Sequence record: OY720014
From: Escherichia phage vB_Eco_QOTSP
Length of the DNA: 64,000 nucleotides
Direction: 5' to 3' (one strand)
Shown: one piece after another, positions 1 through 64,000 of the stretch
Numbering within the stretch: position 1 is the stretch's first letter
Layout of the letters: the number at the start of each line of letters is the position of its first letter
Notes under the pieces: generated by a model
What the model was told of the DNA's origin: nothing
The model's database searches: none
What the model saw: only the letters and a program-made list of their open reading frames with translations
Translations under genes and position numbers: made by a program

Positions 1-412
1 AGGATTCAGTTGAAACTCGTGTTTCAAACGCATTATTAAGAGCAACAGTAAATTTAGCTGGAGTTATAGAAGATTCATTATTAACTCCGGCAATGGCTTC
101 ATCATTGGTTGAATATCTTGTTAATCCGTAAACAGTTTCAGTTGCGTTTGGATATGATAATCTTGTTGCCAACGTTGCTGGTGTAACTGCTTTGGTATTA
201 TTAGTTCCATCTATAACTTCCTGTTCAGTGGCAAGAAATAAAATTCCCTTTGTTGTTGACGATGCATCAGGAACTCCATTTACGCCAGCAGGAGAAATGG
301 CTGCTATAGCAGCCTGAACATCAGTAATCTCTGGTGGAAAATTCGTATCGGTAGGATCAAATTTTACATAACGAGATTCATTAGAAACGTGTTGATATGT
401 ATTATTACTCAT
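1..412 (-). CDS. 12: short tail fiber protein gp12, N-terminal part (gene runs past window start)
   Basis: Minus-strand reading frame off the window edge; start codon 412-410 overlaps gp11 stop (ATGA); N-terminus [22 protein letters not shown] recognised as T4 gp12. Confidence 0.85.
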
Positions 413-1068
413 GCTGTTCTCTCAAAATGATAAAGTACTGTAGGAGTCTGCTGATTATCTAAAGTTACAGTTTGTGCGCCTAATAAATTCCATGTACCAT
501 AGCCAGGTTTAGACTCAGAAATAATTTCCTGCGAAATAGTTATTCCATATGTAGAATATGTGCTTAATACATGTTTTTGATTGTCTAAATAAGTAACTTC
601 TAATTTACTACCATCTGTTGGATGGTCTTTATATGAATTGATAGCAGTAAATGACGCAATAGCTTCTTGTAGTGCAACACGAACTTTGGCAACAAACTCG
701 ATAGCTGTCATTCCGGTTGTTGCTGAAACTGGAAGACCAAATACTAATACAGTAACAGGAGAACCAGGAGGAAGCGAATCATCTGTCACAGTTCCTGAAA
801 ATGCCCAATAATCAGTTTGAGAAACGCCCTCAGGAGAAACACCAGTTTTATTAGTAATAATTGTACCAATGTCTTTTATAGAAAAATTATGAACATCATT
901 AATAGCTGATTCTACGTTTGGTTCATAAAATCCTTTCGCTAATTGAGAAATTGTCACTGACCCAACTGATTGACGATTCATTACATCTATATTACCAGCT
1001 TTAGGTCTAAAACCAAGAAAATCGGCTAAGCGGGAAATAACTCCCGCTTTATTATTAAGTAAACTCAT
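409..1068 (-). CDS. 11: baseplate wedge / short-tail-fiber attachment protein gp11
   Basis: ORF track 409..1086; start trimmed to [14 protein letters not shown] giving 219 aa as in T4 gp11; TAATG overlap with gene 10. Confidence 0.88.
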
Positions 1069-2876
1069 TATGCAATCCTTATCCAACGATAAACTGTAAT
1101 ATATGGTTGAATGTTAGTTATTGATGTTGGCGGAGTGTGAGTAGAGTTAGTAGATGCTTTAGCTTCACGGTATTTAGTGTAAATTGGACCGGATTCATCT
1201 GGATCGTATTGACACCCACCAACAATGACTGATCCATTTTCATCAACTATTAGAACTTCTTCATCTGTTTCAGTTGCAGGAAGATTAGCATTTTCCAATG
1301 TAACAGAAGTAGAACCACCTGTTCCACCTGCAGTATGCGAAGGATTTCCACCCGAATCTAAATCGTTGTTATTTAGAGCAAAGTTAGGGTCCGAAATATC
1401 TTCATTCCATCCAACTAAAACTTTTCCTTGCCCAAATAATTTCCATGAGCCGAATCCCATATATGTAACAGGGTTATTTGGATTAACAGCGTTTTCATAT
1501 ATAGTTCCAATAGGATAAATCGTATCAAAGATATTTGAAACAGCATTAAATTCGCGTTGGTAAGATTGAACTGCTTCTACATTTGGCCAACCAATTTTAT
1601 CGAAGTCTGTTAAATTTACATCGCCAGAAATATCTACTCCCGGTCCTTGTGATACATAGAGATTATCAGTTTCATCAATAATCTCATCTTTTGTTAATAA
1701 TGTACCCAAATCATTATTAAACCAGGTGATATTGATAATGTCACCATGCTCAAATACTCTATCGAAATGTAAAATTTCCGGTATGCCGTTTTCATCAGTT
1801 TCAACTGAATAATCGGTATGAGATTGTTCCCAAGTTCCACCTAAAACAGAGCATTCTACTTCATCGTCTGAATCGGCACCAACACAATGAAATAATGGCA
1901 TTCCAACTGTGCCAGCTAATTCCTGCAAAATTCCATTAAAACGAACCTCAAGAGAGTTAGGATTAATAGGTTCTCCTGGAATTAATCCAAAAGCAGAAAA
2001 TGGAATTGATTTCATTGTTGATAAATCAGTAACGTAAATGCTTCCTTCTAAAGAAGTTTTTGACGTTAATTTTGAATCTAACAATCTAATTTGACGTCTT
2101 GTATATGAACTTCTCCACTGCGATACACCATCCATAAATGTTTCAATTTGAACAGTGTCACCAATATTACAAGGCTGTCTTAATCGAATATTAAATCCAT
2201 CAAGAGGAACTAGTTCTCCTTCATTTTCGCCCGGAGAGCCAAAATCACTGTTTTCGCTAAACACATCGCCATAATACAATTCGTTACCACGATGTTTTAC
2301 TCTGATGTTATTTACATTATAACTGGTTCCACGGAAAACATCTAAAAAGTCTGTTTGTCCTTGGACTTCGACTAAAAATTCTTTACGAGCTACATTACTA
2401 ATGTCTGAACTGGTAATTTTGTCAATTTGTTTATTTTTGACATATTCCCAACGTCCTGGGGCACAATACACTAGTTCTAAATCGCTGAATTGAACATTAA
2501 TTTCAACTGGTACTGCAGACCCTTTAATCGTATCTCCGGAAGCAGCTACTAGTGTAACTGGGTTGACGTTCCATGTAGCAAATACGTCTCTAGCTCTAAT
2601 TACCTTGTTGTAATCATTAACTGTGCCCTTTGGAAGATTTATAGTCACTCTTCCAGAAGATGTATTAATAGCGTATGATTTTCCCCATTCTGCTGTTAAT
2701 GTTTGTCCTGATGAAGCATTATAAGTTTTCCAGGCACCGGCTGAATATGGAACATCACCATCACCGAGTTCATAATAAAGCTCATCAAAGTTTTCATTTA
2801 TTTTTATACCACCTTTACGCAGGTAGTCACCGGTACCATCATCTACAACATTACCGATATTAATATTTTGTTTCAT
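1068..2876 (-). CDS. 10: baseplate wedge subunit and tail pin gp10
   Basis: 602-aa ORF, size and sequence recognised as T4 gp10; syntenic between 11 and 9. Confidence 0.9.
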
Positions 2877-3742
2877 TATTGAGCCACCCCGATTTTCTGC
2901 GTAGCGATAACTTTAACTGCTGCTCTCATACCGACAGTTGAAGAACTTATAGTCGCCGTTACGTAATTTTCTTTAATACTAAATGCAATATTAGCGATTT
3001 CGTCTTCTTCGGTTTCATTCCCAACTCGCATGACAGCATATTCAGAAGAAATTACCTCTGAATTGACAGTATCCACAAGAATATTTATTTCTGCTGTTTT
3101 AATTTTTCTTCCATCTACTGATTGGCATGTAACTAGTAATTTAGCCATATTGTATTCAGTGCGATGAAATAGTGGAATATCAACTGATCCAGATGTAGAA
3201 ATATTCCATGTACCTTCAGCTGGTGATTCCTTTTGTCCAAACATACTTTCAATAGAATAATTCCAAACCGACGTAGAATTATCAGATGAAATACAGCGTA
3301 AAGTAACTTTACTATATGGGCTAGTTACTACTAAATTACCTGAAACACCTTTAATTGAATCAATAGCTTGAATTGTCAAAGGATTAGTAACTGATATTGA
3401 TCCGTTAGAATTAATGAATTCAACACAATCGCCGAGTTCGCCTCTTTCAATGATAACTTTAACACCTACAGTAGAGGTATCAATATCATGCCTAGTGCCA
3501 ACTTTTACTGGAGTTGCATACTCTGCAATAGAGTGTTTTTGATAATATCCAGTAGCATGGATAATTTGACCATCTGCTCCGGTGCCATTTGCTACTGCCA
3601 TTTTACGTTGATCGCCAAACGCATTATAAATTGCGTTAAAATCACTATTAATTTTATTACCACCGTCGAATAAGATATCACCAGTAGAAGCGTTACCAAT
3701 TTCGCCGGTATCAATCAATTTCTTTGGTTCTTGAATGAACAT
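2876..3742 (-). CDS. 9: baseplate wedge, long-tail-fiber connector gp9
   Basis: 288-aa ORF MFIQEPKKLIDTGEIGNASTGDILFDGG, matches T4 gp9 size and position. Confidence 0.9.
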   Translation of the reverse strand: MFIQEPKKLIDTGEIGNASTGDILFDGGNKINSDFNAIYNAFGDQRKMAVANGTGADGQIIHATGYYQKHSIAEYATPVKVGTRHDIDTSTVGVKVIIERGELGDCVEFINSNGSISVTNPLTIQAIDSIKGVSGNLVVTSPYSKVTLRCISSDNSTSVWNYSIESMFGQKESPAEGTWNISTSGSVDIPLFHRTEYNMAKLLVTCQSVDGRKIKTAEINILVDTVNSEVISSEYAVMRVGNETEEDEIANIAFSIKENYVTATISSSTVGMRAAVKVIATQKIGVAQ

Positions 3743-3766
3743 AGCGGTTTCCTTATGAGTTTATAG

Positions 3767-3774
3767 TATTTATA
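3767..3774 (-). promoter_or_regulatory. late promoter TATAAATA (minus strand) for gene 9
   Basis: Plus-strand tatttata in the 8/9 intergenic region, upstream of the gene 9 start on the minus strand. Confidence 0.55.
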
Positions 3775-3782
3775 AAGAAAAA

Positions 3783-3800
3783 GGGAGCCCATGGGCTCCC
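3783..3800. terminator. palindromic GC-rich hairpin between genes 8 and 9
   Basis: gggagcccatgggctccc perfect palindrome in the 8/9 intergenic region. Confidence 0.55.
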
Positions 3801-3805
3801 TTAAT

Positions 3806-4810
3806 TTAAAATGTAAACAGAATATTGATTTCTTCTGTCTGATCCATTGCCATAATAATAGGTGGCCTATTTTCCATATAAATCATTTCGCCCGAATGCC
3901 TCATTAAATCTTCCGGATCATAATAATCCTTTTCAGCTTTAACGTTTGGGTCATTTGGATGAGCTTTAGCTTCAAGAGGATTCGTGATTATTGATATTTG
4001 TCTAAATCCTTTATTTCCCGGCAATGCAGCCTCAGGAAAATAAACTGAATCTAAATATGCTTTAAAACGGATAGTATTTGCCTTAACACGGTAAATTAAT
4101 CCAAAATCATCTTGTTGCCAAGTGAGATTATCTTCATACCCCCATCTAGTCGGGTCTTCTTTTAATTCCTCAGGCCAAGGAACCACGATATATTCATTCG
4201 TACATCTATTTATAGATACATCAGGCGGAATCTCAAAAAGATATTCCCAAACATATCCGTCCCCAGGTTCAATTGTTCCTTCAGCATCTCCTCGACCTTC
4301 AGGAGGAGTCATTGACCTAGCAGAAGGAGTCCATTTTCCACCTAACTTAAGGCATTCATCCTTATCAGTTAAAGATGCGATTGAACACATTCCGGTATCA
4401 GGAACATCTAAACAACGATATACTAACCAGCCTGCGCCTGATTCAGTAGCGTTGTAAGGAGCTGAGTTACACACTACAATATCGTTAATTCTAAATGTGT
4501 ATGGATCCGGATATCTAGTATCTCCCCAATCTCGACGAGGAATAACTGCATCAAGCATAGATGGAAGAACCTTTACGGTTCCCATCATATGAGTCCACAT
4601 GTCAGTTACACCTAATACAGAATCGGTAGGATAAGGTGGAGCAAAGCCCACCTCATTTTCATTTGATGACCACGGTTCTGATCTTCCAAATGTGATAAAG
4701 ATAGTGTTTTTATCCGGACCACTTCCAATTGAATTATAAAAATTCAACATTTTTTCTGTTCTAAATTTTGAAGTAACTATCGCACGATAGATAACACTTG
4801 AATCATTCAT
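3806..4810 (-). CDS. 8: baseplate wedge subunit gp8
   Basis: 334-aa ORF, T4 gp8 size and synteny. Confidence 0.9.
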   Translation of the reverse strand: MNDSSVIYRAIVTSKFRTEKMLNFYNSIGSGPDKNTIFITFGRSEPWSSNENEVGFAPPYPTDSVLGVTDMWTHMMGTVKVLPSMLDAVIPRRDWGDTRYPDPYTFRINDIVVCNSAPYNATESGAGWLVYRCLDVPDTGMCSIASLTDKDECLKLGGKWTPSARSMTPPEGRGDAEGTIEPGDGYVWEYLFEIPPDVSINRCTNEYIVVPWPEELKEDPTRWGYEDNLTWQQDDFGLIYRVKANTIRFKAYLDSVYFPEAALPGNKGFRQISIITNPLEAKAHPNDPNVKAEKDYYDPEDLMRHSGEMIYMENRPPIIMAMDQTEEINILFTF

Positions 4811-7800
4811 CTATTTTAACCTGTGTTGGATTTTCAGGGTCTCTTGGATTTCCTATATTATCTTTTAGACGTTTATTAACTAAATCTCTAAATTGCGCAA
4901 ATGTTGTTCCAGATGCATCAAATAAAGGACTCATTAATTTACGTCGTTCAGACGGCAATTGACCTTGAAATATTGAATTATTATTTTCAGCATTATAGTC
5001 ATCAGGAAGAGGATATTCTACACCAGCCATTGGGCCAGGCTCATAAATTGCTTCGCCTGTTACCGAATCATGCTCAATTTCACCAGTTGGAGTCAATTTA
5101 GCTACTCTATCAGCATATTCAGTAGGCAATCCAGAATCCCATTTATAGTTTTTGTATTTATTAATTATAGTCTCTGTGTGTTTAAGAGTTAAACCAACAT
5201 TAATAAACATTGTTAAAAGGGTAATTGCTATAAATCCAAATCCTACTGGATGAACAAAACGAATAACGTCAGATTTCCAACGAGAAGAAGGTAAATTGGA
5301 TTTAATTTTCATTACATAATATGATCGACTTCTATTAATATAGTCTATATTATTTTGAAGCAAATCCTTTCCTTTAACCCCACGAATAATTTCGCCTTCA
5401 AAACTAGGGAGTCTTTCTGCTTTAACTTCTTGACCAGCAATTAATCGTCCCAAAAGATTATGAATAGTCACGGTCCATTGCAATTTACCATTAGAATAGC
5501 TTCTTTCTATATAAGTAACATTACATCTTCCTGTTGCCGTATAAATCGTTTGTCCTACTAAATCTTCAGTCAAAGAATCAGATTGAACGATTATGTCATA
5601 TTCAGTACCAGCCCCAGATTCAATTTCAATTTCAACTTCTTCATTATAAAGAACTTTAAAAAGAAACTTGTATGATGCTTCAATTCCTTTAGTAGAATAA
5701 AAATCATAGCTACGTGATTCAAAGAATCTCGCAACAGCATCGCGTTTGTCAGCATTTAAATAAATGTTTCTTTTATATATCTCTGACCACAAATATTCCC
5801 ATGCATGCTCTTCTCGTGGATATTGGTTACGAATTAAATTTCGTAAATTGTTATACTGAGTTCCATATCCATCAGAAAGATATTGAATATATGCTTCGCA
5901 AAATGCTTCAAAATTCGAATCCTGTAACAAATAAGAATCAGGCATCATTGTGCCAATTAATGGTCTTAAATCAGGGTCAGCTAATCCACGCTCTTCTTCT
6001 GGTGACCAAGGAGTATCATGCTCTTGGTTTTGTAAAAATGCTTTTAAAAATACTTCAGTTGGCTTCCAAATAATTTCTACTGTATCTCTCACGCGATAGT
6101 TAAAATCATAGTAAGAAATTATTTCACCAGAGGCTTTATAGAAAAGCATCCCAGATGCATATTTTTTAAATCCAGTGAATTTAACATTTGGCATTACTAT
6201 AGTACAATCGCCATCATCCCAGTATTCATGAACTAATCTATCTGGTGATGTTTCCGGAATATTTTCTATAACTTTAGTGTATTTTAAATCAGCATAAACT
6301 ACTACAACCCTATCGGAGTTGTTTATCCAACAGCGTGTGTTAGATTTTTTAGACCAGTTAAAGAACGGTTCTGCGTAGTATTTCATTGGTTGAGGAGTAA
6401 AAGTCTCCCAATCAGATTTTTCATCCGCTATAAATGCCATCATATGATAATGCTTATCAGCTAGCCATTCACGAGGAAATTCATATTTGACAGCACCAAT
6501 TAACTGATATTTTGCTGCAGTTTCAGGGTCATTAACAACATTATCACTTAAAAATTTAAAATTACTCGAAGACAGAGAAACTAATTTACCGTCAGTTGAC
6601 ATATTCGCATATCCTGGTTGAATACGTCTTCTTTCTTCTTCGGTATTACCGAAAACTCTTTTCCATGTCTTTTCGTCATGATTTAAAACATATATTCCTT
6701 TATCAGCGGAATCAATTATTTTTGATGTTCTAGGATTAGCATTTAATGTTTCAACTTCACCAATAATAAGCGCAAAAACTTTATCACCGATAGAATCCAT
6801 TTTATAACATACTGCTTTAGGATTTCCGGTTATAGTCATGGTATCAGGTTCAAAAAGTCTTTCCGAATATGTTGGAGATAATGGGTCAGAATCTATAGGT
6901 GCATTACTCGTTTTTATGTATCTAACTTTGTCTCTGGCGACAACGTAAATGTAATCATCGGTGCAAGTAATAGCTTCTGCAATGCGGTATACATTCGCTG
7001 GCAAAGTCGCGTAAGTGGCAAAAATTTCTACATCAAATCCTAGATGTAATTGGTCGCCAAGTTTAGCAAATGTTATATCCTGAGAACTAAATCTGACATC
7101 ATCGGCTGACCATCTAACATCAGTAGATTTGCGGCCATAGAAAATCTTGTCGTATCCTAGAACGTATGTTGTGTTCGCAGATTGGTAATATACTGTCTTA
7201 GATAAAGGATATCCTACACGGTCATTGAAGAGCTTTACAGCTTTCCAGGTTTGTCCTTTATCATTGGATACTTTAACTACAGGTTGATAGCGCTCAAAAA
7301 GATATAGAATTCCTTCTGATTCCATCAAATAAACTCGGTTAATATCCTTACATACTTGCTGAATAGAACCTTGTATTTCATGATACTCATTTTCACCAAT
7401 AATAAAATTACTTATTGATGAAACATCAACATACGATGGGCTGAATTGAAATGATTCATTCATCAATGCAGCCATTATAGTGTCATTATTAAAATTAACA
7501 TAATCAGAATTATTAAGAGTAAATTTTTCCTGAATGAATTTATTGGCTAATTGCATTTCAATCATGTTTTGAAATGTATAAGCATTTGTAGCAAAAGTTT
7601 CAAACTCTTCGGTATAAATCCAATCAGACTGCTCAAAATCTTGCGCAGCTGTAGCTACTCTGATAATGTATGATGTCAATGGATCAGCATCATCAAAAAA
7701 GAAGCTGTTATTTGCAGTATATCCTAAGTTAATCCATCTGTATTGATTACTCGGGAGATTTTCCCCCGAGTTTGTTTTTGTCTCAGCGATTTCTACAAAA

Positions 7801-7901
7801 TAGTAGAAATTAGCACCAACGTCATCCCAGCGTACTTGCACCTGATTTGCGGATAACTTGGAAATTCTGAGACTAGTGACTGAAGGTGCTTTTACTGTCA
7901 T
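4803..7901 (-). CDS. 7: baseplate wedge initiator gp7
   Basis: 1032-aa ORF, T4 gp7 size and synteny. Confidence 0.92.
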   Translation of the reverse strand: MTVKAPSVTSLRISKLSANQVQVRWDDVGANFYYFVEIAETKTNSGENLPSNQYRWINLGYTANNSFFFDDADPLTSYIIRVATAAQDFEQSDWIYTEEFETFATNAYTFQNMIEMQLANKFIQEKFTLNNSDYVNFNNDTIMAALMNESFQFSPSYVDVSSISNFIIGENEYHEIQGSIQQVCKDINRVYLMESEGILYLFERYQPVVKVSNDKGQTWKAVKLFNDRVGYPLSKTVYYQSANTTYVLGYDKIFYGRKSTDVRWSADDVRFSSQDITFAKLGDQLHLGFDVEIFATYATLPANVYRIAEAITCTDDYIYVVARDKVRYIKTSNAPIDSDPLSPTYSERLFEPDTMTITGNPKAVCYKMDSIGDKVFALIIGEVETLNANPRTSKIIDSADKGIYVLNHDEKTWKRVFGNTEEERRRIQPGYANMSTDGKLVSLSSSNFKFLSDNVVNDPETAAKYQLIGAVKYEFPREWLADKHYHMMAFIADEKSDWETFTPQPMKYYAEPFFNWSKKSNTRCWINNSDRVVVVYADLKYTKVIENIPETSPDRLVHEYWDDGDCTIVMPNVKFTGFKKYASGMLFYKASGEIISYYDFNYRVRDTVEIIWKPTEVFLKAFLQNQEHDTPWSPEEERGLADPDLRPLIGTMMPDSYLLQDSNFEAFCEAYIQYLSDGYGTQYNNLRNLIRNQYPREEHAWEYLWSEIYKRNIYLNADKRDAVARFFESRSYDFYSTKGIEASYKFLFKVLYNEEVEIEIESGAGTEYDIIVQSDSLTEDLVGQTIYTATGRCNVTYIERSYSNGKLQWTVTIHNLLGRLIAGQEVKAERLPSFEGEIIRGVKGKDLLQNNIDYINRSRSYYVMKIKSNLPSSRWKSDVIRFVHPVGFGFIAITLLTMFINVGLTLKHTETIINKYKNYKWDSGLPTEYADRVAKLTPTGEIEHDSVTGEAIYEPGPMAGVEYPLPDDYNAENNNSIFQGQLPSERRKLMSPLFDASGTTFAQFRDLVNKRLKDNIGNPRDPENPTQVKIDE

Positions 7902-9880
7902 TGTGATATAGGCTCCAAATCGATAGTTAAGTATTGTGGACGTAAGTCATTTTCAAATACAATCAGTGAACCATCGCGAGTAAAGATAACATCATCAGTT
8001 GGGTCAGAATATAATTCAATAGTCTGAACTTCAAATTTTTCAGATGTTAAATTAATTTTAGCGATATTCCAATAAATCATGTCAGCTGGATAATTTATTT
8101 CACCGATAACATAGTATTTGTCGCGTCCATCAGAATTTGCTAATTTGTTAAAATCGTTGCCTGTATACGGCTGAATGTTTTCATTTTCTGTAACATCGCC
8201 AGAAGCAAATGGACCAATAATAACTTTACCGATTCCTTTAGAATCTCGGTCTGTTGATACTATACGAACGTCATATAATACATCTTCTTCTAAACCAGTA
8301 TCAGGATTTACAACCTTTCGTCCAGAATTAAATGAAAACGTATTAGATTCCATAGAACGATCTTTTATTTGATTATTGTATTTAATACCTGCTTCAGGTG
8401 TTTTATAGAAGTTTTGTACTTCACGAACCATTTGAATAGTCGCTGATGAACCAATGACAGAATGATCTGCATCATCTACATATGTCAACATCTTAGACTT
8501 GGCAAAAGACGAGTTAAAAATTTCTACATCTTCGGTATAATAACGATCAATTTTATCAATTATTTGACCTTCGAGCCACTGTTCGGATTCTTGCAGCTTA
8601 TTTAAAGCATATGTGACTTTTAAATTAGTCTTAATAAAAAGATAATTAGGAGAAATAATTGATGGCGTAATAGGAGCTAAATTATAGTCTTTGAGATAAT
8701 TTTTAATATCTTCACGTTGCACAGTAGTTAAATACAATCCTGATTTAGGTTTAGCAGCAATAAATGCATACCCAGGTTTAGTAGAATCAGTGAAAGTCTG
8801 AACAGCTTGAATAATAGAACCAAATCTCTCTGAAACGAATGTATCGTAGTCAGTCGCAGTTACGCAGCGTTGCTGGGTTTCGCGTTTAATAGTACCCAAT
8901 TCGCGAATACGCTCAATATCTTCTGGATCACCGCCGCCATCTGCTCCGACAAAATCTGGGTCGTCGTTTGGATTTTCATTAATATTGATGACAGTTATAT
9001 TTGTTAATGTATCTGCATATGAAAATCCGACTGCTCCGTTCGCGTCAGCGCCATTAGTACTGATGTACTCAATAACAATCGTAGAGTTCTGAGTAGGTTT
9101 AAGACCTCCGATATAATTAGCGGTCAAAGCTCCTTCAGAAGCATTAACAGAAATTTCACCTTCACCAAAATAGAATTCAGTGTTTCCATCAATAGTTTCA
9201 CGCATATAGTAAATCGTTGATGTTGAACCAGCATGAACCATTGACTTTCTCGTCCAGTTAATCCATTCCGCTCCATCAACATATAATTTAACCTGGTTTC
9301 TATCAATATTTTTATCATAAATGATAATAGGTGTTAATTTATCATAAATGATTTCAGTTCTTACTATACGTCCCTGGGCCAATTTTAAACGTGGAAAATA
9401 TTGGTTATTTTTATCACGAATAGCAATAACATCTTCGGTAGATACAAAGTTATAAGGATTAACAGAAGTATCCTTTGCATATGCTAAAAAGCGAGTACCG
9501 CGAGGAATAGTAATGTAATTTCTATTCAATGCATCTGTGCATGTTAACATAATTTCGGTCTGCGCAGCGGATTTTGAAGTAGGTAAATATCCGTTATCTT
9601 GCGCAGCTTGAACAACTGAACTTCGTAAGTTAGCAGTACGCATAAAGCTTTCATACACAGCAGCATTACCAAACTGCTGAATGTATAATGTATTATAAGC
9701 TAAAAGGTCACACAGAACGTTTAATCTTGAGCCTTCAAAATCATAATCCAAAAATTCATTTTGGCCATTAAGCCATTCAATGAGGTTTTGTTTTATTTCA
9801 GCAAATGTACCCCCGACGAATATCTCGGGAATAGCATTTGCTGTTCTTGTTAATTGATAATTTACAGGGGTATTTGCCAT
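7898..9880 (-). CDS. 6: baseplate wedge subunit gp6
   Basis: 660-aa ORF, T4 gp6 size and synteny. Confidence 0.92.
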   Translation of the reverse strand: MANTPVNYQLTRTANAIPEIFVGGTFAEIKQNLIEWLNGQNEFLDYDFEGSRLNVLCDLLAYNTLYIQQFGNAAVYESFMRTANLRSSVVQAAQDNGYLPTSKSAAQTEIMLTCTDALNRNYITIPRGTRFLAYAKDTSVNPYNFVSTEDVIAIRDKNNQYFPRLKLAQGRIVRTEIIYDKLTPIIIYDKNIDRNQVKLYVDGAEWINWTRKSMVHAGSTSTIYYMRETIDGNTEFYFGEGEISVNASEGALTANYIGGLKPTQNSTIVIEYISTNGADANGAVGFSYADTLTNITVININENPNDDPDFVGADGGGDPEDIERIRELGTIKRETQQRCVTATDYDTFVSERFGSIIQAVQTFTDSTKPGYAFIAAKPKSGLYLTTVQREDIKNYLKDYNLAPITPSIISPNYLFIKTNLKVTYALNKLQESEQWLEGQIIDKIDRYYTEDVEIFNSSFAKSKMLTYVDDADHSVIGSSATIQMVREVQNFYKTPEAGIKYNNQIKDRSMESNTFSFNSGRKVVNPDTGLEEDVLYDVRIVSTDRDSKGIGKVIIGPFASGDVTENENIQPYTGNDFNKLANSDGRDKYYVIGEINYPADMIYWNIAKINLTSEKFEVQTIELYSDPTDDVIFTRDGSLIVFENDLRPQYLTIDLEPISQ

Positions 9881-9888
9881 TTTAAATC

Positions 9889-10182
9889 CTATTTAATGAA
9901 TACTTTAGATGATGCCTGAGCCACAGTATCACCGCATGATATTGGATCAGCCATTTGAACAGCTTTCTTTCCAGTGACATATACCTTAGAAGTTCTGGGT
10001 TGTGTCACTCCGCCATGTGTTTCATATGGCTTTTTAATTTCTGTATGTTCTGTAATTGGATCACCTGCTACGAGAACAGCAATTCCTCCAGTGAATACTT
10101 TACTTTGTGTAGCATTCACAACTGTTGGAGGCCACGCTTCATGGCCAGCAGTAACACACTTATCATAACTTAATCCTGACAT
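9889..10182 (-). CDS. 5.4: PAAR-repeat spike-tip protein gp5.4
   Basis: 97-aa ORF between genes 6 and 5; size and position of T4 gp5.4. Confidence 0.8.
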
Positions 10183-10740
10183 TTATGGCCTCTCATACAC
10201 GTAGCTTCTCAGTTTATTAGCCCAACGACTCCAATTTCCAACTATAGTTTTAGTATAATTTTTAACGAGAGTTTTTCTTACTAGAGCAGGAGGATCTGTC
10301 GGTTCAGTAGTATCAGAAGATGACCTAGAATTACTACCAGAACCTCCAGATTCACTTTGTTCTTGGTAGTCATATATTAATGTTACTTCGTAAGTGAATG
10401 TCTTCTGGAGATTTTGAGGAGCTTTCCACAAATACAACTGAGTATCAGAATCAGTAGGAAGTTCTTCCCATGAAGCAGCAGTTTTAAATTCATCGCCTAA
10501 ACGATATTTCAACGCGTCATTTCCGAAACCAAATACAGATTCATATGTTCCATATAAGCGATTTTCTTCTACTAAAACCCCAGGAGTTTCTTCGTAACTA
10601 GTTATATTTATAGATACTAACGTTTCACCTGTTTCTAATTGAGCGGTAAAGGTGACGTCGATAGAAGAACCTTCCATGGATTCTCCTAAATCAGCGCTCA
10701 TTGGAAGTATATTAGCCAATGTCAATCCTCGATCCATCAA
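10183..10740 (-). CDS. hypothetical protein, positional equivalent of T4 gene 5.1
   Basis: 185-aa ORF between gene 5 and 5.4; overlaps 3' end of gene 5 by 29 nt. Confidence 0.6.
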
Positions 10741-12439
10741 TTGTGTATTGACCAGATGAAATAGAACTCATAGATGCCATTTTTTCTGTCCAATCACCAC
10801 CAACGTCCCAATCAACTGTCCCAGCAACTTTCCAAGAAAGATTTCCATTTACTGTATTAGTCTGATTTCCTTCAACTAAAGTGGTAGCATCTCCTTTAAC
10901 TGTAATGTCAGCATTACCTTCAACTACAATAGTAACATTACCTTTAACTAGGATAGTTCCATTACCTTCAACCGTCTTAGTTTCATCGCCTCTAACAAAT
11001 ATCGTATTGCTTCCATCTATTTGGTGAAGACGATTATCCATGTTGTAATAAATTTCTGATCCACCGACGTTAGTCTTTTTATCACCGGCTACCAAAAAAT
11101 TACCATCAGCATTGGTTATATCATACAAATTATCAACAGTTTTTCTTGTTCTTCTTCCTGACGGTGATACTTCTTCATAAGTTCCAGTTGGATGAACTAA
11201 TCTGTATCGTTCTTGCCCAGGGGTATCATCAAATTCCTGAATATGTCCACTTTCAGTTTCCATTGTATGCACATAAGGATATTCGCCTTTATATGAAGAA
11301 ACTGGTTCTTTGAATAAAATTCTCGAGTCATTTGGAATAGGAGGGTCAGCAGGGTCAGAAGATTTAGCTACAGTCGCAGCCATTGCCGATAAAGACCTAG
11401 CTGGAGTTTTCACTTCAACACCATATGATTCCAAATTCCCCGTAAGAATAATCATGGTAACACGGGATGCACGGCCTTTTGTTTGTTGATACCACAATGA
11501 ATCACGACCGGCTTTATATGCTTTTTCCCAATCTCCTGCTAACATAGCAGTTAACATTGTGTTAAATTTAGCTACACCGCCAACACCCATCTGAAATGCC
11601 ATATTTTCTAATGCCATTTGACGAGAACGGTTGACAGCTTGCCAGACTGGTCCTACTTTAGAATGCGATTTAATGTCACGTTGCATATCAGCCAAATCAC
11701 GCTCAAATAAAGTCGTCGCTTCTTCCATTGTAATAGAACCTGGATTTCCTGTAATTTCACGACCAACTTGTTTTGATAAAACTTTATTAATTTGAGCCAT
11801 ATCACGAACTGGCTGCTTCATGATAAGATGACCAATACCAATTGTCGGATATCCTTCAGTATCCCAATAAACTTTTAGTCTTAATCCTTCATCACGGCGA
11901 AGCATTTCAGCCATTGACATGTTTGGATTATCATCAGTTGGAATCTCTGATAGTGGTCTATCATCGGGATTTATTGCGGTGTCTAAGTTACTATCTTGAA
12001 TAACATTAGAAGAGGAATCATATCCTACTTCTCCGCCTTGGTTTAGTACGTTAGTATCATTTCCTAAACGTCTAGGATATTGCCCAGTTGGGTCAGAAAA
12101 TCCTTCAAGTCTATTCGGTTTTTCGCGAACTATTCCACCATACGTGCCAAGGACAATTCCGTTAGTTTTCCATTTGTCTAAAAAATGACCATAAACTCTA
12201 GTTCCTTCTACCGGTCCAGTAACAGAACCTCCAATTCCTGACATTGCTGCAGAAGTTATAGGTTGAATAACTGACATCCATGGTAATTTTTCAGTTGGAA
12301 TACCCATTACATCACCTTGTGCTCTTTGTGGTGGATGCAGACCAACCACACGAACACGAACACGACCTAATTTTAATGGGTCCATTCTATCTTCAACAAC
12401 ACCAACAAACCAGTTGAGGTTATTACTTATCATTTCCAT
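10712..12439 (-). CDS. 5: baseplate hub subunit and tail lysozyme gp5
   Basis: 575-aa ORF; central lysozyme domain (EGLRLKVYWDTEGYPTIGIGH) and C-terminal VxGxxxxx beta-helix repeats. Confidence 0.95.
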   Translation of the reverse strand: MEMISNNLNWFVGVVEDRMDPLKLGRVRVRVVGLHPPQRAQGDVMGIPTEKLPWMSVIQPITSAAMSGIGGSVTGPVEGTRVYGHFLDKWKTNGIVLGTYGGIVREKPNRLEGFSDPTGQYPRRLGNDTNVLNQGGEVGYDSSSNVIQDSNLDTAINPDDRPLSEIPTDDNPNMSMAEMLRRDEGLRLKVYWDTEGYPTIGIGHLIMKQPVRDMAQINKVLSKQVGREITGNPGSITMEEATTLFERDLADMQRDIKSHSKVGPVWQAVNRSRQMALENMAFQMGVGGVAKFNTMLTAMLAGDWEKAYKAGRDSLWYQQTKGRASRVTMIILTGNLESYGVEVKTPARSLSAMAATVAKSSDPADPPIPNDSRILFKEPVSSYKGEYPYVHTMETESGHIQEFDDTPGQERYRLVHPTGTYEEVSPSGRRTRKTVDNLYDITNADGNFLVAGDKKTNVGGSEIYYNMDNRLHQIDGSNTIFVRGDETKTVEGNGTILVKGNVTIVVEGNADITVKGDATTLVEGNQTNTVNGNLSWKVAGTVDWDVGGDWTEKMASMSSISSGQYTIDGSRIDIG

Positions 12440-13013
12440 AAGATTTCTCCATTATACGTATAAGGTCGTTCATAAATGAATTAATGTCTGATTTTGCTAT
12501 TATTTTTATTTGACGAAGTTTTTCATTTTCAAGAACAGCAGCTTCATACGTATCGACCGCAGCAAGTGCTCCTTCATATTGAGGATATTTTCTAGCTTTA
12601 TCACCTTTGTCATACCAAACATATGGATTATCATCGTATGATATTAAATTATAAAATTTTTCACCGTTCTCATTTACATGATATACTATTTGGTCTCCAC
12701 CTACGTTTTTGTATTTTTGTATAGATGCTTGATAAGCAGCTTCTTGCGAAGTAATCCATCCATAATACGGGTCATAATTATCATTACACATCAATAAAAC
12801 CCAATACAACTGTGGATTTCCATATATAGTATTTGCTAATTCTTCCGGGCGTGGTGAACCTTTAATATAATAAGTACGTAAGCGGTATCCCGCAAGAGCA
12901 CGTTTGAAATAGTCTTTATAGTTTCTAAAAATATCTGTCATAGGAATAGTCGGCGCGTTTTTATTCACCGTTTTGGCCGCATATTCAATCGGATCAAAAA
13001 ATGTAAAGAGCAT
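12423..13013 (-). CDS. 53: baseplate wedge subunit gp53
   Basis: 196-aa ORF, T4 gp53 size; overlaps gene 5 start. Confidence 0.9.
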   Translation of the reverse strand: MLFTFFDPIEYAAKTVNKNAPTIPMTDIFRNYKDYFKRALAGYRLRTYYIKGSPRPEELANTIYGNPQLYWVLLMCNDNYDPYYGWITSQEAAYQASIQKYKNVGGDQIVYHVNENGEKFYNLISYDDNPYVWYDKGDKARKYPQYEGALAAVDTYEAAVLENEKLRQIKIIAKSDINSFMNDLIRIMEKSYGNDK

Positions 13014-13026
13014 GGGCCCTCCTGTT

Positions 13027-13034
13027 TATAAATA
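13027..13034 (+). promoter_or_regulatory. late promoter TATAAATA for gene 4
   Basis: Exact TATAAATA about 27 nt upstream of the gene 4 ATG; back-to-back with the gene 53 late promoter. Confidence 0.6.
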
Positions 13035-13041
13035 TATTATC

Positions 13042-13049
13042 TATTTATA
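13042..13049 (-). promoter_or_regulatory. late promoter TATAAATA (minus strand) for gene 53
   Basis: Plus-strand tatttata is TATAAATA on the minus strand, about 30 nt upstream of the gene 53 start codon. Confidence 0.6.
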
Positions 13050-13060
13050 AGGAGAATCCA

Positions 13061-13513
13061 ATGGCATATTCTGGAAAATGGGTTCCTAAAAATATATCAA
13101 AATATAGAGGTGACCCTAAAAAAATTACGTATAGATCAAATTGGGAAAAATTCTTTTTTGAATGGTTAGATAAAAATCCAGAAATTATTGCATGGGGTAG
13201 TGAAACAGCAGTAATTCCTTATTTTTGTAATGCAGAAGGGAAAAAACGTAGATACTTCATGGATATTTGGATGAAAGATTCTTCTGGACAAGAATTTTTT
13301 ATTGAAATAAAACCTAAAAAAGAAACACAACCACCAGTTAAACCAGCACATCTAACAACTGCAGCGAAGAAAAGATTTATGAATGAAATTTATACATATT
13401 CCGTTAATACCGACAAATGGAAAGCAGCGCAAGCTTTAGCTGAAAAGCGTGGAATAAAATTTAGAATTCTAACAGAAGATGGATTACGAGCTCTTGGCTT
13501 TAAGGGGGCATAA
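13061..13513 (+). CDS. 4: head completion protein gp4
   Basis: 150-aa ORF, T4 gp4 size and position. Confidence 0.9.
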
Positions 13514-14337
13514 TGGCTATTTTTCAAATAATTAATGAAAGCACTCCCCAAGTTCCAAAGGTTAAGCAATCATTAAACGAAAAGAAATGGATTCAGATAG
13601 GTCTTGAATATAAAAAGGCCAAAGCAAAAGGAATGACAGGAAAGCAATTTGCTGAAGAAAGAGGAATCAAATACTCTACGTTTACTTCAGCAATGTCAAA
13701 ATATGCTTCAGGAATTAAAACGGCTGAAAAGATTCAAAAGCTTGAATCAAAACCAATGAATAAACTCAATAAGCAAGAAAGACAACTGCTTATGATAAAT
13801 TCATTCAGACAAACATTGCGTGATAAAATTCGTAATGAAGGTGCAGCAATTAATAATAAAACCAGAAAGTGGTTTGCTGAAACTATTAAGCAAGTAAAAG
13901 GACATAAAGTTGTTCGCCCGCAGCCGGGACGAATATATGCTTTTGCTTATGATGCTAAACACAAGGAAACTCTTCCTTACTGGGATAAATTTCCTTTGAT
14001 AATTTACCTTGGTTTAGGTAAGCATAACTTAATGTACGGATTAAACTTGCACTATATTCCACCTAAAGCTCGTCAGCAATTCCTAGAAGAGCTTTTAAAG
14101 CAATATGCAAATACACCTACTATTACTAATAAAACGAAATTAAAAATTGATTGGAGTCAAGTGAAAGGATTTAGGGGTGCAGACCAAATGATTAAGGCAT
14201 ATATACCTGGTAATATTATGGGTAGCCTTGTTGAAATCGCCCCGAAAGACTGGGCGAACGTTGTGTTGATGCCACTTCAGCAGTTCGTTTCAAAAGGAAA
14301 ACGTTTCTCTGCAAACAAAGTCTGGTCAAATATTTAA
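13513..14337 (+). CDS. 2: DNA end protector protein gp2
   Basis: 274-aa ORF, T4 gp2 size; start overlaps gene 4 stop. Confidence 0.9.
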
Positions 14338-14443
14338 TTCTATTATCTTCCATTCTTTTCTGTTGTTTGTTCTAAATGGAATTGAATGGAAGGGACTTAG
14401 ACCCATTATACCACCAACAGTTATAAAGCATTATGAGGAATAT

Positions 14444-14974
14444 ATGTCGCAAGCTCTGCAACAAATTTTTAACCAAGCAAATACAACTAACTTTGTAGTA
14501 TCAATACCACATAGTAATACTACATCTGCTTTTACTTTAAATGCTCAGTCAGTTCCTATTCCAGGAATTAGAATACCTGTTACTGATACCGTGACTGGGC
14601 CGTTTGGACTGGGCCGAGCACAACGTCCAGGTGTTACATTCGAGTATGATCCACTCATTGTGAGATTTATAGTTGATGAAGAACTTAAATCATGGATAGG
14701 AATGTATGAATGGATGCTAGGAACTAGCAACTATCTTACAGGTGAAAATACTGCTCAAAAAACAGGTCCTGAGTACATTACGCTTTACATCTTAGATAAT
14801 AGCAAAACTGAAATCGTGATGTCAATAAATTTTTATAAGCCTTGGGTTTCTGACCTATCTGAAGTAGAATTTAGCTACACAGAAGATTCAGACCCGGCTT
14901 TAGTATGTACTGCAACGATTCCTTACACATATTTTCAAGTAGAAAAAGATGGAAAAATTATAGCAGAAGTTTAA
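14444..14974 (+). CDS. 3: tail completion / sheath stabiliser gp3
   Basis: ORF track 14363..14974 trimmed to ATG 14444 preceded by GAGGAA; 176 aa as T4 gp3. Confidence 0.85.
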   Translation: MSQALQQIFNQANTTNFVVSIPHSNTTSAFTLNAQSVPIPGIRIPVTDTVTGPFGLGRAQRPGVTFEYDPLIVRFIVDEELKSWIGMYEWMLGTSNYLTGENTAQKTGPEYITLYILDNSKTEIVMSINFYKPWVSDLSEVEFSYTEDSDPALVCTATIPYTYFQVEKDGKIIAEV

Positions 14975-14998
14975 TGCTTCAGTTTTGTGTGTTATAAT
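14975..14998 (+). promoter_or_regulatory. MotA-type middle promoter for gene 1
   Basis: TGCTTCA MotA-box-like motif 11 nt upstream of TATAAT -10. Confidence 0.5.
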
Positions 14999-15023
14999 CT
15001 TAATTAAATTTGAGGAGAAACAC

Positions 15024-15748
15024 ATGAAACTAATCTTTTTAAGCGGTGTAAAGCGTAGTGGAAAAGATACTACTGCTGATTTTATCATGAGCAATTATTC
15101 TGCAGTTAAATACCAACTTGCTGGTCCTATTAAGGATGCATTGGCTTATGCATGGGGCGTATTTGCAGAAAACACTGACTATCCTTGCTTAACTCGTAAA
15201 GAGTTTGAAGGAATTGACTATGATCGTGAGACTAATTTAAATCTGACTAAATCAGAAGTAATCACGATTATGGAACAAGCATTTTGCTATCTTAACGGTA
15301 AAAGCCCAATTAAGGGTGTGTTTGTTTTTGATGACGAAGGACAAGAATCAGTTAATTCTGTAGCATTTAACAAGATTATTGACGTTATAAATAATATTGA
15401 AGATCAATGGTCAGTCCGTCGTCTGATGCAAGCCCTAGGTACGGATTTGATTGTTAATAACTTCGACCGCATGTACTGGGTAAAATTATTTGCTTTAGAT
15501 TATCTTGATAAATTTAACTCAGGTTATGATTATTATATCGTTCCTGATACTCGTCAAGATCATGAAATGGATGCGGCTAGGGCGATGGGTGCTACAGTAA
15601 TTCATGTAGTTCGTCCTGGTCAAAAATCCAATGATACACATATTACAGAAGCTGGATTGCCAATTCGTGATGGCGATTTAGTAATTACAAACGATGGTTC
15701 TCTTGAAGAACTTTTTTCTAAAATTAAAAATACACTAAAGGTACTATA

Positions 15749-15749
<1 letters not shown>
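15024..15749 (+). CDS. 1: deoxynucleoside monophosphate kinase gp1
   Basis: ORF track 14985..15749 trimmed to ATG 15024 after GAGGAG; 241 aa; P-loop LSGVKRSGKDT. Confidence 0.9.
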
Positions 15750-16458
<709 letters not shown>

Positions 16459-16465
<7 letters not shown>

Positions 16466-16488
16466 TACTGATGAGGTAGTGATACTAT
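16459..16488 (+). promoter_or_regulatory. early promoter (GTTTAC -35, TACTAT -10)
   Basis: GTTTAC, 18-nt spacer, TACTAT; -10 sits in the loop of inverted repeat gaggta...tacctc. Confidence 0.65.
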
Positions 16489-16519
16489 TACCTCATCAAA
16501 ATTAATTAGGAAAATAAAA

Positions 16520-16777
16520 ATGAAAACTTTCAAAGAGTTTGCTACAGAAACTATTATCACTGAATCTTCTCATGGTATGGAAGTAAAGCTTGGAATGGCT
16601 TTAGCTGAAGCTGAGCGTCTTTTTTCTCGTATTAAAGAACTTGCTGCTGCAGTCGATCCTTCATCTTTTAAAGGAGACCAAACTAAAGTTAAAGCACTTT
16701 TAGCATTATGCTCTGATGCAGGAGAAATCGCTAAGAACGGTTCTAAGATGAAGAAACGATTAGAAGATTTAAAATAA
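16520..16777 (+). CDS. small internal-protein-like protein with capsid-targeting-like N-terminus
   Basis: 85-aa ORF starting MKTFKEFATE, resembling the MKTYQEFIAE capsid-targeting sequence; own early promoter. Confidence 0.6.
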   Translation: MKTFKEFATETIITESSHGMEVKLGMALAEAERLFSRIKELAAAVDPSSFKGDQTKVKALLALCSDAGEIAKNGSKMKKRLEDLK

Positions 16778-16796
16778 TTTCACAAAGTTGTTTACA
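16766..16796 (+). repeat. 31-bp direct repeat, copy 2
   Basis: Identical to 16435..16465. Confidence 0.9.
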
Positions 16797-16819
16797 CGGG
16801 GTTTTAGTAGTGATACTAT
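16790..16819 (+). promoter_or_regulatory. early promoter (GTTTAC -35, TACTAT -10)
   Basis: GTTTAC, 18-nt spacer, TACTAT inside inverted repeat; followed by CCTATCAAAA box. Confidence 0.65.
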
Positions 16820-16855
16820 TACCCTATCAAAACAAATGTGAAATTGGAGAATAAA

Positions 16856-17089
16856 ATGAAAACGTATCAAGAATTTATTGCTGAAGCTGCTGATGTAAAA
16901 GTTGAGTTTATTTACATTGGCAAGAAAGATAAAATGGGCGAAATGCCTCATGGAGTTCTTCGTGATGCATTAGATAATTTCGGTCAACTCGCCGCAGAAG
17001 ATTACGGTGATAAAATTGTTGTTACTGGTCCGGCTGCAGTTATTGAAAAATGGGCAGCAGAAAATAAATCAATTTTTCGTAAAAAATGA
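16856..17089 (+). CDS. internal-protein-like protein (capsid targeting sequence MKTYQEFIAEA)
   Basis: ORF track 16838..17089 trimmed to ATG 16856 after GGAGAA; N-terminus MKTYQEFIAEA matches the T4 internal-protein targeting signal. Confidence 0.65.
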   Translation: MKTYQEFIAEAADVKVEFIYIGKKDKMGEMPHGVLRDALDNFGQLAAEDYGDKIVVTGPAAVIEKWAAENKSIFRKK

Positions 17090-17119
17090 GTTTACTTTTA
17101 GATAGGGTAGTGATACTAT
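17090..17119 (+). promoter_or_regulatory. early promoter (GTTTAC -35, TACTAT -10)
   Basis: GTTTAC immediately after the upstream stop; -10 in loop of gatagggta...taccctatc. Confidence 0.65.
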
Positions 17120-17147
17120 TACCCTATCAACTACTGAGGAGAATAAA

Positions 17148-17333
17148 ATGAAACGTTGTGAATTAATTCGAAATGTTGCTATTGCAATTTCTGCTTCCGC
17201 TTTTAGTTTTTCAATGTTTGTTGGATTTATATGCGGATTATTAACTACAGCAGAAAATGTGTTTTCACTTGTAGTAGCATTTTTAATTGGTTTAATTGCT
17301 ATCGTTATGGATAAAATTTCTAAAGGTGAATAA
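17148..17333 (+). CDS. small hydrophobic (membrane) protein
   Basis: 61-aa ORF with GGAGAA ribosome-binding site; predicted single transmembrane segment. Confidence 0.5.
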   Translation: MKRCELIRNVAIAISASAFSFSMFVGFICGLLTTAENVFSLVVAFLIGLIAIVMDKISKGE

Positions 17334-17744
17334 ATGAGTATTAACGAATATTATGTTTATGCCGGGGATTATGCAAATCCTTCTCATTTTGAAGGTAATT
17401 TAATACCTGATAAAGTTTTTAATACTCCTTTTGAAGCGTGGAGTTGGATTGAAAGTAAAAATGGATTTTCTTACCGTTATGTTGAAGTAACTGATTGGAG
17501 AGGAACTAAATATCCTAAAGACCATTATTACGTAAATCCATCTAAGGTAAATTTTCTTTTATTCGCAGGTGATAATTATTATCCTTGTGGTGGATATGAT
17601 GATTTAATTGCGTATGCTGAAACAGAAGATAAACTGCGTGATATCATTAAAGAAAATGAAAATAAACCGGATTATGGTTCCAATCGCTTTGACTGGTGGC
17701 AAATCGTAAATGCCCATACTCATGCTATCGTTGATAGAGGCTGA
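17334..17744 (+). CDS. hypothetical protein
   Basis: 136-aa ORF; start overlaps upstream stop. Confidence 0.6.
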   Translation: MSINEYYVYAGDYANPSHFEGNLIPDKVFNTPFEAWSWIESKNGFSYRYVEVTDWRGTKYPKDHYYVNPSKVNFLLFAGDNYYPCGGYDDLIAYAETEDKLRDIIKENENKPDYGSNRFDWWQIVNAHTHAIVDRG

Positions 17745-17767
17745 CAATGATTCTTTATGCTAAAGTA
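17742..17767 (+). repeat. 26-bp direct repeat, copy 1 (stop codon plus MILYAKV start)
   Basis: tgacaatgattctttatgctaaagta; 24 of 26 identical to 18197..18222. Confidence 0.85.
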
Positions 17768-17794
17768 CTACCTTATAGGAATGATATTGCTTAA
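17747..17794 (+). pseudogene. truncated duplicate of the N-terminus of the gene at 18202 (MILYAKV...)
   Basis: 15-codon ORF MILYAKVLPYRNDIA sharing its first 7 codons with the 18202 gene. Confidence 0.4.
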
Positions 17795-17818
17795 ATTAAT
17801 ATTGAGGTAGCTGAGACT

Positions 17819-18199
17819 ATGAAATTAATTAAATCGGGTGGAACCAGATGGGTACTACTAACACGTAAGTATGCTATTAAGTTCCCTATCCCCAAGACAT
17901 GGAAACACTTCGTGCAGGGTATGCTCAGCAATCTTACAGAAGGTCAGTGGAAGGGGTATGATAACAAGCACCTATGCCCAATAGCATACTCAAACAGATT
18001 TGGTCTCATGGTTGTGATGCACAAAGCAGAGCCAGTTGAGGATAAGGAGCTTTTTAAATCTGATTTGCAAAAGCTCTATAATGATGTTGATGGTGATGAA
18101 TGCAGAACGCTTGACCGTGATTTCTTTGAGTATGATGCCTTTCCAAAGAACTTTGGCTACTACAAAGGTAGATTGGTCAAGATAGACTACGGAGTGTGA
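17819..18199 (+). CDS. hypothetical protein in a GC-richer inserted segment
   Basis: 126-aa ORF with visibly higher GC than neighbours; flanked by the 26-bp direct repeats. Confidence 0.6.
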   Translation: MKLIKSGGTRWVLLTRKYAIKFPIPKTWKHFVQGMLSNLTEGQWKGYDNKHLCPIAYSNRFGLMVVMHKAEPVEDKELFKSDLQKLYNDVDGDECRTLDRDFFEYDAFPKNFGYYKGRLVKIDYGV

Positions 18200-18222
18200 T
18201 AATGATTCTTTATGCAAAAGTA
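18197..18222 (+). repeat. 26-bp direct repeat, copy 2
   Basis: tgataatgattctttatgcaaaagta. Confidence 0.85.
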
Positions 18223-18492
18223 TCATCCATTGAAAATGGATATAAATATGATCAAGAAGCAGCTAAAGCCTTGATTGATGATTATGGCATTTTAACATGT
18301 TTTGAAGTTGAAAAGGTTTACATTGACCGTTCATCTTCTCAGGTTAAATTAGTAAAAGAAGACCGTAAATTTAATACAGTAAATTTTGATTTCTTTATTG
18401 AAACAGAAAAAGGTCCTCTTGAATATGATATTTTCAAGAATCCTTTGGGTCTTGAATGTATTCAGAAAACGTATATTAATGCAGCGTGGTGA
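18202..18492 (+). CDS. hypothetical protein
   Basis: ORF track 18196..18492 trimmed to ATG 18202; 96 aa. Confidence 0.6.
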   Translation: MILYAKVSSIENGYKYDQEAAKALIDDYGILTCFEVEKVYIDRSSSQVKLVKEDRKFNTVNFDFFIETEKGPLEYDIFKNPLGLECIQKTYINAAW

Positions 18493-18494
18493 AA

Positions 18495-19089
18495 ATGAAT
18501 ATTTGTTTAGGTACTACAATTCCGCAGGGTTACGTAATTGATGTCACTACCTGGGAAAATGATGGTGACAACTATAAAACTAAAACACTGTTTGGCGTAG
18601 AAGAGCATGAAATCTTACAATTCCAATATCTTTTAAAGAAGTTTAAAAGCAGACATTCTAGTACTAAAGCTGAACGTTATTGTGGTAATGGCTTGTTCAG
18701 CGAGCAATCGCTTTTTATTTATGAATACTTGGTTGAAGGACTGTTCTCAGAACAACTTTATCCAGAATTCATTAAAAAGGTAGCAATCGCTTTTTATTTA
18801 TGAATACTTGGTTGAAGGACTGTTCTCAGAACAACTTTATCCAGAATTCATTAAAAAGGTCTTTGACATAGAAGTTGACCTTGGTAATAAATCCGAAGAA
18901 GACGAAGAACGTGTATTTGACTTATTCTTTGTGAATGGTAATAAAGTGCTTGAAGGACTTATTAATATTTTAGGCAGTGCTTCTGAGTATTATGATTATG
19001 ATTTTTTGCGTGTAGTTGAGAGTGTTAAATACTCTTATATAGAAAAAGAAATTGTTTTGCCGACCGTTAAAATGTTTAATTTGCTTTAA
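18495..19089 (+). pseudogene. hypothetical gene split into two ORFs by a 79-bp tandem duplication
   Basis: ORFs 18495..18803 and 18808..19089 join into one frame if one repeat copy is removed; peptide EGLFSEQLYPEFIKKV occurs in both. Confidence 0.5.
18703..18860 (+). repeat. perfect 79-bp tandem duplication (2 copies)
   Basis: 18703..18781 and 18782..18860 are identical; 79 is not a multiple of 3, so the frame shifts. Confidence 0.9.
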
Positions 19090-19175
19090 GAATTATTTGT
19101 TATTATTAACTCATACCGCACTGATTAATACCCTCTATCATCAAGGGTTCTTGTTTGAGAGCCTTTGTTAATAAT

Positions 19176-19248
19176 TGGGAATTAGCCAAGTTGGTAAGGC
19201 ACTGGATTTTGATTCCAGGATGCAAAGGTTCGAGTCCTTTATTCCCAG
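19176..19248 (+). tRNA. tRNA-Gln (anticodon UUG)
   Basis: Cloverleaf: acceptor tgggaat/attccca, anticodon loop ttTTGat, T-loop TTCGAGT; CCA not encoded. Confidence 0.85.
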
Positions 19249-19249
19249 C

Positions 19250-19336
19250 GCGAGAATGGTCAAATTGGTAAAGGCACAGCACTTAAAATGCTGCGGAATG
19301 ATTTCCTTGTGGGTTCGAGTCCCACTTCTCGCACCA
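19250..19336 (+). tRNA. tRNA-Leu (anticodon UAA), long variable arm
   Basis: Acceptor gcgagaa/ttctcgc, anticodon loop ctTAAaa, long variable arm, encoded CCA. Confidence 0.85.
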
Positions 19337-19341
19337 AATTT

Positions 19342-19415
<74 letters not shown>

Positions 19416-19461
19416 ATTTATGACTCGTCGTGAGACGCTCAGTTCTTTATTAGGGACTGAT

Positions 19462-20070
19462 ATGCATTTTTATCTTTATAAAATAACAAATAAAATTAAT
19501 AATAAAATTTATATTGGTGTGCATTCTACCGAAAATTTAGATGATGGATATATGGGTTCTGGTAAATTATTAAAAAGAGCCCAAGATAAATATGGTATAG
19601 AAAATTTTTCTAAAGAAATATTAGAGTATTTTGACGATAAAGAATCTATGCTTGAAGCCGAGAAAAATATTGTCACAGAAGAGTTTTTAAATAGACCAGA
19701 TGTGTATAATTTAAAACTTGGAGGTGAAGGTGGATGGGATCATATAAATAATTATCCTATGACAGATCAGCAACGCGAATTAATTTCATTGGGTGTTAAA
19801 AAGGCGCATTCTAACGGAAAATTAAAAGGATGGTCTTCAAATGGATTAATGAAGAATGGCTTTGCTGGTAAAACTCATTCTCAAGAAGCTAAACGTAAAA
19901 TAGCAAAAGCAAACGAAGCAAAAGTTTCTGCGGATGAAAGAAAAAGAAGAATAGAAATTTCTAAATTATATGATTTTTCTAAACGTGGCGAATTGTCTAA
20001 ATATGCTAAGCATATTGGCGTAAGTCATACTCAAGCAAAAAGAATTCTAAATCAAATTAACAATATATAA
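19462..20070 (+). CDS. GIY-YIG homing endonuclease (SegB-like), inside the tRNA cluster
   Basis: ORF track 19420..20070; N-terminal YLYKITNKINNKIYIGVH ... GYMGSG is the GIY-YIG motif; likely start at M15 (19462). Confidence 0.8.
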   Translation: MHFYLYKITNKINNKIYIGVHSTENLDDGYMGSGKLLKRAQDKYGIENFSKEILEYFDDKESMLEAEKNIVTEEFLNRPDVYNLKLGGEGGWDHINNYPMTDQQRELISLGVKKAHSNGKLKGWSSNGLMKNGFAGKTHSQEAKRKIAKANEAKVSADERKRRIEISKLYDFSKRGELSKYAKHIGVSHTQAKRILNQINNI

Positions 20071-20076
20071 ATATTT

Positions 20077-20166
20077 GGAGGCGTGGCAGAGTGGTTTAAT
20101 GCACCGGTCTTGAAAACCGGCAGTCGCTCCGGCGACTCATAGGTTCAAATCCTATCGCCTCCGCCA
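20077..20166 (+). tRNA. tRNA-Ser (anticodon UGA), long variable arm
   Basis: Acceptor ggaggcg/cgcctcc, anticodon loop ctTGAaa, T-loop TTCAAAT, encoded CCA. Confidence 0.85.
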
Positions 20167-20172
20167 GTTTTT

Positions 20173-20248
20173 GCTGATTTAGCTCAGTAGGTAGAGCACC
20201 TCACTTGTAATGAGGACGTCGGCGGTTCGATTCCGTCAATCAGCACCA
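20173..20248 (+). tRNA. tRNA-Thr (anticodon UGU)
   Basis: Acceptor gctgatt/aatcagc, anticodon loop ctTGTaa, T-loop TTCGATT, encoded CCA. Confidence 0.85.
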
Positions 20249-20249
20249 A

Positions 20250-20324
20250 GGCCCTGTAGCTGGAAGGTTCAAGCAAGCGACTCATAATCGCCAGATGGTG
20301 GTTCAATTCCACCCAGGGCCACCA
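20250..20324 (+). tRNA. tRNA with anticodon CAU (Ile via lysidine by analogy with T4, or Met)
   Basis: Acceptor ggccctg/cagggcc, anticodon loop ctCATaa, T-loop TTCAATT, encoded CCA. Confidence 0.75.
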
Positions 20325-20333
20325 AATTAATTT

Positions 20334-20420
20334 GGGGAGTTATCCCGTAGAGGTAGCGGTGTGGACTGTAAATTCATTGTCATTGCGACTCGGGTGGTTC
20401 GACTCCACCACTCCCCACCA
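20334..20420 (+). tRNA. tRNA-Tyr (anticodon GUA), long variable arm
   Basis: Acceptor ggggagt/actcccc, anticodon loop ctGTAaa, variable arm gtc-attgc-gac, T-arm ggtgg-TTCGACT-ccacc; D-arm region atypical. Confidence 0.65.
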
Positions 20421-20424
20421 ATTT

Positions 20425-20499
20425 GGATGTGTAGCTCAATGGCAGAGCGATCGCCTGTTAAGCGATTGGTTATAGGTTCGAATCCTATCACGTCCGCCA
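20425..20499 (+). tRNA. tRNA-Asn (anticodon GUU)
   Basis: Acceptor ggatgtg/cacgtcc, anticodon loop ctGTTaa, T-loop TTCGAAT, encoded CCA. Confidence 0.8.
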
Positions 20500-20613
20500 A
20501 ATTTGTGACAACTGTCACATTAATATCTACTTGACGCGATTATAGGGGTTGAACTGATCACTCTTCTCTTAATTTCGTGTGAAGACATCTTGATTGTTGG
20601 AGTAGGTATTAAT

Positions 20614-20689
20614 GTGGCCGTAGTTCAGTTGGTAGAACTCGAGATTGTGATTCTCGTAGTCATGGGTTCGACTCCCATCGGTCACCCCA
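20614..20689 (+). tRNA. tRNA-His (anticodon GUG)
   Basis: Acceptor gtggccg/cggtcac, anticodon loop ttGTGat, T-loop TTCGACT, encoded CCA. Confidence 0.8.
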
Positions 20690-20693
20690 ATTA

Positions 20694-20769
20694 CGGGGCA
20701 TAGCTCAGAAGGAAGAGCAAGGACCTTCTAAGTCCTAGGTCGTAGGTTCGATCCCTACTGCCTCGACCA
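20694..20769 (+). tRNA. tRNA-Arg (anticodon UCU)
   Basis: Acceptor cggggca/tgcctcg, anticodon loop ctTCTaa, T-loop TTCGATC, encoded CCA. Confidence 0.8.
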
Positions 20770-20787
20770 ATTATAAGTGAGGAAAAT

Positions 20788-21138
20788 ATGAAAGGTAATG
20801 TTTATTTAGTAGTTCATGATTTAACATTTTACTTCAATGAATATGAAAAACATATCTCATTTCGTGAAATTAATTTACTTTATCAACATGCGGATTATAT
20901 TTATATTCAAAACGAATTTGGTCATTGGCAATTTCTCAAAAATCGTTCATTTGGCTTAGATGGTTACGAATACTTTGAACGTAAAGACCTTTTAGATAAA
21001 ATTCCGTTATCTACGCAATATCAAAATCACAAATCTTTATATAAATGCCGTCCAATTCGAAATGTTGAATCCGCGTATGAAGCAATTGATTTATGGCGTG
21101 AACGCCGTAAACAGATTGATGCTTTAAAAGAATATTAA
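20788..21138 (+). CDS. hypothetical protein
   Basis: 116-aa ORF with GAGGAA ribosome-binding site just after the tRNA cluster. Confidence 0.6.
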   Translation: MKGNVYLVVHDLTFYFNEYEKHISFREINLLYQHADYIYIQNEFGHWQFLKNRSFGLDGYEYFERKDLLDKIPLSTQYQNHKSLYKCRPIRNVESAYEAIDLWRERRKQIDALKEY

Positions 21139-21444
21139 GAAACCGGGTCGCTACCGGTAAGTCGTCGGACTGATGTTCCCTGAGTAAGGAATTGCGTTAA
21201 TAATCTTTGCGTTTATTGATGCCCTCTTACATCACAGCAGAAACGGCGCACCGAATTATCGATTCGAGGAAATATCTTTGCCGTAAGCCGAGTAGCGTTT
21301 TTGACGGAACGTTCGGATATGGTCGAGATATGGCCTTTTAAAAATATTGAGTAGCGTCAACTGCTTAATAACCGGGTTCGAATCCCGGCGTTTCGTACAA
21401 ACACTTGCCTTAGCAGGTGGAACCCCGACAAGGTTGCCGCAAGG

Positions 21445-21480
21445 CTTAGCCCCGACCGAAAGGTTGGGGCTTTTTGGTAT
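21445..21480 (+). repeat. 36-bp terminator-containing direct repeat, copy 1
   Basis: cttagccccgaccgaaaggttggggctttttggtat; one mismatch to 22004..22039. Confidence 0.85.
21449..21475 (+). terminator. rho-independent terminator (GAAA-loop hairpin plus U-tract)
   Basis: gccccgacc-gaaa-ggttggggc followed by ttttt; part of 36-bp repeat 21445..21480. Confidence 0.75.
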
Positions 21481-21525
21481 AAATATAGTAGTATATTAAA
21501 TCCACGAATTAAAACAGGAAATAAG

Positions 21526-21999
21526 ATGAAATCATATACTCAATTTTTAAATGAAGCGGTGTTAAATGAAGCATCTAGCACCGAAATTCAAGCTGTCGCA
21601 AAAGCAGCCATTGCAGCGGGTAAATATTCCTATAAAGATGCTTCTGATGAATCGCGATTCCAGTTCGCACGCGACATGAAAGCGGAAGGATTTACGGGAA
21701 ATGCAGTTAGTATGGCCTGGAAAAGTTTAGTTGCTACTGGAGCTGCTTTTGCAAAGGCTTCAGGTAAACCTGCTCCTAAGGCTGACCCTAAAGCAGCACA
21801 AGAAAAAAATATTGCTAAAGGAATTATCTCTAGGTATGAAGCAATTCTTAAAGAACTTTTGATAATTAAGACCGAAGGCCAGAAACTTGCGCGAGCTCAT
21901 AGTTTCAAAGATAATCCACATGCTCATGACCTAGAGTATGTTGAAGACATCCAAAAAATTATTAAAGATCGCATTTGGTCTGCTAAACAAATCAAATAA
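21526..21999 (+). CDS. hypothetical protein with capsid-targeting-like N-terminus (MKSYTQFLNEA)
   Basis: 157-aa Ala/Lys-rich ORF; N-terminus resembles the internal-protein targeting signal; flanked by the 36-bp terminator repeats. Confidence 0.55.
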   Translation: MKSYTQFLNEAVLNEASSTEIQAVAKAAIAAGKYSYKDASDESRFQFARDMKAEGFTGNAVSMAWKSLVATGAAFAKASGKPAPKADPKAAQEKNIAKGIISRYEAILKELLIIKTEGQKLARAHSFKDNPHAHDLEYVEDIQKIIKDRIWSAKQIK

Positions 22000-22003
22000 C
22001 ATT

Positions 22004-22039
22004 CTTAGCCCCGACCAAAAGGTTGGGGCTTTTTGGTAT
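22004..22039 (+). repeat. 36-bp terminator-containing direct repeat, copy 2
   Basis: cttagccccgaccaaaaggttggggctttttggtat. Confidence 0.85.
22008..22034 (+). terminator. rho-independent terminator
   Basis: Same hairpin plus U-tract as 21449..21475. Confidence 0.75.
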
Positions 22040-22167
22040 CTAGGCCTTTCCGGGCCTCTCTAGACATCATTTAGTTTCTACCCTTTATAATATATTATCC
22101 TATCTTTTAATTGCCCCTCCCTGCCCTAGAATTCCCCAAAACTTTTTAAAAATTTTTTCACAAAACA

Positions 22168-22197
22168 GTTTACATCCTTACCCTTCCATGGTACTAT
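22168..22197 (+). promoter_or_regulatory. early promoter (GTTTAC -35, TACTAT -10)
   Basis: tttcacaaaacaGTTTACa, 18-nt spacer, TACTAT; downstream ACAACTATCAA box. Confidence 0.65.
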
Positions 22198-22240
22198 ACA
22201 ACTATCAACTACTGATACAGAAAACAACTTGGAGAATGAA

Positions 22241-22504
22241 ATGGATAATTACGGCGAACTGTTCAACTTCTTTATGAAATGTGTTTCAGAAGATTTTGGT
22301 CGTACAGTGAATGATATTAAAGTTATCGGTCCTGATCATCCGATGTTTGAAACTTACGCAGTAATGGGTAATGAAGATGGTCAGTGGTATACTGTAAAGG
22401 TTGTGATTAACATGTTCACTGCTGAAGGTTATGTTAAACTGTCTTCTAAAGTTTACCATGATAACGATGAAATCGCAGAAGAATATTTCAATAATATGAA
22501 ATAA
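22241..22504 (+). CDS. hypothetical protein
   Basis: ORF track 22229..22504 (TTG) trimmed to ATG 22241 after GGAGAA; 87 aa. Confidence 0.6.
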   Translation: MDNYGELFNFFMKCVSEDFGRTVNDIKVIGPDHPMFETYAVMGNEDGQWYTVKVVINMFTAEGYVKLSSKVYHDNDEIAEEYFNNMK

Positions 22505-22534
22505 GTTTACACGGGCTCATGATTGAGATATTAT
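22505..22534 (+). promoter_or_regulatory. early promoter (GTTTAC -35, TATTAT -10)
   Basis: GTTTAC directly after the upstream stop; -10 within inverted repeat ctcat...atgag. Confidence 0.6.
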
Positions 22535-22560
22535 GAGCCTATAACTTTGAGGAGAACATT

Positions 22561-22893
22561 ATGAAACGTAACTTTAGTAAAGCTTTTTGTAATAGAAATT
22601 ATTATCCTGAAGAGCTTTTTGAATCTAAGGACTTTAAAGAGTTTAACGAACGTTCTCAAAACATGCCTGTACAATGGGTGTTAGATTATGCCAAACGTAT
22701 CTTTGAAGGTGTACGTTGGTTCAGTCCTGATGATGAAGCCCCATATTTTCAAAGGGCATGGTCTATAGTCAATCAAGCTTATATTGATGCTTTAGAAAAT
22801 ATTAATATTATGGATGATGATGCTTTGTTAATCATCGATGAGTCTATTAATAGTAGTATCGATAAATTTATTGATGAATTGGACGAAGAATAA
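22561..22893 (+). CDS. hypothetical protein
   Basis: 110-aa ORF with GAGGAG ribosome-binding site. Confidence 0.6.
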   Translation: MKRNFSKAFCNRNYYPEELFESKDFKEFNERSQNMPVQWVLDYAKRIFEGVRWFSPDDEAPYFQRAWSIVNQAYIDALENINIMDDDALLIIDESINSSIDKFIDELDEE

Positions 22894-22923
22894 GTTTACA
22901 AACTCTTGGGAGTAGAGTATAAT
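22894..22923 (+). promoter_or_regulatory. early promoter (GTTTAC -35, TATAAT -10) in a stem-loop
   Basis: GTTTAC, 18-nt spacer, TATAAT; -10 in loop of gggagta...tactccc. Confidence 0.65.
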
Positions 22924-22968
22924 ACTCCCACGGATTATAAAAACCCTTAATTAACTAAAGGAAATGCT

Positions 22969-23562
22969 ATGAACATGCTGAAGAAAATTGTTGAGTTTAT
23001 TCGCACTAAACTTGGTTCTGCTATGGCTAAAAATCTATCTGTTGAAGAACAGTATACTGCTGCAGCAGCAAAACTACTTGATAAGATTAAAGATCTAAAA
23101 ACTGCTTCTGTTAAATCTATTAATGAAGAAAAACGTATTCGTGAACTTATTGTCGAAAAGAATCGACAGGCCGAATCAAAAGAGCGTGAAATTCGCAAGC
23201 TTCTTTCTGAAGGTCAAGATGTAACAATGCATGCTAAACTTGGTTTACTATATCGTCGAACAGCTGAGCAGTTGACTACTAAAGCTGATGGTTATGCTGA
23301 AATGCGAATTGAAATCGCCAAGAAAGTAGTTGAGTTAGATGATGCTCGCCAAGAACTTGCAGTTAAATTGGAATATATCCGTGAAACTCGCGCCGCGAAT
23401 GCCCTCGGAATTAGTACTGCTGATGATGTAGTTGAAATTGCAGCACTGACTAAGGTTGATATTGAAGATACTCTTGCTCGAGTTGAAACCTTTAATGGCA
23501 ATATTTCTGGGGTTGAAACTACCTCTGCCGATGTTCAGGAATACATTAATTCTCTGAAATAA
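22969..23562 (+). CDS. hypothetical coiled-coil protein
   Basis: 197-aa ORF rich in heptad-like K/E/L segments. Confidence 0.6.
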
Positions 23563-23567
23563 TGATA

Positions 23568-23583
23568 AGGGGCTTCGGCCCCT
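23568..23583 (+). terminator. GC-rich UUCG-loop hairpin
   Basis: aggggcttcggcccct. Confidence 0.5.
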
Positions 23584-23603
23584 ATTACTTGGAGTAAGTA
23601 GGA

Positions 23604-24212
23604 ATGAAAATGCAAAGTGATTTCAATTCAATGTTTGAAGAGTTCCAAAGACAGGTTGATGTTCCAGACCAATTATTAAATGCTCTTAAACGTATGGCAG
23701 AAGGACGTAATTATTATTGGGGTTCTTCATATGAAACTGATGAAAGTCTTTCTAGAGGATTTTCTAGAGGTAAAAAGTCTTTAATACGTCCTGGAATACT
23801 TATTAACAGTATTGAATCAATTCATTTATTAACATGCGATTTTGACGTTGAATTTACTGATTTTGTTTCTCCTGAATGGACGGTCTGTTATTTAAACGAC
23901 GATTATGATTATCTTGGCGTTTATAGTTTAAGTGATGCATGGTTTAAACGTAATTTACAAAAGTCAAATTTATTTTATATTGATACTACGGTAAAATTTC
24001 AGGGAAAGAAATATTTCTTTACTCTTATAGTTGACTCTGAAACGAAACATGAAAATAAACGTATTCTTAGTAAAAAGAATATCTTAACTATTGTTGATGA
24101 TCTTTTTGATAAATTTGTGGAAAATCCCAATTTTGAAAGCGATTTATTACTAGAAAAATTTGTTAAGGAATGTAGAGAATATGTCAAAGCCATCACTATA
24201 CCTTCCAAGTAA
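23604..24212 (+). CDS. hypothetical protein
   Basis: 202-aa ORF. Confidence 0.6.
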   Translation: MKMQSDFNSMFEEFQRQVDVPDQLLNALKRMAEGRNYYWGSSYETDESLSRGFSRGKKSLIRPGILINSIESIHLLTCDFDVEFTDFVSPEWTVCYLNDDYDYLGVYSLSDAWFKRNLQKSNLFYIDTTVKFQGKKYFFTLIVDSETKHENKRILSKKNILTIVDDLFDKFVENPNFESDLLLEKFVKECREYVKAITIPSK

Positions 24213-24573
24213 ACCGTTGAAGTATGAATTAAAGCGTCAGATAATTTCTACTGATGTGTTAATAGGTCCTGTGGTAGCCGTATCATTTGTGATTCTGCTG
24301 ATTGCTGGAATAGTTATAGACGTTATGACTGATATTGAATCTGGTGCAATATTTGGAGCAACACTAATTCTTCCATTGGTAGTTCCGCTTTTATTAGTAC
24401 CTATAAATTGGATAGGATATTGGTATCAAGGAAGACACTATCGTAAACGTGTACGTGATTGGAAAGCTCAGTGTAAAAAGATTAAAAAGGAACATCAGCT
24501 TAAACTTGCTGCGCATGAATTTGATGAAATTATGAAATTTGTTAAGGAATCACGATGCAAAAGCCAAAACTAA
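24181..24573 (+). CDS. small membrane protein (paralog family member 1)
   Basis: ORF track 24160..24573 trimmed to ATG 24181; hydrophobic segments; C-terminal ...KFVKESRCK. Confidence 0.5.
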   Translation: MSKPSLYLPSKPLKYELKRQIISTDVLIGPVVAVSFVILLIAGIVIDVMTDIESGAIFGATLILPLVVPLLLVPINWIGYWYQGRHYRKRVRDWKAQCKKIKKEHQLKLAAHEFDEIMKFVKESRCKSQN

Positions 24574-24917
24574 ATAAAGTCAAATATTCTCTTCCTGAGT
24601 CATTTTTAATTTTTGCTGTAGCGTTGGCTGCAGCTCTTGCGGGTAGTCTTTTTGGATTGTTAATTGACTGTCTTATTTTAAACATTGACGGCACAGTAAA
24701 TATAATAGAAGTTTGGAGTGAACTTCACTATACTAAAATTATTTCATTATTTTCATTCTTTGGTACAATGTTATATTTTCATTATGATAATTTTAAAATA
24801 AATTGGCAAAGAAAAAAGGATTACAAAATACAATTAAAGGAATATAATAGCTACATGTCTTATATTGAAAAAGAATCAATGGAAGAGTTTGTGAGTGATT
24901 GTAGGAAAATTAAATGA
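24555..24917 (+). CDS. small membrane protein (paralog family member 2)
   Basis: 120-aa ORF, hydrophobic N-terminus, C-terminal ...EFVSDCRKIK. Confidence 0.55.
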   Translation: MQKPKLNKVKYSLPESFLIFAVALAAALAGSLFGLLIDCLILNIDGTVNIIEVWSELHYTKIISLFSFFGTMLYFHYDNFKINWQRKKDYKIQLKEYNSYMSYIEKESMEEFVSDCRKIK

Positions 24918-25383
24918 TTTTAAAAACTCGCTGGTATGATTTAGATGATGGGGATGATGGCATTTCAGTTGATAGAGTTGACTGGAATGGTTGTTCCGAA
25001 GATATGAAAAATTTGTTGATTAGGGAGTTTAGAATGGGATATCAAGCAGCTAAGCCATCTATTATAACAGATGATAAATTCGTGTGTATTCATAATGGTC
25101 GTGCTAAGTTAACAAATGCTGATTGGTTTACAAATAAGATTATGATTCTGTGGTATATCATTAGTCTTCCTGTGTCATCATTTGTATTTTGCTTCTTTGG
25201 TGAAAGTCCAATAGGCAGAACAGGAGATTGGATTCTTTTAATTATGCTTGTTAATATTTTGACAGCAGCAATATTATCTGGGATATGGTACACGTTCATT
25301 GAAATGCCATGGCGGCTACGCAGACAACAAAAGATTTTTGATGAAAAGAAATACGCTCAAAATTTAAATAACTTTATCACTGA

Positions 25384-25402
<19 letters not shown>
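24914..25402 (+). CDS. small membrane protein (paralog family member 3)
   Basis: 162-aa ORF, two hydrophobic segments, C-terminal ...NFITECRKLK. Confidence 0.55.
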
Positions 25403-26371
<969 letters not shown>

Positions 26372-26375
26372 AGTT

Positions 26376-26405
26376 GTTTACTTTCTCCTAGAATTGTGAT
26401 AGTAT
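26376..26405 (+). promoter_or_regulatory. early promoter (GTTTAC -35, TAGTAT -10) for denV
   Basis: GTTTAC, 18-nt spacer, TAGTAT. Confidence 0.6.
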
Positions 26406-26430
26406 ATTCACAGTTACTTGGAGGGATAAA

Positions 26431-26847
26431 ATGACTCGTATTAATTTGACTTTAGTATCTGAACTTGCTGATCAACATTTAATCGCAGAATACCGTGAAT
26501 TGCCGCGTGTTTTTGGTATAGTTCGTAAGCATGTGGCAAACGGTAAGCGCGTTAAAGATTTTAAAATATCTTCCGAGTTTATTTTAGGTTCTGGTCATGT
26601 TACGTTCTTTTACGATAAGTTAGAATTTTTGCGAAAGCGTCAATCGGACATTATAACGGAATGCTTAAAACGCGGGTTCAGTATAAAAGATACTGAAGTT
26701 CCTGACATCAGCGATATTCCAGTAGAATGGAAAAATGATTATAATCCATGCAAATCAGCTATTAAATTGAGTCAACAACGACTTGATGAAAAAATTTTAA
26801 TGAAACCACATTGGTATAAGTATTACGGTAAAAATATTTACATTTAA
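26431..26847 (+). CDS. denV: endonuclease V (pyrimidine-dimer DNA glycosylase)
   Basis: 138-aa [20 protein letters not shown]...[10 protein letters not shown]...WYKYYGK recognised as T4 endonuclease V. Confidence 0.95.
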
Positions 26848-26856
26848 AGGAAACAT

Positions 26857-27330
26857 ATGAAAACATATCAAGAATTTATCGCTGAAGCAGCTATTAATTC
26901 TCAAATTATTGCTGAATCTTTTACTGATCTTTTGAAATTTAAAAAAGGTCAAAAAATCACTGCTGTATTGGATGATGGTACAGAAGTTGAGATGGATGTA
27001 CAGGGATATAATTATGCAGTAGATGGAAAACTGTATAATAAATCTCATGCTAAATTTGATTCATTTGACGACTTTGTTAATACAGTTGAAGATGAAAAAA
27101 CTCGTAGATCCATTGCAACTGGTGATGCTAAGGTTCTTATGGCACATGGTCATGAACGCATTCGCGCTAAACAGAATAAAATGGGTGAAGATAATTTCGC
27201 ATTAGTTGGTTATCAATCTGGTAAACAAACTTATGGCTATCAACGTACTGCTACCATGTATAATAAAAATGGTAAAATTGCCTTTGTGAATAGTAAAGGT
27301 TCTATTCAGTACGTTAAATCGTTCAAATAA
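26857..27330 (+). CDS. internal protein (capsid targeting sequence MKTYQEFIAEA)
   Basis: 157-aa ORF with the canonical internal-protein N-terminal targeting signal; next to denV as T4 ipII/ipIII. Confidence 0.7.
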   Translation: MKTYQEFIAEAAINSQIIAESFTDLLKFKKGQKITAVLDDGTEVEMDVQGYNYAVDGKLYNKSHAKFDSFDDFVNTVEDEKTRRSIATGDAKVLMAHGHERIRAKQNKMGEDNFALVGYQSGKQTYGYQRTATMYNKNGKIAFVNSKGSIQYVKSFK

Positions 27331-27471
27331 TATGGGAACAACCTGGACCTCATGATTCTATGAGGGATTCCCGCCAACCTGTAATAAGGTCGAGCCTGAG
27401 TGCGGTAATGGGTAAATACAGAAATGGACAATTCATGCGCCACGGAATGGCCCAAATTTAGAGAGAATAAA

Positions 27472-28011
27472 ATGAGAACATTTTTAACTGGTCCTTATCT
27501 ATCCCTGATGAATGCTTTTACACACCATTCTGACGCTAGAGTAGAAGAAATTTGTAAAAACGAATATATCCCGCCATTTGAAGAATTACTTAAACAGTAC
27601 TGCACACTTCGTATAGATGGTGGACGTCAATCCGGTAAATCAATTGCTGTGACTAACTTTGCTGCTAATTGGTTGTATGATGGCGGAACAGTTATTGTTC
27701 TTTCTAATACTTCAGCTTACGCTAAAATTTCTGCAAATAACATTAAAAAGGAATTTTCGCGTTATTCTAATGATGATATACGTTTTCGTTTATTTACTGA
27801 TTCTGTGCGCAGTTTTATTGGTAATAAAGGAAGCAAGTTCAGAGGTTTATCGCTTTCGCGAATTTTGTATATAATTGATGAGCCTGTCAAATCTCCTGAT
27901 ATGGATAAGATTTATAGCGTCCATATTGACACTGTACACTACTGCTGTAATAGTAAATGTTGCATTGGTGGTATTACTCGTCCACAGTTTTTCGTAATCG
28001 GAATGCAATAA
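27472..28011 (+). CDS. small P-loop NTPase-like protein
   Basis: ORF track 27424..28011, likely start ATG 27472 after GAGAG; Walker A-like GGRQSGKS and Walker B-like ILYIIDE. Confidence 0.5.
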   Translation: MRTFLTGPYLSLMNAFTHHSDARVEEICKNEYIPPFEELLKQYCTLRIDGGRQSGKSIAVTNFAANWLYDGGTVIVLSNTSAYAKISANNIKKEFSRYSNDDIRFRLFTDSVRSFIGNKGSKFRGLSLSRILYIIDEPVKSPDMDKIYSVHIDTVHYCCNSKCCIGGITRPQFFVIGMQ

Positions 28012-28337
28012 TGACAGACACACAGCTTTTCGAATATCTCTATTTTTCGCCAAAAACTATTAAAAATAAATTGGTAAATCATTTTGAAATTTTGGCAAAT
28101 AACAACATTTTAAGCGAATTTTATCCCAAGCAATACAAATTACAAAAAGGCGTATTCAAAGGATGCAGAGTTTTGTGCACTGCTCCTAACGCGCAGTTAA
28201 TGAATAAAATTCCATATTTTACCATGGAATTTATTGATGGACCTTTTAAAGGACTAATCACCCAAAGTTTAATGGCATATGATTCTGAGCCATTTTTAAT
28301 TAAAGAACAATCTTGGATAAATTTATTTTCTAATTGA
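28011..28337 (+). CDS. hypothetical protein
   Basis: ORF track 27957..28337 trimmed to ATG 28011 (TAATG overlap); 108 aa. Confidence 0.5.
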
Positions 28338-28344
28338 GGTTTAT

Positions 28345-28707
28345 ATGAAAGCATATCAAATTCTTGAAGGCACACATAAAGGTACTATTTATTTTGAAGA
28401 TGGTATTCAAGCACGAATTATTGTCTCTAAAACCTTTAAAGAGGACTCTTTTGTAGACCCGGAAATTTTCTACGGTTTGCATGCCCGTGAAATTGAAATT
28501 GAAACACAACCTACAGTTAAAATTGAAGGTGGTCAACACCTGAACGTTAACGTTCTGCGTCGCGAAACTCTGGAAGATGCAGTTAAGCATCCGGAAAAAT
28601 ATCCGCAGCTGACCATCCGTGTATCCGGTTATGCAGTTCGCTTTAACTCTCTGACTCCGGAACAGCAGCGCGACGTTATCGCTCGTACCTTTACTGAGAG
28701 TTTGTAA
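28345..28707 (+). CDS. autonomous glycyl-radical cofactor (GrcA/YfiD)-like protein with phage-type N-terminus
   Basis: 120 aa; C-terminal ~60 aa ([60 protein letters not shown]) near-identical to E. coli GrcA incl. RVSGY glycyl-radical motif. Confidence 0.8.
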
Positions 28708-28928
28708 TGGCAAAGATAATTATTGAAGGTTCTAAAGATGTGCTAAATGCTTTCGCCGAGTGGTTTAGTAATTCAGGCGAACAGCAATTTAACGAAGCCT
28801 GGAATATGGGTGATATTGATGGAATTTATCCTACGACAGAAATTTCTGTTCAAGGATATGGCATTCATGAACCTATTCGTTTAGTTGAATATGATTTATG
28901 TACTGGTGAGGAAGTCAAATATGATTGA
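28707..28928 (+). CDS. hypothetical protein
   Basis: 73-aa ORF, ATGA overlap with upstream gene. Confidence 0.5.
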   Translation: MAKIIIEGSKDVLNAFAEWFSNSGEQQFNEAWNMGDIDGIYPTTEISVQGYGIHEPIRLVEYDLCTGEEVKYD

Positions 28929-29187
28929 AGATATTAAAGGTTATAAGCCACATACCGACGAAAAAATCGGTAAAGTAAATGCTATTAAAGACGCTGAAGT
29001 TCGTTTAGGACTTATCTTTGATGCTTTATACGATGAATTTTGGGAAGCATTTGATAGCTGTGAAGATGATGAACTCGCGAAGAATTATGCCGAAAGCCTC
29101 GATCAGTTAACTATTGCTAAAACGAAACTCAAAGAAGCCAGTATGTGGGCTTGTCGTGCAGTGTTCCAACCAGAGGAAAAATACTAA
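28921..29187 (+). CDS. hypothetical small protein (positional equivalent of a T4 vs.x gene)
   Basis: ORF track 28885..29187 trimmed to ATG 28921 after GAGGAAG; 88 aa. Confidence 0.5.
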
Positions 29188-29465
29188 TGGCTCAATTAAG
29201 TGCAGGGTTTGGTTATGAGTATTATACTGCACCTCGTCGTGTATCTGCCGCTCCTAAGAAAATTCAAAGTCTTGATGACTTCCAGGAAGTAGTCCGTAAA
29301 GCTTTCCAGGACTATGCACGTTATCTTAAAGAAGATTCACAGGACTGTCTCGAAGAAGATGAAATTGCTTACTATGAGCAGCGTCTTGAACAGCTTAAAA
29401 ACTTACATGAGGTTCGTGCAGAAGTTTCAAAGTCTATGAATAAATTGATTAGATTTAAAGAATAA
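29187..29465 (+). CDS. hypothetical small protein (positional equivalent of a T4 vs.x gene)
   Basis: ORF track 29145..29465 trimmed to ATG 29187 (TAATG overlap); 92 aa. Confidence 0.5.
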
Positions 29466-29467
29466 CT

Positions 29468-29497
29468 GTTTACTTTTCCTCTTGACTGTGGTATAAT
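29468..29497 (+). promoter_or_regulatory. early promoter (GTTTAC -35, extended TGgTATAAT -10) for regB
   Basis: GTTTAC, 18-nt spacer, TATAAT with upstream TG; CTATCAG box downstream. Confidence 0.7.
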
Positions 29498-29524
29498 TTT
29501 TCTATCAGTTAAGAGGAGAACAAC

Positions 29525-29986
29525 ATGACTATCAATACAGAAGTTTTTATCCGTCGAAATAAGCTTCGTCGTCACTTTGAGTCGGAGTTTCGTCAAATTA
29601 ACAATGAGATTCGTGAGGCATCAAAAGCAGCAGGAGTCTCATCGTTTCATCTAAAATATTCTCAACATCTTCTTGATCGTGCAATTCAACGGGAGATTGA
29701 TGAGACATATGTTTTTGAATTATTCCATAAAATAAAAGACCATGTTTTAGAAGTTAATGAATTCCTGAGTATGCCTCCGCGTCCTGACATTGATGAGGAT
29801 TTTATTGATGGGGTTGAATATCGTCCTGGACGTTTAGAAATCACAGATGGAAATCTTTGGCTTGGATTTACAGTTTGTAAGCCTAATGAGAAGTTCAAAA
29901 ACCCGTCACTTCAATGCAGGATGGCAATTATCAACAGTCGTCGTTTACCAGGAAAGGCTTCTAAAGCAGTAATTAAAACTCAATGA
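29525..29986 (+). CDS. regB: RegB site-specific endoribonuclease
   Basis: 153-aa ORF MTINTEVFIRRNKLRRHFESEFRQINNEIREASKAAG recognised as T4 RegB. Confidence 0.95.
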   Translation: MTINTEVFIRRNKLRRHFESEFRQINNEIREASKAAGVSSFHLKYSQHLLDRAIQREIDETYVFELFHKIKDHVLEVNEFLSMPPRPDIDEDFIDGVEYRPGRLEITDGNLWLGFTVCKPNEKFKNPSLQCRMAIINSRRLPGKASKAVIKTQ

Positions 29987-29993
29987 GGTAAGC

Positions 29994-30539
29994 ATGAGAA
30001 AAGCACTACTCGCTGGTCTATTGGCCATTTCAATGATGGCACATAGCTCCGAGCATACTTTCAGTAATGTCCAACTCGATAACATGCGTTACGCGTATCA
30101 ATTCGGGGAACAATTTTCTAAGGATGGAAAATATAAAACACACAAAAATATCCACAAGAGCGGATTAGGTCATATAATGGCTGCTATTTTATGGCAAGAA
30201 AGCTCTGGCGGAGTTAATTTAAAATCTAAACCAAAGCATCACGCCTACGGAATGTTCCAAAATTATTTGCCTACTATGCGAGCAAGAGTTAAGGAACTTG
30301 GTTATAATATGACCGATGCTGAAATAAAAAGAATGTTGAATAAACGGTCCAATTCAGCTTCCTGGGCGTACATTGAACTTTCTTATTGGTTAAATATACA
30401 TAAGGGCGATATAAGAAAAGCAATATCCTCTTATAATTCGGGATGGAATGTTAAAGCAGGTTCTAAATATGCTTCTGAAGTCCTAGAAAAGGCTAATTAC
30501 CTTAAAAATAATAAACTTTTGGAAATAGTAAATGACTAA
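29994..30539 (+). CDS. secreted lytic transglycosylase-like protein (SLT motifs), Vs.1-position
   Basis: 181 aa; N-terminal signal peptide; SLT-like motifs ILWQESSGG, YGMFQ, SYNSGW. Confidence 0.65.
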   Translation: MRKALLAGLLAISMMAHSSEHTFSNVQLDNMRYAYQFGEQFSKDGKYKTHKNIHKSGLGHIMAAILWQESSGGVNLKSKPKHHAYGMFQNYLPTMRARVKELGYNMTDAEIKRMLNKRSNSASWAYIELSYWLNIHKGDIRKAISSYNSGWNVKAGSKYASEVLEKANYLKNNKLLEIVND

Positions 30540-30873
30540 AATTTTGGTTTTATGTATAGGATTAATTTCATTTTCTGCGTTAGCAGATACATCATATACT
30601 GAAATTAGAGAGTATGTAAACCGTACTGCAGCGGATTATTGCGGGAAAAATAAAGCATGCCAAGCTGAATTTGCGCAGAAATTAATATATGCATATAAAG
30701 ACGGAGAAAGAGATAAATCAAGCAGATACAAAAATGATACATTGTTAAAACGATATGCTAAAAAGTGGAATACCTTAGAATGTTCAGTTGCGGAGGAGAA
30801 AGATAAAGCCGCTTGTCATTCAATGGTTGACCGTTTGGTAGATTCTTATAATCGAGGATTGAGTACTAGATGA
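30532..30873 (+). CDS. small Cys-containing protein with signal-peptide-like N-terminus (Vs-position)
   Basis: 113-aa ORF; hydrophobic N-terminus ending ALADTS; 4 Cys; T4 Vs identity by synteny only. Confidence 0.5.
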   Translation: MTKILVLCIGLISFSALADTSYTEIREYVNRTAADYCGKNKACQAEFAQKLIYAYKDGERDKSSRYKNDTLLKRYAKKWNTLECSVAEEKDKAACHSMVDRLVDSYNRGLSTR

Positions 30874-31349
30874 TTGTAAAATATATCAAGGGCGATATTG
30901 TCGCCCTATTTCTTCAAGGTAATATTATTGCGCACGGGTGCAATTGTTTTCATACTATGGGTTCAGGTGTAGCTGGTCAATTAGCAAGAGCCTATCCCAA
31001 AATTTTAGAAATAGATAAAACCACTACTGAGTACGGTTCTCGTGATAAATTAGGCGATATGTCTATTGTTTTTAAACATAAACCTAATGGTTTTGGTATA
31101 TGCTATAACCTGTATACGCAATACGAACCAGGTCCTAATCTTGATTATGGTGCTTTAGTAAACTGCATGATAGAATTAAATCTACAGGCAGAAACCCTTT
31201 TGTTTAAACCAGTAATTTACATTCCACGCATAGGTTGTGGTATTGCTGGCGGCGATTGGGATAAGGTTTCTAAATTAATCGACATGTTTACTCCTGATAT
31301 TGATTTAATAGTGGTGGATTATGAAAGTACATTACCCACATCCGTTTGA
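30870..31349 (+). CDS. macro-domain protein (predicted ADP-ribose binding/hydrolase)
   Basis: 159 aa; motifs HGCNCFHTMGSGVAG and IGCGIAGGDW resemble Poa1-type macro domains. Confidence 0.65.
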   Translation: MIVKYIKGDIVALFLQGNIIAHGCNCFHTMGSGVAGQLARAYPKILEIDKTTTEYGSRDKLGDMSIVFKHKPNGFGICYNLYTQYEPGPNLDYGALVNCMIELNLQAETLLFKPVIYIPRIGCGIAGGDWDKVSKLIDMFTPDIDLIVVDYESTLPTSV

Positions 31350-31533
31350 TCCTAAAAACAAAGTGGAAATTATTCGTCAATGGGAACGCATTTGCCGTAC
31401 TAAATGTCCAATTAATAGTCCACATGATGTAGATAAAGACTACATTGGAACATTCGTTGAATATACCTTTATTGATAAGAAAGGTCGTAAACAACATGTA
31501 GAAGAATATTGCTTAAAGGTTACATGGTTATGA
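31321..31533 (+). CDS. hypothetical protein
   Basis: 70-aa ORF. Confidence 0.5.
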   Translation: MKVHYPHPFDPKNKVEIIRQWERICRTKCPINSPHDVDKDYIGTFVEYTFIDKKGRKQHVEEYCLKVTWL

Positions 31534-31736
31534 GCCAAACTAGTATTCTTAAAAATGCCCACTGTGAAAAGTGTAAGTGGCCGGTTGTTTTTGCTTTATG
31601 CAACGATGAAATGGCTTGTGATTTCGATTATTGGTGCTATTGTTCTAATAAAGGATGCATCAATCATAAAGGTGAAGGATTTTATTCAGGATTTTATCCT
31701 TATCCTGATTTCGTTAAAGAAGGTAAACCAAAATGA
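31530..31736 (+). CDS. small Cys-rich protein
   Basis: ORF track 31509..31736 trimmed to ATG 31530; CxxC pairs suggest a zinc-binding fold. Confidence 0.5.
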   Translation: MSQTSILKNAHCEKCKWPVVFALCNDEMACDFDYWCYCSNKGCINHKGEGFYSGFYPYPDFVKEGKPK

Positions 31737-31906
31737 ATAGTTTTGAGTTACAATACGAAGTGTTACGTGAGCTTGATAATTTAATTGAACTCGCTGTTAA
31801 TAAAGGTTTTGCCATTGGAATCGGTCAAAAAGATACTGGTCATTTAACTATGGAAATATTTAAGCAAAAGCGAATTATTTTAAAACTCCTGGAAATTAAT
31901 ATATGA
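31733..31906 (+). CDS. small hypothetical protein (57 aa)
   Basis: Not in ORF track (under 60 aa); ATGA overlaps at both ends fit it between neighbours. Confidence 0.45.
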   Translation: MNSFELQYEVLRELDNLIELAVNKGFAIGIGQKDTGHLTMEIFKQKRIILKLLEINI

Positions 31907-32088
31907 GTCTGAGTAAAGAACAAAAAGATAAATTGTTTGAGCTTATCCATGAACTTCTAGATGAGCATATAGAAGCAAACACCTTTTATGATGAATACGG
32001 CCCGCTATCTCCAGAACAGCAGGAAGAATTTGCTGATCGGTTTGATAAGAAAGAAAACGAATTAATAGCTTATGTGAATACGCTTTAA
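31903..32088 (+). CDS. hypothetical protein
   Basis: 61-aa acidic ORF. Confidence 0.5.
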   Translation: MSLSKEQKDKLFELIHELLDEHIEANTFYDEYGPLSPEQQEEFADRFDKKENELIAYVNTL

Positions 32089-32097
32089 GAAGGTGAT

Positions 32098-32679
32098 ATG
32101 GCGAGTTTAATTTTTACTTATGCAGCAATGAATGCTGGAAAATCTGCTTCTCTTTTGACTGCTGCGCATAATTATAAAGAACGTGGAATGAGTGTATTAG
32201 TTCTTAAGCCTGCTATTGATACTCGCGACTCTGTCTGTGAAGTCGTTTCTCGCATTGGAATTAAACAGGAAGCGAATATTATCACAGATGATATGGATAT
32301 TTTCGAGTTCTATAAATGGGCTGAAGCACAAAAAGATATTCATTGCGTATTTGTAGATGAAGCCCAATTTTTAAAAACTGAACAGGTGCATCAATTAAGT
32401 CGAATTGTTGATACATATAATGTTCCTGTTATGGCTTATGGATTAAGGACTGATTTCGCTGGAAAATTATTTGAAGGTTCTAAAGAACTTTTGGCGATTG
32501 CAGATAAACTTATTGAACTAAAAGCAGTTTGTCACTGTGGTAAAAAAGCGATTATGACAGCTCGATTAATGGAAGATGGAACACCAGTTAAAGAAGGTAA
32601 TCAAATCTGTATTGGTGATGAAATTTATGTTTCTTTGTGTAGAAAACATTGGAATGAATTAACTAAAAAGCTCGGTTAG
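32098..32679 (+). CDS. tk: thymidine kinase
   Basis: 193 aa; P-loop AAMNAGKS, zinc-ribbon CHCGKK...C; T4 Tk size. Confidence 0.93.
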   Translation: MASLIFTYAAMNAGKSASLLTAAHNYKERGMSVLVLKPAIDTRDSVCEVVSRIGIKQEANIITDDMDIFEFYKWAEAQKDIHCVFVDEAQFLKTEQVHQLSRIVDTYNVPVMAYGLRTDFAGKLFEGSKELLAIADKLIELKAVCHCGKKAIMTARLMEDGTPVKEGNQICIGDEIYVSLCRKHWNELTKKLG

Positions 32680-32688
32680 TGCAAAAGT

Positions 32689-32696
32689 TATAAATA
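32689..32696 (+). promoter_or_regulatory. late promoter TATAAATA upstream of the rI region
   Basis: Exact TATAAATA 26 nt upstream of ATG 32722. Confidence 0.55.
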
Positions 32697-32721
32697 GGTT
32701 TATCTAACTAAAGGGGTATAT

Positions 32722-32934
32722 ATGCTACAATTAACTGAAAAGCAACTTCGCAATCTTACTGTGCTTCAATTAGATGAAATTCGTAGGGAAGTTGGAAATA
32801 TCATTTCAGCTTTGCGTCGAGAAGTATCACTCAACCAATCTCCGGCAGACTATACTAGATTGCGAAATTTTGAAAAATACCTTGATAAAGTTAAGGCCGT
32901 GCATCGGCATAAAGTAAATACAGGACAAAAATGA
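32722..32934 (+). CDS. hypothetical protein (positional equivalent of T4 rI.-1)
   Basis: 70-aa ORF directly upstream of rI. Confidence 0.55.
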
Positions 32935-32946
32935 TAGGAGGCCTTT

Positions 32947-33240
32947 ATGGCCTTAAAAGCAACGGCACTATTTGCCATGCTAGGATTGTCATTTGTTTTA
33001 TCTCCATCGATTGAAGCGAATGTCGATCCTCATTTTGATAAATTTATGGAATCTGGTATTAGGCACGTTTATATGCTTTTTGAAAATAAAAGCGTAGAAT
33101 CGTCTGAACAATTCTATAGTTTTATGAGAACGACCTATAAAAATGACCCGTGCTCTTCTGATTTTGAATGTATAGAACGAGGCGCGGAGATGGCACAATC
33201 ATACGCTAGAATTATGAACATTAAATTGGAGACTGAATGA
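32947..33240 (+). CDS. rI: lysis-inhibition regulator RI (antiholin)
   Basis: 97-aa ORF MALKATALFAMLGLSFVLSPSIEANVDPHFDKFMESG with N-terminal signal-anchor, recognised as T4 RI. Confidence 0.88.
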   Translation: MALKATALFAMLGLSFVLSPSIEANVDPHFDKFMESGIRHVYMLFENKSVESSEQFYSFMRTTYKNDPCSSDFECIERGAEMAQSYARIMNIKLETE

Positions 33241-33623
33241 AATTCAGCGACTTTTCACAAAGTGGAAAACCTTCAAAGGCAGATGAATACTTAGGTTTAT
33301 TAATGGCTGCACAAGCTTATTTTCATTCTGCACATTTTGAAACTAAAAGTTATGCTAGACACAAAGCATACGATTTTATTTTCTCCGAGTTGCCAGATTT
33401 GATTGATAAATTTGGTGAGCAATATTTGGGGTATTCTGGTAGAAAATACACACCTTCAATTCCAGATGCCAGTAAACTTCCTACCGACACAATTAAAATG
33501 ATTGATCGCATACTAGACCAATCTAACAGCATTTATAAAGAAATGCCTCCAGCCATTCAAAGCACGATAGATGATATTACTGGAATGTTTTACCAGAGTA
33601 AGTATCTTCTTTCCCTCGAATAA
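33237..33623 (+). CDS. hypothetical protein (positional equivalent of T4 rI.1)
   Basis: 128-aa ORF overlapping the rI stop. Confidence 0.6.
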
Positions 33624-33628
33624 CATTA

Positions 33629-33650
33629 GTCTCCTTCGGGAGACTTTTTT
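33629..33650 (+). terminator. rho-independent terminator
   Basis: gtctccttcgggagac hairpin followed by tttttt. Confidence 0.75.
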
Positions 33651-33660
33651 CATTTTACCG

Positions 33661-33690
33661 GTTTACTTTCCGTTTGAGTTGTGGTACTAT
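33661..33690 (+). promoter_or_regulatory. early promoter (GTTTAC -35, TACTAT -10)
   Basis: GTTTAC, 18-nt spacer, TACTAT within agttgt...acaact inverted repeat; ACAACTATCAG box. Confidence 0.65.
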
Positions 33691-33718
33691 ACAACTATCA
33701 GATAAAGAGGAGAACATC

Positions 33719-33907
33719 ATGAAAATTGAAGCACTCAATCAAGAAGGAAATATCTACGTCATCATTAATGGTGATTTTTTCGTCGACATGGATGAAGTTA
33801 CTAGTGAAGAACTTGTAGAACTTCTTAAGAAACGTTATAATATGTGTGATGAAGTTGCAACTCACATGGCGTGTGCAATATTCTCTCTTTCATATGTGGT
33901 AGAATAA
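33719..33907 (+). CDS. small hypothetical protein
   Basis: ORF track 33674..33907 (TTG) trimmed to ATG 33719 after GAGGAGAA; 62 aa. Confidence 0.5.
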
Positions 33908-34110
33908 TGATTAGTATCGAACAAGCGGATAAAATTAAGGAATTGGTAGCTTTAATTCGTAAAGCAGATGAGGAACTTAGTGACTTTGCTTGGTTTTCGT
34001 CAGGCATTGCAAATAAAAGTATTGAAGAACTTGAAGATAAAGTTAATAATGCTGTAGAAGCGTTAGATATGTTTCTTGATGAAATTATCGATCATAATAC
34101 GAGAGTTTAA
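33907..34110 (+). CDS. small acidic protein (tandem paralog family)
   Basis: ORF track 33871..34110 trimmed to ATG 33907 (TAATG overlap); 67 aa, [17 protein letters not shown]. Confidence 0.5.
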   Translation: MISIEQADKIKELVALIRKADEELSDFAWFSSGIANKSIEELEDKVNNAVEALDMFLDEIIDHNTRV

Positions 34111-34112
34111 GT

Positions 34113-34307
34113 ATGCTAACACGCGAACAGTTTGAAAAAATCATTAAATTAGCACGTGATATTGAAATAGATTCATATCAATTGGCAGTTGAGCATTGTG
34201 AAGGATATTCATACGACGGTATAGAAGCAGCTAAAAAGGATTTGGATAAATCCAAAGCTAAGTTAGTTCAATATCTTGAAATGATTAGGTGGAATAATGA
34301 AAACTGA
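34113..34307 (+). CDS. small acidic protein (tandem paralog family)
   Basis: 64 aa, MLTREQFEKIIKLARDI. Confidence 0.5.
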   Translation: MLTREQFEKIIKLARDIEIDSYQLAVEHCEGYSYDGIEAAKKDLDKSKAKLVQYLEMIRWNNEN

Positions 34308-34470
34308 AAAGCAGATGTTTTTAATGAAGCTAATTGAAGAATATGCTAATGCAGTTTCTGACTATGAGTGTTCTTCTCGGGAAAGAGGTACAGCTTTCGC
34401 CAAAGAAGAAATGAAAATCATGGTTGATGCTCATACAAAGCTTCAGAATTTTATCGAAAACGTCATTTAA
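34297..34470 (+). CDS. small acidic protein (tandem paralog family), 57 aa
   Basis: Not in ORF track; MKTEKQMFLMKLIEEYANAV with RBS-like spacing, overlaps upstream stop. Confidence 0.4.
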   Translation: MKTEKQMFLMKLIEEYANAVSDYECSSRERGTAFAKEEMKIMVDAHTKLQNFIENVI

Positions 34471-34472
34471 TG

Positions 34473-34502
34473 GTTTACAAGTTGGCAAGGTTATGGTATA
34501 GT
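34473..34502 (+). promoter_or_regulatory. early promoter (GTTTAC -35, TATAGT -10) in a stem-loop
   Basis: GTTTAC, 18-nt spacer, TATAGT; -10 in loop of gttggcaag...cttgtcaac. Confidence 0.6.
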
Positions 34503-34530
34503 AATCTTGTCAACTGCCAAGGAGAAGAGA

Positions 34531-34635
34531 ATGAAAGTTTTGTTTGTTGTGTATGTGATGATTCAATATAATTACCCAATGTTTACTTATAATTTGGTAA
34601 ACAACATTATTGATATGATTCAGAGGAGTATGTAA
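34531..34635 (+). CDS. possible 34-aa hydrophobic leader peptide
   Basis: ATG after GGAGAAGAG; MKVLFVVYVMIQYNYPMF...; stop overlaps next ATG; short, may be spurious. Confidence 0.3.
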   Translation: MKVLFVVYVMIQYNYPMFTYNLVNNIIDMIQRSM

Positions 34636-34820
34636 TGACAAGTGAGCAGGCTTTTAAATTAAGAGAATTAATTGAGACGTATAGTAAAGCTGTTCATACA
34701 TCAACAATTATTGATGAATCAGCTTTCTCCGGACATGCTAACAAGATTAAATACAAAACTCTTATGGAAGAAGCTAAAGTAAATCTTGATTCTTATATTG
34801 AAACTTTAACTGGTAAATAA
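34635..34820 (+). CDS. small acidic protein (tandem paralog family)
   Basis: 61 aa, MTSEQAFKLRELIETYSKAV. Confidence 0.5.
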   Translation: MTSEQAFKLRELIETYSKAVHTSTIIDESAFSGHANKIKYKTLMEEAKVNLDSYIETLTGK

Positions 34821-34821
34821 T

Positions 34822-35364
34822 ATGAAAGCTGTAATTGAAACAACTGATTTGTTCGGTGACCTGGTTATCGAAAAACGTGATAATGTATACGTTCTGACGC
34901 AGGAAGACGATAGTATTACTATTCTTCCTATGGAACTGGCTGCGATTTTATCTTATGCTCCCTCAGGAGTTACCGGTGTAACTAATATTACAGGCGACCT
35001 CCAAGTTCGTTTTTATCGTGGCCTTTACGGCGGTAATATTGAAACTGAATTTATGTGTCTTTCTATCAACAATTGGGCAACATTCGTTGCCAAGGTGAAA
35101 GAATTCTTGGAATCTGAAACAGTCGAAACACCCGAAAAGGCTAAACTTCAATGGGCTAAAGATCGCGGTGCTAGCATTATTAATCCAGTAGCTGCAAATT
35201 ATACTACGACTTTGGATGTCAAGACTTCTTATGAAGATGGCGATGTCGTACTTGTTCGCCAAATTGATGATTCTCGAGCACATATTGTCACATTTACCAA
35301 AGACGAAGCTATTGCACTAAAGACTTATCTTGATTCTGTTATTCCAACTATGATTTCAAAGTGA
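34822..35364 (+). CDS. hypothetical protein (paralog of 35371..35892)
   Basis: 180 aa; C-terminal ...EAIALKTYLDSVIPTMISK parallels the next gene. Confidence 0.6.
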   Translation: MKAVIETTDLFGDLVIEKRDNVYVLTQEDDSITILPMELAAILSYAPSGVTGVTNITGDLQVRFYRGLYGGNIETEFMCLSINNWATFVAKVKEFLESETVETPEKAKLQWAKDRGASIINPVAANYTTTLDVKTSYEDGDVVLVRQIDDSRAHIVTFTKDEAIALKTYLDSVIPTMISK

Positions 35365-35370
35365 GGAAAT

Positions 35371-35892
35371 ATGTTTATTTCAAGTGAAAGCGGTTTAATT
35401 CGTGTTGAATTTAAAAATGACATCTTCCTTAGTCAAGGAGATGATATTATTAAAATGAGTTATGACGAAATCAAGAAAATTTGTCATACTCTTGAAAGCC
35501 GTGGAAACGTAAATGCTGTTATTGACATTGGTGATTTATGGGTAACGCTTTATGAAGTATCCGAAGGATTTAACATTGAAGATGAAAATAACATTTTAGC
35601 TATTGATAAAAGAACTGATTTGCTTGATGTATTAAAAGCCTATGAGCAGTCAAATGGCGGAAGAAAAGCTGTATTGATTTATCAAAAACCACATTCATGT
35701 GGAACTGCTTCAATCATTTCAAATATTGAAGGTGAAACTGATACTTATATGTGTGTTTTAAAAGCTGGTGGTGACCGTCATCCGGATTTTATTTCTATTC
35801 GTCAAAACAATGGAGAAATTTCATTATCAAAATCAGAAGCTGAAGCTATGATTAAGTATTTAACAACCGTTACGCCTTCAATGAAAGGATAA
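35371..35892 (+). CDS. hypothetical protein (paralog of 34822..35364)
   Basis: 173 aa; C-terminal ...EAEAMIKYLTTVTPSMKG. Confidence 0.6.
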   Translation: MFISSESGLIRVEFKNDIFLSQGDDIIKMSYDEIKKICHTLESRGNVNAVIDIGDLWVTLYEVSEGFNIEDENNILAIDKRTDLLDVLKAYEQSNGGRKAVLIYQKPHSCGTASIISNIEGETDTYMCVLKAGGDRHPDFISIRQNNGEISLSKSEAEAMIKYLTTVTPSMKG

Positions 35893-35894
35893 TT

Positions 35895-36356
35895 ATGATT
35901 ATTAATGAAAACTCTTGGCACTATAAATTATTCAAATTGTTTAACGATGAATGGCAACGACCTAAGACACTATGCGCATATTTTTGGTCTATTGCCATTC
36001 CTACATTTTTCGTTTCTATTTTTGGGTGTGCTATACTCGTAGGGCTAACAATTATTTGTGCAGAAAGCCTACAACGTTGGCTTATTTTCGGTAGTTTATG
36101 GACTCTTCTTCCATCGGCATTTATACTTGCGCTTTTGGTTGTTTTACTTATTATCGGTTCATTTGTTATTCCTGCACATTTGCGTGAAAAATATAAAGAT
36201 TATAAATGGAAAAAGGATTATGCTTTACACGTAGAAAATATTGATAGGGCGTATAAAGGTTTACCTCCTATTCAACCCAAGAAATCGATTATCGTTGAAT
36301 TTTTAAAAGCTCGTAAAGCTAAAGTATGTCCTGTTATTGAATATAAGGCTGAATGA
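35895..36356 (+). CDS. membrane protein
   Basis: 153 aa with two to three hydrophobic helices. Confidence 0.6.
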   Translation: MIINENSWHYKLFKLFNDEWQRPKTLCAYFWSIAIPTFFVSIFGCAILVGLTIICAESLQRWLIFGSLWTLLPSAFILALLVVLLIIGSFVIPAHLREKYKDYKWKKDYALHVENIDRAYKGLPPIQPKKSIIVEFLKARKAKVCPVIEYKAE

Positions 36357-37366
36357 TGAAAACAGTAATGAAAAGCTATTTTGGTAGTCATCTTTATGGA
36401 ACTTCTACCCCAGAATCTGATGTAGATTTTAAAGAAATCTTTGTTCCTCCTGCTCGCGATATTCTTATCGGAAATGTCAAAGAGCACATGAGTAAAAACA
36501 CTAACAACACATCATCTAAAAACACTAAAGATGATATTGACCATGAACTATACAGTCTTAAATATTTCTTTAAATTAGCGGCAGATGGTGAAACTGTAGC
36601 ATTGGATATGCTTCACACTCCACCTGAACTAGTGGTTAAATCTGATTTGCCTGATGTGTGGAAGTTTATTCAAGACAACCGTTCTCGTTTTTATACGACT
36701 AACATGAAATCATATTTAGGATATGTCCGCAAGCAAGCTTCTAAATACGGTGTCAAGGGTTCTCGTTTGGCTGCATTACGTGATGTATTGAAAGTAGTTA
36801 ATCAAATCCCTGAGCAATGGGTTGATTACCAAGAAGATGGTTCTATTAAGCAGCGTCGCACTAAAGTTGAAGATATTAAGCATCGTCTTCCAGAAAACGA
36901 ATTCTGTGAATGGGTGTTTCATAATCATGAGAAAACAGGCCCACAGACGTTTTACACAGTGTTGGGTCGTAAATATCAGACAACGCTTTCTCTTATTGAG
37001 CTTAAGCAGTCACTGAACAAATTAGATGCTGAATACGGTGAACGTGCTCGTAAGGCTGAAGCCAATGAAGGTATTGACTGGAAAGCTTTGAGTCATGCTT
37101 GTCGTGGTGGACTCCAACTATTGGAAATTTACAAAACTGGTGACTTAGTCTATCCACTTCAAGATGCTCCATTTATTCTCGACGTGAAGTTGGGTAAACA
37201 TCCATTTAAAACAGTTCAAGAGTTTTTGGAAGATGTGGTCGATCAAGTAGAAGCAGCATCTACTGAAGCTTCTAAGAACGGTATGCCTAAAACAGTAGAC
37301 ATGAGTTTCTGGGATGACTTCCTTGAGAAGGTCTATCTTGAAAACCACCGAAGTTATTATAAATGA
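36353..37366 (+). CDS. nucleotidyltransferase-fold protein (Pol-beta superfamily motif), nrdC.11-position
   Basis: 337 aa; N-terminal YFGSHLYGTSTPESDVDF fits the G[SG]x9-13Dh[DE]h nucleotidyltransferase signature. Confidence 0.65.
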   Translation: MMKTVMKSYFGSHLYGTSTPESDVDFKEIFVPPARDILIGNVKEHMSKNTNNTSSKNTKDDIDHELYSLKYFFKLAADGETVALDMLHTPPELVVKSDLPDVWKFIQDNRSRFYTTNMKSYLGYVRKQASKYGVKGSRLAALRDVLKVVNQIPEQWVDYQEDGSIKQRRTKVEDIKHRLPENEFCEWVFHNHEKTGPQTFYTVLGRKYQTTLSLIELKQSLNKLDAEYGERARKAEANEGIDWKALSHACRGGLQLLEIYKTGDLVYPLQDAPFILDVKLGKHPFKTVQEFLEDVVDQVEAASTEASKNGMPKTVDMSFWDDFLEKVYLENHRSYYK

Positions 37367-37368
37367 TA

Positions 37369-37392
37369 GGGAGCCTTCGGGCTCCCTTTTTT
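37369..37392 (+). terminator. rho-independent terminator
   Basis: gggagccttcgggctccc hairpin followed by tttttt. Confidence 0.8.
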
Positions 37393-37416
37393 ATTTCAAA
37401 AATTTTTCACAAAACG

Positions 37417-37446
37417 GTTTACATGGTCTGTAGTTGTTGATACTAT
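37417..37446 (+). promoter_or_regulatory. early promoter (GTTTAC -35, TACTAT -10)
   Basis: tttcacaaaacgGTTTACa, 18-nt spacer, TACTAT; CCTATCAAAA box. Confidence 0.65.
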
Positions 37447-37484
37447 AGACCTATCAAAACAAATGAGTAAATTGGAGATACAAA

Positions 37485-37685
37485 ATGACTACTTTGAATA
37501 AACGTTTCGGTAAAGCTAAATCTGGTTGTGCAGCTGAACGTCGTTATGTTTTCGCTCAATTAGAAGATGTAGAGTATCAGATTAATCAAGTTCACATTAC
37601 TGGTATCGAGCCTATGTGTGGCCTTGAAGCTCTTCGTGAAGTTCGTGACGGGTATCGTCGTGACATCGAAGAAATGTCAAAATAA
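37485..37685 (+). CDS. small hypothetical protein
   Basis: 66-aa ORF with its own promoter and GGAGAT ribosome-binding site. Confidence 0.5.
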   Translation: MTTLNKRFGKAKSGCAAERRYVFAQLEDVEYQINQVHITGIEPMCGLEALREVRDGYRRDIEEMSK

Positions 37686-37715
37686 GTATACAAACTGATA
37701 GGACTATGTTATAGT
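37686..37715 (+). promoter_or_regulatory. early-type promoter (GTATAC -35 variant, TATAGT -10) in a stem-loop
   Basis: -10 within gataggacta...tagtcctatc inverted repeat; CCTATCAAA box. Confidence 0.5.
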
Positions 37716-37742
37716 AGTCCTATCAAATCAAAGGAGAATAAA

Positions 37743-38711
37743 ATGAAAACTGTAACTATCAATAAGGGTATCTACTTCGGTAAAGAAATCTCTGGAACTT
37801 TTGAGCTCTTAGGCGAATGGTTCCCAGATAATGCTCCGGTAGATGCACAAGGAGATGGTAAAGTTTTTGTTGAAATTGACGGTAAACGTCGCGGTGTTTG
37901 GGTTTACAAATCAGACATTTCATATGATGGTGTAAAAGTTGAAGAAGTTAAAGAATCGTATGAAGATATGAAAACCCGCATTAATAAAAGATTTAATGTT
38001 ATGGGAATGATGACGAATGGTATTATTAATGGAAATATTCGTTCATTAATTATCTCTGGTGCGGCGGGTATTGGTAAAACGTATTCTTTAGATAAAGCTT
38101 TAAATAAAGCAAATGATATTGGATACATTGAATATAAAAGCATTAACGGTAAAATCTCTGGTATCGGTCTTTATGAACAGCTTTGGAATAATCGTGAAGA
38201 GAATTCTGTCCTTTTGATTGATGATGTGGATGTTTTCTCTGATATGGACATTCTTAATCTTCTGAAAGCTGCTCTGGACACTGGAGAGACCCGTAAAGTC
38301 TGCTGGAGCACTGCATCTTCTTACTTAGAAGAAAAAGGCATTGAGCGTGAGTTTGAATTTAAAGGAACGATTGTTTTTATCACAAACGTTGACATTGACC
38401 GCGAATTAGACCGTGGTACTAAACTTGCTCCACATTTACAAGCATTAGTGTCCCGCTCAGTTTATTTGGATTTGGGTGTTCACACTAATGAAGAAATTAT
38501 GGTCAGGGTTGAAGATGTTATTCTTTCGACTGATATGATGCAAAAGCGCGGTCTTTCTGATGAAGAAACTTATAAAGCATTATCATGGATGAAAGTCAAT
38601 GTTAATCGTTTACGCAATGTTTCACTGCGTACTGCTCTTTATCTTGCTGACTTTATTATGACCGACAAAAATGGTTGGGAAGAAATTGCTGAGGTTACTC
38701 TTCTGAAATAA
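37743..38711 (+). CDS. P-loop NTPase (AAA-like ATPase), nrdC.10-position
   Basis: 322 aa; Walker A GAAGIGKT and Walker B VLLIDDVD. Confidence 0.7.
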   Translation: MKTVTINKGIYFGKEISGTFELLGEWFPDNAPVDAQGDGKVFVEIDGKRRGVWVYKSDISYDGVKVEEVKESYEDMKTRINKRFNVMGMMTNGIINGNIRSLIISGAAGIGKTYSLDKALNKANDIGYIEYKSINGKISGIGLYEQLWNNREENSVLLIDDVDVFSDMDILNLLKAALDTGETRKVCWSTASSYLEEKGIEREFEFKGTIVFITNVDIDRELDRGTKLAPHLQALVSRSVYLDLGVHTNEEIMVRVEDVILSTDMMQKRGLSDEETYKALSWMKVNVNRLRNVSLRTALYLADFIMTDKNGWEEIAEVTLLK

Positions 38712-38800
38712 TTCATAAGAGGCCTTCTATGACAAAAAGGCAGTTCAGAAATAGATTATATGGACTGCCATCAAAAAGATGACTAGAATTAAACTGGTAA

Positions 38801-39115
38801 ATGGAGGTAATGATGTTATACTCAAAGGCTCGTGAAATTTATGAAACTAAAATTAAAGAAGCAGTATTTCAGTTCGCAACAACGATGCGATGGACAAATG
38901 ATTGGGAGTATTCAAAAAATCATAAGAAGCCCTTGGTGACAAGAAAGGCTCATATGTTAGTGTTAATAGACCGTGAGCAGATTAAAGCCCGAGAAGCCCT
39001 CCAGAATCATAAAAAGGCTGCCTTTGAATGGTTTATGGATAACACTGCTCCTGAGACTAAGAAAGCAGTGAGCGCGTGGTTCAGTGGAAAAAATTGTGAA
39101 AGAAGTTTCTTTTAG
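38801..39115 (+). CDS. hypothetical protein
   Basis: 104-aa ORF; true start may be ATG near 38810-38813 after GGAGG. Confidence 0.5.
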   Translation: MEVMMLYSKAREIYETKIKEAVFQFATTMRWTNDWEYSKNHKKPLVTRKAHMLVLIDREQIKAREALQNHKKAAFEWFMDNTAPETKKAVSAWFSGKNCERSFF

Positions 39116-39117
39116 TT

Positions 39118-39147
39118 GTTTACAAGACCGTTCCTCTGTGGTACTAT
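39118..39147 (+). promoter_or_regulatory. early promoter (GTTTAC -35, TACTAT -10)
   Basis: GTTTAC, 18-nt spacer, TACTAT; ACAACTATCAA box. Confidence 0.65.
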
Positions 39148-39175
39148 ACAACTATCAACTACGGAGGAACAGAAA

Positions 39176-39703
39176 ATGAATGCTAAAGATATTTTCAACT
39201 TGGTAAACTACAATGATGGTAAATTTAAATCTGAAGCTCAAAGCAAGTTCTTTAATGACATCTCAATTGGAGGTGAAATCACGGTTGATGGAGGACAAAT
39301 TTACAAATCTCGTTGGAATTGGATCGTTATTATCGATGAGATTGGTATTGTAGAAATTTACAAAAATACGAATAAAAATCGTACATTACACTGGTCTCGT
39401 GATACTAACGAACAGTACAAAAAGGATAAAGCATCTAAATTATCTCGTGTAACTCAAGAAGATATTGAGTTCATCAAGAAAGATATTTTGATGTATGATA
39501 ACTTAATTGCTGAAGAGCAAGCTGTTATTGATAAATTTGACGAGATTAAAGCTTCTCGTGAAATTCCTGATTTTATGAAAGAATCAGTAAATGAACGATA
39601 CACTCTCATTTCAGAGCGTATTGAAACTTACAAAAAGCAAAGAGCTGAACGCCAGAATACTCTTCGGAAGTTTGAAGAACGGTTAAAGACGGTACTCGCA
39701 TAA
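39176..39703 (+). CDS. hypothetical protein
   Basis: ORF track 39116..39703 (TTG) trimmed to ATG 39176 after GGAGGAA; 175 aa. Confidence 0.6.
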   Translation: MNAKDIFNLVNYNDGKFKSEAQSKFFNDISIGGEITVDGGQIYKSRWNWIVIIDEIGIVEIYKNTNKNRTLHWSRDTNEQYKKDKASKLSRVTQEDIEFIKKDILMYDNLIAEEQAVIDKFDEIKASREIPDFMKESVNERYTLISERIETYKKQRAERQNTLRKFEERLKTVLA

Positions 39704-39758
39704 CCGCTTTATACCAAGGATGGTATAATGGTTCTAAGCCCTTTTAATTGAGATTATT

Positions 39759-40166
39759 ATGAAACAGTTGATAATTAAAAGATTGAATTTATTGATATGT
39801 TGTTTATGTATAGTAATTGCATATGGTTATTACGCAATTAATGATTATATGCATTATAAAGATTATGATGTTACTGTAGTTAATACCCTTACAGGAACTC
39901 AAGGAAAGGGGTCTAGTTTATCGTTTATTGCCGTATATGAACTCAAAGACGGTTATAGATTTAGTGAATATATTTCCCCAGAGATGTATTCATCAATAGA
40001 AAAAGGCGATAATATTACTGTAAGTTTACGTCCTTTCGACGTAAAACAGACATTGTTTGATAATATTGTTTGGTTCTTTGGAATGGTATTAGTTCAATCT
40101 GTATGCGGTGCTTATATAGTCTTTTCCATCATATTCTGTGTATTTAGTAAAATTGAAATTGAGTGA
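39759..40166 (+). CDS. membrane protein
   Basis: 135 aa with hydrophobic segments at both ends. Confidence 0.6.
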   Translation: MKQLIIKRLNLLICCLCIVIAYGYYAINDYMHYKDYDVTVVNTLTGTQGKGSSLSFIAVYELKDGYRFSEYISPEMYSSIEKGDNITVSLRPFDVKQTLFDNIVWFFGMVLVQSVCGAYIVFSIIFCVFSKIEIE

Positions 40167-40173
40167 GGAAAAT

Positions 40174-41061
40174 ATGTCAGTAGTAATTAATAATGTCAAT
40201 ACAGTAATTAAATCTTTAGTTAATAAAAAAATGAATGAATGGACTGTACTTCGTCGTGGAGAGCCAGATAAATTTTTTCATAGATTTAACCCAACTTTGG
40301 ATTTGAATGTTATTGACAGAGATGTTCATGCAGAAATTTTAGATAAGTTTAAAGTTGATATTGGATTTGGATTAGAAAAACACTTACAGCGAACAAACGG
40401 GTCTGGAATGGGTTTATCTAATCGCATTATGAAAGCCCTTAATAAAATTGGAGCATTGTCTCGTATTAATGCAAGTGAAATTCTTCGCAATTATAATAAA
40501 GGCTATGATCTTTACGGTCGACTAATGCCGAAATTATCATTTGACCAAATGATCGCAGATTTGTGGGAAAATCAACGACGATTATTAGCATTAGGCGCTC
40601 GATTAGCTAAAGGTCTAGATAAACAAATGATTTTTAAGACCAATAATACAGAAGACCTTAAATGCTTTAAATTTAGTATTCGCGGCGATGATTATTACGT
40701 CAGAGCTCGCTCTACAGATTATGTTAATATGGGGCATCATCTCTGTTTAGCTTTTGAAGTTTTAAAAGAAGCCGGAACATTAGAATATGTGTCTGGTGCT
40801 AAATGCCCGATTGGTTCAAGTTGTATTTTAATTTATCGCCCGGATGAATCCAGTTTAACTAAATTGCCTACAAAACCTGTACCAGTTCGCAGTAATGAAA
40901 AACATTCTGAGCAAATTGATTATTTTAATAAGCAAATTGAAGAGCTGAATATTTCTATTCAACAGTATGACGATGAAATTTTCAGACTATCTGGATTGAG
41001 TAGTAAAGCTAAATCTGAGCGTGAAAAATTAATTAAAATTGTTGATTTACTTAAATCTTAA
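40174..41061 (+). CDS. hypothetical protein with C-terminal coiled coil (array member 1)
   Basis: ORF track 40138..41061 trimmed to ATG 40174 after GAGGAAAA; 295 aa. Confidence 0.6.
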   Translation: MSVVINNVNTVIKSLVNKKMNEWTVLRRGEPDKFFHRFNPTLDLNVIDRDVHAEILDKFKVDIGFGLEKHLQRTNGSGMGLSNRIMKALNKIGALSRINASEILRNYNKGYDLYGRLMPKLSFDQMIADLWENQRRLLALGARLAKGLDKQMIFKTNNTEDLKCFKFSIRGDDYYVRARSTDYVNMGHHLCLAFEVLKEAGTLEYVSGAKCPIGSSCILIYRPDESSLTKLPTKPVPVRSNEKHSEQIDYFNKQIEELNISIQQYDDEIFRLSGLSSKAKSEREKLIKIVDLLKS

Positions 41062-41069
41062 GGAACACC

Positions 41070-42089
41070 ATGAAAACTCGTTCTCAAATTGAAGATATGG
41101 TTCGTAATGCCAGCTATACCCGTAATGTTATGACATTTTTGTGCCAAAATAATTTAGACCCTGATAAAGTTAATCGTGATATTCACTTTAAGTATATGAA
41201 TAGCAGTGAATGGTTACGTCATTTTAGTAAAGCGGGATATATTACACAAATGACTGCTCGTGAGCAGCTCACCGATTTCTGTAAAACTATTGATTATAAA
41301 AATCCTCTATTTGTTCAAGGCGTTGGTCAGAGTAAGGTTGATTTATCAACAGGATTTTTTAATCCAAATCATTATCGTCTTGAATGGAGATTTATTGCTC
41401 TATTCCGTAAACAATTAAAGCAAATTTTGTCGACGGCTAGTCGATTAAAAGGTTCTGACATTAACTTAAAGAACCTGAAATTTGATGGTTATACTCTTCA
41501 GATGGAAGTAAGACCATTAAAAGAAAATAATAGAACTGCACGAATTAGCTTTAAACCTAATACAAAAAATTCTCTTTCAATTTGCGAATGCCTTAAATCG
41601 CAGTTGACAGAAGCATTTAAGTATATGGATGTTGTTGCCGCTGTTCATTCTAAGATTTTACCTCGTTTTGAGCGAAATTGGGAACATACAACAACATATG
41701 AACTTGATATGATCGTTTCATTTAAATACGATTTTTTGAGAAAGGATGAAGTCCCGCAAGAGAAAAAGCAAGAAGTGCAAGATAACTTAAATTTATCTAA
41801 TTACTCATCAAACGATCCTAAATTTTGGATGTATAGTTCAGGCAATAAAGATGCATGGAAATTCAATAAAGTGAATTTTCTTCCTATTGAAAATCCGAGT
41901 CTTAAACCTGTTGAAAAATGGCACGCGGATGCGATTGAGAAGTCTATCAAGGCAGTAGATGATGAACTCGTTAAAGCGACCAATGAAGTGCTAGAAGCTG
42001 AAAAGATGCTAGAAAAAGCTCAAGAAAAAGTCAAAAATCTCACGAAGCAACGTTCTAAACTGAACAACGCACTAAATGCACTGAACTAG
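41070..42089 (+). CDS. hypothetical protein with C-terminal coiled coil (array member 2)
   Basis: 339 aa; C-terminal ...EAEKMLEKAQEKVKNLTKQRSKLNNALNALN. Confidence 0.6.
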   Translation: MKTRSQIEDMVRNASYTRNVMTFLCQNNLDPDKVNRDIHFKYMNSSEWLRHFSKAGYITQMTAREQLTDFCKTIDYKNPLFVQGVGQSKVDLSTGFFNPNHYRLEWRFIALFRKQLKQILSTASRLKGSDINLKNLKFDGYTLQMEVRPLKENNRTARISFKPNTKNSLSICECLKSQLTEAFKYMDVVAAVHSKILPRFERNWEHTTTYELDMIVSFKYDFLRKDEVPQEKKQEVQDNLNLSNYSSNDPKFWMYSSGNKDAWKFNKVNFLPIENPSLKPVEKWHADAIEKSIKAVDDELVKATNEVLEAEKMLEKAQEKVKNLTKQRSKLNNALNALN

Positions 42090-42118
42090 TTTACTTCGCC
42101 ACAAGGATGTGGTATAAT
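42089..42118 (+). promoter_or_regulatory. early promoter (GTTTAC -35, extended TGgTATAAT -10)
   Basis: GTTTAC, 18-nt spacer, TATAAT with upstream TG. Confidence 0.7.
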
Positions 42119-42146
42119 GTTCTTACTTTCTACTGAGGAGATTAAT

Positions 42147-43148
42147 ATGACTCGTAACGAATATATCAAATCATTCAATAGCGTTATTGATGATAAAGTT
42201 ATACCGCTGTTTGGCCAAAATAGTGTTCTTTCTATTATCAATCAATGGCTCAATAATATTGATGCAAGTATTGTTTCTTCCGGCAAATTTATTCATGAAG
42301 TTCATGAAATTTCTAGTCGTACAAATAAAGATGCCATTAAGAAAACCTTTAAAGGATCTCGTCTTCTTTCATATTTGGTTAATCGGGATATTCTTGGTAA
42401 TTTTGGGAAAGAAATTAAACGAACCAAAGATGTAGTAGGATATAATTGGTTCGGTGATGTTAATTCTTATCATCTTAATATCAAAGAAGACCCTGAGAAT
42501 ATTTTTACTCGTCGTTGGATTAGTAATTTCAGACTTTTCAAAGGACAAATTCTAAAATCAGCTTCTAAATTATGTTATGGCGATTATCGTCAAATTCATC
42601 CTTTGGCTTCTGATATGATTATCGTAAAAGAATATGAGCTTGATAAAAATAAAGTAGCTATTTTTGTGAATTATGGATTTTTTACACCAGCAGCTAATCA
42701 AAAGAACATTAATAAATTTTTCTCAATTGCTAGCACTATAACTCATCAATTAGAGACGGCTTTGGGCTGTATGGAAACTGTAAAAAGTATTCATACATAT
42801 CCTTTCAAAAATATGTGTGGATGGGAAGGATATAAAATTATAATTAGTCTTCGTGAAGTAAAGTGTGCGTACTCACCGACTAATAAAGAAATTTACCAAC
42901 AAAAATGTGATGAAATTGTGAATACTCCTAAAGAAGAAACTACCCTTGAGGAACTAATGGAATGTCTTGATGATTCACCTGAACCGGTAGAAATTCGTCC
43001 AGAAGTTATTGCGCTAGAAAAAGCTTATAAAGAAGTTCTAGAAATTTCTAATAAAGCGCACAAAGAATATGAGCAGGCTAAAAAGATTTGGGAAGAATCC
43101 GTTAATCGTCTTGATCGTCTAGAACAAGCTTTACAGTTAATTAAGTAA
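42147..43148 (+). CDS. hypothetical protein with C-terminal coiled coil (array member 3)
   Basis: ORF track 42117..43148 trimmed to ATG 42147 after GAGGAG; 333 aa. Confidence 0.6.
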   Translation: MTRNEYIKSFNSVIDDKVIPLFGQNSVLSIINQWLNNIDASIVSSGKFIHEVHEISSRTNKDAIKKTFKGSRLLSYLVNRDILGNFGKEIKRTKDVVGYNWFGDVNSYHLNIKEDPENIFTRRWISNFRLFKGQILKSASKLCYGDYRQIHPLASDMIIVKEYELDKNKVAIFVNYGFFTPAANQKNINKFFSIASTITHQLETALGCMETVKSIHTYPFKNMCGWEGYKIIISLREVKCAYSPTNKEIYQQKCDEIVNTPKEETTLEELMECLDDSPEPVEIRPEVIALEKAYKEVLEISNKAHKEYEQAKKIWEESVNRLDRLEQALQLIK

Positions 43149-43202
43149 AATTTAAAGCCAAGGATGGCTCGGAGTATAAATCATTAACCAAGTGAGAAGA
43201 AC

Positions 43203-44129
43203 ATGAAAACTCGTAAACATTATATTGATTATTTTGACAGTCTTATTACTAAACATCGTGATTATCAGATAGGACACAGAGCAGTAATCAATAATATTCT
43301 TCGTGATTTTTTAGATTATACTGGACAGGAAAATCATATCTGTAAGGATACTCAGAATGCGTATTCACAATCTCTTGGTTCTTTACTTGAGTGGTTCAAG
43401 CGTTCTCGTGTGTTATCTTCTACTGTAGCTCGTGAGAACATTAAAAAATTTATGTATCCAAGCTACATTGAGACTAATGTATCAAATGCTAGTGTTGTTA
43501 CATTTAATATTATTAACGACGTGAAAAGAACTTATTTAGAAGAATGGTTTTCTAAAAATAGTAAAGAAAAATTTACTAGTGAGTTTTCACGCGAATTCAA
43601 TAATAACGTGAATATGCTTTTTAAGCATTCTCGTAGACTGTTTTGTCATGGCGATGATCGTACTATTAATGTGAATGTAAAAGACTGGGTTACGGCTAAA
43701 TTCATTCCATCATCCCAGAATAAATCATCTGAATTATCAGTTATTATCTGTGCTCCGCACGAGATATATAAAAATCTTCCGTATATGAAACCGCGTGAAG
43801 CTAATAAACACAATGAAACAATTCGTTCTTTGACTTATAATTTGCGTATGTTATTATCTAAAATGGATGTAGTTGAATCCTTTGATGATAATACAAATTA
43901 TGGTCTTTCGTTGTTTGAAACTAAAGTTGTTATTAAGTTAAAGGACCCTAGTGAATTTAAACCTACGTCAAAACCCAATCATGGGAATGATACTATGAAA
44001 GAAGAACGCGAATATCTCAATACTCGTTTGATTGAAGTTGAAGCCCAAATTGCAGAACACACCAAATTGTTAAAAGCTCTTAATGCAAAAGCAAATGGTT
44101 TACGTAATGCTATTGAGGTATTGAAATGA
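43203..44129 (+). CDS. hypothetical protein with C-terminal coiled coil (array member 4)
   Basis: 308 aa; C-terminal ...[31 protein letters not shown]. Confidence 0.6.
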   Translation: MKTRKHYIDYFDSLITKHRDYQIGHRAVINNILRDFLDYTGQENHICKDTQNAYSQSLGSLLEWFKRSRVLSSTVARENIKKFMYPSYIETNVSNASVVTFNIINDVKRTYLEEWFSKNSKEKFTSEFSREFNNNVNMLFKHSRRLFCHGDDRTINVNVKDWVTAKFIPSSQNKSSELSVIICAPHEIYKNLPYMKPREANKHNETIRSLTYNLRMLLSKMDVVESFDDNTNYGLSLFETKVVIKLKDPSEFKPTSKPNHGNDTMKEEREYLNTRLIEVEAQIAEHTKLLKALNAKANGLRNAIEVLK

Positions 44130-44515
44130 AAAAGCGTCTATTAGAAGATATTGCAGCTTCTAGTAATTCCAGTCTAATTAAAATTATTATGGCTGGTGAA
44201 GAAGACGATCTGGAAATGCGTGGAAAGATTCACGGCTGCGACGATTTAGATTTTAAACCTCCAGCATGGGATGCTATTATGGCTATGGTTGAACGACGTG
44301 AAAGAGCTTCTAAAAACGTTCCTAATTGCCCTGAATGCGGTACTGAACAAGTTCAATTGATTAACTGGCGTAAACCAGAGCTTGAATATAAATGCCGTCA
44401 TTGTAAACATAAATTTAATAAGCATGCTCCGGAAATGGTTAAATTGCCTGACTCTACTGAGTTCTTTAAAGAACTTGTGAGTGTTCAACCAATGCCTAAT
44501 AATATTTTGGATTAA
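44126..44515 (+). CDS. zinc-ribbon protein
   Basis: 129 aa; CPECG ... CRHCKHKF Cys4 zinc-ribbon arrangement. Confidence 0.6.
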
Positions 44516-44517
44516 AA

Positions 44518-44760
44518 ATGACCAAGCGTAAAGAATATATGGAGACTGCTAAAAAGGCAGTCCGTGAATTAGCAATAGCTTATTATAATGAACATGGTAA
44601 ATTTCCTGATAGATACAGCGTGCTTAAATCTGCTTTAACTCGTTCATATAAAAATATGCTATCAGAAGTAAGTGATATTATATACAAACATAAAGAACAA
44701 ACGGGCCAAAGTCTTGATTACGACGAGACTTTTAAACAAGTACTAGGAATTAAGGAATAA
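44518..44760 (+). CDS. hypothetical protein
   Basis: 80-aa ORF directly upstream of nrdC. Confidence 0.55.
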
Positions 44761-44761
44761 T

Positions 44762-45025
44762 ATGTTTAAAGTATATGGTTATGATAACAACATCCATAAA
44801 TGTGTGTATTGCGATAATGCAAAACGTCTTTTGACTGTGAAGAAACAGCCGTTTGAATTTATCAACATTATGCCGGAAAAAGGTGTTTTTGATGATGAGA
44901 AAATTGCTGAGCTTCTGACTAAACTGGGTCGTGATACTCAAATTGGCTTGACGATGCCTCAAGTATTTGCTCCTGATGGAAGTCATATTGGTGGATTTGA
45001 CCAATTGCGGGAATACTTTAAATGA
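44762..45025 (+). CDS. nrdC: phage thioredoxin/glutaredoxin NrdC
   Basis: 87 aa; MFKVYGYDNNIHKCVYCDNAKRLL with CVYC active site, recognised as T4 thioredoxin. Confidence 0.95.
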   Translation: MFKVYGYDNNIHKCVYCDNAKRLLTVKKQPFEFINIMPEKGVFDDEKIAELLTKLGRDTQIGLTMPQVFAPDGSHIGGFDQLREYFK

Positions 45026-45237
45026 TGCTCGAAGGAACTGACTATATTCATGATTACCGCGGAAGCGCGGTATATGTAGGTGATGAAGTTGCAGTTTATT
45101 ATGGGTATGGAACTTTGATGACAGCAAAGGTTATTCAAATTAAAAATAATCGTGCTAAACTTGAAGTTTATTATTCTAATGGTGAAAAGTCTATTTCTAA
45201 GTGGAAATACGGCGATTGTATGGTCAAACTGGGGTAA
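45022..45237 (+). CDS. hypothetical protein
   Basis: 71-aa ORF overlapping nrdC stop. Confidence 0.5.
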   Translation: MMLEGTDYIHDYRGSAVYVGDEVAVYYGYGTLMTAKVIQIKNNRAKLEVYYSNGEKSISKWKYGDCMVKLG

Positions 45238-45239
45238 AT

Positions 45240-45410
45240 ATGATTTACGATATTAATGTAGCAAAAGCTCCGTCAATGGTTACTATTCCTGCTGAAGAAC
45301 TAGATCGTCTTCATAAAATTGAAGAACTTCTTTGGGAAATTGAATCTGATTTGCCATCAGGATTAGAATCCTGGATTGATTATGAAGAACTTAATAAGCT
45401 TCGGGGTTAA
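45240..45410 (+). CDS. small acidic protein (56 aa)
   Basis: ORF track 45201..45410 trimmed to ATG 45240. Confidence 0.45.
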   Translation: MIYDINVAKAPSMVTIPAEELDRLHKIEELLWEIESDLPSGLESWIDYEELNKLRG

Positions 45411-45532
45411 ACCTTGGTGGGCGGCTAGATGGGAAACTGTAGAGCCAGAGCCGGAAGAACCGGTTTACACTGATGAAGAAACAGTATATAATGAACCAAC
45501 GATAAATGACTTAATTGATATGGAGATGGGAC

Positions 45533-46018
45533 ATGATTACAGTAGATAAGTGGTTTAGAATTAATCGTGCTGATACAGGGCTGTGTAATTACTGGCCGGA
45601 ACTTAGCGCAGGTACTGTCTTTAAAGTTCGTGAACTTGCAAAAGAATGTGAAGATGATATAGAGCCTGATACTGGAATTATTGAAATTGAACTTTCCGAC
45701 GGAAAGATTATTAATATCTATGATAAGCCAATTACGTATTGGTGCTTGTGGAATACTGAATCAGTAGAAAATGGCGAAATTGAAGAAGTTGTAGATAGAA
45801 CTAATCAAGTTGTTCAGAAGCCTAAAGCTGATTTTCAAGGTGAACGTATTTCATACGCATTAGCTAAATTAGCTGCACAAGAAAATAATGATGGCTATGA
45901 AGGAAATTTAATGCAAGCTGCCGCAGAGTACATTGAATGGCTTGAAACTCAAATTTCTTTTTCTGACCGAATGATTCAGCAATATAAGCGATTGCATCAA
46001 ATGTTTTACAATACTTGA
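45533..46018 (+). CDS. hypothetical protein; size and position consistent with T4 Pin (tentative)
   Basis: ORF track 45515..46018 trimmed to ATG 45533 after GGAGATGGG; 161 aa, lying between nrdC and 49. Confidence 0.5.
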   Translation: MITVDKWFRINRADTGLCNYWPELSAGTVFKVRELAKECEDDIEPDTGIIEIELSDGKIINIYDKPITYWCLWNTESVENGEIEEVVDRTNQVVQKPKADFQGERISYALAKLAAQENNDGYEGNLMQAAAEYIEWLETQISFSDRMIQQYKRLHQMFYNT

Positions 46019-46060
46019 AAATAATAAATACCCTTATCTATTTAAGGTAAGGGTTTTATT

Positions 46061-46534
46061 ATGTTATTGACTGGCAAATTATATAAAGAAGAAAAACAAA
46101 AATTTTATGATGCACAAAACGGTAAATGCTTAATTTGCCAACGAGAACTAAATCCTGATGTTCAAGCTAATCACCTCGATCATGACCATGAATTAAATGG
46201 ACCAAAAGCAGGAAAGGTACGTGGATTGCTTTGTAATCTCTGCAATGCTGCAGAAGGTCAAATGAAACATAAATTTAATCGCTCTGGTTTAAAGGGACAA
46301 GGCGTTGATTATCTTGAATGGTTAGAAAATTTACTTACTTATTTAAAATCCGATTACACCCAAAATAATATTCACCCTAACTTTGTTGGAGATAAATCAA
46401 AGGAATTTTCTCGTTTAGGAAAAGAGGAAATGATGGCCGAGATGCTTCAAAGAGGATTTGAATATAATGAATCTGACACCAAAACACAGTTAATAGCTTC
46501 ATTTAAGAAGCAGCTTAGAAAGAGTTTAAAATGA
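46061..46534 (+). CDS. 49: endonuclease VII (Holliday junction resolvase) gp49
   Basis: 157 aa; CxxC ... HLDHDHELNG ... CNLCN motifs; T4 gp49 size. Confidence 0.92.
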   Translation: MLLTGKLYKEEKQKFYDAQNGKCLICQRELNPDVQANHLDHDHELNGPKAGKVRGLLCNLCNAAEGQMKHKFNRSGLKGQGVDYLEWLENLLTYLKSDYTQNNIHPNFVGDKSKEFSRLGKEEMMAEMLQRGFEYNESDTKTQLIASFKKQLRKSLK

Positions 46535-48348
46535 CAATTGAAAAAGAAATTGAAGGATTGATTCATAAAACTAATAAAGACCTTTTAAACGAGAATGCTA
46601 ATAAAGATTCTCGTGTTTTTCCAACTCAACGGGACCTTATGGCTGGTATTGTGTCTAAACACATTGCCAAAAATATGGTCCCGTCTTTTATTATGAAAGC
46701 GCATGAAAGCGGAATTATCCATTTCCATGATATTGATTATTCCCCTGCTCTTCCATTTACTAATTGCTGTTTAGTAGATTTAAAAGGAATGCTTGAGAAC
46801 GGATTTAAGCTTGGTAATGCGCAGATTGAAACTCCTAAATCAATCGGTGTTGCTACTGCAATTATGGCACAAATTACTGCGCAAGTTGCTTCCCATCAAT
46901 ACGGCGGAACGACTTTTGCTAATGTAGATAAAGTACTTTCTCCTTATGTTAAACGCACCTATGCAAAACATATTGAGGATGCAGAAAAATGGCAAATCGC
47001 TGATGCGTTGAATTATGCTCAATCTAAAACAGAAAAAGACGTATACGATGCATTCCAAGCTTATGAATATGAAGTAAATACTCTCTTTAGTTCAAACGGG
47101 CAAACACCTTTTGTAACAATTACATTTGGTACGGGAACTGACTGGACTGAACGAATGATTCAGAAAGCAATTCTGAAAAATCGTATTAAAGGTCTCGGTC
47201 GTGATGGGATAACTCCTATTTTTCCTAAGCTTGTTATGTTCGTCGAAGAAGGCGTTAATCTTTACAAAGACGATCCGAGCTATGATATTAAGCTGCTTGC
47301 TCTAGAGTGTGCAAGCAAAAGGATGTATCCTGATATTATTTCAGCTAAGAACAATAAAGCTATTACTGGTTCATCTGTTCCTGTTTCTCCAATGGGTTGC
47401 CGTAGTTTCTTGAGCGTATGGAAAGATTCGACTGGTAATGAAATTCTTGATGGACGTAATAATCTTGGTGTTGTAACACTGAATCTTCCTCGTATTGCAT
47501 TAGATTCTTATATTGGAACACAGTTCAATGAACAGAAATTTGTTGAATTGTTCAATGAACGAATGGATTTGTGTTTTGAAGCTTTGATGTGTAGAATTAG
47601 TTCCTTAAAAGGAGTTAAAGCGACTGTTGCTCCTATTCTTTACCAAGAAGGTGCATTTGGGGTTCGTCTTAAACCTGATGACGACATAATTGAGTTATTT
47701 AAAAACGGTAGAAGTTCAGTGTCTTTAGGATACATTGGTATTCACGAATTGAATATTCTTGTCGGTCGTGATATTGGACAAGAAATTTTAACTAAAATGA
47801 ATGCCCATCTTAAACAGTGGACTGAAAGAACCGGATTTGCTTTTAGTTTATATTCGACTCCTGCTGAAAACCTTTGTTATCGCTTCTGTAAACTTGATAC
47901 AGAAAAATATGGAAGTGTAAAAGATGTTACCGATAAAGGCTGGTACACTAACAGTTTCCATGTTTCAGTAGAAGAAAATATTACTCCGTTTGAAAAGATT
48001 TCTCGTGAAGCGCCATATCATTTCATTGCGACAGGTGGTCACATTTCTTATGTTGAACTTCCTGATATGAAAAATAACCTAAAAGGTCTTGAGGCTGTAT
48101 GGGATTATGCTGCACAACATTTAGATTATTTTGGTGTTAACATGCCGGTAGATAAATGTTTTACATGCGGAAGTACCCATGAAATGACTCCTACTGAAAA
48201 CGGATTTGTTTGTTCTATTTGTGGAGAAACTGATCCTAAAAAGATGAACACAATAAGAAGAACATGTGGTTATTTGGGAAATCCGAACGAACGCGGATTT
48301 AATCTCGGTAAAAATAAAGAAATCATGCATAGGGTTAAACACCAATGA
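46531..48348 (+). CDS. nrdD: anaerobic ribonucleoside-triphosphate reductase NrdD (uninterrupted)
   Basis: 605-aa continuous ORF; C-terminal glycyl-radical motif RRTCGYLG and zinc-ribbon CxxC pairs. Confidence 0.95.
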   Translation: MTIEKEIEGLIHKTNKDLLNENANKDSRVFPTQRDLMAGIVSKHIAKNMVPSFIMKAHESGIIHFHDIDYSPALPFTNCCLVDLKGMLENGFKLGNAQIETPKSIGVATAIMAQITAQVASHQYGGTTFANVDKVLSPYVKRTYAKHIEDAEKWQIADALNYAQSKTEKDVYDAFQAYEYEVNTLFSSNGQTPFVTITFGTGTDWTERMIQKAILKNRIKGLGRDGITPIFPKLVMFVEEGVNLYKDDPSYDIKLLALECASKRMYPDIISAKNNKAITGSSVPVSPMGCRSFLSVWKDSTGNEILDGRNNLGVVTLNLPRIALDSYIGTQFNEQKFVELFNERMDLCFEALMCRISSLKGVKATVAPILYQEGAFGVRLKPDDDIIELFKNGRSSVSLGYIGIHELNILVGRDIGQEILTKMNAHLKQWTERTGFAFSLYSTPAENLCYRFCKLDTEKYGSVKDVTDKGWYTNSFHVSVEENITPFEKISREAPYHFIATGGHISYVELPDMKNNLKGLEAVWDYAAQHLDYFGVNMPVDKCFTCGSTHEMTPTENGFVCSICGETDPKKMNTIRRTCGYLGNPNERGFNLGKNKEIMHRVKHQ

Positions 48349-48815
48349 ATTATGATAGATTTTATCCTTGCGATTTTGTGAATGGCCCTGGTTGCAGGGT
48401 CGTTCTTTTCGTTACAGGTTGTTTGCATAAATGCGAAGGGTGTTATAATAAATCAACATGGAATGCTAGAAATGGTATTCCATTCACTGGTGAAACACTA
48501 GAACAATTAATTGAATGTTTGAATAATGATTATATAGAAGGATTAACTATAACTGGAGGAGACCCTCTCTATCCTGATAATCGAGATGTTATTCATTGCA
48601 TTGTTCAAACAGTAAAAAATCTTTATCCCAATAAAAGCATTTGGTTGTGGACAGGATATAAATTTGAAGATATTAAACAACTAGAAATGCTTAAATATGT
48701 TGATGTTATTATTGATGGGAAGTATGATAAAAATCTTCCGACCAAAAAGCTGTGGAGAGGATCAGATAATCAGCGGCTTTGGTCAAATACCGATGGGGTG
48801 TGGAAACATGATTAA
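48345..48815 (+). CDS. nrdG: anaerobic RNR activating protein NrdG (radical SAM)
   Basis: 156 aa; CLHKCEGC radical-SAM cysteine motif. Confidence 0.92.
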   Translation: MNYDRFYPCDFVNGPGCRVVLFVTGCLHKCEGCYNKSTWNARNGIPFTGETLEQLIECLNNDYIEGLTITGGDPLYPDNRDVIHCIVQTVKNLYPNKSIWLWTGYKFEDIKQLEMLKYVDVIIDGKYDKNLPTKKLWRGSDNQRLWSNTDGVWKHD

Positions 48816-48930
48816 ATTGAATTACATTATGGATACTATAAATGATATGATTTTTCATTTTGGTCCAGAATTTTATTCGCAGTATAGTTTAGTGCTTATC
48901 AATGCTTGGTTAATCAATTAAGGGTAAAAT

Positions 48931-49146
48931 ATGTATAAATTTCGTAAAGGTTTAGCTGATTTTCTTACAACTGTAACATTCTTTTTGTTTATGGCAGTTG
49001 GAGCTATTTTCCTTATTCCTTTTATTGCTATATTTTTCGTGATTAGTTTGATTTCTCCAGAAAAGGGCTTATCTTCTAGTGAGTTCAATGAGCGTCTGGA
49101 TAAAATTACTAACAAGCTGAATTCTGTTCTTGATAAAAAGGCTTAA
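48931..49146 (+). CDS. small membrane protein
   Basis: 71 aa with two hydrophobic helices. Confidence 0.5.
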   Translation: MYKFRKGLADFLTTVTFFLFMAVGAIFLIPFIAIFFVISLISPEKGLSSSEFNERLDKITNKLNSVLDKKA

Positions 49147-49148
49147 TT

Positions 49149-49460
49149 ATGATTAGTTTTGAGCGGTATGTGGTAGAGAGTTGGAAGGGTTTTGATATGT
49201 TCGGTAATGACTATTATTTTTACGAATGTAGTCTAAATCCTAGTTTTTGGGCTGGACGTGAACGAGATCTCGAAGAAATTAATGCTCGTGCCGAATTGTT
49301 AGGTGAACTGCCTACGGTTTATTTTACCTTTGATGCATCTGGATTTGTTATCCAGGTTTATTTTCCTGAAGAAAACTCTGGTGAGGATTCTGTTAATCCT
49401 CCTTATTGGGCTTACCAAGGAATTATTTCTCGTGGAACAAAACTCGAACTTAAAGAATAA
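49149..49460 (+). CDS. hypothetical protein
   Basis: 103-aa ORF. Confidence 0.6.
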   Translation: MISFERYVVESWKGFDMFGNDYYFYECSLNPSFWAGRERDLEEINARAELLGELPTVYFTFDASGFVIQVYFPEENSGEDSVNPPYWAYQGIISRGTKLELKE

Positions 49461-49461
49461 G

Positions 49462-49755
49462 ATTGAAGTCTATGGAATTCCAGATGAAGTAGGTCGTTGT
49501 CCTGGATGTCAATCAGTTACAAAACTTCTAAAGGAGCTCAATGCTCCTTTTACTTTCTATAAAGTTCTTACTAATAATGGTAAGATTGAGTACGATCGCC
49601 CATTGATTGTATCTCTTGCCAAACGCGCCGGATTCACATCTCTTAATATTCGGTATCCTGTCATTTTCATTAATGATTCTAGACAAAAGAACATTAAACA
49701 CTTCAAAGAAACTCTCATTTCACTTGGATATGATAGAGATATCATAGAAGATTAA
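49462..49755 (+). other. glutaredoxin-like coding segment with no in-frame ATG/GTG/TTG start (possible frameshifted or fused gene)
   Basis: Frame reads KIEVYGIPDEVGRCPGCQ... (Grx fold, CPGC); the only in-frame start is GTG 49303 inside the upstream gene in another frame. Confidence 0.4.
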
Positions 49756-49759
49756 GACG

Positions 49760-49780
49760 GGCCCTCTGGGCCTTTCTTTC
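49760..49780 (+). terminator. GC-rich hairpin terminator
   Basis: ggccc-tct-gggcc followed by T-rich tract. Confidence 0.5.
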
Positions 49781-49853
49781 TCGCATTCTGTATATTACCA
49801 TTCTAAGCTATCGTTCCTTTCTTATCATTCCCTAAAATATTTTTCACAAAGTT

Positions 49854-49883
49854 GTTTACAACAAGTTCAAACCGTGGTATTAT
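49854..49883 (+). promoter_or_regulatory. early promoter (GTTTAC -35, TATTAT -10)
   Basis: tttcacaaagttGTTTACa, 18-nt spacer, TGgTATTAT. Confidence 0.65.
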
Positions 49884-50089
49884 TAACATATGAATTACCT
49901 TTGAGGAATTGATATGGTTGTGGTTGATAAAGAAATTAAAAAGGGGGCAGTATTATCTCATTAATGGTAATGCTGTTCGTGTTACTCATGTAAATAGTTT
50001 TGAAGTTTGCTATATTATACTCAAGTTACATAAACGCATGATTTGCGATCGTGCTGCATTTAGTTCAGTTGCTAAGGAAATTAAACTCC

Positions 50090-50383
50090 ATGGGTAAAAC
50101 GTATCGTCGTAAAGATTTAAAAGTACGTGATTATGACTATTTCGGAAAGCGTAAAGCTCCTGATGGGGTAAGTCATAAAGATATGGTTGAAAACATTTTT
50201 CGCTCAGATAAATGGCGTAGAATGAAAGGTATTGATTCAGAAGTTAAAGATGAGCTAAATCGCCAATTACGTGGTGAAGTAAGAAAGTTGAAAAAATCAG
50301 TTTACATTGACGATGATTTTGATTATAATACTTCTCAACGAGTTGCTAAACGTAAATCAAACGAGTGTTATCGTTACAGCTGA
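50090..50383 (+). CDS. hypothetical basic protein
   Basis: ORF track 50051..50383 trimmed to ATG 50090; 97 aa. Confidence 0.5.
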   Translation: MGKTYRRKDLKVRDYDYFGKRKAPDGVSHKDMVENIFRSDKWRRMKGIDSEVKDELNRQLRGEVRKLKKSVYIDDDFDYNTSQRVAKRKSNECYRYS

Positions 50384-50390
50384 GGAAATT

Positions 50391-50522
50391 ATGAATATCA
50401 AACGAATGCTTTTTAAGCAGGGGTTATACACTTTAAATGTTACTCCAAAAGGTGATACAACTAAGTGGTCAGTAAATGACTGGATTAAATTTATTGATGA
50501 AAACGGTAACTGGAAAATTTAA
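50391..50522 (+). CDS. small hypothetical protein (43 aa)
   Basis: ATG after GAGGAAATT; ORF track 50307..50522 reads through in a frame overlapping the upstream gene. Confidence 0.4.
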   Translation: MNIKRMLFKQGLYTLNVTPKGDTTKWSVNDWIKFIDENGNWKI

Positions 50523-50723
50523 ATGAATCCTGAATCTAAATTATCACAACGAATTGCCGAATCTCGTCGTCAGTTCTTTGAAAATATGATAGCCCAAGGT
50601 ATTGATGATGAAGTTTTTCTAAACTGGTTTTGGAATCACAAATATTCAAGTTGCTCAGGAGCAATATTAATATCAGCCGCAATGATGTATGAAGGCTGGA
50701 AGGGTGCCAAAAAGTTTAGCTAA
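50523..50723 (+). CDS. hypothetical protein
   Basis: 66-aa ORF followed by a terminator. Confidence 0.5.
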   Translation: MNPESKLSQRIAESRRQFFENMIAQGIDDEVFLNWFWNHKYSSCSGAILISAAMMYEGWKGAKKFS

Positions 50724-50741
50724 GGGCTTCGGCCCTTTTTG
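50723..50741 (+). terminator. rho-independent terminator (UUCG-loop hairpin plus U-tract)
   Basis: agggcttcggccct followed by ttttt. Confidence 0.75.
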
Positions 50742-50775
50742 GATAATAAAATTTTAACGTAATTGAGGATAATGT

Positions 50776-51102
50776 ATGACTATTCAAATTAAAAACGCCA
50801 TCAATTCTTACGCATATGATAAAGTAGTTTCTTTGTTAGAAAAAGGCGATATTGTAACTCCTCAAATTTTGGATAAATGGGAAAAAGAGCTTCATCAGAC
50901 GATGAAACAGAATGATCAGAAGATTGGACGTAATACTGTCCGTGAATTGCTGGTTCAATATATCTTGTCGGAATTTGATGTTAAAGCTTTTGGCGTAGAA
51001 TCTAAAGCTTATCAAAAGCATGAAATTTCCGATAAAACTATTCGTCGCATGAAAAATCAACGCAAGAAAAAATTTGCAGACCTGAAAATTGCTAAGGTAT
51101 GA
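50776..51102 (+). CDS. hypothetical protein
   Basis: 108-aa ORF with GAGGATAA ribosome-binding site. Confidence 0.55.
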   Translation: MTIQIKNAINSYAYDKVVSLLEKGDIVTPQILDKWEKELHQTMKQNDQKIGRNTVRELLVQYILSEFDVKAFGVESKAYQKHEISDKTIRRMKNQRKKKFADLKIAKV

Positions 51103-51320
51103 ATATGAACGAAGCTCTTATTAACGATTTGCGTCTTTCCGGATATGAAGTAAATACAAATGGCATTGGTTTAACTCAAATTGAAGGAAACGGATTCATC
51201 CTTGAGTATGAATTTAGCCAATGGTGGTTATATGCCAATTACGGCGAATTGATTGAATATGTTGATCAATTTGATTCACTAGATGCAGCTCTTGAAGCGG
51301 CTAAGTTGATGAATGTATGA
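51099..51320 (+). CDS. hypothetical protein
   Basis: 73-aa ORF. Confidence 0.5.
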   Translation: MNMNEALINDLRLSGYEVNTNGIGLTQIEGNGFILEYEFSQWWLYANYGELIEYVDQFDSLDAALEAAKLMNV

Positions 51321-51586
51321 AATTTATTAATATTTCTATTACTATTGAAAATTATGGCATTTTCTATGTTGACCAATACATGAAAATTTCATTTTTCCCA
51401 AATAAGACTGGTGTTGGATATTGGGAAAGTCATGTTTCTGAATTAAATGAAAGTGAATATGCTAGCACACATGAAAAGTTTTTAGACTTTTTATATCATG
51501 CTGATTTAACTAGTCATTATATAGATATTCATGAATTTAAAAAGATGATGGAGAAAGTGTTCCAAGCATACTGTTTACTTAGATAA
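51317..51586 (+). CDS. hypothetical protein
   Basis: 89-aa ORF. Confidence 0.5.
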   Translation: MKFINISITIENYGIFYVDQYMKISFFPNKTGVGYWESHVSELNESEYASTHEKFLDFLYHADLTSHYIDIHEFKKMMEKVFQAYCLLR

Positions 51587-51601
51587 CTGATTCATCCTCT
51601 A

Positions 51602-51626
51602 TGCTTTAAGATAGATCTTCAAATAT
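51602..51626 (+). promoter_or_regulatory. MotA-type middle promoter upstream of gene 55
   Basis: TGCTTTA box, 12-nt spacer, AAATAT -10-like hexamer. Confidence 0.4.
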
Positions 51627-51666
51627 TATGATATAATAGATCTATGAATTGAGCTAAGAGGTGAAA

Positions 51667-52224
51667 ATGTCAGAAACTAAGCCTAAATATAATTACGTAA
51701 ACAATAAAGAGCTTTTACAAGCTATTATTGATTGGAAAACAGAATTAGCAAATAATAAAGACCCAAATAAAGTAGTTCGTCAGAATGATACTATCGGATT
51801 AGCCATTATGCTTATTGCAGAAGGCTTATCTAAACGTTTCAACTTTTCAGGATACACCCAGTCTTGGAAACAAGAAATGATTGCAGATGGTATAGAAGCT
51901 TCTATTAAGGGGCTTCATAATTTTGATGAAACGAAATATAAAAACCCACATGCGTATATAACTCAAGCTTGTTTTAATGCATTCGTCCAACGTATTAAAA
52001 AAGAACGTAAGGAAGTTGCAAAGAAATATAGTTACTTCGTTCACAATGTCTATGACAGCCGTGACGACGATATGGTTGCGTTAGTAGATGAAACTTTTAT
52101 TCAAGACATCTACGATAAAATGACGCATTACGAAGAATCAACCTATAGAACACCGGGGGCTGAAAAGAAAAGTGTTGTAGACGATTCTCCTAGTTTGGAT
52201 TTTTTATATGAGGCTAACGATTAA
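51667..52224 (+). CDS. 55: late-transcription sigma factor gp55
   Basis: ORF track 51661..52224 (GTG) trimmed to ATG 51667; 185 aa, [23 protein letters not shown] recognised as T4 gp55. Confidence 0.93.
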
Positions 52225-52426
52225 CCTCTCCGGATTCTTGGAAGAAATACCTGAAGTTGAAGCTATTCCCTATTTACTTAAAATGTATCTCAGGGAAGTT
52301 TTAGCTCTTGACATTGATATTGATCCAGAAAATCCGTATGATACCGCTTTTAAATCTAATGGTGTAGAATTAAATTACAGGTATCATTTAACAGATGATG
52401 ATTTTTATTTTATATTAGAGAAATAA
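52208..52426 (+). CDS. hypothetical protein
   Basis: 72-aa ORF. Confidence 0.5.
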
Positions 52427-52427
52427 T

Positions 52428-52745
52428 ATGACTGATAAACCCGAAATTAATGATGAAGTGGAAAAGCTTATTTCTTCTATTGAAGAAAAGAACCGTCTTG
52501 AAGCAGAAAGAAAAGCAAATAAGTTATTGTCTAAAAACAAACGCGAACTGAATCGTCTTTATAAGCACGCTCAGATCGCAGCTGAAAACAATAATTTTGC
52601 TCAATACGAATATGCTATCAAGAAAAGTCGGGATATTCTAAAACAGCCATATAACGATGAACTCATCAGTATTCTTTGGAAGACTACTAGATCGCAAATT
52701 GAGGATATGATTGATGCTTACACACGTAAAATTCAAGCGTCTTAA
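52428..52745 (+). CDS. hypothetical protein
   Basis: 105-aa ORF. Confidence 0.55.
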   Translation: MTDKPEINDEVEKLISSIEEKNRLEAERKANKLLSKNKRELNRLYKHAQIAAENNNFAQYEYAIKKSRDILKQPYNDELISILWKTTRSQIEDMIDAYTRKIQAS

Positions 52746-52917
52746 AATTAATGCAGGATTTACTGAATCTTTGAATGGTCATCTTTGTGTGAAAATTTCT
52801 GAAAAAGAATACCATGATAGTTCAATTAAAGAAGTTAATCCTCCTATTGTAAGAGCAGACCCTAATATGAAAGTGTGGGTTGATTCTTATCAAGTCAAAA
52901 AATGGTGGCAGTTATGA
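52711..52917 (+). CDS. hypothetical protein
   Basis: 68-aa ORF overlapping upstream gene. Confidence 0.45.
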   Translation: MMLTHVKFKRLKINAGFTESLNGHLCVKISEKEYHDSSIKEVNPPIVRADPNMKVWVDSYQVKKWWQL

Positions 52918-53093
52918 AAGATGAACACCCAGACTTCTGAAATAGATTATAATAAAATTCGTTCCTCTAAAGAGGAAATGATGAGACTCTTTAAAGCGTC
53001 TCATGATAAAGCTAAAGCAGAAGGAACTATAAAATATAAGCGCATAAAATTTAAAAGTTCTAACGAGCCTCTGTATGGCGTATTATGTGGATA

Positions 53094-53107
53094 GGAGCTT
53101 CGGCTCC
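53094..53107 (+). terminator. GC-rich UUCG-loop hairpin
   Basis: ggagcttcggctcc. Confidence 0.45.
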
Positions 53108-53112
53108 TATAT

Positions 53113-53136
53113 TGCTTTATAAATTTTTGGTAAAAT
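53113..53136 (+). promoter_or_regulatory. MotA-type middle promoter for alpha-glucosyltransferase
   Basis: TGCTTTA box, 11-nt spacer, TAAAAT -10. Confidence 0.45.
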
Positions 53137-53160
53137 AAACCAAAACAAAGAGGATATTAA

Positions 53161-54363
53161 ATGAAAGTATGTATTTTTATGGCTCGAGGTCTTGAAGGTT
53201 GTGGTGTAACTAAATTTTCTCTTGAGCAACGTGATTGGTTTATTAAGAATGGTCATGAAGTAACTTTGGTTTATGCTAAAGATAAATCATTTACTCGTAA
53301 TTGCGCGCATGATTATAAATCATTTTCAATTCCGGTTTTATTGGCAAAAGAATATGATAAAACACTTAAGCTGGTAAATGATTGTGATATTCTAATTATC
53401 AATTCAGTTCCTGCTACTTCGGTTGAAGAAGACACTATTAATAACTATAAAAAAATTATTGATAACATTAAACCTTCTGTTCGTGTTGTAGTTTATCAAC
53501 ATGACCATTCTTCTCTTTCTTTGCGCCGAAATTTGGGATTAGAAGAAACTGTTCGTCGAGCTGATGTTATTTTTAGCCATTCTGATAATGGTGATTTTAA
53601 TAAAGTTCTGATGAAAGAATGGTATCCTGAAACAGTTTCTCTGTTTGATGATATTGAAGAAGCACCGACAGTATATAACTTTCAGCCTCCTATGGATATT
53701 GCGAAGGTTCGGTCAACCTACTGGAAAGATGTTTCTGAAATTAACATGAATATCAATCGTTGGATTGGTCGTACGACTACATGGAAAGGTTTTTATCAGA
53801 TGTTTGATTTTCATGAAAAACATCTTAAACCTGCAGGACTAAGTACTATTATGGAAGGTCTGGAACGTTCTCCAGCGTTCATTCCTATTAAAGAAAAAGG
53901 AATTCCATACGAGTATTATCGTCTTCATCAAGTAGACCAAATTAAAATTGCTCCTAATTTGCCAACGCAAATTCTTGACCGTTATGTAAATAGCGAAATG
54001 CTTGAACGTATGAGTAAATCCGGATTTGGTTATCAGTTGAGTAAGTTGGATAAAAAATATCTACAGCGCTCTTTAGAATATACTCATCTCGAGCTTGGTG
54101 CATGTGGAACAATTCCGGTATTTTGGAAATCTACTGGCGAAAATTTAAAATTCCGTGTTGATAATACTCCTTTGACCTCGCATGATAGCGGTATCATTTG
54201 GTTTGATGAAAATGATATGGAATCAACATTTGAACGTATTAAAGAACTGTCATCTGACCGAGCTCTTTATGACCGTGAGCGTGAAAAAGCATATGAATTT
54301 TTGTATCAGCATCAAGATTCAAGCTTCTGCTTTAAAGAACAGTTTGACATTATTACAAAATAA
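53161..54363 (+). CDS. agt: DNA alpha-glucosyltransferase
   Basis: 400 aa; CIFMARGLEGCGVTKFSLEQRDWFIKNGHEVTLVYAKDKSF recognised as T4 alpha-gt. Confidence 0.93.
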   Translation: MKVCIFMARGLEGCGVTKFSLEQRDWFIKNGHEVTLVYAKDKSFTRNCAHDYKSFSIPVLLAKEYDKTLKLVNDCDILIINSVPATSVEEDTINNYKKIIDNIKPSVRVVVYQHDHSSLSLRRNLGLEETVRRADVIFSHSDNGDFNKVLMKEWYPETVSLFDDIEEAPTVYNFQPPMDIAKVRSTYWKDVSEINMNINRWIGRTTTWKGFYQMFDFHEKHLKPAGLSTIMEGLERSPAFIPIKEKGIPYEYYRLHQVDQIKIAPNLPTQILDRYVNSEMLERMSKSGFGYQLSKLDKKYLQRSLEYTHLELGACGTIPVFWKSTGENLKFRVDNTPLTSHDSGIIWFDENDMESTFERIKELSSDRALYDREREKAYEFLYQHQDSSFCFKEQFDIITK

Positions 54364-54377
54364 AGGGCTTCGGCCCT
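54364..54377 (+). terminator. GC-rich UUCG-loop hairpin
   Basis: agggcttcggccct immediately after the agt stop. Confidence 0.55.
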
Positions 54378-54379
54378 TT

Positions 54380-54404
54380 AGCTTTATACGGAGTTTGATA
54401 TAAT
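54380..54404 (+). promoter_or_regulatory. MotA-type middle promoter upstream of gene 47
   Basis: AGCTTTA box variant, 12-nt spacer, TATAAT. Confidence 0.45.
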
Positions 54405-54539
54405 GATATTTCTTGGATATGTGATACTTTTTCTTGCATTTTATCTATTCACTAGAGCATGTTGGATTGGGTTCTTTAGCACTCCAGATGGATTTATTTC
54501 AATAATTTTATTTTGCATTTCAATGACGGTTCTTGATAT

Positions 54540-55559
54540 ATGAAAATTTTAAATTTAGGTGATTGGCATTTAGGCGTTAAAGCCGATGATGAGTGGGTTC
54601 AATCCATTCAGTTGGATGGAATTAAGCAAGCGATAGAATATTCTAAGAAAAATGGAATTACTACCTGGATTCAATACGGCGATATTTTTGATGTGCGAAA
54701 AGCAATCACGCATAAAACTATGGAGTTCGCTCGTGAAATAGTTCAAATGCTTGATGATGCTGGTATTACCCTACATACTGTTGTAGGAAACCATGATATG
54801 CACTTTAAAAATACTTTAACTCCAAATGCCTCTACTGAGCTTTTGGCTAAATATCCTAATGTTAAAGTATATGATAAGCCTACTACAGTAGATTTTGACG
54901 GATGTTTAATTGATTTAATTCCTTGGATGTGTGAAGAAAATACTGGTGAAATTCTTGAACACATCAAAACTTCATCTGCTTCTTTTTGCGTTGGTCACTG
55001 GGAACTGAACGGATTTTATTTTTATAAAGGAATGAAATCTCACGGTCTTGAACCTGATTTCCTTAAGACTTATAAGGAAGTGTGGTCTGGTCACTTCCAT
55101 ACTATCTCTGAGGCTGCTAACGTCAGATATATTGGGACACCATGGACACTAACTGCAGGTGACGAGAATGACCCTCGTGGGTTCTGGATGTTTGATACAG
55201 AAACAGAACGAATGGAATTTATTCCAAACAACACTACCTGGCATCGTAGAATTCATTATCCATTTAAAGGAAAAATTGATTATAAAGATTTTACAAATCT
55301 ATCAGTACGTGTTATAGTAACTGAAGTAGACAAAAATCTAACGAAGTTCGAATCTGAACTAGAAAAAGTTGTGCATTCATTACGAGTTGTGTCAAAAATT
55401 GATAACTCTGTCGAGTCAGATGACAGTGAAGAAGTTGAAGTTCAATCTCTTCAGACGTTGATGGAAGAATACATTAATGCAATTCCAGACATCACTGATT
55501 CTGACCGTGAAGCACTTATTCAATATGCAAATCAGCTATATGTAGAGGCAACACAATGA
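54540..55559 (+). CDS. 47: recombination endonuclease subunit gp47 (Mre11/SbcD-like)
   Basis: 339 aa; phosphoesterase motifs LNLGDWHLG, GDIFD, GNHD. Confidence 0.93.
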   Translation: MKILNLGDWHLGVKADDEWVQSIQLDGIKQAIEYSKKNGITTWIQYGDIFDVRKAITHKTMEFAREIVQMLDDAGITLHTVVGNHDMHFKNTLTPNASTELLAKYPNVKVYDKPTTVDFDGCLIDLIPWMCEENTGEILEHIKTSSASFCVGHWELNGFYFYKGMKSHGLEPDFLKTYKEVWSGHFHTISEAANVRYIGTPWTLTAGDENDPRGFWMFDTETERMEFIPNNTTWHRRIHYPFKGKIDYKDFTNLSVRVIVTEVDKNLTKFESELEKVVHSLRVVSKIDNSVESDDSEEVEVQSLQTLMEEYINAIPDITDSDREALIQYANQLYVEATQ

Positions 55560-55819
55560 CTTTTGATGAATTTAAAAATGTTATGATGAGTCAGCATTTT
55601 GAATGCGAAGTAAAAGATGATATTGGGCATAAAGAAATTATTGAATATTGGTTTGAACCGTTAGAGGTTGAAGATAATTGTATTAAAAAGGTTACAGTCT
55701 GCACTGACTGGGCTGTATCTTTTAACTTCAACATTTTAGATAATGACACACCTAAATCATTACGAGATATGGCTGTATCTTGTATTAAGGATGCATACTG
55801 TGAAGTTTTCGACATTTGA
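55556..55819 (+). CDS. hypothetical protein
   Basis: 87-aa ORF between 47 and 46. Confidence 0.5.
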   Translation: MTFDEFKNVMMSQHFECEVKDDIGHKEIIEYWFEPLEVEDNCIKKVTVCTDWAVSFNFNILDNDTPKSLRDMAVSCIKDAYCEVFDI

Positions 55820-56006
55820 CATTAATGATGAATTCATAGCAAATATTGATTATATCGAAGAAGATTCTAGATATGTTGGAATAATTTACATTACATCAAA
55901 AACAGCACAAGGCGTTGTTTGCATGGCTGAATTTGACGAATACTTTTTAGATTATGATGATATGATAGAATGGTCTAAAAGATACATTAAAAGGAATCTT
56001 TTGTGA
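55791..56006 (+). CDS. hypothetical protein
   Basis: ORF track 55743..56006 trimmed to ATG 55791; 71 aa. Confidence 0.45.
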   Translation: MHTVKFSTFDINDEFIANIDYIEEDSRYVGIIYITSKTAQGVVCMAEFDEYFLDYDDMIEWSKRYIKRNLL

Positions 56007-57691
56007 AGAATTTTAAACTAAATCGAGTTAGGTATCAAAATATAATGTCAGTAGGTGGAAATCCTATTGACATTCAATTAGATAAGGTTCAAAAAACTCT
56101 TATTACTGGACGAAATGGCGGTGGTAAGTCTACTATGTTAGAAGCCATCACATTTGGGCTTTTTGGCAAGCCATTCCGTGATGTAAAGAAAGGTCAATTA
56201 ATAAACAGCACAAATAAGAAAGAACTTTTAGTTGAACTGTGGATGGAATATGATGAGAAAAAGTACTATATCAAAAGAGGACAAAAACCAAACGTTTTCG
56301 AAATCACCGTTAACGGTACACGTCTTAATGAATCTGCCAGCAGTAAAGATTTCCAAGCAGAATTTGAACAGCTTATCGGAATGTCATATGCCAGTTTCAA
56401 GCAGATTGTTGTCCTTGGTACAGCAGGGTATACCCCTTTCATGGGTTTGTCGACCCCTGCGCGAAGAAAGCTCGTGGAAGACCTGCTCGAGGTAGGAACA
56501 TTAGCTGAAATGGATAAGCTTAATAAAGCACTAATACGTGAATTAAATTCACAAAACCAAGTGCTTGATGTTAAAAAAGATAGTATTATCCAACAAATTA
56601 AAATATATAATGATAACGTTGAACGCCAGAAAAAATTAACGGGTGACAACCTTACTCGTCTTCAAAATATGTATGATGATTTGGCAAAAGAAGCTAGAAC
56701 GCTAAAATCGGAAATAGAAGAAGCTAATGAAAGATTAGTTAATATTGTTTTAGATGAAGACCCGACTGATGCATTTAATAAAATCGGTCAAGAAGCAGTT
56801 TTAATTAAATCAAAAATTGACTCGTATAATAAAGTCATTAATATGTATCACGAAGGTGGATTATGTCCAACCTGCTTGTCACAATTAAGTTCCGGTGATA
56901 AAGTTGTTTCTAAAATTAAAGATAAAGTTTCTGAATGTACGCATTCGTTTGAACAGCTTTCAACACATCGTGATAATTTAAAAGTTCTTGTTGATGAATA
57001 CCGAGATAATATTAAAACCCAGCAGTCGTTGGCAAATGATATTCGCAATAAAAAGCAATCTCTAATCACGACGGTAGATAAAGCTAAAAAAGTTAAAGCA
57101 GCTATAGAAAAAGCATCTTCTGAGTTTATTGACCATGCTGATGAAATAGCACTGCTTCAAGAAGAACTTGATAAAATTGTTAAGACAAAAACTAATTTAG
57201 TAATGGAAAAATACCACCGAGGAATTTTGACTGATATGCTCAAAGATTCTGGTATTAAAGGTGCTATTATTAAAAAGTACATTCCATTATTTAATAAGCA
57301 GATTAACCATTATCTTAAAATAATGGAAGCGGATTATGTGTTTACATTAGATGAAGAATTTAATGAGACAATTAAATCCCGTGGTCGTGAAGATTTTAGT
57401 TATGCTTCATTCAGTCAAGGTGAAAAAGCGCGAATTGATATTGCTCTTTTATTTACTTGGCGTGATATTGCTGAAAAAGTTTCAGGTGTTAAAATAAGTT
57501 GTTTATTTCTTGATGAAGTGTATGACGGTGCATTTGATGCTGAAGGTATTAAAAATGTAGCTAAAATTTTAGATGGTTTGAAGGATACCAACTTCTTCAT
57601 AATTTCACATAAAGACCATGACCCACAAGAATATGGTCAGCATATTCAGATGGAAAAAGTTGGTAGATTTAGTTTAGCTAAGATTAGCTAA
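56003..57691 (+). CDS. 46: recombination endonuclease subunit gp46 (Rad50/SbcC-like ATPase)
   Basis: 562 aa from GTG; Walker A GRNGGGKST, coiled-coil middle with CPTC zinc hook, signature SQGEKARIDIA, Walker B LFLDE. Confidence 0.93.
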   Translation: MKNFKLNRVRYQNIMSVGGNPIDIQLDKVQKTLITGRNGGGKSTMLEAITFGLFGKPFRDVKKGQLINSTNKKELLVELWMEYDEKKYYIKRGQKPNVFEITVNGTRLNESASSKDFQAEFEQLIGMSYASFKQIVVLGTAGYTPFMGLSTPARRKLVEDLLEVGTLAEMDKLNKALIRELNSQNQVLDVKKDSIIQQIKIYNDNVERQKKLTGDNLTRLQNMYDDLAKEARTLKSEIEEANERLVNIVLDEDPTDAFNKIGQEAVLIKSKIDSYNKVINMYHEGGLCPTCLSQLSSGDKVVSKIKDKVSECTHSFEQLSTHRDNLKVLVDEYRDNIKTQQSLANDIRNKKQSLITTVDKAKKVKAAIEKASSEFIDHADEIALLQEELDKIVKTKTNLVMEKYHRGILTDMLKDSGIKGAIIKKYIPLFNKQINHYLKIMEADYVFTLDEEFNETIKSRGREDFSYASFSQGEKARIDIALLFTWRDIAEKVSGVKISCLFLDEVYDGAFDAEGIKNVAKILDGLKDTNFFIISHKDHDPQEYGQHIQMEKVGRFSLAKIS

Positions 57692-58400
57692 GTTTATATT
57701 TACAGTTATCATTATGCCATCTTGATAAATTTCCGAAAGTGGTAACTTTACCACAATGGACGCAAGTACCAGTCTTTTCAGTTTTCTTGCGTCCATTTGG
57801 ATTTTTCTTGCAGAAATTTCTATGCGCTGCGATAACGCATTTCTTGCCTATCATTCCGCAGAATTCGCAGGATGTTTCTTCAAGAACGATTGCTTTAAGC
57901 CCGTTTGAGATATTATTTCTGTGTTCTTTAGACATTGGTGGTCTAACTTTAGGATTAGGGTGATTTGGGCAGTTATCAAAATGCCAACGATTCATATTCC
58001 CGCTTAATCCAGACTTACCGCAATGAGGACAAGTTAGTCTTGCTTTATTAGCTACTGCATCAGACATTTTCTTTCGTGTCTCCTGGGAGAATTCTTTATT
58101 CTTTTCTATTTCCCAGAGTTTACGACGAATCCAACCGAAAGTTTTATTGTTGCGTTTAGCGTATTTCGTAGAAACTGTCATCATGTTAGCAGCATAGACT
58201 AATTTTGGTTCAGAAGGATAAATTTTTACTAAAAGTTGATGAGCTACATAGTGCTCTTCTGGTGTTAAATCTACTAAGTTTGAAGCATCATCGCTGCCAT
58301 TTAAACAGCGTGGTATAATGTGATGAGATTCAGTATAACAATCAAGTTTTCGAGATTTAGCATTAGAGATTAACTTTTCATAAATTAGTTTATAATTCAT
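57684..58400 (-). CDS. HNH homing endonuclease with triple zinc-finger repeats (mob-like)
   Basis: 238 aa; HNH core ESHHIIPRCLNGSDDASNLVDLTPEEHYVAHQ; three C..C..WH..NC repeats; 3' end overlaps gene 46 by 8 nt. Confidence 0.8.
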   Translation of the reverse strand: MNYKLIYEKLISNAKSRKLDCYTESHHIIPRCLNGSDDASNLVDLTPEEHYVAHQLLVKIYPSEPKLVYAANMMTVSTKYAKRNNKTFGWIRRKLWEIEKNKEFSQETRKKMSDAVANKARLTCPHCGKSGLSGNMNRWHFDNCPNHPNPKVRPPMSKEHRNNISNGLKAIVLEETSCEFCGMIGKKCVIAAHRNFCKKNPNGRKKTEKTGTCVHCGKVTTFGNLSRWHNDNCKYKLS

Positions 58401-58434
58401 AACATATCCTTTTGATACAGCGAGTGATAAACAT

Positions 58435-58442
58435 ATTTATAC
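58435..58442 (-). promoter_or_regulatory. late promoter TATAAATA (minus strand) for the HNH endonuclease
   Basis: Plus-strand tatttata about 35 nt upstream of the endonuclease start codon (58400). Confidence 0.5.
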
Positions 58443-58451
58443 GGAGGAACT

Positions 58452-58643
58452 GTGGCAGAATATTCAACTGGACAGCATCTATTAACTATTCCTGAAATAA
58501 AACGATATATTCTGAGAAATAATTTTTCTAATGAAGAGCATATAGTTACTGAATCTATGCTTAGGAATGCATTTAAATCAGAATATACAAAAATAATGTC
58601 CAATAGAAATGAAGCTTGGACTGTTACTGATTATTATGACTAA
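58452..58643 (+). CDS. hypothetical protein (positional equivalent of T4 45.2)
   Basis: 63-aa ORF from GTG after GGAGGAA. Confidence 0.5.
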   Translation: MAEYSTGQHLLTIPEIKRYILRNNFSNEEHIVTESMLRNAFKSEYTKIMSNRNEAWTVTDYYD

Positions 58644-58652
58644 AGGTGTATT

Positions 58653-59042
58653 ATGACTAAAATTACTGTGAATTATACTGTTGATGTAAAAGATATTCAG
58701 CCAAAACACGTGCGTTCTGAATCAAATCCACAAAACCAAAATAAAATTCGTCGAGCATGGGTTTTGTCTCTTTCTGATAACGCAATGGAAGTTATTCAGA
58801 ACAAAATTAAATCTGCACCTGCTCGTCATGCGTATTATGAAGCTATCGATCGTGAAGTAAGTAATAAATGGATTGAACTAATGCGCAAACATACTACAGA
58901 ATCCCTAAACGCCGGTGCTAAATTTATTATGACTTCATGTGGTGAACGTCTTGAAGATGATTATTGCGGTAATGCAGATGAACGTCTAATTGTTGCTGCT
59001 CAAATTGTTGCCGAAACAATCGCAGCTGATTTTAATCGTTAA
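58653..59042 (+). CDS. rpbA: RNA polymerase-binding protein RpbA
   Basis: 129-aa ORF immediately upstream of gene 45, as T4 rpbA. Confidence 0.75.
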
Positions 59043-59043
59043 T

Positions 59044-59068
59044 TGCTTTATTAAATTAGTTATAAAAT
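59044..59068 (+). promoter_or_regulatory. MotA-type middle promoter for gene 45
   Basis: TTGCTTTA MotA box, 12-nt spacer, TAAAAT. Confidence 0.55.
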
Positions 59069-59097
59069 TAAATCTCATTTGAATTGAAGGAAATTAC

Positions 59098-59784
59098 ATG
59101 AAACTGTCTAAAGATACTACTGCTCTGCTTAAAAATTTCGCTACTATTAACTCCGGTATTATGCTTAAATCCGGTCAATTTATTATGACTCGCGCAGTTA
59201 ATGGTACAACTTACGCGGAAGCAAATATTTCTGACACTATTGATTTTGATGTAGCAATTTACGATTTAAACGGTTTTCTTGGTATTCTGTCTCTAGTTAA
59301 TGATGATGCAGAAATTTCCCAGTCAGAAGATGGAAATATTAAAATTGCTGATGCCCGTTCAACAATTTTTTGGCCAGCAGCCGATCCGAGTACAGTAGTT
59401 GCTCCTAATAAACCAATTCCATTCCCGGTAGCATCTGTTGTTACTGAAATTAAAGCTGAAGACCTTCAACAACTGTTGCGTGTATCTCGTGGTCTGCAGA
59501 TTGATACAATTGCTATCACGGTAAAAGAAGGTAAAATCGTAATTAACGGTTTTAATAAAGTAGAAGATTCTGCTTTGACTCGTGTTAAATATTCTTTGAC
59601 TCTTGGTGATTATGATGGTGAAAATACATTTAATTTCATTATCAATATGGCAAATATGAAAATGCAACCAGGAAATTATAAACTTCTGCTCTGGGCAAAA
59701 GGTAAACAAGGTGCTGCTAAATTTGAAGGTGAACATGCGAATTATGTAGTAGCTCTTGAAGCTGATTCTACCCACGATTTTTAA
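59098..59784 (+). CDS. 45: sliding clamp gp45
   Basis: 228 aa; MKLSKDTTALLKNFATINSGIMLKSGQFIMTRAV recognised as T4 gp45. Confidence 0.95.
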   Translation: MKLSKDTTALLKNFATINSGIMLKSGQFIMTRAVNGTTYAEANISDTIDFDVAIYDLNGFLGILSLVNDDAEISQSEDGNIKIADARSTIFWPAADPSTVVAPNKPIPFPVASVVTEIKAEDLQQLLRVSRGLQIDTIAITVKEGKIVINGFNKVEDSALTRVKYSLTLGDYDGENTFNFIINMANMKMQPGNYKLLLWAKGKQGAAKFEGEHANYVVALEADSTHDF

Positions 59785-59787
59785 TAG

Positions 59788-59801
59788 AGGGCTTCGGCCC
59801 T
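59788..59801 (+). terminator. GC-rich UUCG-loop hairpin
   Basis: agggcttcggccct between genes 45 and 44. Confidence 0.5.
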
Positions 59802-59835
59802 TTATAATTTACACTAAAACTTGAATGAGGAAATT

Positions 59836-60795
59836 ATGATTACCGTAAATGAAAAAGAACACATTCTTGAACAGAAATATCGTCCATCTACTATCGATGA
59901 ATGTATTCTTCCCGCCTTTGATAAAGAAACCTTTAAATCTATTACAAGTAAAGGTAAGATTCCACATATTATTCTTCATTCTCCTTCTCCAGGAACAGGT
60001 AAAACAACTGTAGCAAAAGCATTGTGTCATGATGTAAATGCTGATATGATGTTTGTGAATGGTTCAGATTGTAAAATTGATTTCGTTCGTGGTCCTTTGA
60101 CTAATTTTGCCAGCGCCGCTTCATTTGATGGTCGTCAAAAAGTAATCGTTATTGATGAATTTGACCGTTCAGGTTTAGCAGAATCTCAGCGACATCTTCG
60201 TTCCTTTATGGAAGCTTATAGTTCAAACTGTAGTATTATTATTACTGCTAACAATATTGATGGTATTATTAAACCGCTTCAGTCACGCTGCCGAGTTATT
60301 ACATTCGGTCAACCAACTGATGAAGATAAAATTGAAATGATGAAGCAGATGATTCGTCGATTGACTGAAATCTGTAAACATGAAGGAATTGCTATAGCTG
60401 ATATGAAAGTTGTAGCAGCTTTGGTTAAAAAGAATTTTCCTGATTTTCGTAAAACTATTGGCGAGCTCGATAGTTATTCATCTAAAGGTGTTTTGGATGC
60501 TGGTATTTTATCACTGGTTACTAACGATCGTGGTGCTATTGATGATGTTCTTGAGTCTCTCAAAAATAAAGATGTTAAACAACTCAGAGCTTTAGCACCA
60601 AAATATGCAGCCGATTATTCGTGGTTCGTGGGTAAACTTGCCGAAGAAATCTATTCACGTGTAACTCCACAGAGTATTATTCGTATGTACGAAATTGTCG
60701 GCGAAAATAATCAGTATCATGGTATTGCAGCTAATACTGAATTGCATTTAGCTTATCTTTTCATTCAGTTAGCATGTGAAATGCAGTGGAAGTGA
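59836..60795 (+). CDS. 44: clamp loader large subunit gp44
   Basis: ORF track 59821..60795 trimmed to ATG 59836; 319 aa; Walker [11 protein letters not shown]. Confidence 0.95.
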
Positions 60796-60796
60796 T

Positions 60797-61360
60797 ATGA
60801 GCTTATTTGAAGATGATATTCAATTAAACGAGCATCAAGTTGCTTGGTATTCAAAAGATTGGACAGCTGTCCAATCCGCTGCTGATTCTTTTAAAGAAAA
60901 AGCTGAAAATGAGTTTTTTGAAATAATTGGAGCTATTAATAATAAAACTAAATGCTCTATTGCTCAAAAAGATTATTCAAAATTCATGGTTGAAAATGCA
61001 TTATCACAATTTCCAGAGTGCATGCCAGCTGTATATGCTATGAATTTAATTGGATCAGGTTTAAGTGATGAAGCTCATTTTAATTATCTAATGGCTGCAG
61101 TTCCTCGTGGTAAAAGATATGGTAAATGGGCAAAACTGGTTGAAGATTCCACCGAAGTATTGATTATTAAGTTACTTGCTAAACGGTATCAAGTTAATAC
61201 AAATGATGCAATTAACTATAAATCAATTCTTACTAAAAATGGAAAACTTCCTTTAGTATTAAAAGAACTAAAAGGTTTAGTCACGGATGATTTTTTGAAA
61301 GAAGTGACTAAGAACGTAAAAGAACAGAAACAACTCAAAAAACTAGCATTGGAATGGTAA
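60797..61360 (+). CDS. 62: clamp loader small subunit gp62
   Basis: ORF track 60776..61360 trimmed to ATG 60797; 187 aa. Confidence 0.92.
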
Positions 61361-61361
61361 A

Positions 61362-61730
61362 ATGATTGAAATTACTCTTAAAAAACCTGAAGATTTTCTG
61401 AAAGTAAAAGAAACTTTGACTCGTATGGGAATTGCTAATAATAAAGATAAAGTTCTGTATCAGTCCTGTCATATTCTTCAGAAAAAAGGACTATACTATA
61501 TCGTTCATTTTAAAGAAATGCTTCGTATGGATGGCCGTCAAGTTGAAATGACAGAAGAAGATGAAGTTCGTCGTGATTCGATTGCATGGCTATTAGAAGA
61601 TTGGGGACTGATTGAAATCGTTCCTGGTCAAAGAACTTTTATGAAAGATTTAACTAATAACTTCCGAGTTATTTCTTTTAAACAAAAACATGAATGGAAA
61701 CTCGTTCCTAAATATACGATTGGTAATTAA
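61362..61730 (+). CDS. regA: translational repressor RegA
   Basis: 122 aa; MIEITLKKPEDFLKVKETLTRMGIANNKDK recognised as T4 RegA. Confidence 0.95.
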   Translation: MIEITLKKPEDFLKVKETLTRMGIANNKDKVLYQSCHILQKKGLYYIVHFKEMLRMDGRQVEMTEEDEVRRDSIAWLLEDWGLIEIVPGQRTFMKDLTNNFRVISFKQKHEWKLVPKYTIGN

Positions 61731-61740
61731 GGTAAATTAT

Positions 61741-61977
61741 ATGACACAATCAGAGATTCAGTTTACCGAAGCTTTTCTAATATTCGAAAATCTAAAACAA
61801 ACATATGGTCTGTCTTCTACCCAACTGGTTTTTGACCTCCCGGAAGATAAACAAATAGAATTCCAAAAAGAATTCCAACGATTAGTTTACCCACGCCAAC
61901 GCGCATTTCATGCGATTATCAAAACCACAAATACAGATGGCAAGTCCGTTATATCGCGTCGTACAATAGAAATTTAA
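61741..61977 (+). CDS. hypothetical protein
   Basis: ORF track 61690..61977 trimmed to ATG 61741; 78 aa. Confidence 0.5.
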   Translation: MTQSEIQFTEAFLIFENLKQTYGLSSTQLVFDLPEDKQIEFQKEFQRLVYPRQRAFHAIIKTTNTDGKSVISRRTIEI

Positions 61978-61982
61978 AGCAA

Positions 61983-61998
61983 AGGGGCTTCGGCCCCT
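61983..61998 (+). terminator. GC-rich UUCG-loop hairpin
   Basis: aggggcttcggcccct upstream of gene 43. Confidence 0.5.
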
Positions 61999-62057
61999 TA
62001 TTTGGAGTATAATATATCAAGAGCCTAATAACTCGGGCTATAAACTAAGGAATATCT

Positions 62058-64000
62058 ATGAAAGAATTTTATATCTCTATCGAAACAGTTGGAAATAACA
62101 TTGTTGAACGTTATATTGATGAAAACGGAAAGGAACGTACTCGTGAAGTAGAATATCTTCCAACTATGTTTAGGCATTGTAAGGAAGAGTCAAAATACAA
62201 AGACATCTATGGTAAAAACTGTGCTCCTCAAAAATTTCCATCAATGAAAGATGCACGAGACTGGATGAAGCGAATGGAAGACATCGGTCTCGAAGCTCTC
62301 GGTATGAACGATTTTAAACTCGCTTATATCAGTGATACATATGGTTCAGAAATTGTTTATGACCGAAAATTTGTTCGTGTAGCTAACTGTGACATTGAGG
62401 TTACTGGTGATAAATTTCCTGACCCAATGAAAGCAGAATATGAAATTGATGCTATCACTCATTACGATTCAATTGACGATCGTTTTTACGTCTTTGATTT
62501 GTTGAATTCAATGTACGGTTCAGTATCAAAATGGGATGCAAAGTTAGCTGCTAAGCTCGACTGTGAAGGTGGTGATGAAGTTCCTCAAGAAATTCTTGAC
62601 CGAGTAATTTATATGCCATTCGATAATGAGCGTGATATGCTCATGGAATATATCAATCTCTGGGAACAGAAACGACCTGCTATTTTTACTGGTTGGAATA
62701 TTGAGGGATTTGACGTTCCGTATATCATGAATCGCGTTAAAATGGTTCTCGGTGAACGCAGTATGAAACGTTTCTCTCCAATCGGTCGAGTAAAATCTAA
62801 ACTTATCCAAAATATGTACGGTAGCAAAGAAATTTATTCTATTGATGGCGTATCTATTCTTGATTATTTAGATTTGTATAAGAAATTCGCATTTACTAAT
62901 TTGCCGTCATTCTCTTTGGAATCAGTTGCTCAGCATGAAACCAAAAAAGGTAAATTACCGTATGATGGTCCTATTAATAAACTTCGTGAGACTAATCATC
63001 AACGATACATTAGTTATAACATCATTGACGTAGAATCAGTTCAAGCAATTGATAAAATTCGCGGGTTTATCGATCTAGTTTTAAGTATGTCTTATTACGC
63101 TAAAATGCCTTTTTCCGGTGTAATGAGTCCTATTAAAACTTGGGATGCTATTATTTTTAACTCATTGAAAGGTGAACATAAGGTTATTCCTCAGCAAGGT
63201 TCACACGTTAAACAGAGTTTTCCGGGTGCATTTGTGTTTGAACCTAAACCAATTGCTCGTCGATATATTATGAGTTTTGACTTGACGTCTCTGTATCCGA
63301 GCATTATTCGTCAGGTTAACATTAGTCCTGAGACTATTCGTGGTCAGTTTAAAGTTCATCCAATTCATGAATATATCGCAGGAACAGCTCCTAAACCGAG
63401 TGATGAATATTCTTGTTCTCCGAATGGATGGATGTATGATAAGCATCAAGAAGGTATCATTCCAAAGGAAATCGCTAAAGTATTTTTCCAGCGTAAAGAT
63501 TGGAAAAAGAAAATGTTCGCTGAAGAAATGAATGCCGAAGCTATTAAAAAGATTATTATGAAAGGCGCAGGGTCTTGTTCAACTAAACCTGAAGTTGAAC
63601 GATATGTTAAGTTCAGTGATGATTTCTTAAATGAACTATCGAATTATACTGAATCTGTTCTCAATAGTCTGATTGAAGAATGTGAAAAAGCAGCTACACT
63701 TGCTAACACAAATCAGCTAAACCGTAAAATTCTCATTAACAGTCTTTATGGTGCTCTTGGTAATATTCATTTCCGTTACTATGATTTGCGAAATGCTACT
63801 GCTATCACAATTTTCGGCCAAGTTGGTATTCAGTGGATTGCTCGTAAAATTAATGAATATCTGAATAAAGTATGCGGAACTAATGGCGAAGATTTCATTG
63901 CAGCAGGTGATACTGATTCGGTATATGTTTGTGTAGATAAAGTTATTGAAAAAGTTGGTCTTGACCGATTCAAAGAGCAGAACGATTTAGTTGAATTTAT
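62058..64000 (+). CDS. 43: DNA polymerase gp43, N-terminal ~648 aa (gene runs past window end)
   Basis: Open frame from ATG 62058 to window end (not in ORF track, no stop); exonuclease motifs and polymerase motif A DLTSLYPSII recognised as T4 gp43. Confidence 0.95.
   Translation, partial: MKEFYISIETVGNNIVERYIDENGKERTREVEYLPTMFRHCKEESKYKDIYGKNCAPQKFPSMKDARDWMKRMEDIGLEALGMNDFKLAYISDTYGSEIVYDRKFVRVANCDIEVTGDKFPDPMKAEYEIDAITHYDSIDDRFYVFDLLNSMYGSVSKWDAKLAAKLDCEGGDEVPQEILDRVIYMPFDNERDMLMEYINLWEQKRPAIFTGWNIEGFDVPYIMNRVKMVLGERSMKRFSPIGRVKSKLIQNMYGSKEIYSIDGVSILDYLDLYKKFAFTNLPSFSLESVAQHETKKGKLPYDGPINKLRETNHQRYISYNIIDVESVQAIDKIRGFIDLVLSMSYYAKMPFSGVMSPIKTWDAIIFNSLKGEHKVIPQQGSHVKQSFPGAFVFEPKPIARRYIMSFDLTSLYPSIIRQVNISPETIRGQFKVHPIHEYIAGTAPKPSDEYSCSPNGWMYDKHQEGIIPKEIAKVFFQRKDWKKKMFAEEMNAEAIKKIIMKGAGSCSTKPEVERYVKFSDDFLNELSNYTESVLNSLIEECEKAATLANTNQLNRKILINSLYGALGNIHFRYYDLRNATAITIFGQVGIQWIARKINEYLNKVCGTNGEDFIAAGDTDSVYVCVDKVIEKVGLDRFKEQNDLVEF

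Follow-up and report, generated by a model that had tools for sequence, protein, structure and literature searches.

Which functions are encoded by the three small genes that follow regB in a T4-like phage, and why does one of them specify a protein that looks secreted while its textbook role is cytoplasmic, and another depart from its T4 counterpart in the midst of DNA that is nearly identical to T4? The genes, vs.1, vs and tk.4, occupy positions 29994-31349 on the + strand of a 64,000-nucleotide stretch of Escherichia phage vB_Eco_QOTSP (sequence record OY720014; hereafter the window), which belongs to a Tequatrovirus (T4-like phage) according to its 99.3% identity to Tequatrovirus genomes in a megablast search. 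The explanation favored here, which is given a probability of roughly 0.8 as a whole, is that they belong to a conserved early block encoding an exported muramidase (Vs.1), a likely exported protein (Vs) and a macrodomain of a second allele class directed against DarT2 (Tk.4). The novelty of the locus is small, as these are named T4 genes whose SLT and A1pp/macro matches were already in print in 2006 (PMC1524935), followed by the anti-defence role of the macrodomain in 2025 (bioRxiv 10.1101/2025.11.20.689424). The residual interest lies in the localisation paradox of Vs and in the exchange of the tk.4 allele.

The three ORFs are tightly packed, at 29994-30539 (181 aa), 30532-30873 (113 aa) and 30870-31349 (159 aa), so that vs shares 8 nt with vs.1 and 4 nt with tk.4. 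Immediately 5' of the trio lies the gene for the RegB endoribonuclease (29525..29986, + strand; Pfam REGB_T4, 5.9e-69), the first gene of the conserved block. Synteny extends to six other Straboviridae, and the gene order is identical in Mosigvirus, Mosugukvirus, Dhakavirus, Gaprivervirus and a Klebsiella phage. A first-pass annotation, made from the sequence alone, had placed a secreted SLT-type transglycosylase, a small secreted cysteine protein and a macro-domain protein at these positions next to regB; the genes were already known, and the annotation read them correctly. It overlooked that all three are named T4 genes (protein identity to T4: Vs.1 100%, Vs 97%, Tk.4 57%), that its "small secreted Cys protein" is the product of the classical vs, to which textbooks give a cytoplasmic function, and that the allele of the macro gene differs from that of T4. 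The motifs on which it relied are present in the sequence (WQESS, YGMFQ and SYNSGW in the first ORF; HGCNCFHTMGSGVAG and IGCGIAGGDW in the third) and exceed chance, since the Pfam SLT and Macro profiles score above their cut-offs and the residues are invariant in 24 and seven orthologues, respectively.

Just 5' of regB, a sigma-70-like promoter match (29469..29497, + strand; TTTACT-17-TATAAT with TG) agrees with the consensus and is likely to be the early promoter of a regB-vs.1-vs-tk.4 transcription unit, though promoter matches in the region are not more numerous than in shuffled sequences in a promoter/terminator scan. The genes of the block would share a single early mRNA, on which the stop codon of one overlaps the start codon of the next. 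In T4, vs.1, vs and tk.4 are all non-essential in LB, while in M9 vs mutants are strongly and vs.1 mutants weakly depleted.

The product of vs.1 (29994..30539, + strand) is 100% identical to T4 Vs.1, belongs to PHROG 600 and is read as the precursor of an exported muramidase of the GH23/SLT type. Pfam SLT (PF01464) matches residues 61-154 (30174..30455, + strand) with 25.1 bits against a gathering threshold of 21.3 (1.4e-5), and several homologues carry precomputed PF01464 assignments. This domain core contains AYGMFQ and SYNSGW as well as the catalytic Glu69 (codon 30198-30200, + strand). An alignment of 24 homologues, reaching down to 41% identity, shows E69, G86, F88, Q89, Y147, N148 and G150 to be invariant and S70 to be at least 90% conserved. 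The AlphaFold2 (AF2) model (pLDDT 88) predicts an all-alpha, lysozyme-like fold, and its top Foldseek matches are MltD, goose-type lysozyme, a GH23 chitinase, Slt/LtgA and phi6 P5, with MltD as the best (probability 1.00, E 6e-3), TM-scores of 0.44-0.63 and no match at E<=1e-3. The SLT assignment of the first-pass annotation is therefore upheld by the Pfam gathering score, the conserved catalytic Glu-Ser and two motifs, the predicted fold and the conserved signal peptide. Its further statement that this enzyme is separate from the known lysozymes also holds, with gene e at 25877-26368 and the gp5 lysozyme domain at 11423-11920 on the minus strand.

With the family-1 lytic transglycosylases of GH23 (Slt70, MltD and LtgA; PF01464), Vs.1 shares the Glu-Ser, GxxQ and YNxG motifs, the helical lysozyme-like fold in its predicted model, and a periplasmic location, which is likewise predicted. 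It differs from them as a minimal single domain of about 163 aa without LysM, lipobox or superhelical domains, as a phage-encoded and early-expressed protein, and in a sequence similarity to the solved members that lies below the reach of phmmer. Vs.1 is probably a lytic transglycosylase. Made with a cleavable Sec signal peptide, it would reach the periplasm and cut the glycan strands of host peptidoglycan through its single catalytic Glu69, as family-1 lytic transglycosylases do, and would thus represent a third muralytic enzyme beside the tail lysozyme gp5 and the endolysin E, dispensable in rich medium.

Export of Vs.1 and Vs is predicted from their N-termini, which were judged in seven phages and controls by a home-made heuristic rather than a trained predictor. 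The first-pass annotation had described both as signal-peptide-like, and they do satisfy simple criteria: each shows an n-h-c architecture with a K/R-containing n-region, a hydrophobic stretch and a cleavage site with small or neutral residues at -3 and -1. The 10-residue hydropathy maximum reaches 2.4 in Vs.1 and 3.0 in Vs, compared with 0.5 and 1.8 in the controls RegB and Tk.4, and cleavage is predicted at residue 18 in both proteins (AHS|S in Vs.1, ALA|D in Vs). In Vs.1, the putative Sec signal peptide (29994..30047, + strand; MRKALLAGLLAISMMAHS followed by SEH) would leave a mature protein of 163 aa, 18.8 kDa and pI 9.7; a hydrophobic N-terminus is found in 24/24 homologues with an AxS/AxA-type site, while its length and sequence vary. 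For Vs.1 and Vs alike, the character of the N-terminus is conserved and its sequence is not.

The vs gene (30532..30873, + strand) encodes a 113-aa precursor that is placed in PHROG 1256 (5.2e-40) and is 97% identical to T4 Vs, the "valyl-tRNA synthetase modifier" of that family; it shares position and overlaps with the T4 gene, and no difference sets the two apart at the sequence level. All homologues have precomputed PF26829 assignments. Removal of the predicted signal peptide (aa 1-18, 30532-30585, + strand; heuristic criteria) would yield a mature protein of 95 aa and 11.0 kDa with four helices. The four cysteines announced by the first-pass annotation are found in this mature part (C37, C43, C84 and C95; codons at 30640, 30658, 30781 and 30814, + strand) and are invariant in orthologue alignments, but the total is five, with C8 lying in the signal peptide. 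Both the signal peptide and the four cysteines are kept in orthologues down to that of Acinetobacter phage Mokit, at 27% identity. The AF2 model is a four-helix bundle (pLDDT 83) in which residues 20-110 are confident.

The Vs sequence gave no match in Pfam, NCBIfam, PADLOC or PDB searches, and its model has no fold relative in the PDB by Foldseek (best E 1.9) and in BFVD matches only Vs orthologues, followed by a phage "lipoprotein" at E 0.17. An exhaustive HMMER search for distant homologues among 1.84 billion representatives returned only seven proteins, while 795 records matched the Vs query and 308 an Acinetobacter-phage Vs query. As far as sequence comparison reaches, the Vs family is restricted to T4-like phages.

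Binding and modification of valyl-tRNA synthetase (ValRS) by Vs go back to biochemistry of the 1970s (Muller and Marchin, 1975, 1977, as cited in later papers). This textbook function leaves the family-wide signal peptide and four cysteines unexplained; conserved on Vs, they are in conflict with a cytoplasmic target. Full-length His-Vs has been reported as insoluble in the E. coli cytoplasm (PMC8076793). A link between the Vs ORF and the genetic vs locus was not found in the literature, and the original 1986 record says only ORF 60.9. Judged from its sequence features, Vs is most likely exported and oxidised to two disulfides, which would in turn leave unexplained its textbook role in binding and stabilising the host synthetase. 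Vs looks secreted in every phage carrying vs and, if export is confirmed, the old assignment is reopened.

T4 offers a precedent for a phage-encoded periplasmic regulator of a muralytic enzyme. Spackle (gp61.3), an early protein with a signal peptide and cysteines, is a small helical periplasmic inhibitor of the gp5 lysozyme. By analogy, Vs may be compared with it as a small, helical T4 early protein with cysteines and a (predicted) signal peptide; PDB and BFVD searches revealed no match to Vs in sequence or fold. A more specific and rather unlikely proposal is that Vs is a Sec-exported, disulfide-bonded four-helix protein that acts in the periplasm alongside Vs.1, the product of the gene directly 5' of its own, perhaps regulating or inhibiting it or serving as a further envelope factor, and is not, or not only, a ValRS modifier. 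If Vs were periplasmic, the fitness defect of vs mutants in M9 would be an envelope phenotype, and a 50-year-old assignment of gene to function would need revision. An obligate partnership of Vs with Vs.1 was also considered and is weakened by the occurrence of Vs.1 in Ackermannviridae, Felixounavirus and Aeromonas phages without Vs.

Both exported assignments have competitors. For Vs, the textbook view of a cytoplasmic ValRS binder, whose N-terminus is unused for export or supports partial export only and whose cysteines are metal-bound or reduced, is a real possibility that deserves some weight without being the favored one. Every record annotates Vs as a valyl-tRNA synthetase modifier, in keeping with the early biochemistry as represented in the citing literature, and the four clustered cysteines could bind metal instead of forming disulfides. 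Furthermore, insertions in T4 vs show the strongest depletion in M9 glucose (log2FC -2.19, adjusted p 0), a medium in which amino-acid supply and aminoacylation matter, and an effect on aminoacylation explains this depletion at least as easily. Export of Vs is nevertheless preferred, as its n-h-c architecture is retained in every orthologue despite drift in sequence and length, AF2 leaves residues 1-19 without structure (disordered, pLDDT <50), and the neighbours of vs encode predicted exported proteins, namely Vs.1 and, in Acinetobacter phages, also two ORFs with signal peptides and RI. For Vs.1, it is quite improbable that the protein is a hydrolytic goose-type lysozyme, a chitinase-like enzyme or an inactive peptidoglycan binder instead of a lytic transglycosylase that attacks the host wall in the course of infection. 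GH23 includes hydrolytic lysozymes and a chitinase besides lytic transglycosylases, the goose-type lysozyme and GH23 chitinase give the best TM-scores (0.53-0.63), the Pfam SLT score exceeds its threshold by just 4 bits, and phmmer found no match to Vs.1 among PDB sequences. Against this, the Glu-Ser, GxFQ and YNxG motifs are typical of family-1 lytic transglycosylases and invariant throughout the 24 aligned homologues, and the Foldseek matches, when ranked by E-value, are led by MltD and Slt-type lytic transglycosylases. Moreover, the catalytic Glu is retained through the divergence of a family present in 2045 phage records, which argues against an inactive protein.

The third gene (30870..31349, + strand) encodes a stand-alone macrodomain of 159 aa in the ALC1/TARG1/DarG class and is an allele of T4 tk.4, also named adfM, to which it is orthologous by its slot between vs and tk.3 and by 57% identity over the full length (1e-69). 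Pfam Macro (PF01661; 6.2e-8, 33.1 bits against a cut-off of 22) aligns residues 22-136 (30933-31277, + strand) with positions 2-117 of a 118-position profile. PDB matches include Bacteroides BT1257 (1.7e-10), yeast Poa1p (1.2e-9), Streptomyces coelicolor SCO6735 (8e-8), Mycobacterium tuberculosis (Mtb) DarG (2.4e-5) and TARG1 (8e-3), and a profile search improves those to TARG1 (3e-8) and Poa1p (1.1e-11). The macro assignment of the first-pass annotation is thus confirmed by Pfam, by solved macrodomains and by the DarG models of PADLOC (4.2e-7) and NCBIfam, and hhalign to the DarG set gives a probability of 96.9. Within the superfamily, Tk.4 falls into the ALC1-like class of TARG1, DarG and SCO6735, where its nearest solved relatives lie, and N25 and PRIGCGIAGG are invariant in the seven orthologues.

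Classification as a DarG antitoxin was considered and rejected. Tk.4 is not filed as DarG because it has no catalytic Lys, no C-terminal DarT-binding domain and no neighbouring darT. The catalytic Lys of DarG (K80 in the Taq and Mtb proteins; FPTK) has no counterpart in residues 80-90 of 7/7 orthologues, and an invariant Gln84 stands opposite to it in the hhalign alignment. With 159 aa as opposed to about 330-350 aa in DarG, Tk.4 aligns only with positions 3-144 of 329 in the PADLOC model and 2-142 of 338 in the NCBIfam DarG equivalog, where its 27.8 bits fall far short of the cut-off of 250. In the window, as in six further phages, the gene is flanked by vs and tk.3 (DUF7202).

The active site of Tk.4 has Asn25 (codon 30942-30944, + strand) and Gln84 (codon 31119-31121, + strand), the latter standing where DarG and TARG1 have their catalytic Lys, an equivalence based on hhalign to DarG and a published structure-based alignment (PMC9411070). 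These motif residues are common to both allele classes. The closest solved relatives, the Lys-less ALC1-like macrodomains SCO6735 (5E3B) and BT1257 (2AFC/2FG1), likewise have a Gln at this position, an Asn that positions it and a PRIGCGLAGG loop. In SCO6735, Gln85, the equivalent of DarG K80 and TARG1 K84, is indispensable; this enzyme cleaves off ADP-ribose linked to thymidine in DNA and relieves the toxicity of DarT (PMC9411070). Tk.4 chemistry would accordingly be of the SCO6735 type, not the lysine type of DarG and TARG1, with the Asn-positioned Gln orienting the distal ribose for cleavage by water. Differences from SCO6735 are the phage origin of Tk.4, Gly23 in place of Val25, and the loop that follows the Gln, which is about two residues shorter than in DarG by hhalign, whereas that of SCO6735 is five residues longer than in DarG and has been tied to its high activity on DNA (PMC9411070). 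Tk.4 possesses neither the catalytic Lys of DarG nor the longer loop of SCO6735, an observation that speaks against the proposed activity.

The first-pass annotation had suggested that the macro protein could reverse ADP-ribosylation either by host defence toxins or by the phage's own ADP-ribosyltransferases. The former has been demonstrated genetically for the T4 orthologue, whose knockout sensitises the phage to DarTG2 and which was named adfM for this reason, with de-ADP-ribosylation as the activity inferred in the preprint (bioRxiv 10.1101/2025.11.20.689424). No support was found for the latter. The T4 protein, AdfM (anti-DarT factor macrodomain), is of the same length class as that of the window, shares the invariant HGCNC, NLYTQ and PRIGxGI motifs and matches the same region of the DarG models, but the window protein, at just 57% identity, represents a second allele class, and the activity against DarTG2 was shown for the T4 allele. 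By extension, the allele of the window would also act against DarTG2, stripping the ADP-ribose that host DarT2 adds to thymidines of single-stranded phage DNA and thereby allowing replication to proceed.

There is little chance that Tk.4 counters DarT2 chiefly by binding it and blocking its action, or by masking the modified base, as opposed to hydrolysis. The catalytically dead variants SCO6735 Q85A, DarG K80A and TARG1 K84A all inhibit DarT in vitro, SCO6735 most strongly (PMC9411070), and Tk.4 is missing the catalytic Lys. Conversely, it also lacks the C-terminal domain by which DarG binds DarT, and the Gln-type SCO6735 has full activity towards ADP-ribose attached to thymidine in DNA (PMC9411070). 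In addition, alleles with only 50-60% identity elsewhere all retain Asn25, Gln84 and the PRIGxGIxGG diphosphate loop, a pattern expected of an enzyme. A housekeeping role as ADP-ribose-1''-phosphate phosphatase, O-acetyl-ADP-ribose deacetylase or eraser of protein ADP-ribosylation by Alt, ModA and ModB is very improbable. It draws on the position of Poa1p among the best PDB matches, on the "phosphatase" label of tk.4 in many records ("phosphatase"/A1pp/Poa1p annotation) and on the ability of SCO6735 and TARG1 to act on protein and RNA substrates too. The T4 ADP-ribosyltransferases modify arginine, and arginine-linked ADP-ribose is not known to be a substrate of this macrodomain class. A genome-wide screen linked T4 tk.4 to a single phenotype, sensitivity to DarTG2 (bioRxiv 10.1101/2025.11.20.689424), mutants show no change between LB and M9, and the swapping of alleles is more in line with an arms race than with housekeeping.

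Hydrolysis of DNA-linked ADP-ribose, the preferred function of Tk.4, invites comparison with phiKZ gp104, which is also named AdfM (PMC13309987). DarG (5M3I, 5M31) and gp104 share with Tk.4 the macrodomain class, the conserved Asn (N22, N23 and N25, respectively) and DarT2 as the biological target, the last as shown for the T4 allele. They differ from it in having the catalytic Lys (FPTK) where Tk.4 has Gln, and DarG also in its C-terminal DarT-binding domain and adjacent darT. Gp104 matches DarG at 9e-25, compared with 2.4e-5 for Tk.4, and is 26% identical to Tk.4. AdfM of the T4 type is thus Gln-type and SCO6735-like while its phiKZ namesake is Lys-type and DarG-like; the two are independent recruitments, probably with different chemistry.

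The divergence of tk.4 from T4 is confined to a mosaic patch (30904..31383, + strand) that comprises only this gene and the first ~60 nt of tk.3. In 60-nt windows, DNA identity to T4 is 97-100% before the patch, 43-82% inside it and again 97-98% after it. In protein identity matrices, Tk.4 of the window is 57% identical to the T4 protein, 91% to that of Gaprivervirus VR7 and 77% to that of Dhakavirus JS10. On this comparative evidence, the allele is a ~480-bp cassette swapped into DNA that is otherwise 97-100% identical to T4, and the second allele class, common to Gaprivervirus and Dhakavirus, would have been gained by recombination. At least two tk.4 allele classes thus cross genus boundaries, exchanged as such a cassette, which is the expected outcome of an arms race with diverse DarT2 toxins and supplies natural variants for the study of specificity. 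At the 5' edge of the patch, in codons 7-13 of tk.4, a sequence scan revealed a perfect 8-bp hairpin (30889..30907, + strand; AGGGCGATATTGTCGCCCT).

The three ORFs that the first-pass annotation had placed next to regB at 29994-31349 are present on the + strand and correspond to the T4 genes vs.1 (29994-30539, 181 aa), vs (30532-30873, 113 aa) and tk.4 (30870-31349, 159 aa), because the encoded proteins are 100% (Vs.1), 97% (Vs) and 57% (Tk.4) identical to their T4 counterparts, the T4 reference annotation of the block runs regB, vs.1, vs, tk.4, tk.3 and on to tk, and the order regB-vs.1-vs-tk.4-tk.3 is also found in Mosigvirus, Mosugukvirus, Dhakavirus, Gaprivervirus and a Klebsiella phage. 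Directly upstream of vs.1 lies regB (29525-29986; Pfam REGB_T4, 5.9e-69), itself preceded by a promoter-like site just 5' of the gene. Stop and start codons overlap at both the vs.1/vs junction (ATGACTAA) and the vs/tk.4 junction (ATGA). The region 29400-32700 matches 758 phage records by megablast, all of them T4-like, the best at 99.3% identity. Observation and interpretation thus hold, and the finding is an ordinary one: these are named genes, the SLT and macro matches appeared in a 2006 publication, and the counter-defence role of the macrodomain was published in 2025.

The best reading of Vs.1 is an exported single-domain muramidase. Residues 61-154 match Pfam SLT with 25.1 bits (gathering score 21.3), a match already published in 2006 (PMC1524935), and across 24 aligned homologues, the most distant at 41% identity, the residues E69 (followed by a Ser that is at least 90% conserved), G86, F88, Q89, N90 and Y91 of the GLMQ-type motif and Y147, N148 and G150 of the AYNxG-type motif are invariant. 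The proposed signal peptide is likewise borne out at the level of sequence, as the N-termini of all homologues are predicted to combine a K/R-rich n-region, a hydrophobic core that varies in length and sequence, and an AxS/AxA-type site, with cleavage in the window predicted at MRKALLAGLLAISMMAHS|SEH. An AlphaFold2 model built from the same alignment is all-helical (pLDDT 88), and its top Foldseek matches in the PDB are solely GH23 proteins of the lysozyme superfamily, namely Pseudomonas aeruginosa MltD (E 6e-3, probability 1.00), goose-type lysozyme, a Ralstonia GH23 chitinase (TM up to 0.63), Slt and LtgA, and the phi6 P5 lysin; phmmer against PDB sequences returned no match. In PHROGs, the protein falls into phrog_600 (unknown function), with weaker matches to lytic tail proteins and endolysins. 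Vs.1 is most likely a lytic transglycosylase. It is also separate from the gp5 and e lysozymes, both of which are found elsewhere in the window (e at 25877-26368, + strand, with 96% identity to T4 lysozyme; the gp5 lysozyme domain at 11423-11920, - strand, 43% identity). The family extends to 2045 phage records, including Aeromonas and Acinetobacter T4-likes, Ackermannviridae and Felixounavirus, and in T4 the gene is non-essential in LB, where 46 of 52 TA sites carry insertions (T4 transposon data). Signal-peptide-bearing Vs.1-like SLT proteins occur outside Straboviridae in the Felixounavirus finno (1501-2049 of comparison sequence L012), directly 3' of rIIA-rIIB and two genes ahead of the i-spanin, with no Vs homologue beside the gene, and in Salmonella phage Det7 (1453-2070 of L011).

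The second ORF is the classical gene vs (PHROG 1256, 5.2e-40), annotated in all records as a modifier of host valyl-tRNA synthetase (ValRS). Its family is small, with six clusters in an index of 5.8 billion proteins and seven representatives among 1.84 billion proteins scanned exhaustively with HMMER, and is confined to T4-like phages (795 phage records, and a further set of 308 reached via Acinetobacter phages). The signal-peptide-like N-terminus noticed earlier recurs in every orthologue: the first 18-25 residues are always hydrophobic, yet differ in sequence and carry indels, with K/R at positions 2-4 and an AxA-type site (ALA|D in the window, ASA|D in T4). The 10-residue hydropathy maximum is 2.4-3.0; the corresponding values are 0.5 (RegB), 1.6 (Tk), 1.8 (Tk.4) and 2.4 (RI, an exported antiholin). 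The four cysteines, C37, C43, C84 and C95, are invariant and remain aligned even in the orthologue of Acinetobacter phage Mokit, which is 27% identical, occupies the same slot 3' of vs.1 and has a textbook signal peptide. In the AlphaFold2 model (pLDDT 83, residues 1-19 below 50), four helices (20-37, 41-61, 68-84 and 89-110) form a bundle in which all four cysteines are predicted to lie close to one end; the predicted mature protein has 95 aa and 11.0 kDa. No structural relative was found in the PDB (best E 1.9), and a BFVD search with the model returned nothing beyond Vs orthologues.

Together these are the traits of a periplasmic protein that is Sec-exported and disulfide-bonded, and they do not fit binding of the cytoplasmic ValRS; the probability that Vs is exported is put at about 0.65. 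Added here is this family-wide signal peptide and four-Cys signature, which the textbook function leaves unexplained. His-tagged full-length Vs is insoluble in the Escherichia coli cytoplasm (PMC8076793), and a literature search returned no paper tying Vs to the periplasm. Transposon data for T4 identify vs as the most depleted gene in M9 glucose (log2FC -2.19, adjusted p 0), a phenotype that might equally be expected of a ValRS effector, while vs.1 changes in the same direction but not significantly after correction (-0.87, p 0.0055, adjusted 0.155; bioRxiv 10.1101/2025.11.20.689424). Baseline counts of both genes are about ten-fold below their neighbours, with mean insertions in LB liquid of 26.6 (vs) and 22.6 (vs.1) against 130-770 in neighbouring non-essential genes, and both drop further in M9 (Extended Data Table 6, sheet S8; bioRxiv 10.1101/2025.11.20.689424). 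The preprint discusses vs only, not vs.1, and the parallel could arise if vs.1 insertions were polar on vs, with which vs.1 overlaps. Acinetobacter phages have two further signal-peptide ORFs and then rI after vs.1-vs, so that Mokit (1480-3347 of L010) has a run of five predicted exported proteins in which the added ORFs measure 141 and 99 aa. Aeromonas phage 31 (2356-2796 of L009) has a predicted 146-aa lipoprotein (MKKSIATLIAIGMYGC...) and a 75-aa ORF in the slot between vs.1 and tk.4 that vs occupies in enterobacterial T4-likes.

The macro-domain assignment of Tk.4 is well founded, with Pfam Macro at 33.1 bits (cut-off 22) and, as best solved relatives, Bacteroides BT1257 (1.7e-10), yeast Poa1p (1.2e-9), Streptomyces coelicolor SCO6735 (8e-8), Mycobacterium tuberculosis DarG (2.4e-5; 1.3e-6 with a seven-orthologue profile) and human TARG1 (8e-3; 3e-8 with the profile). 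Tk.4-type macrodomains are present in 2853 of the 50,697 phage records. The suggestion that the protein could reverse ADP-ribosylation by a host defence toxin agrees with work on the T4 orthologue: tk.4 was the single significant gene in a DarTG2 challenge of a T4 transposon library, and a clean knockout is DarTG2-sensitive, hence the name adfM, removal of ADP-ribose from DNA being inferred in that preprint (bioRxiv 10.1101/2025.11.20.689424). The macro part of the PADLOC DarG model matches Tk.4 at 4.2e-7 (T4 allele 1.3e-9), and with the NCBIfam DarG equivalog Tk.4 reaches 27.8 bits (cut-off 250). As the catalytic Lys, a C-terminal DarT-binding domain and an adjacent darT gene are all missing, Tk.4 is ruled out as a DarG.

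The name AdfM is also borne by phiKZ gp104, which de-ADP-ribosylates DarT2-modified DNA in vitro (PMC13309987), matches DarG at 9e-25, carries an FPTK motif with the catalytic Lys and is only 26% identical to the window Tk.4. When the Tk.4 family is aligned profile to profile with a DarG/phiKZ set (probability 96.9), Tk.4 N25 pairs with the conserved Asn (DarG N22) and the invariant Gln84 of the NLYTQ motif falls opposite the catalytic Lys; no aligned Tk.4 orthologue has a Lys in residues 80-90, and TARG1 Asp125 corresponds to Ala126. The same replacement is seen in SCO6735, where Gln85, the structural equivalent of DarG K80 and TARG1 K84, is essential and positioned by Asn27; this enzyme works faster than DarG in cleaving ADP-ribose off thymidine in DNA, it rescues cells from DarT (PMC9411070), and it also acts on uracil-linked RNA ADP-ribose (PMC13036486). 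Because the Lys-to-Gln situation is that of SCO6735, T4-type AdfM is best described, by analogy, as a stand-alone Gln-type ALC1-like macrodomain that would be DarG-like in action. What is added is this Gln-type active site, in a protein of 159 aa, unlike the Lys-type, DarG-like phiKZ AdfM.

A further addition is a cassette-like allele replacement at tk.4. DNA identity to T4 is 97-100% from regB through vs.1 and vs into tk.4, where it covers the first ~35 nt; it falls to 43-82% at ~30904-31383 and returns to 97-98% 3' of there. While Vs.1 and Vs are 100% and 99% (ungapped) identical to T4 and 66% and 44% to the Gaprivervirus phage VR7, Tk.4 is 57% identical to T4 and 91% to VR7 (77% to the Dhakavirus phage JS10), and the T4 protein is 85% identical to that of Mosigvirus; these pairwise identities define two allele classes that cross genus boundaries. 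The window allele is found at 90% protein identity or more in ~318 phage records. At the DNA level it is only 78.5% identical to VR7, so a transfer from that phage is not recent. Since the catalytic-motif residues are all common to both classes, equal activity would be expected. A perfect 8-bp G+C-rich hairpin at 30889-30907 (tk.4 codons 7-13; AGGGCGATATTGTCGCCCT, then ATTTCTTC) coincides exactly with the 5' border of the stretch of low T4 identity and could mark a boundary of recombination or serve as an RNA element. Further 3', the window has nothing corresponding to T4 tk.1, and two ORFs absent from T4 lie at 31509-31906 between tk.3 and the tk.2 orthologue, one of 57 aa and one of 75 aa (Pfam PF23895, ‘Phage zinc binding domain’, 3.3e-29), the latter corresponding to the RB32ORF111c-type genes of Mosigvirus and Dhakavirus.

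Follow-up and report, generated by a model that had tools for sequence, protein, structure and literature searches.

The four adjacent genes at positions 40174–44129 of the window (the whole 64,000-nucleotide stretch of the Escherichia phage vB_Eco_QOTSP genome, OY720014, analysed here) are tandem paralogues that have diverged within a single superfamily spanning the Straboviridae, and their homology extends over the full length of the proteins, beyond the C-terminal tails. The genome is that of a Tequatrovirus (T4-like phage), and the array comprises orthologues of T4 nrdC.6, nrdC.5, nrdC.4 and nrdC.3, in T4 order. In nucleotide sequence the array region is 94–97% identical to that of Tequatrovirus genomes; of 508 matching records, 461 contain the whole array.

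The genes lie consecutively on the plus strand and encode proteins of 295, 339, 333 and 308 aa, as an earlier sequence-only reading of this DNA had described them. The tail sequences quoted in that reading match the translations exactly, and its remark that three of the proteins begin MKTR or MTRN holds for NrdC.5 (MKTRSQ), NrdC.4 (MTRNEY) and NrdC.3 (MKTRKH), NrdC.6 beginning MSVVIN. NrdC.6 (40174–41061) belongs to phrog_2257 (E 2.2e-152) and is 97% identical to its T4 counterpart across residues 1–259; all 105 of its relatives carry PF26899. NrdC.5 (41070–42089; phrog_2351) shares 92% amino acid identity with T4 NrdC.5 and is a DUF7235 protein, matching the PF23882 HMM with E 4.8e-126 and 420.8 bits (cut-off 30), with residues 1–339 on profile positions 1–307. 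NrdC.4 (42147–43148) and its nearest paralogue, NrdC.3 (43203–44129), both fall in phrog_1435 (E 1.8e-166 and 1e-100 respectively); PF26897 is a precomputed annotation on 95–100% identical relatives of these two proteins. For two of the genes the program-made list of open reading frames gives upstream alternative starts, GTG at 40138 for nrdC.6 and ATG at 42117 for nrdC.4. We favour the later starts of the sequence-only reading because of family alignments, Shine–Dalgarno sequences and a T4-early-type promoter at 42090–42118. This putative early promoter, on the plus strand 5' of nrdC.4, is recognized by its match to the consensus (TTTACT, a 17 nt spacer and TG-TATAAT).

Pairwise BLASTP among the four proteins detects nothing except NrdC.4 against NrdC.3 (E 1e-6), and Pfam and PHROGs split the array into three separate families. 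The proposal that the central regions differ is therefore right at the level of BLASTP; by profile and by fold the bodies are homologous. In hhalign comparisons, the nrdC.4 and nrdC.3 families match at 98.4%; for the nrdC.5 family and nrdC.4/.3 the figure is 95.75% (E 8.4e-9), from 151 columns of the body. When the bodies alone were compared, nrdC.5 still matched the nrdC.4 family (P 7e-5), and the nrdC.5 alignment as a whole scored 64 against the merged profile of nrdC.4/.3, compared with 11–22 after column shuffling. A fourth family, phrog_26858, found in Marfavirus, Kanagawavirus and their relatives, bridges the others. Its members have the same length, the same tail motif and the same locus between nrdC and nrdC.10/.11, and match all three array families by profile, including nrdC.4/.3 at 95.9% (E 6.2e-9, 274 columns) and nrdC.6 at 85.7% (E 5.4e-6, 175 columns). 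Phrog_26858 differs from the array in being single copy, and probably resembles the unduplicated ancestral state. Plain HMMER recovers the same family links as the profile–profile search.

Compared directly, nrdC.6 and nrdC.4/.3 match only weakly, and the result varies with the alignment used: 48% with large local alignments and 2.5% with tool alignments. The observed score was 37.6, and among 20 column shuffles one came to 33. Because this match is weak and unstable, nrdC.6 is placed in the superfamily through the bridging family and through structure prediction. In their AF2 models, NrdC.6 and NrdC.4 (pLDDT 77.8 and 84 respectively) have an identical order of secondary-structure elements, with a low-confidence linker followed by long C-terminal helices; in NrdC.6 the model gives a helical N-domain, an alpha/beta body, a short linker and the tail. 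In Foldseek searches, the NrdC.4 model matches the BFVD model of NrdC.6 (E 6e-5), and the NrdC.6 and NrdC.4 models have seven distant Straboviridae targets in common, although the TM-scores of the predicted structures that link nrdC.6 are modest (0.3–0.5). The shared plan runs from a small helical bundle at the N-terminus through an alpha/beta sandwich and a Pro-containing disordered linker to an amphipathic heptad helix of 42–56 residues.

The profile matches, the bridging family and the Foldseek cross-hits bear out the suggestion that this is an old tandem family. Pairwise HHalign comparison, the check put forward with that suggestion, finds homology beyond coiled-coil composition, and similarity outside the tail is significant by profile or by fold. 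We conclude that the family arose by divergence over its whole length rather than by the shuffling of bodies onto a common tail, because body homology outweighs that of the tails and tail–tail comparisons are not significant. A HMMER search of 1.84 billion representative sequences with the nrdC.4/.3 profile found only 11 proteins; the reach of sequence methods ends at close T-even relatives. Acj61p120 and p121 are tied to the family by fold and position only, a sequence link being absent. NrdC.8 was considered as a fifth member and ruled out by the absence of profile similarity, and the 256–257-aa genes of Marfa and IME523, along with Acj61p118, were also rejected.

Each of the four proteins ends, as had been noticed from the sequence, in a heptad-like segment, and this observation withstood tests of register, shuffling and rank within the window. 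The tails comprise residues 242–295 of NrdC.6 (40897–41058), 284–339 of NrdC.5 (41919–42086), 285–333 of NrdC.4 (42999–43145) and 267–308 of NrdC.3 (44001–44126). Each is a long Pro-free helical segment with one unbroken heptad register over 42–56 residues. In a single-register test, which replaced an earlier sliding-window heptad score that separated poorly, 80–94% of the a/d positions in the tails are hydrophobic, compared with 18–30% elsewhere; NrdC.5, with about eight heptads, reaches 0.94. Shuffled tails equalled the observed heptad score in 0, 0, 7 and 64 of 5000 trials for the four tails, NrdC.5 being one of those with none. For heptad contrast at the C-terminus, the array proteins take ranks 1, 2, 3 and 5 among the 65 open reading frames of at least 120 aa in the window. 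This periodicity suggests that the tails drive oligomerization. In the AF2 models the NrdC.4 tail is one 48-residue helix, and the NrdC.6 tail, which carries the invariant motifs DDEIFRL and LLK, forms a kinked hairpin, possibly packed against the body.

The tails end in a motif of the type (Q/E)R-x-K-L-x-x-A-(I/L)-x-x-L-K. Profile comparisons confined to the tails of the four proteins are not significant (P 0.003–0.15, barely above reversed-sequence controls), and tail homology can be demonstrated solely via phrog_26858, which matches the nrdC.5 tail at 93.7% (E 1.9e-7) in profile–profile comparison. Within every family, the tails are nevertheless better conserved than the bodies; in distant orthologues of NrdC.3, for example, the tail retains 90% identity and the body 60%.

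Relative to T4, dN/dS is 0.20–0.22 for nrdC.5, nrdC.4 and nrdC.3, compared with 0–0.08 for most neighbours. The bodies have a dN/dS 3–8 times that of neighbouring genes, with nrdC.6 slow at 0.08. We take this as faster evolution and not as demonstrated positive selection, because dN/dS is well under 1 and that of nrdC.6 is only 0.08. A hypervariable cassette lies in the nrdC.3 body (43350–43950), where nucleotide identity to phage OE5505 is 54–74%, compared with 88–100% in the flanks and 82–94% in the tail. The nrdC.3 alleles inside Tequatrovirus fall into classes with ∼89, 64 and 57% amino acid identity, and by these sequence comparisons the body behaves like an exchanged cassette. Across Straboviridae, the array slot is syntenic between subfamilies and the copy number varies from one to four: Tequatrovirus has four copies, Gaprivervirus and Mosigvirus have three each, with different members missing, Acinetobacter phage Acj61 has two adjacent copies at the syntenic site, and Marfavirus and Kanagawavirus have the single phrog_26858 copy.

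In T4, nrdC.5 neutralizes the sirtuin defence Dsr1, a SIR2 NADase, and restores plating on Dsr1 cells; plasmid-expressed NrdC.5 alone rescued a T4 deletion clone on MG1655 with cloned dsr1 (PMC9391042). That activity is a property of the T4 allele, to which the 92% figure above relates the QOTSP allele. The report (Srikant, Guegler and Laub, eLife 2022; PMC9391042) treats nrdC.5 as a lone uncharacterized early gene, with mechanism, paralogy and architecture absent, and we found no later literature on the anti-Dsr1 mechanism. The Dsr1 sensor is homologous to that of Avs7, and its trigger is the major capsid protein (PMC13581612). Published work shows that T4 and Bas37 can dispense with nrdC.3 to nrdC.6, and in the HIDEN-SEQ comparisons considered here, a part of that dataset, insertions in these genes showed no significant depletion. 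Published inhibitors are also encoded in the neighbourhood: nrdC.1, the nrdC.8 orthologue and gp49.2 act against Septu, Druantia III and OLD. The array thus has the features of accessory genes, being non-essential, served by an early-type promoter, set among anti-defence neighbours and variable in copy number and alleles. The earlier proposal of an anti-defence family finds support for nrdC.5, through T4 and Dsr1, and in the anti-defence-rich neighbourhood; that support does not extend to the other three genes.

On balance we favour the view that the array encodes early, non-enzymatic anti-defence binders aimed at different targets, a role that we extend by inference to nrdC.3, nrdC.4 and nrdC.6. 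NrdC.5 would be expressed early, act stoichiometrically and bind Dsr1 directly, thereby blocking its triggering. The contact site on Dsr1 would most likely be the bent Avs7-type sensor domain that reads the late major capsid protein, and through the tail NrdC.5 would dimerize or form a higher oligomer, gaining avidity or a geometric match. NrdC.3, NrdC.4 and NrdC.6 would be the same device, presumably retargeted through divergence of the body, either to other defence sensors or to other variants of the Dsr1/Avs7 sensor. Such retargeting would account for the fast bodies, the exchange of the nrdC.3 cassette and the change in copy number from genus to genus. Because NrdC.5 is known to switch off Dsr1, its three paralogues are good candidate inhibitors of other defences.

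A more far-reaching version, which we think doubtful, is that Straboviridae maintain an expandable repertoire built on one inhibitor scaffold, in which every paralogue and every swappable body cassette is matched to a bacterial pattern-recognition sensor of its own, possibly as a decoy derived from a virion protein. This modular scaffold would join a helical bundle to a tail-terminator-like sandwich and, through a linker, to an orthogonal coiled-coil tail; many proteins share the Avs7/Dsr1 sensor and would serve as example targets. If true, the repertoire would be the phage counterpart of a diversified receptor-antagonist family.

A different possibility is that the genes serve host takeover, with the conserved tail binding a common host or phage partner, the bodies modulating this interaction, and the effect of NrdC.5 on Dsr1 being indirect. 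The tail is indeed the best conserved part within families, including at surface positions (DDE in DDEIFRL) and beyond the needs of a zipper, and three members are without a known phenotype. Nevertheless, the rescue by NrdC.5 alone speaks against an indirect effect, the tails diverge strongly between paralogues, which fits orthogonal self-association better than a single partner, and the locus is crowded with direct defence inhibitors. We therefore regard this explanation as unlikely.

We give rather little credence to the idea that the body is an exapted tail-terminator-like fold (gpU or SPP1 gp17-like) and that the proteins are early virion-protein mimics occupying sensors of structural proteins. 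The resemblance to gpU is borderline and confined to the fold level; Pfam and PHROG tail-family matches are absent, as is sequence similarity to tail terminator and completion proteins (lambda gpU, SPP1 gp17-like, DUF3168). Besides being three times the size of these, the nrdC proteins differ in being early and non-essential and in having extra helical and coiled-coil parts; the likeness is limited to a common two-layer sandwich.

It is very unlikely that the four are metabolic enzymes that act on NAD+ or ADP-ribose and make good the loss of NAD+ in the manner of NARP. The known target is an NADase, DSR1 is countered by NAD+-reconstitution pathways, and the bodies contain strongly conserved motifs (for example YNKGYDLYGR and NQRRLLALGARLAxGxDKQMxFKTN in NrdC.6). 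However, Pfam, NCBIfam and PDB sequences give no enzyme-family match for any of the four proteins, kinase, transferase and NMNAT-type domains included, the few residues conserved across families form no recognizable catalytic set, and metabolic enzymes do not typically have fast-evolving bodies or exchange cassettes. That the four are unrelated proteins with nothing but C-terminal coiled-coil composition in common, as the lone BLASTP link, the non-significant tail profiles and the three database families would allow, is largely refuted by the body-based profile matches and phrog_26858, the common order of secondary structure with its Foldseek cross-hits and the common syntenic slot, and we consider it extremely improbable.

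Among known systems, the closest is T4 NrdC.5 itself: the second QOTSP gene is its orthologue, at the same position and with a full-length Pfam match, and the other three are its paralogues. DSAD1 of SPbeta-like phages (anti-DSR2) is a functional analogue, in that both it and T4 NrdC.5 are phage proteins that switch off a defence-associated sirtuin; it is reported to bind the DSR2 sensor region in competition with the virion-protein trigger. It acts on another defence protein and comes from another phage group, and no tandem array of DSAD1 paralogues is known. At the T-even capsid-targeting-signal locus, likewise, a short conserved module is kept and the anti-defence remainder is replaced by unrelated or highly diverged bodies; there the module is N-terminal and the proteins are injected, whereas the nrdC array has a C-terminal coiled-coil, early expression and bodies that are still homologous. 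A search of PDB sequences gave no match to any of the four families.

The result is a moderately novel link between known genes and not a new kind of system. Three orphan genes of the best-studied phage, T4, become concrete defence-inhibitor candidates, the variable body is indicated as the specificity determinant, with the nrdC.3 cassette as a natural experiment, and the tail as a candidate oligomerization module. Three Pfam/PHROG families and a single-copy fourth are merged into one Straboviridae-wide superfamily. This should also aid the annotation of hundreds of therapeutic-candidate T-even genomes, in which these genes are now mislabelled 'thioredoxin'. In the T6 record, the label 'tail sheath stabilizer and completion protein' on nrdC.5 is an artefact, product names being shifted throughout that record.

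The four genes lie in a T4-like phage genome that runs in the opposite orientation to the standard T4 map. At the DNA level, the 4.2-kb stretch that holds them shares 94–97% identity with genomes of Escherichia, Shigella and Yersinia Tequatrovirus phages, and at least 80% of it is present in 461 of 508 matching records. ORF calling bore out the four consecutive frames and the lengths assigned to them in the sequence-only reading; all are on the plus strand, with short ORFs only on the opposite strand. By position and identity to T4, they are the orthologues of nrdC.6 (40174–41061, 295 aa), nrdC.5 (41070–42089, 339 aa), nrdC.4 (42147–43148, 333 aa) and nrdC.3 (43203–44129, 308 aa). The start codons originally chosen are preferred to those called mechanically: the family alignments open with MSVVIN (nrdC.6) and MTRNEY (nrdC.4), Shine–Dalgarno sequences precede both, and a match to the T4 early-type promoter consensus (TTTACT, 17 nt, TG-TATAAT; 42090–42118) falls between an upstream ATG and the real nrdC.4 start. 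A short GC-containing hairpin, GCCAAGGATGGC (43155–43172), occupies part of the 54 nt that separate nrdC.4 from nrdC.3; it scores as terminator-like on the minus strand only.

We then examined the C-terminal tails, whose quoted sequences proved exact. Each holds a single unbroken heptad register across its last 42–56 residues, with hydrophobic residues at 80–94% of a/d positions, compared with 18–30% elsewhere, and Pro and Gly are nearly absent. Shuffled tails matched the observed heptad value in 0, 0, 7 and 64 of 5000 trials, respectively, and when the window's 65 ORFs of 120 aa or more are ranked by this property, the four genes take places 1, 2, 3 and 5. AlphaFold2 models of nrdC.6 (pLDDT 77.8) and nrdC.4 (pLDDT 84) place a low-confidence linker before helices 242–271 and 276–294 in the former and helix 285–332 in the latter. 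The heptad pattern proposed for all four tails is real and far from chance. Entry to the tail is marked by P-x-x-PVE and its end by (Q/E)R-x-K-L-x-x-A-(I/L)-x-x-L-K. The fourth rank of the 65 is taken by the NrdC.8 orthologue (39176–39703, 175 aa, 99% identical to T4), encoded two genes upstream of the array; it has a heptad-like C-terminal helix, and profile comparison gives no similarity between it and the four proteins.

The central regions had been read as different. This holds at the level of BLASTP, which matches only nrdC.4 with nrdC.3 (E 1e-6), and public classifications divide the four genes among three families (PF26899/phrog_2257, PF23882/phrog_2351 and PF26897/phrog_1435); it does not hold for profiles, by which the bodies carry detectable homology. 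Profile comparison links nrdC.4 to nrdC.3 at 98.4% probability, and nrdC.5 to the merged nrdC.4/.3 family at 95.75% (E 8.4e-9) over 151 columns. Because this second match lies in the central body, and tail-only comparisons among the four are not significant, homology is detectable where difference had been seen. Body-only nrdC.5 matched the nrdC.4 family with P 7e-5, and column-shuffled nrdC.5 alignments scored 11–22 against the merged profile, compared with the observed 64.

The outlier is nrdC.6: compared directly with nrdC.4/.3 it matches weakly, and the result varies with the alignment used. It appears, at the level of sequence profiles, to be joined to the other three through a bridging family, phrog_26858, found at the same locus as single-copy genes (315–335 aa) in Klebsiella Marfavirus and Enterobacter Kanagawavirus. 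This family matches nrdC.4/.3 at 95.9% (E 6.2e-9, 274 columns), nrdC.6 at 85.7% (E 5.4e-6, 175 columns that start in the body motif and extend into the tail) and the nrdC.5 tail at 93.7% (E 1.9e-7); plain HMMER against PHROG models recovers the same links. The body motif common to the families is visible by eye: NQRRLLALGARLAKGLDKQMIFKT in nrdC.6, NWRMILTLGSRLCVGSSRELEFKT in the bridging family, RKQLKQILSTASRLKGSDIN in nrdC.5, LFKGQILKSASKLCYGDYRQ in nrdC.4 and VNMLFKHSRRLFCHGDDRT in nrdC.3. An HMMER search of 1.84 billion representative proteins with the nrdC.4/.3 profile returned only 11 proteins, and this sequence family appears restricted to T-even relatives.

The nrdC.6 and nrdC.4 models present their elements in the same order (N-terminal helices, two helix pairs, β-hairpin, helix, β-hairpin, linker, tail). 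Searched against BFVD, the nrdC.4 model matches the NrdC.6 model of phage JS10 (E 6e-5), and the two queries have in common seven distant targets of 304–346 aa (E 1e-8 to 1e-3) from Enterobacter, Pectobacterium, Acinetobacter, Yersinia and Serratia phages. Two of the distant matches are Acj61p120 and p121, both hit by the nrdC.4 model and one also by nrdC.6; these genes lie side by side in the nrdC–nrdC.10 interval of an Acinetobacter phage from a different subfamily, and each protein finishes in a heptad tail, with the termini LNKALEIM and LAKALVV. Because TM-scores are modest (0.3–0.5), we regard the common ancestry of nrdC.5, nrdC.4 and nrdC.3 as near certain and that of nrdC.6 with them as probable. 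Profile matches, the bridging family and the order of fold elements support the old tandem family originally proposed. The original finding is real and its interpretation essentially right, with one correction: homology extends along the entire length of the four proteins, and its direct signal is stronger in the bodies.

The array has four copies in Tequatrovirus, two in Acj61 and one each in Marfavirus and Kanagawavirus; the nrdC.6, nrdC.5 and nrdC.4 types occur in Gaprivervirus VR26, and the nrdC.6, nrdC.5 and nrdC.3 types in Mosigvirus moskry. Relative to T4, dN/dS is 0.22 for nrdC.5 and nrdC.4, 0.20 for nrdC.3 and 0.08 for nrdC.6, compared with 0 to 0.08 for the neighbours nrdC.11,.10,.9,.8,.1, nrdC, pin, 49 and nrdH; exceptions are nrdC.7 (0.35), nrdC.2 (0.14) and nrdG (0.21). 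This is faster evolution, with positive selection not proven. Among distant orthologues, conservation is highest in the tail (identity 0.65, 0.62, 0.62 and 0.90, against 0.38, 0.37, 0.45 and 0.60 in the body), and the linker is least conserved in nrdC.5 and nrdC.3. NrdC.3 alleles form classes with about 89, 64 and 57% amino acid identity, the first two within Tequatrovirus and the sampled examples of the third including a Mosigvirus. Compared with phage OE5505, DNA identity is 88–100% through the first three genes, falls to 54–74% in the nrdC.3 body (43350–43950) and returns to 82–94% in the tail; this is a cassette-like replacement flanked by conserved sequence. Two rearranged forms were also seen: a deletion fusion of nrdC.5 residues 145–271 to nrdC.3 residues 134–308 that removes nrdC.4 (P0161; three contigs, up to 167 kb), and an 83-residue internal tandem duplication of NrdC.6 residues 176–258 in Shigella phage Sf25 gp220 (P0001, 378 aa).

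The suggested anti-defence role stands for nrdC.5, and the neighbourhood is rich in inhibitors; nrdC.3, nrdC.4 and nrdC.6 are orphan genes. A T4 deletion clone cannot plate on E. coli ECOR17 unless the host dsr1 is deleted, cloned dsr1 protects MG1655 against this clone, and nrdC.5 expression alone restores plating; neither a mechanism nor paralogues are mentioned there (PMC9391042). Our literature search found no later work on the anti-Dsr1 mechanism, the PDB has no entry related to any of the four proteins, and Pfam and NCBIfam give no sign of an enzyme. Dsr1 is a SIR2 NADase; the phage major capsid protein triggers its bent sensor domain, which shares homology with the Avs7 sensor (PMC13581612). 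Transposon mapping places all four nrdC genes, together with their counterparts in Bas37, in the non-essential class (bioRxiv 10.1101/2025.11.20.689424). Nearby, T4 NrdC.1 is a Septu inhibitor according to a 2025 preprint (the window's copy, 44518–44760, is 98.8% identical), bas37_0203, which by size and position is the nrdC.8 orthologue, is a reported Druantia III inhibitor, and T6 gp49.2 inhibits the OLD defence nuclease (PMC13096335). The array sits in a dense anti-defence island.

In these four paralogues the body evolves fast, the linker is floppy and the heptad tail is conserved; the array has an early-type promoter, its genes are non-essential, and one member counters Dsr1. We infer that NrdC.5, made early, would bind Dsr1, probably at the sensor, ahead of the late capsid protein, by analogy with the action of DSAD1, the anti-DSR2 protein of SPbeta-like phages, and that the tail would oligomerize the inhibitor. 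Divergence of tails after duplication may keep paralogues from cross-associating, with each tail then conserved within its lineage, and the other paralogues may be the same device aimed at other sensors or sensor variants. On balance we favour this package as a whole. An indirect role of the nrdC proteins in host takeover is possible. That they originated as decoys seems unlikely: the fold lead to tail terminators has borderline scores, unrelated α/β sandwiches score similarly, and PDB clusters are enriched in tail terminators. The array is not a new kind of system, because its genes are known T4 ORFs, one with a published anti-defence role. The paralogy, the Straboviridae superfamily, the contrast in conservation between tail and body and the nrdC.3 cassette are apparently undescribed so far, and open three orphan T4 genes to direct testing.

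The nrdC.2-like ORF (44126–44515) encodes 129 aa, compared with 104 aa in T4, and its 3′ part (about 44400–44550) has ∼35% DNA identity to T4 and OE5505 and 96% to T6, which marks a local mosaic junction directly after nrdC.3. T4 genes 49.2/49.3 have no counterpart in the window; their slot (45240–45410 and 45022–45237) holds T6-type small ORFs, the second of which shares > 90% identity with the ORF that occupies the gp49.2 position in T6, and matches phrog_3402 (‘antitoxin’). Within 46531–48812, nrdD is an uninterrupted 605-aa ORF lacking the group I intron and I-TevII, and is followed directly by nrdG, without mobC; the nrdG protein is 80% identical to T4 (dS 0.85), and flanking genes 98–100%.

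In the T4 reference (NC_000866.4, 11990–12900, minus strand) the nrdC.6 frame changes just after ...NKQIEEL, and the annotated 275-aa product therefore lacks the conserved tail. A different frame encodes this tail intact, and re-annotated T4 gives an 891-nt gene; the frame change reflects either a sequencing error in the reference or a mutation specific to the strain. Product names in the nrdC region are unreliable. T6 record AP018814.1 carries shifted names (tail sheath, baseplate wedge and others) on small early genes; the ‘tail sheath stabilizer’ label that it gives nrdC.5 is an artefact of this shift, and we rejected it. In hundreds of records nrdC.1 to nrdC.10 are labelled ‘thioredoxin’, evidently from the gene-name prefix.

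Follow-up and report, generated by a model that had tools for sequence, protein, structure and literature searches.

The nrdD gene in the 64-kb stretch of phage DNA analysed here (the window) appears to be an intact, functional allele that was never invaded by an intron, carried by a T4-like phage (Tequatrovirus) that is not T4 itself. We put the probability of this reading at about 95%. The T4 gene is interrupted after nucleotide 538 by a group I intron of 1033 nt that encodes I-TevII, whereas the gene in the window has no intron. The decisive evidence for the absence of the intron is a gapless alignment to the spliced T4 nrdD, which leaves zero extra DNA in the window.

The gene (46531..48348, plus strand) encodes the large subunit of the anaerobic (class III) ribonucleoside-triphosphate reductase, as judged from its ORF, its Pfam matches and its alignment to T4 NrdD. 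The original prediction, which was made from the sequence alone, described it as a continuous 605-codon ORF at 46531-48348, and the ORF listing agrees exactly: an ATG start is followed by an uninterrupted reading frame of 605 codons plus stop, 1818 nt in all. At the composition of the window (33% A and 32% T, corresponding to a stop-codon frequency of 0.075), a run of 605 sense codons has a probability of 3.8e-21, and over all six frames of a 64-kb window one would expect only about 5e-16 ORFs of this length. The Pfam NRDD profile (PF13597) matches residues 21-604 over its full length and in a single stretch (profile positions 1-562 of 562, E 5.4e-170), and Gly_radical (PF01228) matches the C-terminal domain (E 1.2e-25). 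The radical glycine, G580, is located in the RTCGYLG motif.

Residues 1-605 of the predicted protein align with zero gaps to residues 1-605 of the solved T4 NrdD, also known as SunY (PDB 1h78 and four other entries, 1h79, 1h7a, 1h7b and 1hk8). The two proteins are of equal length (605 aa) and identical at 601 of 605 positions (99.3%). Relative to wild-type T4, the differences are V65F, N250S, Q255L and R417Q; at position 580, the PDB chain carries an engineered A and the window protein a G. C79, C290, N311 and G580, together with the zinc cysteines C543/C546/C561/C564, are all present at the T4 positions, and we take the active-site Cys79, Cys290 and Asn311 and the four-Cys zinc site to have the roles known from the T4 structure. 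In T4, the Gly580 radical of NrdD is installed by NrdG by means of S-adenosylmethionine and an Fe-S cluster. Given the 99.3% identity to the characterised T4 enzyme, the window NrdD probably has anaerobic ribonucleoside-triphosphate reductase activity. By the same near-identity, the Gly580 radical would be passed to an active-site cysteine, ribonucleoside triphosphates would be reduced to dNTPs without oxygen, and the enzyme would supply DNA precursors when the phage infects anaerobically growing hosts. As a single-exon gene, nrdD would be expressed in the window phage without a self-splicing step.

Comparison with the exon-intron structure of T4 locates the empty site precisely. That T4 nrdD carries a group I intron, as had been stated, is evident both from a match to RF00028 and from the T4 record, where the gene is annotated as a two-piece join (43535..46385, 2851 nt) with I-TevII inside. 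A BLAST comparison of the window with T4 yields two collinear blocks, the break between them falling between window positions 47066 and 47069. The T4 intron, 1033 nt long, lies between the equivalents of window positions 47068 and 47069, and the insertion point falls inside the codon for Tyr180 (T|AT). The length of exon 1 (538 nt) was fixed by the T4 protein sequence together with the U...G splice-site rule: with this length, the last nucleotides of exon and intron are U and G, respectively, and translation across the splice junction gives AYEYEV, the sequence of the crystallised protein. When set against the spliced T4 CDS, the window gene matches base for base over 1818 nt with 59 mismatches and no indel (96.75% identity), and exon positions 538 and 539 are directly adjacent in the window. 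The 59 differences are silent or near-silent and include a T4-specific cluster at +8 to +20 from the insertion site. An alignment of this kind had been proposed as the check on the supposed lack of an intron; it is gapless, and the 1033 nt are absent. By alignment to T4, therefore, the window has an empty group I intron insertion site at 47068|47069 (plus strand; the interval from -10 to +20 is 47059..47088).

The same site is occupied by a second type of group I intron in the nrdD of phage JEP6 (1045 nt, positions 2039..3083 of its locus). The JEP6-type intron shares 66% identity with the T4 intron in total and 83% within the core, hairpins being altered in a compensatory manner, and its ORF encodes a GIY-YIG/NUMOD protein resembling I-TevII. 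For both intron types, the conserved target peptide AFQAYEYEVNTLF and the insertion position are the same as in the window, but the element itself is absent from the window. The JEP6-type intron is present in 44 phage records (JEP6 and 43 others), as compared with 25 for the T4 type, and about 316 further records match it only in part, at high identity. In databases, nrdD genes with this intron are often annotated as two separate nrdD ORFs.

Among phage records, 883 contain matches to nrdD, 692 of them at 90% identity or more. The 91-nt junction of the window is uninterrupted in 589 phage records, with 100% identity in slur03 and 97.8% in T2, and 13 of the 25 records with the T4-type intron are T4 isolates or derivatives. 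In IMG/VR, 20 loci encode a relative, and the gene is continuous in 19 of them, 11 of which are distant (77-79% amino acid identity); the single split locus is broken at residue 180/181 and has a T4-type intron inside. Roughly nine in ten related phages are thus intronless at the nrdD site. Because the site is uninterrupted in 589 phage records and in 19 of 20 IMG/VR loci, distant relatives included, the intronless nrdD is the common and probably the ancestral state. In intronless Tequatrovirus phages (AndreasVesalius, T4_ev151, RB27, AR1, slur03, T2, RB32 and others), nrdD is likewise an uninterrupted gene of 1818 nt, with 97.5-98.5% nucleotide identity to that of the window, and nrdG adjoins nrdD directly in these relatives (AndreasVesalius, T4_ev151, RB27 and so on), as it does in the window. 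However, AndreasVesalius and OMNI12 have a homing endonuclease annotated beside nrdD, and the window has none there. No record contains an nrdD identical to that of the window, the best match being 98.5% over the gene.

That the nrdD intron occurs in some T-even phages and not in others was already recognised in the late 1980s, and the sporadic distribution of T4 introns among these phages is a textbook subject in the field of mobile group I introns. An intron-free nrdD in a T4 relative is therefore ordinary and already well known, and it is the intron of T4 that is the exception. In agreement with this, it was reported that the nrdD intron is present in only some T-even phages (PMC3653736), and that the T4 introns are distributed variably among T-even phages, T4 being an outlier in its homing-endonuclease content (PMC2988022). 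A by-product of the present analysis is a quantitative picture of the rarity of the intron in present databases.

The sequences flanking the empty site bear on its history. Mismatches to T4 are unevenly spread: the window and T4 are identical from -148 to -3 and differ at -2, and nine further mismatches fall in the interval from +8 to +38. When eight intronless close relatives are included, six of the nine (+8, +11, +14, +15, +17 and +20) prove to be silent changes peculiar to carriers of the T4-type intron, and the other three (+32, +35 and +38) to be ordinary polymorphisms. From +8 to +20, the window has the consensus of the intronless relatives and none of the six T4-specific changes. JEP6-type carriers show a separate cluster of changes in exon 1, from -20 to -8, which is not found in the window either. 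Position -2 (window 47067) is an A in the window (GAA, Glu) and a G in both types of intron-bearing allele (GAG, Glu). The A is also present in 18 intronless relatives with an alignable junction, eight close and ten distant; an eleventh distant relative (L015) was missed by the motif search and stands outside this comparison. The G at -2 pairs with an element shared by the two introns, GCUCAU, in a predicted P1-like helix (AUGAGU/GCUCAU) with U.G at the 5' splice site. This helix is the predicted minimum-energy fold in both intron contexts and is gone when the G is replaced by the A of the window; it is a prediction for a short hairpin, with z-scores of only -2.2 and -0.9.

The flanks of the window site bear no footprint of a former intron, and a never-invaded allele is therefore favoured over the loss of an intron. 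The main alternative is a secondary, precise loss, in which an ancestral intron of the T4 or JEP6 type was excised precisely, for instance when the gene recombined with cDNA made from spliced mRNA. Intron loss is included in models of the homing-endonuclease life cycle (PMC2988022), and the reading frame across the site is perfect. However, such a loss would keep the exon haplotype that is linked to the intron, and the window has neither the G at -2, nor the changes from +8 to +20, nor the JEP6-type cluster from -20 to -8; its flanks match the consensus of the intronless relatives. Moreover, among the intronless records of the phage collection, none has a T4-like junction (94.5% is the highest identity over the full length), and the distant relatives are intronless as well. 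Precise loss is already disfavoured on these grounds, and we consider it quite improbable. The never-invaded state is read from the flank haplotype, and the outcome would look alike if the site had been invaded long ago and the whole region had then been replaced by recombination with an intronless phage. A search of the distant nrdD clades for a donor of the T4 exon-2 haplotype found none; from +1 to +22, these clades are no closer to T4 than they are to the window.

The empty site at 47068|47069, with the consensus sequence of uninvaded phages, would be a potential homing recipient upon co-infection with an intron-carrying phage. The recognition sequence of I-TevII, which we take to be GCTTATGAGTATGAAGTGAACACGTTATTC, presumably spans -10 to +20, with cleavage some 13-15 nt to the 3' side of the insertion point. 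Of these 30 positions, 7 differ in the window, among them +14 and +15, on either side of the presumed cut. Theoretically, natural intronless alleles may be poor substrates for I-TevII, and the T4 haplotype from +8 to +20 may be a co-converted footprint of the intron donor rather than the product of neutral drift. We regard this as a speculative and rather doubtful proposal; if true, it would account for the small number of phages that carry the T4-type intron.

Judging from nucleotide similarity and collinear gene order, the phage belongs to the genus Tequatrovirus. In reverse orientation, the window is collinear with T4 positions 56449->38679. The best matches to a 24-kb region are RB51, RB68, UFV05-11, PhiZZ30, Aplg8 and others, at 96.6-97.1% identity over 98-99% of its length; no record matches this region at 99% or more, and none is near-identical. 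The original prediction took the missing intron as an indication that this DNA is not T4 itself. The conclusion holds, since nrdD is only 96.75% identical to that of T4 at the nucleotide level, mobC is missing, nrdG is 77% identical and the best matches are to other Tequatrovirus phages. The intron, however, discriminates T4 from non-T4 only weakly: its absence alone says little because the uninterrupted state is that of the majority of relatives. Stronger evidence comes from the 59 substitutions in nrdD, the missing mobC and a sharply different nrdG haplotype.

The same data bear on the possibility that the window represents T4, or a laboratory derivative of T4 with an engineered deletion of the nrdD (sunY) intron. 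In such a derivative, one would expect a protein closely similar to T4 NrdD (here, 99.3% identical) and a collinear gene order, both of which are seen. However, the density of substitutions (59 nucleotide differences in nrdD) refutes this origin. In addition to the intron, mobC is absent, and 107 of the 471 nt of nrdG differ from T4; other DNA stands in place of genes 49.2/49.3, and an additional ORF follows nrdG. The best 24-kb matches, moreover, are other phages at about 97%, none reaching 99%. Taken together, these differences leave a T4 origin with a negligible probability. For annotation, the practical consequences of the non-T4, never-invaded reading are that nrdD is a simple single-exon CDS, that 47068|47069 is an empty homing site and that the phage is confirmed as a T4 relative; there is little beyond this.

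Direct searches of the window for an intron or its endonuclease gave the same picture. At the gathering score, Rfam reports no group I intron in the whole window, where its sole matches are nine tRNAs, and in 45500-49500 there is no group I signal (RF00028) even at E<=10. As positive controls, the T4 nrdD intron and the intron of an IMG/VR relative (L020) each scored 105 bits. The T4 and JEP6-type intron sequences have no blastn match in the whole 64-kb window, and I-TevII and the JEP6 endonuclease have no tblastn match in it at E<=1e-3. A group I core within the ORF, the finding that would have spoken against an intact gene, was thus not detected by Rfam, which is not fully reliable here. The JEP6-type intron goes undetected by RF00028 both at the gathering level and at E<=10; because Rfam misses a real and related intron, its negative result was downgraded to supporting evidence only. 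That the Rfam group I model misses a widespread second type of nrdD intron is a by-product of mild usefulness. The demonstrable blindness of Rfam to the JEP6-type intron, even at E<=10, might leave a place for a cryptic intervening element inside the ORF, either a divergent group I intron or an intein, but this extremely improbable reading is already refuted by the gapless alignment: there is no room for such an element in a gene whose 1818 nt match the spliced T4 CDS, whose residues match the crystallised 605-aa T4 protein and whose Pfam match is one unbroken stretch.

The neighbours of nrdD in T4 also include gene 49 upstream and nrdG downstream. In the window, gene 49 (endonuclease VII; 46061..46534, plus strand) was identified from its ORF, its matches to the Pfam families Endonuclease_7 and Endonuc-dimeris, and a gene order that is the same as in T4. 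Its stop codon overlaps the nrdD start (ATGA), in the sequence ...AGAAAGAGTTTAAAATGACA, and an AAGAG element resembling a Shine-Dalgarno sequence lies about 8 nt upstream of the nrdD ATG. Downstream, nrdG (48345..48815, plus strand), encoding the radical-SAM activase of NrdD, was recognised from its ORF and from matches to Fer4_12 (E 3e-48) and Radical_SAM; the nrdG start and the nrdD stop overlap in the sequence ATGA (48345-48348), within the junction CACCAATGAATTATG. Genes 49, nrdD and nrdG thus form a tightly packed unit with ATGA overlaps at both junctions, an arrangement compatible with co-transcription and translational coupling of the three genes. A scan of 45400-49300 for promoters and terminators found fewer promoter-like sites than in shuffled sequences and nothing informative for nrdD.

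In T4, mobC is located between nrdD and nrdG, whereas the window has no mobC. All the close relatives sampled share the nrdD-nrdG arrangement of the window. The nrdG genes of the window and T4 differ at 107 of 471 nt (77% identity), and the differences are concentrated in nucleotides 96-297. Over this interval, T4 nrdG shares only about 55% identity with the window and with all ten close relatives compared (nine IMG/VR loci and JEP6), the rest of the gene being nearly identical. T4 is the odd one out in nrdG, and its diverged patch coincides with the presence of mobC. The patch may be a footprint of MobC, left either by co-conversion or by its target site; the target of MobC has been listed as unknown (PMC2988022). 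In addition, the N-terminus of T4 MobC, MNYDRIY, is the same as the first residues of NrdG.

Several other features of the window were noted, the first two being stretches that do not align to T4. First, a stretch of 382 nt (45027..45408) with ORFs of 71 and 69 aa replaces T4 genes 49.2/49.3, which occupy 626 nt in T4. Second, an extra stretch of about 324 nt (49132..49455) lies between a 55.8-like ORF and nrdH and is associated with a 103-aa ORF (49149..49460); JEP6 has a hypothetical gene in a similar position. Third, a 238-aa ORF (57684..58400, minus strand) lies on the strand opposite to its neighbours, flanked by a 562-aa gene-46-like ORF (56003..57691) and a 129-aa ORF (58653..59042). 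By tblastn, its product is 37% identical to T4 MobC over 136 aa (E 8e-20), and it has a weak Pfam HNH match (16.9 bits, below the cut-off). The ORF probably encodes a free-standing homing endonuclease of the HNH type. Finally, the nine tRNA genes detected by Rfam (59-74 bits) form a cluster at 19176..20766 on the plus strand, in a position corresponding to the tRNA region of T4, where T4 has segB.

Follow-up and report, generated by a model that had tools for sequence, protein, structure and literature searches.

A probable Mob-family HNH homing endonuclease gene convergent with gene 46 in a T4-like Escherichia phage

We analyzed a 64,000-nt stretch of DNA from Escherichia phage vB_Eco_QOTSP (OY720014; hereafter "the window"), in which an endonuclease gene lies between genes 46 and 45.2. 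By sequence comparison, its product belongs among the free-standing HNH proteins of the T4 Mob family and most resembles MobE. This protein is probably a late-expressed homing endonuclease that would home through a cut at the 3′ end of gene 46 followed by repair. The element is an ordinary, routine example of a well-known class, and the gene already carries a homing-endonuclease annotation in RB32, RB51, and many further GenBank records. Features of the locus are listed in Table 1.

Table 1. Positions of features of the endonuclease locus, numbered from the first nucleotide of the window.
Feature	Position	Strand	Description and basis
Diverged gene 46 3′ block (Walker B to stop)	57500..57691	+	Alignments to T4 and among carriers; inherited with endonuclease gene
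Gene 46 codon 548	57644..57646	+	Candidate immunity position in presumed target; ATT here, CTT in T4
Hairpin across both convergent stop codons	57674..57691		TTAGCTA-AGAT-TAGCTAA; z −3.1
Endonuclease ORF	57684..58400	-	238 aa, ATG start, twin of RB32ORF054w; ORF list, PHROG 655, MobE match
CCHC zinc finger 3 (C213, C216, H229, C233)	57693..57773	-	Alignment, model, MobE comparison
Helix (aa 158-170) + CCHC zinc finger 2 (C178, C181, H193, C197)	57804..57935	-	Alignment, model
NUMOD3-like helix (aa 106-117) + CCHC zinc finger 1 (C123, C126, H140, C144)	57957..58094	-	Alignment, model; Pfam NUMOD3 sub-threshold
HNH nuclease domain, N-terminal (aa 1-95)	58116..58400	-	Motif E24-x-H26-H27...N41...H50...H54; beta-beta-alpha aa 24-60
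Shine-Dalgarno AAGGA	58407..58411	-	6 nt before endonuclease ATG; sequence
T4 late-promoter box TATAAATA of endonuclease gene	58434..58441	-	Sequence; function inferred
Right junction	58444..58454	+	T4 homology restarts at 45.2 Shine-Dalgarno GGAGGAA; alignment to T4

The endonuclease gene is free-standing, with no intron or intein host, and is convergent with gene 46 (56003–57691, plus strand). The first-pass annotation described a 238-aa minus-strand ORF that interrupts a plus-strand gene block and overlaps the 3′ end of gene 46 by 8 nt, and the locus has all three properties: the ORF is present and begins with ATG; from a-gt (53161) through regA (61730), all the other genes are on the plus strand; and positions 57684–57691, the palindrome TTAGCTAA, are common to the 3′ ends of both genes. 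Hairpins with stems different from that in the window occupy the same place in phage 348Ecol098PP (348E, z −5.9), Klebsiella phage Roth67 (z −3.6), and L012 (z −4.0); a hairpin across the convergent stops was also looked for in phT4A and in the RB51 subtype and is absent in both. Across seven copies of the endonuclease gene, 21 variable codons have synonymous changes only and 4 have amino-acid changes, a pattern that, as judged from these codons, shows purifying selection.

The HNH core and the three repeated zinc-finger modules, both proposed at the outset, are borne out by alignment and by modeling. The AlphaFold2 model (whole-protein pLDDT 92.7) comprises a single HNH beta-beta-alpha unit together with three CCHC fingers. 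In particular, residues E24, H26, H27, N41, H50, and H54 are invariant in an alignment of 73 sequences, and strands 24–27 and 42–45 and helix 47–60 are modeled with pLDDT ~97, placing conserved His/Asn ligands on a beta-beta-alpha unit, as in the HNH superfamily. The protein matches PHROG 655 ("homing endonuclease") at 7.5e-69. The three C-x2-C...H-x3-C modules (residues 123–144, 178–197, and 213–233) are each beta-beta-alpha in the model and are conserved in the endonuclease clade; the third, which is the only finger also found in T4 MobE, has ligands that are invariant in 73 homologues. Pfam matches fall below the gathering cut-offs for HNH PF01844 (16.9 bits, cut-off 21.4) and for NUMOD3 (12.6 bits, cut-off 20.4), and no Pfam family scores above cut-off over the three-finger array. 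A sequence search of the PDB yielded nothing significant (best E-value 0.17). A match to the HNH part of IscB (NCBIfam) is far below threshold (23 bits versus 175), and we do not read it as a sign of RNA guidance.

T4 MobE aligns with the protein over its full length (residues 1–238; 34% identity; E 7e-34). Both have an N-terminal MNY..IY...HHIIP.C.GG.DD..NLV.LT..EH HNH domain and a C-terminal CPHCGK...RWH.D.CK finger, and both are encoded by free-standing genes adjoining a conserved DNA-metabolism gene. In both systems, carriers and non-carriers differ by a small patch in the neighboring gene (PMC2790892). The two proteins differ in that MobE has NUMOD3 repeats where the present protein has CCHC fingers 1 and 2, and in that MobE clears the Pfam cut-offs for HNH (24.6 bits) and NUMOD3, whereas the present protein clears neither. 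The genes differ as well: mobE, which is located between nrdA and nrdB, is promoterless with an internal terminator (PMC2790892) and is co-directional with nrdA, whereas the present gene is preceded by a late-promoter box of its own and runs convergently to gene 46. MobE nicks T2 nrdB close to a polymorphic patch that adjoins a conserved block, and the flanks are co-converted (PMC2790892); its presumed target lies at the nrdB 5′ end, whereas that of the present protein lies at the gene 46 3′ end.

T4 MobB, by comparison, is 44% identical over the N-terminal nuclease domain (residues 1–110) and has no similarity beyond residue ~110, and the DNA-binding part is therefore unrelated. Comparison with the Mob family, which the first-pass annotation had called for, thus returns MobE along its full length and MobB at the N-terminus only. 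The label "similar to mobB" in the RB32 and RB51 annotations is true only of the N-terminal 110 residues; mobB itself, which adjoins a-gt in T4, is absent from the window. I-HmuI (SPO1) and I-TevIII (RB3) are HNH homing endonucleases with an extended two-part design, in I-TevIII with zinc fingers, and share with the protein predicted here an N-terminal HNH domain and a C-terminal DNA-binding region; both are intron-encoded, whereas the present gene is free-standing, and neither is among the fold-search matches of our model. SegF and SegG, free-standing GIY-YIG endonucleases of T4, carry out intronless homing through a cut in a neighboring essential gene (56 and 32, respectively) with co-conversion of a diverged flank. 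The biology is the same as that proposed here, but the nuclease family is unrelated (GIY-YIG versus HNH).

Of 599 matching phage records, 59 contain the endonuclease gene (roughly one T4 relative in ten), among them RB32 (RB32ORF054w), RB33, and RB51. T4 lacks it, as the first-pass annotation suggested, and just 55 nt separate the gene 46 stop from the 45.2 start in that phage. Intact empty sites are found in T4, 215Ecol030PP, pSs-1, Kha5h, and ECML-363, the sporadic distribution among close relatives that is typical of a homing gene. The gene is absent from T4 and from ~90% of matching records, and the carriage by T4 and most relatives that would speak against an insertion is therefore not what we find. 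All 59 copies are at least 95% identical in protein and have one common right junction, and the same count of 59 is obtained for the whole insertion, for the protein at this identity, and for the gene 46 tail at 90% identity or more. A search of IMG/VR identified no close (>95%) copy, only relatives at 33–66% identity, and a literature search found no paper on RB32ORF054w or on a homing endonuclease between genes 46 and 45.2.

Carriage goes together with divergence at the 3′ end of gene 46. Specifically, block 57500–57691 is 76–78% identical to T4, versus 97–100% in the remaining gene, with the first fixed carrier difference at 57500. Carrier tails are 93–100% alike and 77–79% identical to carrier-less tails, and below the 59 records the next tail among the matches listed is at 81%. 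In the gene 46 body, RB51 is nearer to carrier-less 215Ecol030PP (98.0%) than to RB32 (97.3%), and on this comparison carriers are not a clade. The block is fixed in carriers and is the co-inherited flank, unlike the empty allele, that is expected of a homing gene. The same pattern is seen in the Roth67/Roth68 pair, which are 95.3% identical in the gene 46 body and 75.9% in the tail. In a Mosigvirus pair, differences are concentrated in the final ~45 nt of the gene. Linkage of the whole block might arise because homology there is too poor to resolve recombination, and not because of where the cut falls, and frequent recombination among T4-like phages after one old acquisition could have scrambled the flanks.

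In Mosigvirus, Slopekvirus, Roth67, and an IMG/VR contig, homologues that are 42–64% identical lie at this same site, convergent with gene 46 and overlapping its stop. The same-site set (the Mosigvirus 348E HNH nuclease, Slopekvirus phT4A gp050, and the Roth67 and Yersinia phage MHG19 proteins) likewise has the three-finger architecture. In 348E, Roth67, and L012, which represent three other lineages, TATAAATA lies 42–53 nt ahead of the ATG, and the leader resembles that of the present gene. Unlike the present gene, Slopekvirus copies have no perfect TATAAATA, and in Roth67 the copy is broken into two ORFs, an indication that copies do decay. The first-pass annotation proposed a likely lineage-specific mobile insertion; the diverged flank and the same-site homologues support a mobile insertion, and the element is not confined to this lineage. 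Together, the link to a diverged gene 46 flank and the same-site homologues in other genera are, at the sequence level, hallmarks of a mobile homing endonuclease gene.

Comparison of carrier and carrier-less alleles points to a candidate target and immunity site ~45 nt before the gene 46 stop, near ...CATCTTCAAATGAAG.... At the Leu codon of gp46 ...YGQH-L-QM... (codon 548), CTN occurs in 43 of the 58 carrier-less loci and in none of the 14 carriers, a contrast that we assessed with a Fisher test, which ignores shared ancestry and covers only three genus-level carrier/non-carrier contrasts. Codon 548 does not predict carriage on its own, since the other 15 carrier-less loci also lack CTN. The substitutions at this codon are recurrent and different (ATT, TTG, TTA, and ATC).

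The upstream region of the gene is consistent with late expression. A late promoter had been placed about 35 nt upstream, and TATAAATA is present on the minus strand (58441–58434), 33 nt short of the ATG, where it would serve as the box near −10 of a T4 late gene, although the octamer by itself is not rare in the window (15 copies versus 10.5 ± 3.3 expected). The gene would thus be expressed late from its own TATAAATA promoter. A consensus scan of 57300–58800 revealed neither an intrinsic terminator nor a convincing sigma-70 promoter, and a MobE-style internal terminator is therefore unsupported. Nor is there support for an I-TevI-style hairpin that would hide the ribosome-binding site, because the structure of the 5′ leader of the endonuclease mRNA is not unusual (z −0.64).

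Judged by alignment to T4, the insertion is also a replacement: the region upstream of 45.2 in T4 has been removed, and a gene 46 tail came in with the element. In particular, a TGCTTTA-11 nt-TATAAT element upstream of 45.2 in T4, which from the MotA-box consensus we take to be the 45.2 middle promoter, is missing here, and 45.2 has a GTG start and one extra Ala codon. In 348E, by contrast, a MotA-type element upstream of 45.2 is retained. A literature search found no useful source on a T4 middle promoter upstream of 45.2. A resemblance of the first endonuclease codons to the T4 45.2 promoter region was judged to be an artefact of aligning AT-rich sequence.

We propose that homing would proceed as follows. 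During mixed infection, the C-terminal array, comprising two helix-plus-finger units and a third CCHC zinc finger, would bind the conserved gene 46 3′ end of a phage without the element, and the N-terminal HNH nuclease would nick or cut around ...CAT-CTT-CAA-ATG..., some 45 nt ahead of the stop codon of gene 46. The break would be repaired by copying carrier DNA across, and repair would move the endonuclease gene, its promoter, and the carrier's diverged gene 46 tail together. Substitutions in the tail would shield the carrier from self-cleavage. The gene 46 product, the Rad50-like phage analogue of Rad50, is an essential ATPase and part of the machinery that processes the breaks that homing needs.

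The strongest alternative, which we consider unlikely, is that the endonuclease is domesticated or defunct and does not home, being kept through a functional gene 46 tail or through some other service, such as degradation of competitor or host DNA or regulation as a DNA-binding protein. The split Roth67 copy fits this reading, as does the rewiring of the 45.2 upstream region by the insertion, which makes regulatory consequences possible; in addition, activity of MobE-type enzymes has been hard to show in vitro, and the MobE authors kept a non-homing role open (PMC2790892). However, the catalytic and zinc ligands are intact and invariant, purifying selection is strong, the distribution is patchy with the foreign flank always linked, and one site is occupied in four lineages by proteins just 42–64% identical, all of which is as active homing predicts.

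More improbable still is a single acquisition by the ancestor of a Tequatrovirus sub-lineage followed by vertical descent, with patchiness arising from general recombination without endonuclease-driven conversion. The near-identity of the 59 proteins and their one right junction fit such a history, and T4-like genomes are known mosaics, a-gt in the window being itself mosaic relative to T4. Single acquisition leaves unexplained, however, the identical convergent position of 42% homologues in other genera, the diverged tail and conserved body of Roth67/Roth68, and the recurrent codon 548 substitutions. That the ORF is an antisense chance ORF, for which the unusual orientation is the sole point in favor, is already refuted by 2278 homologues at E ≤ 1e-10, the PHROG match, the confident model, and the bias of variable codons to synonymous change.

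A broader reading, which we advance tentatively as a possibility falling a little short of probable, is that one clade of three-finger HNH endonucleases has remained loyal to the last ~50 bp of gene 46 in at least four T4-like genera. Each invasion would bring a chimeric gp46 C-terminus, immunity would arise through different substitutions at one Leu codon, and the helix-plus-CCHC-finger array would be modular, with a specificity decodable from carrier and non-carrier alleles.

Beyond the target prediction and the finger array, a predicted compact DNA-binding design, the element leaves the view of T4-like genomes unchanged. From the comparisons, the target is predicted to span ~50 bp at the 3′ end of gene 46, and a single codon is put forward as the candidate for immunity. 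When related phages co-infect a cell, free-standing homing endonucleases influence which essential-gene alleles survive, and the passenger here would be the C-terminal ATPase segment of gp46, from Walker B to the end.

The window, a segment of Tequatrovirus (T4-type) DNA, has the endonuclease gene as the sole minus-strand ORF between genes 46 and 45.2, inside a block whose members from a-gt to regA are all on the plus strand, as the first-pass annotation had described. The ORF and gene 46 have their final 8 nt in common, the overlap claimed, and this octamer (TTAGCTAA) is palindromic; the late promoter, expected about 35 nt upstream of the start, is found as TATAAATA, 33 nt before the ATG. The HNH core and three zinc-finger modules read from the sequence are also recovered: the former as residues invariant in a 73-sequence alignment (E24, H26, H27, P30, G35, N41, H50, and H54) and as a beta-beta-alpha unit, and the latter as three CCHC fingers, in a confident AlphaFold2 model computed from that alignment (mean pLDDT 92.7). 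Fingers 1 (CPHCGKSGLSGNMNRWHFDNC) and 3 (CVHCGKVTTFGNLSRWHNDNC) are clearly duplicates of each other.

Features of the locus, modules of the endonuclease (AlphaFold2 model), and homologues at the same site
Feature	Position	Strand	Remarks
a-gt	53161-54363	+	
47.1, 47, 46.2, 46.1	between a-gt and 46	+	in window gene order
Gene 46	56003-57691	+	
Endonuclease ORF	57684-58400	-	238 aa
AAGGA	6 nt before endonuclease ATG	-	
Late-promoter box	58441-58434	-	
45.2	58452-58643	+	
rpbA, 45, 44, 62, regA	downstream of 45.2, in that order	+	
HNH unit	residues 24-60		beta-beta-alpha
CCHC finger 1	residues 121-143		beta-beta-alpha; helix 106-117 ahead
CCHC finger 2	residues 175-196		beta-beta-alpha; helix 158-170 ahead
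CCHC finger 3	residues 210-232		beta-beta-alpha
Mosigvirus 348Ecol098PP homologue			57% identity; 4-nt overlap with gene 46
Klebsiella phage Roth67 homologue	3001-3270 and 3334-3735 of the Roth67 sequence		64% identity; two ORFs
IMG/VR contig L012 homologue			64% identity
IMG/VR contigs L013-15 homologues			44% identity
Slopekvirus phT4A homologue			42% identity; 14-nt overlap with gene 46

Searches with the protein give PHROG 655 'homing endonuclease' at 7.5e-69 and 2278 homologues at E <= 1e-10; its alignment with T4 MobE is full-length (34% identity, E 7e-34). Its likeness to T4 MobB is limited to the N-terminal 110 residues (44% identity), and the RB32/RB51 label 'similar to mobB' therefore covers the nuclease domain only. 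Pfam HNH and NUMOD3 fall below threshold for this protein (16.9 bits vs 21.4, and 12.6 bits vs 20.4, respectively) and above threshold for MobE. The element is a relative of MobE and, by analogy, would work likewise. There are four differences: the DNA-binding module (three CCHC fingers here; in MobE only the last finger, with NUMOD3 repeats taking the place of the first two), orientation (convergent with the neighbour, whereas mobE is co-directional), regulation (a late promoter of its own and no terminator found inside the gene; mobE lacks a promoter and contains a terminator), and the adjoining gene (46 here, nrdB for mobE). The nuclease domain (aa 1-95; 58116-58400, minus strand) is 58-69% identical to endonucleases that have other C-termini and, in several further T4-like phages, adjoin the DNA end protector gene (gene 2), exceeding the 34% overall identity with MobE, which suggests that nuclease and DNA-binding modules have been shuffled among endonucleases.

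T4 mobB, an HNH gene between a-gt.2 and a-gt, is absent at 52208-53160, where gene 55 and, at the a-gt.5 to a-gt.2 positions, four small ORFs lead directly into a-gt, and the only match to T4 MobB in the whole window is the 46/45.2 endonuclease. Since the 46/45.2 gene is in turn absent in T4, the two phages have reciprocal Mob-type gene sets in the region. Other differences nearby comprise a mosaic a-gt gene (53287-54086; stretches of 67-88% identity to T4 flanked by 95-100%) and a 95-aa ORF between regA and gene 43 (61690-61977, plus strand), which is absent from T4 (a gap in the alignment), has a counterpart in RB32 (RB32ORF047c, annotated 'similar to RB18 43.1'), and adds to the small indels that distinguish T-even genomes. 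Phage Aplg8 has a second annotated homing endonuclease (positions 1-588 of its own sequence) immediately ahead of gene 46, where other phages have 46.1 and 46.2, so that gene 46 is bracketed by two endonuclease genes.

Comparison of the 46/45.2 junction across relatives, proposed beforehand, bears out the claimed insertion relative to T4: the T4 junction is a 55-nt spacer from the gene 46 stop to the 45.2 start, and only 59 of the 599 phage records matched by megablast of 56900-59100 contain this region in full, including RB32 (RB32ORF054w), RB33, RB51, slur07, and PhiZZ30. The description as a lineage-specific mobile insertion holds for absence from T4 and most records, but not for confinement to one lineage, as other genera have homologues at the same site. 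Most of the 59 records already annotate a homing endonuclease, a GenBank label dating from the RB32 record, and Escherichia phage T4_ev240 encodes an identical protein; the gene was thus already known as an annotation, and the first-pass finding is real and rightly interpreted, but ordinary. A literature search for this gene found no study. Of the variable codons in seven Tequatrovirus copies, 21 show synonymous changes only and 4 change the residue (always conservatively), so selection maintains the gene.

The insertion amounts to a replacement and comes with a linked flank. Specifically, gene 46 is 97-100% identical to T4 to about 57450 and 76-78% identical over its last ~230 nt. Seven carriers (phages with the gene) were aligned with five non-carriers (empty junctions), whose tails are of two haplotypes. 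Fixed differences separating the two groups begin at 57500, at the Walker B codons, and the block extends to the right junction near 58443. Three criteria each give 59 records: a gene 46 tail (57455-57691) that is >=90% identical (next listed record, 81%), the whole insertion, and the protein at >=95% identity. Carriers form no clade in the gene 46 body, RB51 being 98.0% identical to carrier-less 215Ecol030PP and 97.3% to RB32. The strict 57500-57691 linkage in Tequatrovirus could equally arise because homology for resolving recombination is lacking within the block. RB51 and ESH35 make up a carrier subtype in which the last ~45 nt of gene 46 differ (...QDYGQHIKMEKVGRFSVATIN), the endonuclease ends KHKH, the overlap is 4 nt, and the junction hairpin is missing.

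On the right side, T4 homology resumes at the 45.2 Shine-Dalgarno sequence and reaches 99-100% identity from the third codon onward, 45.2 here having a GTG start and one added Ala codon. T4's TTATGCTTTA-11 nt-TATAAT, which we take from the MotA-box consensus to be a middle promoter, is absent. No terminator-like site was found between 46 and 45.2, making read-through to 45.2-rpbA-45 plausible. Mosigvirus carrier 348Ecol098PP retains TTGCTTTA-12 nt-TATAAT ahead of 45.2, in a back-to-back arrangement with the endonuclease late promoter; window-type carriers have lost this TATAAT element.

The homologues in other genera converge on gene 46 and extend over its stop, and congeners RB69, LF82-31, and Roth68 have empty sites. 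The Roth67 copy, being split in two, looks like a decaying copy. Between Roth67 and Roth68 the Tequatrovirus pattern recurs, with 95.3% identity in the gene 46 body and 75.9% in the tail, and the gene 46 tails of the Mosigvirus pair are near-identical outside a cluster of differences within the final ~45 nt. The window, 348Ecol098PP, Roth67, and L012 all keep the late promoter together with a similar leader (TATAAATA-nnTTTATC...GCTGTATCAAA...AGGAT); Slopekvirus copies are without a perfect box. A hairpin with differing stems spans both stop codons in these four lineages (z -3.1, -5.9, -3.6, and -4.0, respectively) and is absent in phT4A and the RB51 subtype; a possible role is terminating or stabilising both convergent transcripts.

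The first six carrier-less genomes compared across genera have in common CAT-CTT-CA(A/G)-ATG-A (gp46 ...YGQH-L-QM...), and all eight of the first-compared carriers have a changed Leu codon 548 (57644-57646): ATT in Tequatrovirus, TTG in Mosigvirus, TTA in Roth67 and L012, and ATT or ATC in Slopekvirus. Among 72 IMG/VR loci reached via the gp46 C-terminus, CTN is present at this codon in 0/14 carriers vs 43/58 non-carriers (Fisher's test, 2.6e-7, which ignores phylogeny; genus-level contrasts number only three). Because 15 non-carriers are also without CTN, codon 548 is a candidate, not proof; the enzyme probably acts near it, as a candidate target and immunity position. Two observations are new here and modest in scope: the conservation of one site in several genera, and the difference between carriers and non-carriers at codon 548.

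MobE makes an HNH-dependent, strand-specific nick in T2 nrdB, within a polymorphic patch beside a conserved block, and its flanks are co-converted (PMC2790892). For the present gene, the comparisons establish anatomy, homology, distribution, linkage, and selection, whereas its expression timing, cleavage, target, and immunity are inferred. By analogy, the protein would be made from its own promoter late in mixed infection, its helix-plus-finger array would bind the conserved end of gene 46 in a carrier-less genome, and its HNH domain would nick or cut near codon 548; recombinational repair would then copy the carrier gene 46 tail together with the endonuclease gene and promoter, and the variant tail would let the carrier escape.
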